Shown piece after piece: positions 1 through 15,149 of a stretch of 15,149 bases of DNA. The first letter of the stretch is position 1. Each line of letters starts with the position of its first letter. The stretch comes from Promethearchaeota archaeon (GTDB lineage Archaea; Asgardarchaeota; Lokiarchaeia; Sigyniarchaeales; SOKP01): NCBI GenBank assembly GCA_004524535.1, contig SDNY01000088.1, positions 1 through 15,149 on the forward strand, read 5' to 3'. The position numbers and the translations under genes are program-made. The notes under the pieces are model-generated. The model made no database searches, was not told where the DNA came from, and saw only the letters and a program-made list of their open reading frames with translations.

Positions 1-372
1 GATATTTTCTTGAATCAATTTATCTTGCAAAAGGTATAAAACGGTATTTTCTAAGTTTAAGCCACTTCTTCTCCCTATTGAATCGATTTTCGCATCAATT
101 TGCATTCGATCTTTTCGGGCAATTTCAAAGCCTTTATTCATTTGTTCAATTAGGGTTTCAAACCGTCTATCCATTTGCTCTTGCATCGCTTCAAACCGTC
201 TATCCATTTGCTCTTGCATCGCTTTAAATCTTCTGTCTGAATGCTCTATTATTCTTGCGATATCATCTTTTGTCGCAACAATACTAGATAAAGCGGTAAT
301 TATTGCGCCTTTGATCTCATCATCTTCTCTTATTAATTTTGGTAAGAGCTTTAAAAATTCTTCTTTTTCCAT
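1..372 (-). CDS. Partial (3'-truncated by window edge) coiled-coil protein, probably archaeal DUF3782/DUF1626-type PD-(D/E)XK nuclease-like family
   Basis: Not in the ORF track. Open frame from ATG at 372 to the window edge: MEKEEFLKLLPKLIREDDEIKGAIITALSSIVATKDDIARIIEHSDRRFKAMQEQMDRRFEAMQEQMDRRFETLIEQMNKGF...IDSIGRRSGLNLENTV... GGAGT RBS on the minus strand at 381-385. Family call is from remembered resemblance (helical N-terminus, ATKxDI, coiled coil, then a 'GxRxG' segment); the nuclease domain would lie outside the window. Confidence 0.7.
   Translation of the reverse strand, partial: MEKEEFLKLLPKLIREDDEIKGAIITALSSIVATKDDIARIIEHSDRRFKAMQEQMDRRFEAMQEQMDRRFETLIEQMNKGFEIARKDRMQIDAKIDSIGRRSGLNLENTVLYLLQDKLIQENI
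157..222. repeat. Perfect in-frame 33-bp tandem duplication (11-aa unit AMQEQMDRRFE)
   Basis: ttcaaaccgtctatccatttgctcttgcatcgc occurs at 157-189 and 190-222, with degenerate units on either side. Confidence 0.95.
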
Positions 373-697
373 TTGAAATTACTCCAGTTTCTATAATATT
401 AATGACTTCTTACATTTTTAAAAATAACCATTTTGCAATTGAATTAGCCTTAAAATTTTTCTATTTCTATATTTAAGGACGTTTACTAAAAATTATCATC
501 ATCTTTATCTAATTACAAAATGAATTATTGACTTATAACTAAATTCTGGCAATCAAGACATTAAAAAGTGAAATTATTTCATTTGAAACCTTAATTATAA
601 TACAGAGTTTTAAATTTCTAAACATAAAAATAAAGATTTATTTGAAGATAAAGATTATAACTTCGAAATTCGAGTTATGAAAAATTTATTGAGTGTT

Positions 698-705
698 AAA
701 AAAAA
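698..705 (-). terminator. Putative archaeal oligo(T) terminator
   Basis: A8 on the + strand (T8 on minus), 12 nt past the stop of 718..996. Confidence 0.5.
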
Positions 706-717
706 CAGGAGAATTTA

Positions 718-996
718 TTAGTGCTCTGCTAAAGCTTCATTTAAAACTATATTTAAGTTAACTTCAGAATTTTTAAGCTTATTAACAAAATGTCTTAAAC
801 CTTCATCATTAAGTAAAAGTTCTAATAAATTGCGATATAATCCTGTAAGATTGTCGCTTGCTGCTTCAAAATAAATATCATCTTCATCAAGATTAATGTT
901 TAAAATTTCATATAATCCTTTTATGGATTCCTTAATATTATCAAAATTCTTAATGGCCTTTTCAATTACATCCTTTTCATATTTTTTTTCGATCAT
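718..996 (-). CDS. Uncharacterised 92-aa helical protein (paralog 1)
   Basis: Has a GAGGTGAT RBS (1005-1012), its own BRE/TATA and a T-run terminator. 64/92 ungapped identities to 1309..1590 by manual count. Confidence 0.9.
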   Translation of the reverse strand: MIEKKYEKDVIEKAIKNFDNIKESIKGLYEILNINLDEDDIYFEAASDNLTGLYRNLLELLLNDEGLRHFVNKLKNSEVNLNIVLNEALAEH

Positions 997-1004
997 TTTT
1001 TTTA

Positions 1005-1059
1005 ATCACCTCAATATCATTATATGAAATGTGATATTTAAATCTTCGCATTTCGAAAT
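1005..1059 (-). promoter_or_regulatory. Archaeal promoter (BRE + TATA) and RBS for 718..996
   Basis: Minus strand reads cgaaga-TTTAAATA (TATA at 1035-1042). RBS GAGGTGAT at 1005-1012. Palindrome ATTTCGAAAT at 1050-1059. Confidence 0.7.
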
Positions 1060-1097
1060 ATTAGTTATCATTGTCGATCATATTTTATTCAGAAGTA

Positions 1098-1149
1098 CGG
1101 TTAGGTATGGGAAGCGATCGCTGGGCGATTGTTTTCGACCATCTGACCG
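1098..1149 (+). ncRNA. Candidate structured RNA hairpin, or a degenerate DNA inverted repeat
   Basis: Manual pairing: CGGTTAG/CTGACCG, ATGG/CCAT and GAAGCGATCGC/GCGATTGTTTT with a TGG loop. All non-Watson-Crick pairs are G.U on the + strand. No known RNA family recognised. Confidence 0.25.
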
Positions 1150-1273
1150 ATCGTGATCATTTATATCAATGTTCAGAGATGATCAATCTCTTGTTTATAA
1201 TTAATTTTTTTGAACATTATTTATTTTTTAGAACATATATATTATATTCAAGGAAAATAAAGTCAAAAATTTT

Positions 1274-1282
1274 AAAAAAAAA
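1274..1282 (-). terminator. Putative archaeal oligo(T) terminator
   Basis: A9 on + (T9 on minus) about 26 nt past the stop of 1309..1590. Confidence 0.5.
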
Positions 1283-1308
1283 TTGATTGATTTAAATAAA
1301 AGTAGTAT

Positions 1309-1590
1309 TTAGAATTGTTCAGCTATAGCCTCATTCAAGACTATATTCAAATCAACTTCAGAAGTCCTGAGCTTCTTCACAAATTGTTGCAAGCCATAAT
1401 CATTAATCAATAGCTCCAATATATTATGATATAAGCCTGAGAGATTTTCACTTGCCGCCTCAGAATAAAAATCATTATCATTTAAATTAATATGAAGGAT
1501 TTCGTATAATCCCTTTATGGAAGCTTTTATATTCTCAAAATTCTTAAAAGCCTTCGCCTTTGCATCTTTCATATATTTTGTTTCGATCAT
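1309..1590 (-). CDS. Uncharacterised 93-aa helical protein (paralog 2)
   Basis: Start moved from 1614 to ATG 1590: MIETKY aligns with MIEKKY of paralog 1, and a GAGGT RBS lies at 1602-1606. Confidence 0.9.
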   Translation of the reverse strand: MIETKYMKDAKAKAFKNFENIKASIKGLYEILHINLNDNDFYSEAASENLSGLYHNILELLINDYGLQQFVKKLRTSEVDLNIVLNEAIAEQF

Positions 1591-1601
1591 TTCTTTTACA
1601 A

Positions 1602-1646
1602 ACCTCGTGATCAATATATGGGAAAGGATATATAAGTCTTTCGAAA
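1602..1646 (-). promoter_or_regulatory. Archaeal promoter (BRE + TATA) and RBS for 1309..1590
   Basis: Minus strand reads cgaaaga-CTTATATA (TATA at 1629-1636). The RBS-to-TATA offset (27 nt) is identical to the paralog 1 promoter. TTTCGAAA palindrome at 1639-1646. Confidence 0.7.
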
Positions 1647-1902
1647 ACCGACATTGTTCTTTGCAATGTGATCACAAAACCCGACTGAAAACGCAAAACT
1701 GCAACCTTCAAAATAATTGGTGATCGAGAGTGATCATAAATGATTTCATGAGCGAAAGAAATTATTAAAGTCATGCACTGCATTTTCATATCCGAACATG
1801 ATCAAGACCAAATCAACAAATTTTCATATTTGAATCTTTTCAATTTTTCTGAAAACGGAGATTATTATTTTTGAAAAAAGTAATGCACTATTTAGTAGAT
1901 TT

Positions 1903-1931
1903 CGATCAATCTTGATCGTAACATTTAAATA
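1903..1931 (+). promoter_or_regulatory. TATA box with an adjacent inverted-repeat operator for 2011..2271
   Basis: CGATCAA-TC-TTGATCG (1903-1918) ends 5 nt upstream of TTTAAATA (1924-1931). Confidence 0.6.
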
Positions 1932-1953
1932 CTCTGGTAATTATTAATAAATT

Positions 1954-1988
1954 AGAAAAAAATAAAAAATCAGAAAAAAATAAAAAAT
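1954..1988. repeat. A-tract direct repeat (17 bp x2, period 18)
   Basis: AGAAAAAAATAAAAAAT at 1954-1970 and 1972-1988. Confidence 0.75.
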
Positions 1989-2010
1989 TCTAAATAAGGT
2001 GAAAAAATTA

Positions 2011-2271
2011 ATGGTTGGTAATTGTAATTGCGAAAATATTGATAGATGTTCTATCATAGGGTATCTCCCAGCGGGATTTGAATGCCCATATTTCAGACCT
2101 ATAGATGCTGAAAGCAAATTTGAAAGCACAGGTTCAAAATTAATTACAGGAACCCAAAAAATGGTTCCATTGAAAACAACAATTAAAAATGGTGTTCTGA
2201 AGGTTGTTATTAATAAAGAAGGCAAAAAGATTCCACTTGAGATTGACATACAGCAAGAATTAGATCAATAA
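2011..2271 (+). CDS. Small Cys-containing protein (4 Cys; CxC-x5-C-x11-C), paralog A
   Basis: The track's GTG at 1999 is part of the AGGTGA RBS (1997-2002). ATG 2011 aligns the N-terminus with paralog B. Shared motifs are CNCxxxDxCSIxGYxPxGFxC and GxLKVVI...GKxxPLxIDI. Confidence 0.88.
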   Translation: MVGNCNCENIDRCSIIGYLPAGFECPYFRPIDAESKFESTGSKLITGTQKMVPLKTTIKNGVLKVVINKEGKKIPLEIDIQQELDQ

Positions 2272-2280
2272 ACGTCAAAA

Positions 2281-2293
2281 GAAGATTTTATAA
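2281..2293 (+). promoter_or_regulatory. Putative BRE/TATA for 2332..2604
   Basis: gaaga-TTTTATAA (2286-2293) lies about 40 nt upstream of ATG 2332. AGTGA RBS-like sequence at 2321-2325. Confidence 0.5.
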
Positions 2294-2331
2294 TTTAAGA
2301 AAATAATAACATTAGATTATAGTGAAAAAAA

Positions 2332-2604
2332 ATGTGTAATAGCTGTAATTGTGACGATTACGATAAATGTTCTATAGTAGGATATATGCCAATAGGGTTC
2401 TGCTGTGAGAAATGCATTCTTTACGATGAGAAGCATACCTGCTTAAAAGCCCAATTATCGGTCAGGAAGAATCTAAACTTACCTGAGGATCTTAAGCCAA
2501 TCAGCACTTCAATCGAAGGTGGGCTCTTGAAGGTCGTTATCAAGCAGAAAGGTAAAGAAGTTCCGCTCTATATAGACATTAAGAAACAATTAGAATCAAA
2601 ATAA
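2332..2604 (+). CDS. Small Cys-rich putative metal-binding protein (8 Cys in the first 37 aa), paralog B
   Basis: MCNSCNCDDYDKCSIVGYMPIGFCCEKC...HTC; clear paralog of 2011..2271. Confidence 0.9.
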   Translation: MCNSCNCDDYDKCSIVGYMPIGFCCEKCILYDEKHTCLKAQLSVRKNLNLPEDLKPISTSIEGGLLKVVIKQKGKEVPLYIDIKKQLESK

Positions 2605-2668
2605 GATTTTTCCAGGGATTTTATCAATAAGGATAAGCTCTTGGAAAGGTTTATTTTGATTTAGAATA

Positions 2669-2689
2669 TTTTTTTATTTCCTCTTTTTT
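2669..2689 (+). terminator. Putative oligo(T) terminator
   Basis: T7 (2669-2675) and T6 (2684-2689) downstream of 2332..2604. Confidence 0.45.
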
Positions 2690-3034
2690 ATTTAATTAGT
2701 AGCAATTTTAGGCTAATAATCCATCTCTAAAGAAAATCATAATTCAATGATCGTTTATGGTATGTTGATGTTTTAATTACGAAATTATGTGATAAAAACT
2801 AAGCAAAAATGATGGTTTAATACAGAGCATTAATTTAAATGTCGGAGAATCATAAATAATTTATATCCTTTTTTAGAGTTAGGATCATTTTTCATGGTTT
2901 CATTTATTTATCTTTTCCATTTTTTAACTTAGTTTAAGCTATTTAATTTTAGTTATTTTTAGTTTTGGAAAAATTAAGAGAAGAGGTGATTTAATATAAT
3001 AATCATAAGAGTTTTAATTTTCAAAATTCAAAAT

Positions 3035-3056
3035 AAGATTTTTAAAACTTATATTA
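3035..3056 (+). promoter_or_regulatory. Candidate TATA region for the hdr-flx operon
   Basis: aagat-TTTTAAAA (3040-3047) and TTATATTA (3049-3056) lie 40-60 nt upstream of the hdrC ATG. The region is very AT-rich, so the assignment is weak. Confidence 0.3.
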
Positions 3057-3097
3057 TTTAAGTAAGTATTATATGAAAACAAACAAAGAAGGAAAAA

Positions 3098-3595
3098 ATG
3101 AGTGTTATAAACTTCGATTTTAGAAATGAAGTACTTTCACATAATGCTTCATTAAGTTATTGTTATCAATGTGCAACGTGCTCAGGCGCTTGTCCTGTAG
3201 CTCTTGCCACAGCAGGGAAATATAATCCTCGAAAAATCATAGAACTTTCTATTTTAGGTCTTCAAGATAAATTAATTGAAGGGGTGGATGTGAGTGTATG
3301 GTTATGTTCAACCTGTCAGACGTGTGTAGAATTATGTCCACAGAAAGTTGAATTAACAGAGATTTTTACCTTGATTAAAAATAGATCGTTTGAAGAGGGA
3401 AAAATTCCAGAGGGATTTCAATTACAAGGGCAATCGATTGTTGATAATGGGGTTGCAATTCCCTACTCTAAAGCGATTGAATCTCGTCGTGAGAAATTAG
3501 GTTTACCAAAGGTAAAAACAGCGTCAGTTGATGAGATAAAAACAATTTTGAAGGAAACAAATTTTGAAAAAAATATATTAAAGGTGGGGAAATAA
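3098..3595 (+). CDS. hdrC: Heterodisulfide reductase subunit C
   Basis: Two [4Fe-4S] motifs, CYQCATCSGACP and WLCSTCQTCVELCP, with NPRKII between them; directly upstream of hdrB. Confidence 0.95.
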   Translation: MSVINFDFRNEVLSHNASLSYCYQCATCSGACPVALATAGKYNPRKIIELSILGLQDKLIEGVDVSVWLCSTCQTCVELCPQKVELTEIFTLIKNRSFEEGKIPEGFQLQGQSIVDNGVAIPYSKAIESRREKLGLPKVKTASVDEIKTILKETNFEKNILKVGK

Positions 3596-3598
3596 ATT

Positions 3599-4483
3599 AT
3601 GGCTTATGATGTATTTTTAGGGTGCGTAATTCCCGCGAGATTACCTTATTTGGAGGCATCTGCGAGAAAAGTTTTTACTCGGCTTGGTATTCAACTGAAT
3701 GATGTAGAGGGGTTTAGTTGTTGTCCTGATCCAACTGGTATTGAGCAAATTGATCATAAAACATGGTTGGCATTAGGTTCCAGAAATTTAAGTTTATCGA
3801 AAAATCAAAACGGAGAGATAATTTCATTTTGTTCTGGTTGTGTTGAGACATTAAAGGGTGTTAATTATTACGTTAACAAAGATTCTGAGGCATTGAAAGA
3901 AGTAAATACGATTTTAAGTAAGGTTGGTAAGAAATATGATGGAAAAACCAAGGTTAAGCATTTTGCCGAGGTACTTTATGAAAATCTTGATAAGGTAAGA
4001 GATAATGTAACAAGGCCTTTATATGGGTTTAAAGTTGCAGTTCATTATGGATGCCATTACCTTCGTCCTTCTGAGATTATTGATTGGGATGATCCTTTTG
4101 AACCTAATACCATCGATGAAATCGTAAAGGCTCTTGGAGCAGAATCCGTCGATTATGAGATGAAGATGGAATGTTGCGGAAATCCCGTAGAAAAAACAGA
4201 TAAAGATCTGTCTCTTTTATTGATTGAAAACAAATTGAAATCCATTCAAAATGCAGGTGCAAATTGTGTTGTCGTTGTCTGTCCTGCTTGTTATCAGCAG
4301 TTTGAATTCAATCAAAGAGAGCTTAATAAGAAGAATAATACTAACTATGATATCCCAATATTCTATCTTTCAGAGCTTTCAGCTTTGGCATTTGGATTTA
4401 AGCCTGATGATATCGGTTTAAAGTTTCATAGAGTACGACCAAATGCACTATTTGAAAATACAGGATTTATAAAGGAAAGCTAA
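3599..4483 (+). CDS. hdrB: Heterodisulfide reductase subunit B (two CCG domains)
   Basis: FLGC...SCCPDP...FCSGC and HYGCH...ECCG...VCPAC; both non-cubane cluster motifs are present. Confidence 0.96.
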   Translation: MAYDVFLGCVIPARLPYLEASARKVFTRLGIQLNDVEGFSCCPDPTGIEQIDHKTWLALGSRNLSLSKNQNGEIISFCSGCVETLKGVNYYVNKDSEALKEVNTILSKVGKKYDGKTKVKHFAEVLYENLDKVRDNVTRPLYGFKVAVHYGCHYLRPSEIIDWDDPFEPNTIDEIVKALGAESVDYEMKMECCGNPVEKTDKDLSLLLIENKLKSIQNAGANCVVVVCPACYQQFEFNQRELNKKNNTNYDIPIFYLSELSALAFGFKPDDIGLKFHRVRPNALFENTGFIKES

Positions 4484-4557
4484 ATTAAAGCTTTTTAATT
4501 GAAATTAGGAAAAATATAATTAAAATAAATTAAATTAAAAATTCATGGTAGAAAAAA

Positions 4558-5646
4558 ATGGCTATAGCAAATAAAACATTTAAAGATCTTGAAGAAGAGG
4601 TAATCTCCAAAGGGGAATGTTGTGCATGTGGAGGTTGTGTATCATATTGTGAACTTCAAGGTTTTAATGTAATTGAAATGAAGGGCTATACTCCCACATT
4701 TAAATCAGATAAAACTGTTGATAATTGCAAGGAATGTGGTGTATGTTTCTATGTTTGTCCTCAGACCACTCCTTTATTGGACAAATTAAATGAGATACAT
4801 CAAGTTAAGGATGAGTTAGGTAACATTAGAGATGTGTTGGCTGCGAAAACCACAGATGCTGTAATTAAAGAGGTTGGACAGGATGGAGGTATTGTATCAA
4901 CAATTTTAAAATATTTATTCGAAACAAATAATATTGATGCCGCTATTGTCTCTGAATATAATGAAAATTTTGAACCTATACCAAAACTAATTTTTAATAA
5001 AGATATGTTGTCAAAGTCAGCAGGAACAAGATATTCTATTTCATCTAATATTTTACCTTTAAAAGATTTATATATAAATGCTCAAGATATACTTTCCCAA
5101 CAAAAGAGAATTTTTGATATTGATCAAATGCGAGTTGCCTTTATAGGAACCCCTTGTCAATGTAGAGCAATAAATAAGATGAAATTGTTAAATGTAAAAC
5201 CTGCTCATATAATTAGTATTGTTATTAGTCTCTTTTGTTTTGAGAATTTTGATTATAACAAACTTATGGAGACTCTCAAATCTAAAGTAAATGTAGAGGC
5301 AGCCAATATTAAAAAAACGAATATAAAGAAAAATTTCTTTGTTTTTACGAAGGATAACCAAAAACTTGAAGTTAATATAAAAGATCTGGATGAAGCAGTG
5401 AGGAATCATTGCCATTCATGTGATGAGTTTACAGGAAGATTTTCAGATATCAGTATTGGGGCGTCTGGAGCTCCAGAAGGGTATTCCATGGTACTAATTC
5501 GAACCGAGAAAGGAGCAACATTAATCGATTCAGTACTCTCTGTTGGATATATCGAAAGATATACCATTCCAATAGATCAAGTTTCAGAATGGAGACCTAA
5601 GAAGCTTAATTGGCTTAAGAAAATGATATCTTTAAAAACAAAATAA
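4558..5646 (+). CDS. FrhB/FdhB-family coenzyme F420 oxidoreductase subunit with an N-terminal 2x[4Fe-4S] domain (FpoF/FqoF-like)
   Basis: CCACGGCVSYC and CKECGVCFYVCP, followed by FrhB motifs GQDGGIVS, AGTRY, GTPCQ, LFCFENF and CHSCDEFTGRFSDISIG. Confidence 0.9.
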   Translation: MAIANKTFKDLEEEVISKGECCACGGCVSYCELQGFNVIEMKGYTPTFKSDKTVDNCKECGVCFYVCPQTTPLLDKLNEIHQVKDELGNIRDVLAAKTTDAVIKEVGQDGGIVSTILKYLFETNNIDAAIVSEYNENFEPIPKLIFNKDMLSKSAGTRYSISSNILPLKDLYINAQDILSQQKRIFDIDQMRVAFIGTPCQCRAINKMKLLNVKPAHIISIVISLFCFENFDYNKLMETLKSKVNVEAANIKKTNIKKNFFVFTKDNQKLEVNIKDLDEAVRNHCHSCDEFTGRFSDISIGASGAPEGYSMVLIRTEKGATLIDSVLSVGYIERYTIPIDQVSEWRPKKLNWLKKMISLKTK

Positions 5647-5664
5647 AATGTTATAGTGATTAAA

Positions 5665-6969
5665 ATGGGAGAAAATTCTAAAAGTGTTCTTATAATAGGT
5701 GCGGGAATTGCTGGGATCCAAGCAGCATTAGATTTAGGAGATATGGGAATAAAAGTATATTTAATTGAAAAAAATCCTTGTATAGGAGGAAGAATGTCAC
5801 AATTAGATAAGACATTTCCCACCCTTGACTGTTCTATCTGTATTTTAGCGCCCAAATTATCGGAATGTTATCGGCATCCGAATATTACGCTATATACACT
5901 TTCAGAAGTTCAAAAGGTAGAAGGCAAAATTGGAAATTTTACAGTTGAAGTTTTAAAGCATGCCCGTTATGTAAAAGAGGATGCTTGTACGAACTGCGGT
6001 GATTGTGCGGCAATTTGTCCTGTAAGAGGCGTGAAAAATTATTTTGATGCTGATTTAAAAACTCAAGCGGCAATCTTTATTCCATTTCCAGCAGCAGTAC
6101 CGCCAGTTTATATGATCGATAAAGATGCGTGCGTTAATCTAAACTATGGTATTTGTGGATTATGTGCCCAGAATTGTGGAGCAGAGGCTATAGACCTAAC
6201 GCAAAAAGACAGTGTGCTTACTATTGATAATGTGAGTGCGATAATAGTAGCTACAGGATTAGATCTAGATGAAAATATAGCCCCACTGAGCCATTATGGA
6301 TATGGCATTTATCAAAATGTTGTAACTGCGATGGAATTTGAGAGATTAATATGTGCGTCTGGACCGCAAGCAGGGCATCTAAAGAGGATATCTGATGGCG
6401 TAGACCCAAAAAAGATTGCATTTCTTCAATGTATAGATTCACGTACTCAAAGAGCTCAGAAGTATTGTTCAGCCATATGCTGTATGTATACAACAAAAGA
6501 AGCGATGGTTGCTTTTGAGCATAATGATGAATTAGAATCTTACGTTTTTTATATTGATATGAGAGCAGGTGGAAAAGGATTTCAAAACTTTCTTGGAAGA
6601 GGAAAAGATGAATATAATATCAAATACATTAAAAGCAAGATAGCTAAAGTGAATGTTGATGAAAATGAAAGTCCTATTATTGTTTATGAAGATTTAGACT
6701 CAGGGGAAATTAAACAAATGACTGTCGATATAGTTGTATTAGCTACATGTATAATACCTACATTAGGATTAGATAAATTAGCGAATATTTTAGATATCGA
6801 ATTAAATGAATATAGATATGTGAAAACCGATCCATTTTTCCCTGTTGAAACAAGTAAGGAAGGAATTTTTACGTGCGGTTGCGCACGTGAACCAATGGAT
6901 ATCCCTCGTTCTGTTGCTGAAGCGAGTGGAGCAGCAGCACGAGCTGCAGAAGTAATAAGAGGAGGTTAA
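5665..6969 (+). CDS. hdrA: HdrA-family flavoprotein module I (FAD domain + inserted ferredoxin; lacks N-terminal and C-terminal FeS domains)
   Basis: IIGAGIAG, LDKTFPTLDCSIC, CTNCGDCAAICP, CGLCAQNC, EFER and QC...YCSAICCMYTTK. Start moved to ATG 5665 (AGTGAT RBS). Confidence 0.92.
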   Translation: MGENSKSVLIIGAGIAGIQAALDLGDMGIKVYLIEKNPCIGGRMSQLDKTFPTLDCSICILAPKLSECYRHPNITLYTLSEVQKVEGKIGNFTVEVLKHARYVKEDACTNCGDCAAICPVRGVKNYFDADLKTQAAIFIPFPAAVPPVYMIDKDACVNLNYGICGLCAQNCGAEAIDLTQKDSVLTIDNVSAIIVATGLDLDENIAPLSHYGYGIYQNVVTAMEFERLICASGPQAGHLKRISDGVDPKKIAFLQCIDSRTQRAQKYCSAICCMYTTKEAMVAFEHNDELESYVFYIDMRAGGKGFQNFLGRGKDEYNIKYIKSKIAKVNVDENESPIIVYEDLDSGEIKQMTVDIVVLATCIIPTLGLDKLANILDIELNEYRYVKTDPFFPVETSKEGIFTCGCAREPMDIPRSVAEASGAAARAAEVIRGG

Positions 6970-6976
6970 GATTAAA

Positions 6977-8668
6977 ATGTCAGAAGAAGAAGAAGAAATT
7001 CGAATTGGAGTTTTTGTTTGTCATTGTGGTTCCAATATTGGAGGATATATAGATTGTAAATCGATTGCTGAATGGGCAAAATCATTACCGCATGTAGTTT
7101 TTACTCAAGATAATCTATATACATGCTCGGAGACGGGTTTAGCACAAATTAAAAAGGGTGTTAATGAAAATAATTTAAATAGAGTTATTGTTGCTTCTTG
7201 TACACCAAGAACTCATGAACCTTTATTTCGTTCTTGCATTCAGGAGGAAGGTGTGAACCCTTACCTATTTAATTTTGTTAATATTCGGGATCAGAATACA
7301 TGGGTCCATCAGAAAGAACCGGAAAAGGCTTTCGAGAAAGCAAAGGAACTTATCGCTATGGGAGTAGCAAAGGCTGCAAAACTTGAACCTTTAGAAAAAA
7401 TCATTGTTGATACAACTCCGACAGCATTAGTTATAGGTGCTGGTGTAGCAGGAATAACTGCTGCTCTTAGTATGGCAAATCAAGGTTTTGAAACACATTT
7501 AGTTGAAAAAGAGGCTGAGATTGGAGGAAAGTTAAATATTTTGGATAAACTCTATCCTACAAATCAAGATGCATCAGAACTTTTAAAGAGTCTTAAAAAA
7601 AGAGTGAATGATAATACAAATTTAACGGTATATACCTCCGCATCAGTAAAAAGTATTGAAGGATTTATAGGAAATTTTGAGATTGAAATAGAACAAAATG
7701 GAAATGTGAAAGAGTTAACAATTGGAGTTATCATTGTTGCTGTTGGAGCATCTTTATTTACACCAACCGGATTATTTAATTATGATGGGCAGAAACGCAT
7801 AACTCAAGCTGAATTAGAAACATTATTGAAAAATAATCAAGTAGAATCTAGTAATGTAGTAATGATTCAATGTGTTGGATCTCGTATTGAAGAGAGAAAA
7901 TATTGTTCAAGCGTTTGTTGCATGGTTGCCCTTAAGAATGCCTTGGAAATAAAAGAAAGAAATCCTAAGGCAAATGTAACAATTCTCTTTAGAGATTTAT
8001 ATACACCAGGAACTTATTATGAAGATTATTATAGAAGGGCAAGAGAAGCAGGTGTTATCTTTATAGAATATGCACCTGAAAAAATGCCGATTGTTGAAGA
8101 TAATCAAGTTAGAGTACATAATGAATATCTTGGACAAGATATATTAATTCCATATGATCTAGTCGTCCTTTCAACACCGTTAGTATCAAATGAGGATAAT
8201 AAAGATATTGCACAAATGCTGAAAGTTCCGTTAGAAGAAAATGGGTTCTTCCTTGAAGCTCACGTAAAATTGCGACCAATGGATTTTGCTACTGATGGAG
8301 TATACATCTGTGGCTCTGCTAAATGGCCTGTAGATATTACTGAATCTATTGCACAAGGGTATGCAGCAGCCTCTAGGGCAAGCACGATTATTTCTCATAG
8401 TACTTTAGAAGTTGAAGGCGCCACATCATCATTACCCGAATATAATAGGAATTTATGTACTGGTTGTGAAGTTTGCATTACCGTCTGTCCTTATAAAGCC
8501 ATAAGCAAGGATGAAAATGATGAAATCTTAATTCAACAGGTCTTATGTAAAGGATGTGGTGTATGCGGTGCTACATGCACAAATCACGCAATTGTTATAA
8601 GGCATTTTACGGATGATCAAATTTTATCAGAAATATTAGCATTTGGAGGTCAGTACGATGGTGTTTGA
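6977..8668 (+). CDS. hdrA: HdrA-family flavoprotein module II (N-terminal CHCG domain + FAD domain + C-terminal ferredoxin; no inserted ferredoxin)
   Basis: IGVFVCHCGSNI, YTCS, ASCTPRTHE, NIRDQ, VIGAGVAG, QCVGSR..YCSSVCC, EAHVKLRP, CTGCEVCITVCP and CKGCGVCGATC. GGAGG RBS at 6961-6965. Confidence 0.93.
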   Translation: MSEEEEEIRIGVFVCHCGSNIGGYIDCKSIAEWAKSLPHVVFTQDNLYTCSETGLAQIKKGVNENNLNRVIVASCTPRTHEPLFRSCIQEEGVNPYLFNFVNIRDQNTWVHQKEPEKAFEKAKELIAMGVAKAAKLEPLEKIIVDTTPTALVIGAGVAGITAALSMANQGFETHLVEKEAEIGGKLNILDKLYPTNQDASELLKSLKKRVNDNTNLTVYTSASVKSIEGFIGNFEIEIEQNGNVKELTIGVIIVAVGASLFTPTGLFNYDGQKRITQAELETLLKNNQVESSNVVMIQCVGSRIEERKYCSSVCCMVALKNALEIKERNPKANVTILFRDLYTPGTYYEDYYRRAREAGVIFIEYAPEKMPIVEDNQVRVHNEYLGQDILIPYDLVVLSTPLVSNEDNKDIAQMLKVPLEENGFFLEAHVKLRPMDFATDGVYICGSAKWPVDITESIAQGYAAASRASTIISHSTLEVEGATSSLPEYNRNLCTGCEVCITVCPYKAISKDENDEILIQQVLCKGCGVCGATCTNHAIVIRHFTDDQILSEILAFGGQYDGV

Positions 8669-9410
8669 ACCAAAAATTTTAGGATTTTTATGTAATTGGT
8701 GTTCCTATGCAGGAGCTGACTTGGCAGGAGTAAGCAGAGTCCAGTATCCTCCGAACATCAGAGTTATACGTGTAATGTGTAGTGGTCGAGTTGACCCTAT
8801 GTTTATTTTTAAGGCATTTCAAGTAGGGGCCGATGGTGTTATTGTTATGGGGTGTCATCCAGGAGATTGTCATTATCTCGAAGGGAATTATGAAGCAGAA
8901 AAAAAATACAATATGACTGAGAAATTCCTAAAACTAATCGGGTTTGATAATCGAGTAAGATTAGAATGGGTTTCCGCTTCAGAGGGAACTAGATATGGAG
9001 CAGTAGTTACGGAATTTACCCAACAAATTAAGGATGCCGGTCCCTCTCCAGCTAAGGATAATGAAGAATTACTCTTTAAATTAAAAGCTCTTGAAATGGC
9101 AGCTGCAACTGATCGAATGAGAGCATTAGTTGGAAGGGAAAGACACATTACAGAAGATGAAAATGTTTATGGAGAAAAAGTGTCTTTAGAAAAATTTAAT
9201 GAAATATTTGATAAAGCAATTAAGGATGAATATGAACGAGCACAAGTTTTACTTTCTTTAGAGAAAGGAGTAAATAATGTTAAACTATTAGCTGCTAAAT
9301 TAGATATTGATCCAAGTATTGTTTTAGAACATTTATTAATTTTAAAACAACGTATGGAAATTGATTTTGGCGAAATTATGGAAAATACACCAGTATTTGT
9401 GAGGTTATAA
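8658..9410 (+). CDS. mvhD: MvhD-type [2Fe-2S] subunit with a ~115-aa C-terminal extension ending in a winged-HTH-like segment
   Basis: FLCNWCSYAGADLAG, RVMCSGRV, GCHPGDCHY and WVSASEG. Start moved to ATG 8658 (GGAGGT RBS at 8645-8650); overlaps the upstream hdrA by 11 nt. Confidence 0.9.
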   Translation: MVFEPKILGFLCNWCSYAGADLAGVSRVQYPPNIRVIRVMCSGRVDPMFIFKAFQVGADGVIVMGCHPGDCHYLEGNYEAEKKYNMTEKFLKLIGFDNRVRLEWVSASEGTRYGAVVTEFTQQIKDAGPSPAKDNEELLFKLKALEMAAATDRMRALVGRERHITEDENVYGEKVSLEKFNEIFDKAIKDEYERAQVLLSLEKGVNNVKLLAAKLDIDPSIVLEHLLILKQRMEIDFGEIMENTPVFVRL

Positions 9411-9420
9411 GGTGAATAAT

Positions 9421-12400
9421 ATGGAAAAAATAGGAGCTGTTATGGTTGTTGGTGCCGGAATTGGTGGATCTCAAGCTTCTTTAGATCTTGGGGATGCAGG
9501 GTTTAAAATATATCTGATTGAATCGAGTACTAGCATCGGTGGGGTAATGGCACAATTAGACAAGACATTTCCGACAAATGATTGTGCTATGTGTATTGTG
9601 AGTCCTAAGCTTGTAGAAACTGGACGTCATCAAAATATAGATTTGAGTATAAATTGTGAAATTTTGGATGTTTCGGGAGAAGCTGGAAATTTTACAGTCA
9701 AAGTAAAGAAAAAATCATTATATATAGATCCTGATGTATGTACGGGTTGTGGAGTTTGTGGTCAAAATTGTCCTGTTGAAGCTATTGATCTCTTTAATGA
9801 AGGACTTGCTAAATATAAGGCTACCTCTGTAAAATATCCACAAGCGGTCCCATTAGTGTATGCAATAAATAAAGATTATTGTATTGGATGTGGTATATGT
9901 TTAGGAGTTTGTAAGGCCAAGGCAGTTCAATATGATCGAGAAGATGAGATTGTTGATATTAATGTTGGTGCTGTTATATTAGCACCTGGATTTGATGAAT
10001 ATGTACCTCCTGAAGGGAACTTATATGGATATGGTAAATATAAAAATGTGGTCACAAGTATTGAATTTGAACGTATATTAAGTGCAAGTGGCCCTTATGC
10101 AGGAAAGGTACTGCGTCCTTCAGATGGAGATATTCCAATAGATGTAGCATTTATTCAATGTGTTGGCTCTCGTGATTATTCAGGAGTAGGAAAACCATAT
10201 TGTTCTTCCGTGTGTTGTATGTATACCGCTAAAGAAGCAGTTATTGCTCATGAACATATGCATCAAATCGAGCCTACTATTTTTAGTATGGATATTAGGG
10301 CATATGGGAAAGATTTTGATAAATATATCATTCGAGCTCAAGAAGAATATCATGTTAAATATATTAGAAGTCGTATCTCTTCGGTCACAGAAATTCCCGA
10401 GACCAAAGATTTGAGAATAAGATACGAAACAGAGGATGGAAAAATACTCGAAAAAGATTTTCAAATGGTTGTACTTTCAGTAGGATTAAATCCTCCTGAT
10501 GATGCCAAATATTTAGCTGATAAATTTGGAATAGATTTAAACGAGTATGATTTTGCAAAAACAGATATATGGAATCCAGTGCAGACTTCAAAGCCAGGAA
10601 TTTATGCTTGCGGAGCATTTTCTCAACCTAAAGATATTCCTGAAACTGTAACTCAAGCTAGTGCAGCGGCTGGATGTGTTAATCAGCTTTTATATGATAA
10701 ACGAGGAACTTTAATAACAGAAAAATCATTACCTCCAGAAATCTTTGTAGCAGGACAGCCCCCTAGGATTGGTGTCTTTATTTGTCATTGTGGAATAAAT
10801 ATTGGAGGATTTGTTGATGTTCCTGAAGTAACAAGATATGCAGGTACTCTACCTAATGTAGTTATGTCTGATAGGAATTTATATACATGTTCAGCTGATA
10901 CTCAGACAATAATAAAAGAGAAAATAAAAGAATATAATCTCAATAGGGTTATTGTAGCATCTTGTACTCCACGAACTCATGAACCATTATTCCAAGAAAC
11001 GATTAGAGAAGCAGGATTAAATAGGTATCTCTTTCAAATGGCCAACATTAGAGACCAATGTTCCTGGGTACACATGAATGAACCTGAGGCGGCTACCCAA
11101 AAAGCAAAGGACTTAGTAAGAATGGCAGTAAATAAAGCACGCAATATCGAACCGCTTAACAGGATAAAATTAAGCATTACTCCAAAAGCTCTTGTTATAG
11201 GCGGTGGTATAACTGGAATGACTGCTGCACTTAATTTTGCCAGCCAAGATTTTGAAACTTATTTAGTTGAAAAAGAAGCACAACTAGGAGGTTTTGCACG
11301 CCATATCTATCATACCCTTGAAGGTGGAGATGTTCAAGAATTTCTGAAAGATCTGATTAATAAAGTTAAATCCAATAAAAACATTCATGTGTATACAGAA
11401 GCAGAAATAGAAGATGTAGCCGGTTATCTAGGGAACTTTAAAACTACTCTCGTCCATGGAAAAAATAAGGAAAAGGCAGAATTTGATCATGGAGTTGTAG
11501 TGGTTGCGACAGGTGCTCAAGAATATAAACCTAAAGAATATCTTTATGGCCAAAATGATAAAGTTATCTTACAATCTGAATTAGAAAAAATGATTAATAC
11601 TTCAGATGACATCAAGAATAAAAAATCAATTGTTATGATCCAATGTGTTGGGTCAAGAAACGAAGAACATCCTTATTGTAGTAAAATGTGCTGCGCAGAG
11701 GCGATTAAAAACGCACTAAGAATTAAAGAAAAATATCCTTCATGCGAAATAACAATTCTTTTCCGAGATATTAGAACATATGGATTTAAAGAGAAATTTT
11801 ATAGAGAAGCGCGAAAGAAGGGAGTTCTATTTTTAAGATATGATGAGGATAATCTGCCAGAAGTTAGTCAAGAGGATTCCCAATTAAAAGTAAAAGTGAC
11901 TACTGCAAGAAAAGATACTATTTATGTTAATGCTGATTTATTAGCTTTAAGTGCAGGGATCATTTCTGATCGTGAAGAGAATGAAGAGTTAGCAATGATG
12001 TTAAAAGTACCATTAAATGATGATAATTTCTATTTAGAAGCTCATGTCAAGCTTCGACCAGTTGATTTCGCAACTGAGGGTGTATTTGTTGCGGGATTAG
12101 CACATTGTCCGAAAACAATTGAAGATTGCATTTCTCAAGCTAATGCTGCAGTTTCAAGAGCATGTACCATCCTTTCTAAGGATGAGGTGGAGGCTGAGGG
12201 TAAAGTTGCAATGATTAATGTTGCGCGTTGTATTGGCTGTGGAATGTGTGTTGAAAATTGTGCCTATAGTGCTATTGAAATTGTTGAGGACAGAAGATTT
12301 GGGAGAGTGGCTTCTATTAACCAAGCATTATGTAAAGGTTGTGGCGCTTGTTCAGGTAATTGTAGATGTTCAGCGATTGATATTTTAGGATTTACCTCTG

Positions 12401-12435
12401 AACAAATATATGCAATGATTACAGGGAGGTTATAA
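9421..12435 (+). CDS. hdrA: Large two-module HdrA (module I + module II fused, ~1004 aa)
   Basis: VVGAGIGG...DKTFPTNDCAMC, two ferredoxin motifs and YCSSVCCMYTAK, then IGVFICHCGINI, VIGGGITG, YCSKMCC and a C-terminal CIGCGMCVENC / CKGCGACSGNC. Start moved to ATG 9421 (AGGTGA RBS at 9410-9415). Confidence 0.95.
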   Translation: MEKIGAVMVVGAGIGGSQASLDLGDAGFKIYLIESSTSIGGVMAQLDKTFPTNDCAMCIVSPKLVETGRHQNIDLSINCEILDVSGEAGNFTVKVKKKSLYIDPDVCTGCGVCGQNCPVEAIDLFNEGLAKYKATSVKYPQAVPLVYAINKDYCIGCGICLGVCKAKAVQYDREDEIVDINVGAVILAPGFDEYVPPEGNLYGYGKYKNVVTSIEFERILSASGPYAGKVLRPSDGDIPIDVAFIQCVGSRDYSGVGKPYCSSVCCMYTAKEAVIAHEHMHQIEPTIFSMDIRAYGKDFDKYIIRAQEEYHVKYIRSRISSVTEIPETKDLRIRYETEDGKILEKDFQMVVLSVGLNPPDDAKYLADKFGIDLNEYDFAKTDIWNPVQTSKPGIYACGAFSQPKDIPETVTQASAAAGCVNQLLYDKRGTLITEKSLPPEIFVAGQPPRIGVFICHCGINIGGFVDVPEVTRYAGTLPNVVMSDRNLYTCSADTQTIIKEKIKEYNLNRVIVASCTPRTHEPLFQETIREAGLNRYLFQMANIRDQCSWVHMNEPEAATQKAKDLVRMAVNKARNIEPLNRIKLSITPKALVIGGGITGMTAALNFASQDFETYLVEKEAQLGGFARHIYHTLEGGDVQEFLKDLINKVKSNKNIHVYTEAEIEDVAGYLGNFKTTLVHGKNKEKAEFDHGVVVVATGAQEYKPKEYLYGQNDKVILQSELEKMINTSDDIKNKKSIVMIQCVGSRNEEHPYCSKMCCAEAIKNALRIKEKYPSCEITILFRDIRTYGFKEKFYREARKKGVLFLRYDEDNLPEVSQEDSQLKVKVTTARKDTIYVNADLLALSAGIISDREENEELAMMLKVPLNDDNFYLEAHVKLRPVDFATEGVFVAGLAHCPKTIEDCISQANAAVSRACTILSKDEVEAEGKVAMINVARCIGCGMCVENCAYSAIEIVEDRRFGRVASINQALCKGCGACSGNCRCSAIDILGFTSEQIYAMITGRL

Positions 12436-12438
12436 AAA

Positions 12439-12873
12439 ATGACACAAACAGAAACCAAAACAGAATCTGAGGAATGGACCCCCAAAATTATCGCATTCTT
12501 ATGTAATTGGTGTTCCTATGCGGGGGCAGACTTAGCGGGTGTGAGTAGAATTCAATATCCACCTAATATTAGAATTGTTCGAGTACCATGCTCAGGTAGA
12601 GTATCTCCGTTTTTTATTATAAAAAGTTTAATGGATGGTTGGGACGGCGTTGTGATCTCAGGATGCCATCCAGGCGATTGCCATTATATTAGTGGTAATT
12701 TAGTTGCCAGAAGACGTTTTGGTATAATAAGAGATGTATTAGAGTTTTTTGGAATAGAGCCAGGCAGAGTTAATTTTATGTGGGCATCTGCAGCGGAAGG
12801 AGAACGATTTGCGGTTTTAATTAGAAAGGCAACAAAAATTATAAAAGAATTAGGACCAATTAAAAAATTCTAA
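12439..12873 (+). CDS. mvhD: MvhD/FlxD [2Fe-2S] subunit
   Basis: FLCNWCSYAGADLAG, RVPCSGRV, GCHPGDCHY and WASAAEG; standard length; GGAGGT RBS upstream. Confidence 0.94.
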   Translation: MTQTETKTESEEWTPKIIAFLCNWCSYAGADLAGVSRIQYPPNIRIVRVPCSGRVSPFFIIKSLMDGWDGVVISGCHPGDCHYISGNLVARRRFGIIRDVLEFFGIEPGRVNFMWASAAEGERFAVLIRKATKIIKELGPIKKF

Positions 12874-12891
12874 GATAAATGGTGTTAAAGG

Positions 12892-13902
12892 ATGGGATTA
12901 GAAGAAGATAATAAAAAGATTGAAGAATCGATGAGAGAAACAGCAAGAAAATTGCTGGAAGATAAAGAAGTAGATGCTGTTATAGGATACACAGAAGGAA
13001 CATTACCAATGAGTTCCATGGCTATGGTAATCACTAGAGCAGAAGATGTAGATAAACTCATATGGAATAATTATTGTTATATTAATTTAGCTACTTATTT
13101 AGTTCCTCGAATCGCACAACTCGTAGATCCTGAGAAAGGAGATTTAAAAGTTGGTGTTATTTCAAAGGGTTGTGTTGGAAGAGCAATTATCCATTTAAAA
13201 GTTGAGGGTCAATTAAATCTTGATAATGTCAAAATTATTGGAATTCCTTGTAATGGTATAATCGATAGAAAAAGAATTGAGAAAGAAATTGGTCAAAAGG
13301 AAATTCTTGAAGTTTCTACATCTGGAAATGAAATAATTGTTAAGGGGAGAGATTTTGAAGAAAAATTTGCTTTTGATGAATATATACTTAATGTATGTAA
13401 GCAATGTAAGGTAAAATCACCTCCCAATGTTGATGATGCATGTGTCGGAGAATGCCAAGAGATTGAATCGGTCTCTGATGATTATAGCGATCTCGCTGAA
13501 TTCGAAGCTTTAAGTGCTGAGGAGAAATGGAATCATATCACAGAATTATTAGAACAATGTACAAAATGCCATGCTTGTAGAGAAGCATGTCCGATGTGCT
13601 ATTGCAATCTCTGTTTTGTCGATCAAAATAAACCCATTTGGTTTGGAAAAACCACAGATCTCTCTGATATCATTGTATTTCATTTAATTCGGTCAATACA
13701 TCTAGTTGGAAGATGTGTGGCTTGCGGAGCATGTACTAGTGTATGTCCTATGGGAATAGATTTAAATTTACTTATACGAAAAGTCGAAAGAATCGCAAAA
13801 GATCGATTTGATTTTACTTCCGGCCTAAGTAGTAAAGTTATGCCACCAATGATGGATTTTAGTATGAATGATTCACAAGAATTTATGCTTGAGGAGGATT
13901 AA
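12892..13902 (+). CDS. flxC: FlxC-like 4Fe-4S protein (FdhB/FrhB C-terminal related)
   Basis: KGC...GIPC...CKQC, CTKCHACREACPMCYCNLC and GRCVACGACTSVCP. Its position matches the hdrCBA-flxDCBA gene order. Confidence 0.8.
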   Translation: MGLEEDNKKIEESMRETARKLLEDKEVDAVIGYTEGTLPMSSMAMVITRAEDVDKLIWNNYCYINLATYLVPRIAQLVDPEKGDLKVGVISKGCVGRAIIHLKVEGQLNLDNVKIIGIPCNGIIDRKRIEKEIGQKEILEVSTSGNEIIVKGRDFEEKFAFDEYILNVCKQCKVKSPPNVDDACVGECQEIESVSDDYSDLAEFEALSAEEKWNHITELLEQCTKCHACREACPMCYCNLCFVDQNKPIWFGKTTDLSDIIVFHLIRSIHLVGRCVACGACTSVCPMGIDLNLLIRKVERIAKDRFDFTSGLSSKVMPPMMDFSMNDSQEFMLEED

Positions 13903-13906
13903 AAAA

Positions 13907-14941
13907 ATGAGTGAAAAAATATTAAATAAAGATCAAATTGGAAAATTTTACAATGAATTTTCCGATTATAATTTTTATGCTCCAGTTAATGAAAAAGGTA
14001 ATATTCTCTTTAAAAAAATCTCGAACCCAGATGAGATAGTTTTAGACTTTCTAAATTCTAAAATACCCCCTAAATCAGTTTTATTTCCAAATAAAGAGAT
14101 TCTGTTTGAATATGAATATGAGGGTAAAGATGTTATTATTAAAGAAAGAGACGATTTAGATGAAAAATATGTATTATTTGGAGTTAGACCCTGTGATGCA
14201 TATAGTTTTCAATTGATGGCGAACTTTTTCTCCTTTCATGGAAATTGTGAGGATGAAATTTACCTTAAAAAGAAAGAAAATACTCTTATAATTGGTATGG
14301 GTTGCAATACTCCAAAACAGACTTGCTTTTGTACATCTGTTGGAGGGAATCCATTTAAAAAAGAAGACTCAGACATTTTCTTAGTTGATTTAGGAGAAAA
14401 ATATTTAGTTGAAGCTATCTCCGATAAGGGAAAGGAATTAATACAGAAAATGTCTTGGCTCGCTGATGCTACTAATGCTGATAAACAAAAAGCGAAGGAA
14501 TTAGCGAAAAAAGCAGAAGAGATGATTACGACTCAAATAGATGCTGAAAAAATAAATAATATCTTAGACGAAAATTTTAAGCATCCTATTTGGAAGGAAG
14601 TAGCTGAGAGCTGTGTGGGGTGTGGCACATGCGCATTTTTATGCCCTACATGTACATGCTTTGATGTTATTGAAGAGCATGACCATTATACGAATAAGGG
14701 TAAAAGAATACGTATCTGGGATACTTGCCAAGCTCCACTCTATTCAATGGAAACAAGCGGACATAATCCGCGCCCAACAAAAATAGAAAGATGTAGAAAT
14801 CGTATCATGCATAAATTTAGCTATTATCCAAAAAATTATGATTTAACTGGCTGTGTTGGCTGTGGACGTTGTGTTTCATATTGTCCTGCGAATAATGATT
14901 TAAGATCAATCCTTAAAGAAATTGAACAAATTGAATCATAA
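13907..14941 (+). CDS. flxB: FlxB / AsrA / HydB-family 4Fe-4S protein
   Basis: GVRPCD, CFC, CVGCGTCAFLCPTCTC, RIWDTC and GCVGCGRCVSYCP. Start moved to ATG 13907 (GAGGAGG RBS at 13891-13897). Confidence 0.85.
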   Translation: MSEKILNKDQIGKFYNEFSDYNFYAPVNEKGNILFKKISNPDEIVLDFLNSKIPPKSVLFPNKEILFEYEYEGKDVIIKERDDLDEKYVLFGVRPCDAYSFQLMANFFSFHGNCEDEIYLKKKENTLIIGMGCNTPKQTCFCTSVGGNPFKKEDSDIFLVDLGEKYLVEAISDKGKELIQKMSWLADATNADKQKAKELAKKAEEMITTQIDAEKINNILDENFKHPIWKEVAESCVGCGTCAFLCPTCTCFDVIEEHDHYTNKGKRIRIWDTCQAPLYSMETSGHNPRPTKIERCRNRIMHKFSYYPKNYDLTGCVGCGRCVSYCPANNDLRSILKEIEQIES

Positions 14942-14957
14942 AAGGTGAAAAAAGTAT

Positions 14958-15149
14958 ATGGTAAATCCATACATACCAAAATTAACCAAGGTAAAATCAA
15001 TAGTATCTGAAAATAAAGCAAATGATATTAAAACGATTGAGTTAGAATTTAAAAAAGAAGAAGATTATAAAGCATTTGATTATATTCCCGGTCAGTTTGC
15101 CGAAATTAGTATATTAGGGAAAGGAGAATGTCCAATCGGTATCGCATCA
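14958..15149 (+). CDS. flxA: FlxA / AsrB / HydG-family FAD/NAD(P)-binding subunit (partial, runs off the window)
   Basis: Not in the ORF track. ATG 14958 follows AGGTGA: MVNPYIPKLTKVKSIVSENKANDIKTIELEF...FDYIPGQFAEISILGKGECPIGIAS, a typical FNR-family N-terminus (NPY.P, PGQF, GE.PI.I.S). Confidence 0.85.
   Translation, partial: MVNPYIPKLTKVKSIVSENKANDIKTIELEFKKEEDYKAFDYIPGQFAEISILGKGECPIGIAS

Follow-up and report, generated by a model that had tools for sequence, protein, structure and literature searches.

In a Lokiarchaeal contig, we find 14 YGATCR hexamers crowded around the promoters of four small genes, and their distribution, conservation and spacing make it likely that they are the binding sites of one sequence-specific regulator, arranged in two multi-site, helically phased operators. 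The regulator would probably be dimeric. An earlier note on this DNA had proposed either a multi-site operator of an archaeal transcription factor or a methylation-sensitive switch. The first of these proposals is now well supported by an array unique in its genome, by its recurrence at orthologues, by footprint-like conservation combined with site turnover and by helical phasing, while the second, considered below, is improbable.

A YGATCR array at the promoters of four small genes

The window, that is, the whole stretch of 15,149 nt that was analysed, contains 57 GATC against 54.6 +/- 6.5 in shuffled sequences, and hence shows no overall excess. Direct counting bore out the earlier description of the region 990-1918: all 14 GATC there are preceded by a pyrimidine and followed by a purine, with cores starting at 991, 1076, 1116, 1149, 1155, 1181, 1585, 1609, 1670, 1722, 1732, 1800, 1904 and 1914 (TGATCA six times, CGATCA/TGATCG six times and CGATCG twice). 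Re-reading of the nearby coding GATCs agreed that they break this rule (TGATCT at 312, AGATCA at 2262, GGATCT at 2487). Twelve sites are intergenic, within the stretches 997-1308 and 1591-2010; the remaining two each cover the ATG-ATC-G start of a minus-strand gene (718-996 or 1309-1590), and the interiors of both genes are free of further GATC. The features of the region are as follows (hexamers are listed without strand; TATA boxes and transcription starts were predicted by eye from the sequence alone).

718-996, minus strand: helical paralogue 1 (92 aa), a small acidic protein that is helical throughout, without a Pfam or NCBIfam family
990-995: YGATCR site CGATCA on the ATG-ATC-G start of gene 718-996; position kept in loci L106, L007 and L107
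1035-1043, minus strand: predicted TATA-like box ATTTAAATA of gene 718-996, conserved in L106
1075-1080, 1115-1120, 1148-1153, 1154-1159 and 1180-1185: five YGATCR sites upstream of gene 718-996, at -83 to -188 relative to its ATG
1309-1590, minus strand: helical paralogue 2 (93 aa), likewise small, acidic and all-helical, sharing 70% identity with paralogue 1
1584-1589: YGATCR site CGATCA on the ATG-ATC-G start of gene 1309-1590
1608-1613: YGATCR site TGATCA where transcription of gene 1309-1590 is predicted to start, ~20 bp downstream of the TATA-like box of this gene
~1627-1636, minus strand: predicted TATA-like box of gene 1309-1590
1669-1674, 1721-1726, 1731-1736 and 1799-1804: four YGATCR sites in the divergent control region
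1903-1908 and 1913-1918: pair of YGATCR sites with a 10-bp spacing, the second of which lies 4 nt before the TATA box of the Cys-rich gene
1923-1931, plus strand: predicted TATA box ATTTAAATA of Cys-rich gene 2011-2271, kept in L007
2011-2271, plus strand: Cys-rich small protein, paralogue 1, 86 aa
2332-2604, plus strand: Cys-rich small protein, paralogue 2, 90 aa, with an acidic 8-Cys N-terminal half and a basic, beta-rich C-terminal half

An Rfam scan gave one sub-threshold chance match only, and a sigma-70 and terminator scan is inapplicable to archaeal DNA.

Density against the genome background

Across the 3.66-Mb genome, the array forms the densest YGATCR kilobase (14 sites), followed by one kilobase with 6 and four with 5. 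GATC as such is not avoided, its genome-wide density of 2.80/kb lying at the mononucleotide expectation, and YGATCR makes up 1,606 of the 10,258 genomic GATC (15.7%; mean 0.44/kb). Counted separately, YGATCR occurs at 0.39/kb outside ORFs of at least 100 aa (222 of 1,119 GATC) and at 0.45/kb inside them; other intergenic DNA is thus not equally dense, and the operator reading withstands this count. At the intergenic rate, the probability that 14 of 14 GATC are flanked by Y and R is 1.4e-10, and the Poisson probability of at least 14 YGATCR in 929 bp is 5e-18. The whole genome has just 20 intergenic clusters of at least two YGATCR, and unlinked promoter arrays are found on contigs C15, C116, C151 and C152. 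Lone YGATCR hexamers beside unrelated genes look like chance occurrences. A symmetrised count matrix revealed no conserved bases beyond the hexamer, the flanks carrying little information and the arms being weakly AT-rich. A triple-site pattern search across relatives was noisy, since many matches were coding tandem repeats, and its matches were far commoner in genomes of other families, whose base composition may differ.

We considered whether chance, base composition or a by-product of tandem duplication might account for the array. The two minus-strand genes are indeed a tandem duplicate, with a 142-nt repeat (905-1046 / 1499-1640, 76% identical) that spans both start-codon sites; duplication explains this pair of sites only. 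The upstream regions of the two helical paralogues cannot be aligned past the first ~50 bp, yet each carries 5-7 sites, and arrays recur in other genera. Together with the probabilities given above and a next densest kilobase of just 6 sites, this makes an origin by chance, composition or duplication extremely improbable, and it was rejected on the genome density ranking, the orthologue upstream regions and the probabilities.

The array could also be read as the iterons of a replication origin, a partition site or the remains of a mobile element, as dense, phased GATC repeats beside long AT-rich stretches resemble bacterial oriC and the GATC-bearing initiator sites of Vibrio chromosome 2. Against this stand the arrays at several unlinked promoters on the four contigs named above, which track gene families across genera, also where the genes concerned are not linked to each other, the absence of Orc1/Cdc6, Rep, integrase and transposase domains from the 16 ORFs of the window, and the lack of any longer repeat unit around the hexamers. 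Hence, we regard iterons as highly improbable.

Two orphan small-protein families

Both small-protein families are, with the queries used, nearly confined to one Lokiarchaeal family. The helical family (median pI 4.7) is present in 29 of the 35 genomes of the taxonomic family and in none of the 24 outside it, and the Cys-rich family is present in 28 of the 35, usually as tandem arrays with YGATCR clusters upstream. Searches of Pfam, NCBIfam and the ESM Atlas matched neither protein to a family. An AlphaFold2 model of helical paralogue 2 (pLDDT 85) predicts a helical hairpin or bundle with no specific match in the PDB, the best scores (Foldseek E 1.9, VIA-align Z 7.5) lying within the noise for helical models; the fold search with the Cys-rich model (pLDDT 64) likewise gave no better than Foldseek E 0.18 and VIA-align Z 4.1. 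The predicted complex of the helical and Cys-rich proteins scored 0.02, a value that has no bearing on binding either way.

Conservation of the sites in relatives

YGATCR is present and clustered upstream of orthologues in relatives, and the operator reading holds here as well: densities upstream of both small-gene families reach 2.8-8.4/kb, compared with 0.6-1.4/kb in the rest of the loci. For the helical family (29 loci from other genomes), the upstream regions hold 55 YGATCR among 89 GATC in 11.5 kb (4.8/kb) and the remainder of the same loci 49 among 236 in 75.9 kb (0.65/kb), which gives a Fisher odds ratio of 6.4 (p 4e-12) for loci that are related and therefore non-independent. The Cys-rich family (29 loci) shows 76 YGATCR among 153 GATC in 27.6 kb upstream (2.8/kb) and 37 among 213 in 58.5 kb elsewhere (0.63/kb), with at least two sites at 23 of the 29 loci, some of them unlinked to a helical gene. 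In 15 independent metagenome contigs, gathered with a single-protein query, the density was 8.4/kb upstream versus 1.4/kb elsewhere. A control family, the wHTH-FeS-FrhB fusions (23 loci), had 0.86/kb upstream.

Alignments of close relatives revealed the GATC cores as islands of identity, in which the flanks swap between TGATCA and CGATCG with Y and R kept, and lost sites are offset by gains nearby. The metagenome locus L106, aligned with 1075-1185, illustrates this pattern, as its cores are kept, its flank swaps preserve Y and R, and one loss is accompanied by one nearby gain. In the divergent region, the positions -83, -135/-145 and -213 are kept in L007 (genome G002) and in the metagenome locus L107; at the 1608 site, both of these loci retain GATC with the flanks TGATCT.

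Helical phasing and the proposed operators

The spacings between adjacent sites are phased with the DNA helix (n=80; Rayleigh R 0.42 at 10.2 bp, p ~8e-7). The phasing persists when each spacing is counted once per genus (n=64, R 0.36, p 3e-4) and when the window and its closest relative are left out (n=54, R 0.43 at 10.0 bp, p 5e-5), while all other genomic YGATCR pairs (n=113) give an R of 0.08-0.12. The window alone is modestly phased, with ~6 of 12 spacings in phase, and the lrp/glnA set (see below) shows a weaker phasing (n=37, p ~0.01) that is inflated by relatedness.

From these observations we infer protein binding, with a first operator (991-1185) that would serve gene 718-996 and a second (1585-1918) that would serve divergent promoters, those of gene 1309-1590 and of the Cys-rich genes 2011-2604. 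Both would combine several kinds of sites: over the core promoter or the first transcribed bases (1608), on start codons (991, 1585) and just upstream of a TATA box (1903-1918), with the more distal sites tending toward whole-helical-turn separation. A regulator bound on one face of the DNA may bind cooperatively by wrapping or looping, and, once bound, it could block TFB/TBP or RNA polymerase and so cause ligand-dependent repression. Repression is the direction of control that we consider the more probable, with activation or dual control as a lesser but appreciable possibility. Counting against the operator reading, a palindrome of only 6 bp would be a small target for a helix-turn-helix dimer.

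Several sites adjoin predicted TATA boxes, as would be expected if YGATCR were a specialised, BRE-like core-promoter element that one of the TFB or TBP paralogues recognises. Site 1913-1918 lies 4 nt upstream of ATTTAAATA, a TATA box on C116 is flanked on both sides (2 nt upstream and 1 nt downstream), and similar arrangements occur in L009, L017 and L024. However, only 7 of the 1,812 TTTAAATA boxes in the genome have a YGATCR at most 6 nt upstream. Moreover, the distance to the nearest TATA box is 30-300 bp for most of the 14 sites, and each promoter carries 5-8 helically phased sites, for which a single BRE is insufficient. A core-promoter element therefore seems very unlikely.

The regulon and candidate regulators

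The earlier note had framed the sites as the control of a four-gene cassette, which proved too narrow, as YGATCR sites are also found at lrp-glnA and at some FrhB/Hdr-type genes in other parts of the genome. The conserved regulon in the Lokiarchaeal family comprises both small-gene families and, in several genera, the divergent lrp-glnA pair; in this genome it also includes some FrhB/Hdr-type redox genes. Upstream of 43 lrp orthologues, there are 56 YGATCR among 84 GATC in 17.1 kb (3.3/kb), and the rest of the locus, counted for the first 28 of them, has 0.55/kb. At least one site is present at 26 of the 43 loci and at least three at 10, with multi-site promoters in genera g1, g3, g4, g9 and g11. 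According to tblastn, lrp is adjacent to glnA in G000, G002, G030 and G060, and the divergent lrp neighbour is a glutamine synthetase at 9 of 11 further loci. In the six other genomes with the same glnA type and a full upstream region, glnA is preceded by 4, 3, 1, 4, 2 and 4 sites.

The Lrp/AsnC protein encoded next to glnA (C116:6892-7386) is our first, tentative candidate for the binder: it has a helix-turn-helix and a ligand domain (PF13412, PF13404, PF01037), and its closest solved relatives are PH1519/FL11 (6e-23) and ST1022. A second Lrp paralogue is encoded at C151:20038-20463. Usual Lrp boxes, unlike YGATCR, are 13-15 bp long with an AT-rich centre. Two further observations count against Lrp. 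Sites are missing from 13 of the 16 lrp promoters of genus g2, though the small genes of g2 genomes have large arrays, and a search for an lrp orthologue in G018 (99% complete, arrays present) gave no match.

As a second and more doubtful candidate we consider the Cys-rich small protein. In its specific form, which we judge unlikely, the proposal is that the 8-Cys protein represents a new type of DNA-binding sensor of metals or redox state, recognises YGATCR and regulates the tandem genes that encode it, beside Hdr-type redox clusters. Counting against the Cys-rich candidate are its poor model (pLDDT 64), the failure to match a DNA-binding fold and its tandem paralogues, which are unusual for a regulator. 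The wHTH-FeS-FrhB fusion on C151 was tried as an autoregulated factor and rejected, its sites being kept only in the same-genus orthologue. Across 12 related loci, no transcription-factor gene was found as a conserved neighbour of the arrays.

Dam methylase and the question of a methylation switch

The second proposal of the earlier note, a Dam-dependent switch of the pap/agn43 type, would have methylation and regulator binding exclude one another and so leave the cassette either ON or OFF in a heritable manner. Its prerequisite is present, as the genome encodes a DpnM-like Dam methylase (C26:43242-44195; TIGR00571 at 295 bits against a cut-off of 115; PDB 2dpm at 5e-75) whose GATC specificity is assigned by homology. 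Furthermore, GATC is not avoided, it is central in every site, and the regulon contains an Lrp-family gene; Lrp acts at pap. The best PADLOC model for the methylase is 'orphan methyltransferase', and its 304-aa neighbour has no match in Pfam, the PDB or PADLOC, so that both an orphan enzyme and a part of a restriction system are possible. According to the accessible part of PMC10609329, several archaeal taxa have retained orphan GATC methylases.

What did not stand is methylation as a conserved mechanism. Within the taxonomic family, just 20 of 35 genomes have a Dam-family match, and the distribution of Dam does not follow that of the arrays, which are kept in G021 (100% complete, 8 sites), G018 (99%, 5 sites), G033 (94%, 4 sites) and G002 (82%, 7 sites), none of which gave a match in the Dam-family search. 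Since arrays occur in complete genomes without such a match, Dam methylation is not the conserved mechanism; these genomes were judged on the Dam family, and other methylase families could also methylate GATC. Moreover, the strict Y and R flanks exceed what Dam requires and thus point to a protein reading six bases. Hence, we consider a Dam-dependent switch improbable, and methylation as an added layer of control in this strain quite unlikely. A more specific version, to which we likewise give a slim chance, would have an Lrp-type regulator and Dam compete for the phased operators in Dam-positive strains, so that the small-gene cassette, and perhaps lrp-glnA, would be inherited in an ON or an OFF state. 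If true, this competition would give an Asgard archaeon an epigenetic switch of the pap kind, and we know of no earlier such switch in any archaeon.

Significance and comparison with known systems

A literature search for an Asgard transcription-factor motif, operator or regulon found no description in the accessible text of its sources. The proposed operators offer a testable piece of Asgard gene control, consisting of a six-base word and a grammar (many copies, whole helical turns, placement over core promoters). The conserved target set ties nitrogen assimilation (glnA, lrp) to two orphan small-protein families and Hdr/FrhB-type redox genes. Because YGATCR contains the Dam site and some members of the lineage encode Dam, the locus is well suited to probing the effect of methylation on archaeal transcription. 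Should it prove to be an ordinary repressor operator, it would still provide the first functional handles on four uncharacterised genes.

Among known systems, the haloarchaeal lrp-glnA pair (Halobacterium salinarum, Haloferax mediterranei) resembles the Lokiarchaeal arrangement, in which an lrp gene encoding a helix-turn-helix and a ligand domain is divergent from the glutamine synthetase gene. Halophiles typically carry lrp beside glnA, and in Halobacterium glnA is induced by Lrp, according to the available portions of PMC8229911 and PMC2894021, in which archaeal Lrp-like proteins are also described as binding several phased sites as higher oligomers. Multiple sites per promoter at whole helical turns would likewise fit the oligomeric, DNA-wrapping binding of the glutamine-responsive Sa-Lrp of Sulfolobus acidocaldarius, as far as the accessible part of PMC3584215 describes it. 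Unlike the operators of Lrp/AsnC (FFRP) proteins, however, the Lokiarchaeal element is a 6-bp GATC palindrome rather than a 13-15-bp AT-centred box, its main targets are two orphan small-protein families, and Lrp is only a candidate binder.

The nitrogen genes in the regulon and the predicted operators over the glnA-type start region also recall NrpR of methanogens (glnA, nif), a functional analogy only; NrpR is an archaeal nitrogen repressor of another protein family with another operator. The array further resembles the RctB 12-mers of Vibrio cholerae chromosome 2 in its closely and regularly spaced short sites with a GATC core. The Vibrio cholerae sites are initiator sites of a bacterial replication origin, bound in a methylation-dependent manner, whereas the Lokiarchaeal arrays stand at several promoters per genome and follow genes rather than an origin. 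Finally, Escherichia coli pap (Lrp and Dam) and agn43 (OxyR and Dam) share with the Lokiarchaeal promoters GATC within predicted regulator sites and a Dam-family gene in the genome, and an Lrp-family protein is among the candidate binders here. The pap and agn43 switches use 2-3 GATC sites, in contrast to the 14 found here, where Dam is not co-conserved, the Y and R flanks are constrained and the promoters are of the archaeal TBP/TFB type.

Results

The array is exceptional for its genome

The source assembly (3.66 Mb, 30.4% G+C, 99% completeness), of which the window is contig C15, is that of an Asgard archaeon, as public records assign homologues of its proteins to Lokiarchaeota or Promethearchaeota. 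Counting GATC and its hexamers bore out an earlier note on this DNA: all 14 GATC sites at 990-1918 have a pyrimidine before and a purine after (YGATCR), 12 lying in intergenic DNA (732 bp in total) and two on ATG-ATC-G starts. Plain GATC is no more frequent in the window than expected (57 vs 54.6) and matches expectation in the genome (2.80/kb), where YGATCR makes up 15.7% of it (0.44/kb). The hexamer is not equally dense in other intergenic DNA (0.39/kb outside long ORFs vs 0.45/kb inside); the densest kilobase elsewhere in the genome holds 6 sites vs 14 in the array. The probability of 14 YGATCR among 14 GATC is 1.4e-10 and the Poisson tail 5e-18. The array is exceptional in its local density combined with its flanks, rather than in GATC as such. 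Tandem gene duplication as its source accounts for the start-codon pair only.

Features of the window
718-996, minus, and 1309-1590, minus: helical paralogues, acidic, all-helical, 70% identical to each other
2011-2271, plus, and 2332-2604, plus: Cys-rich paralogues, 40% identical to each other
3098-14941: HdrC / HdrB / FrhB-like / HdrA-like / MvhD cluster (domain annotation)
8643-9410, within that cluster: MvhD-ArsR-HTH fusion, its ArsR-type HTH just under the Pfam cut-off
990-995 and 1584-1589: sites on the start codons of genes 718-996 and 1309-1590
1608-1613: site about 20 bp downstream of the predicted TATA-like box of gene 1309-1590
1903-1918: sites ending 4 nt upstream of the predicted ATTTAAATA box (1923-1931) of the Cys-rich gene

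Pfam and NCBIfam searches gave no family for the four small genes upstream of the Hdr cluster. The Cys-rich protein consists of two halves, one acidic with 8 Cys (pI about 4.5) and one basic (pI 9.0-9.8), the latter predicted as three beta strands and one helix; the model is weak, and fold searches matched nothing. The 8-Cys genes (2011-2604) lie directly upstream of the Hdr cluster, small genes of relatives (loci L007, L008, L113, L119) also adjoin a class-I pyridine-nucleotide disulfide oxidoreductase and an HdrC-like gene, and in related genome G028 a YGATCR array lies between a Cys-rich gene and an HdrC-like gene. It is possible that the Cys-rich proteins serve these Hdr-type complexes as thiol/disulfide or metal-cluster partners.

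Two G+C-richer islands (1085-1160, partly conserved in metagenome locus L106, and 1640-1720) stand within the very AT-rich intergenic DNA, and both contain sites; a search of Rfam returned no matching family for them, and they could be a small RNA or extended protein contacts. At 1-372 (minus) lies a truncated gene for a coiled-coil protein, matched weakly and below threshold by DUF3782; near 162-229 it contains a 33-nt (11-aa) unit repeated perfectly in tandem.

YGATCR arrays are conserved upstream of orthologues

Among 35 sampled genomes of the taxonomic family to which the source belongs, 29 have the helical protein family and 28 the Cys-rich one; of 24 genomes from the class's other families, none has the helical protein family and 4 have the Cys-rich one. 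YGATCR proved to be concentrated upstream of the orthologues.

YGATCR upstream of genes and in the rest of the loci
Helical family, 29 loci of other genomes, -400 to +4: upstream 55 of 89 GATC, 4.8/kb; rest 49 of 236, 0.65/kb
Cys-rich tandem arrays, 29 loci, -1000 to +4: upstream 76 of 153 GATC, 2.8/kb; rest 0.63/kb
15 independent metagenome contigs: upstream 8.4/kb; rest 1.4/kb
Control, wHTH-FeS-FrhB fusion family, same genomes: upstream 0.86/kb; rest 0.48/kb

For the helical family, the Fisher odds ratio is 6.4 (p 4e-12, overstated since relatives are not independent). At least two sites precede 23 of the 29 Cys-rich loci, including loci distant from any helical gene; the helical and Cys-rich sets are only partly independent, three locus pairs from them overlapping on shared contigs. 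Conservation of this kind cannot come from chance or composition.

The control regions were also aligned with those of the closest relatives (genome G002, metagenome loci L106 and L107; proteins 75-78% identical). The islands of identity are GATC cores at +2, -83, -135/-145 and -213; the hexamer at -83 reads TGATCA, CGATCG and TGATCA in three genomes, its flanks co-varying yet remaining Y..R, and loss of a site in one genome goes with the appearance of another a few turns away. Such core conservation with turnover is the pattern of a binding-site cluster under stabilising selection. Flanks outside the hexamer hold little information; in the lrp-glnA regions AT-rich arms surround a ATGATCAT-like core. 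Some relatives contain long, apparently coding 9-36-bp tandem repeats of GATCA/GACCA words (G017:C257:4741-4926, G024:C103:5957-6115, G031:C448, G019:C48), which inflate naive GATC-cluster counts and are unrelated to the promoter arrays.

Sites are helically phased and abut predicted core promoters

Spacings of adjacent sites tend to whole helical turns (10, 21-22, 31-33, 40-41, 51-52, 61 and 71-73 bp). The Rayleigh R is 0.42 at 10.2 bp for all spacings (n=80, p about 8e-7), 0.36 with each spacing taken once per genus (n=64, p 3e-4) and 0.43 at 10.0 bp with the window and its closest relative removed (n=54, p 5e-5), vs 0.08-0.12 for the genome's remaining YGATCR pairs. In the window by itself, roughly half of the 12 spacings are in phase. 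The lrp and glnA loci lend weak support to helical spacing (n=37, R 0.35-0.37 at 10.2-10.4 bp, p about 0.01, a statistic that ignores kinship). TATA-adjacent sites recur in relatives, and on contig C116 sites flank a predicted TATA box on both sides. YGATCR was rejected as a general promoter element: a site lies at most 6 nt upstream of only 7 of 1,812 TTTAAATA boxes in the genome.

The putative regulon includes glnA, lrp and FrhB/Hdr genes

The regulon, as predicted from site clusters, extends beyond the small-gene cassette. In the whole genome, just 20 intergenic clusters contain two or more YGATCR; the largest after the window are:
C116: 4 sites, with glutamine synthetase on one side and a divergent Lrp/AsnC gene on the other
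C151: 3 sites and one non-YR GATC in the gap separating a divergent pair of FrhB-type genes, of which one carries a TrmB-type HTH (Pfam)
C152: cluster between FrhB-like and HdrA-like genes
C151:20038: site pair upstream of a second Lrp paralogue

Six other genomes have glnA of this type with the whole region upstream of it, which contains 4, 3, 1, 4, 2 and 4 sites. Of 37 genomes in the family, 29 have an orthologue of the C116 Lrp, as do 4 of 5 in a sister family; identity in these two samples is 51-68%, and at 9 of the 11 loci checked the divergent neighbour of the orthologue is glutamine synthetase. In the 400 bp upstream of 43 lrp loci (17.1 kb), 56 of 84 GATC are YGATCR (3.3/kb), vs 0.55/kb in the rest of the locus (first 28 loci). 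Genera g1, g3, g4, g9 and g11 have 1-4 sites at every lrp locus but one, where a g1 contig is cut short upstream; 13 of 16 loci in genus g2 have none, yet the small genes of g2 genomes have 5-8. Searches of three g8 genomes found neither the Lrp orthologue, the helical family nor a triple YGATCR cluster, and in G018, where arrays are present, the Lrp orthologue search gave no match. In the sister family, three tandem 32-bp repeats, each with TGATCC, and one TGATCG lie directly upstream of an Lrp orthologue (L215, G039:C22), and G036 has three TGATCA/TGATCG sites 27-29 bp apart, which suggests a related GATC-centred operator in a second Lokiarchaeal family.

Two further site pairs were seen: one 11 bp apart (C50:8701-8717), with an actin-family (Lokiactin-type) gene about 360 bp downstream of it, and one 22 bp apart (C115:16230-16257), followed after about 170 bp by the gene of a third, distant helical-protein paralogue, which adjoins a PhoU_div (DUF47) gene. 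Redox modules are fused to DNA-binding domains in the window (8643-9410, MvhD with the ArsR-type HTH) and on C151 (4126-5574, 5795-7243, 17042-19591), where the fusions include FrhB with a TrmB-type HTH and a DUF7347 N-terminal domain (weak winged-HTH match) with HdrA-like and MvhD modules; these are possibly redox-sensing regulators. In the taxonomic family, each genome yields 1-11 matches to the FrhB-type family (E <= 1e-20).

Discussion

The array is real and conserved, and the sequence comparisons make it probable that it acts as a helically phased operator with many sites for a putative regulator, which would most likely repress by occupying core promoters. The earlier note had left the choice between an operator and a methylation-sensitive switch; the conserved, phased arrays favour the operator. 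A candidate for the GATC methyltransferase that the note proposed to look for is encoded in the source genome: a DpnM-like Dam methylase, recognised by homology, in an island (C26:41657-46748) with a LAGLIDADG-domain ORF, a 304-aa ORF (no match in any search; conceivably a GATC endonuclease), a 179-aa ORF and a CcrM-like N6/N4 methylase. A pap-like interplay of Dam methylation and regulator is possible in the source strain; as a mechanism shared by the family it is disfavoured, since the Dam family occurs patchily (in 20 of 35 genomes), arrays are kept in complete genomes without a Dam-family match, and the constrained Y..R flanks also suggest a protein reading six bases.

As far as our literature searches show, this operator is an undescribed piece of Asgard archaeal gene control, and the link to nitrogen assimilation and the Dam site built into YGATCR add to its interest. 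Of all members of the regulon, the small-gene families, helical and Cys-rich, recur most constantly. The helical protein, acidic (median pI 4.7), is unlikely to bind DNA, and the Cys-rich protein is a rather doubtful second candidate. We tentatively place the C116 Lrp first, although the hexamer is unlike usual Lrp boxes and g2 lrp loci mostly lack sites, both of which count against it. Its candidacy draws on two likenesses to known systems: Lrp/AsnC proteins are the classic archaeal regulators that fill several phased sites as oligomers (PMC2894021, PMC8229911, PMC3584215), and in haloarchaea lrp typically adjoins glnA, the Halobacterium glnA being induced by Lrp (PMC2894021, PMC8229911).
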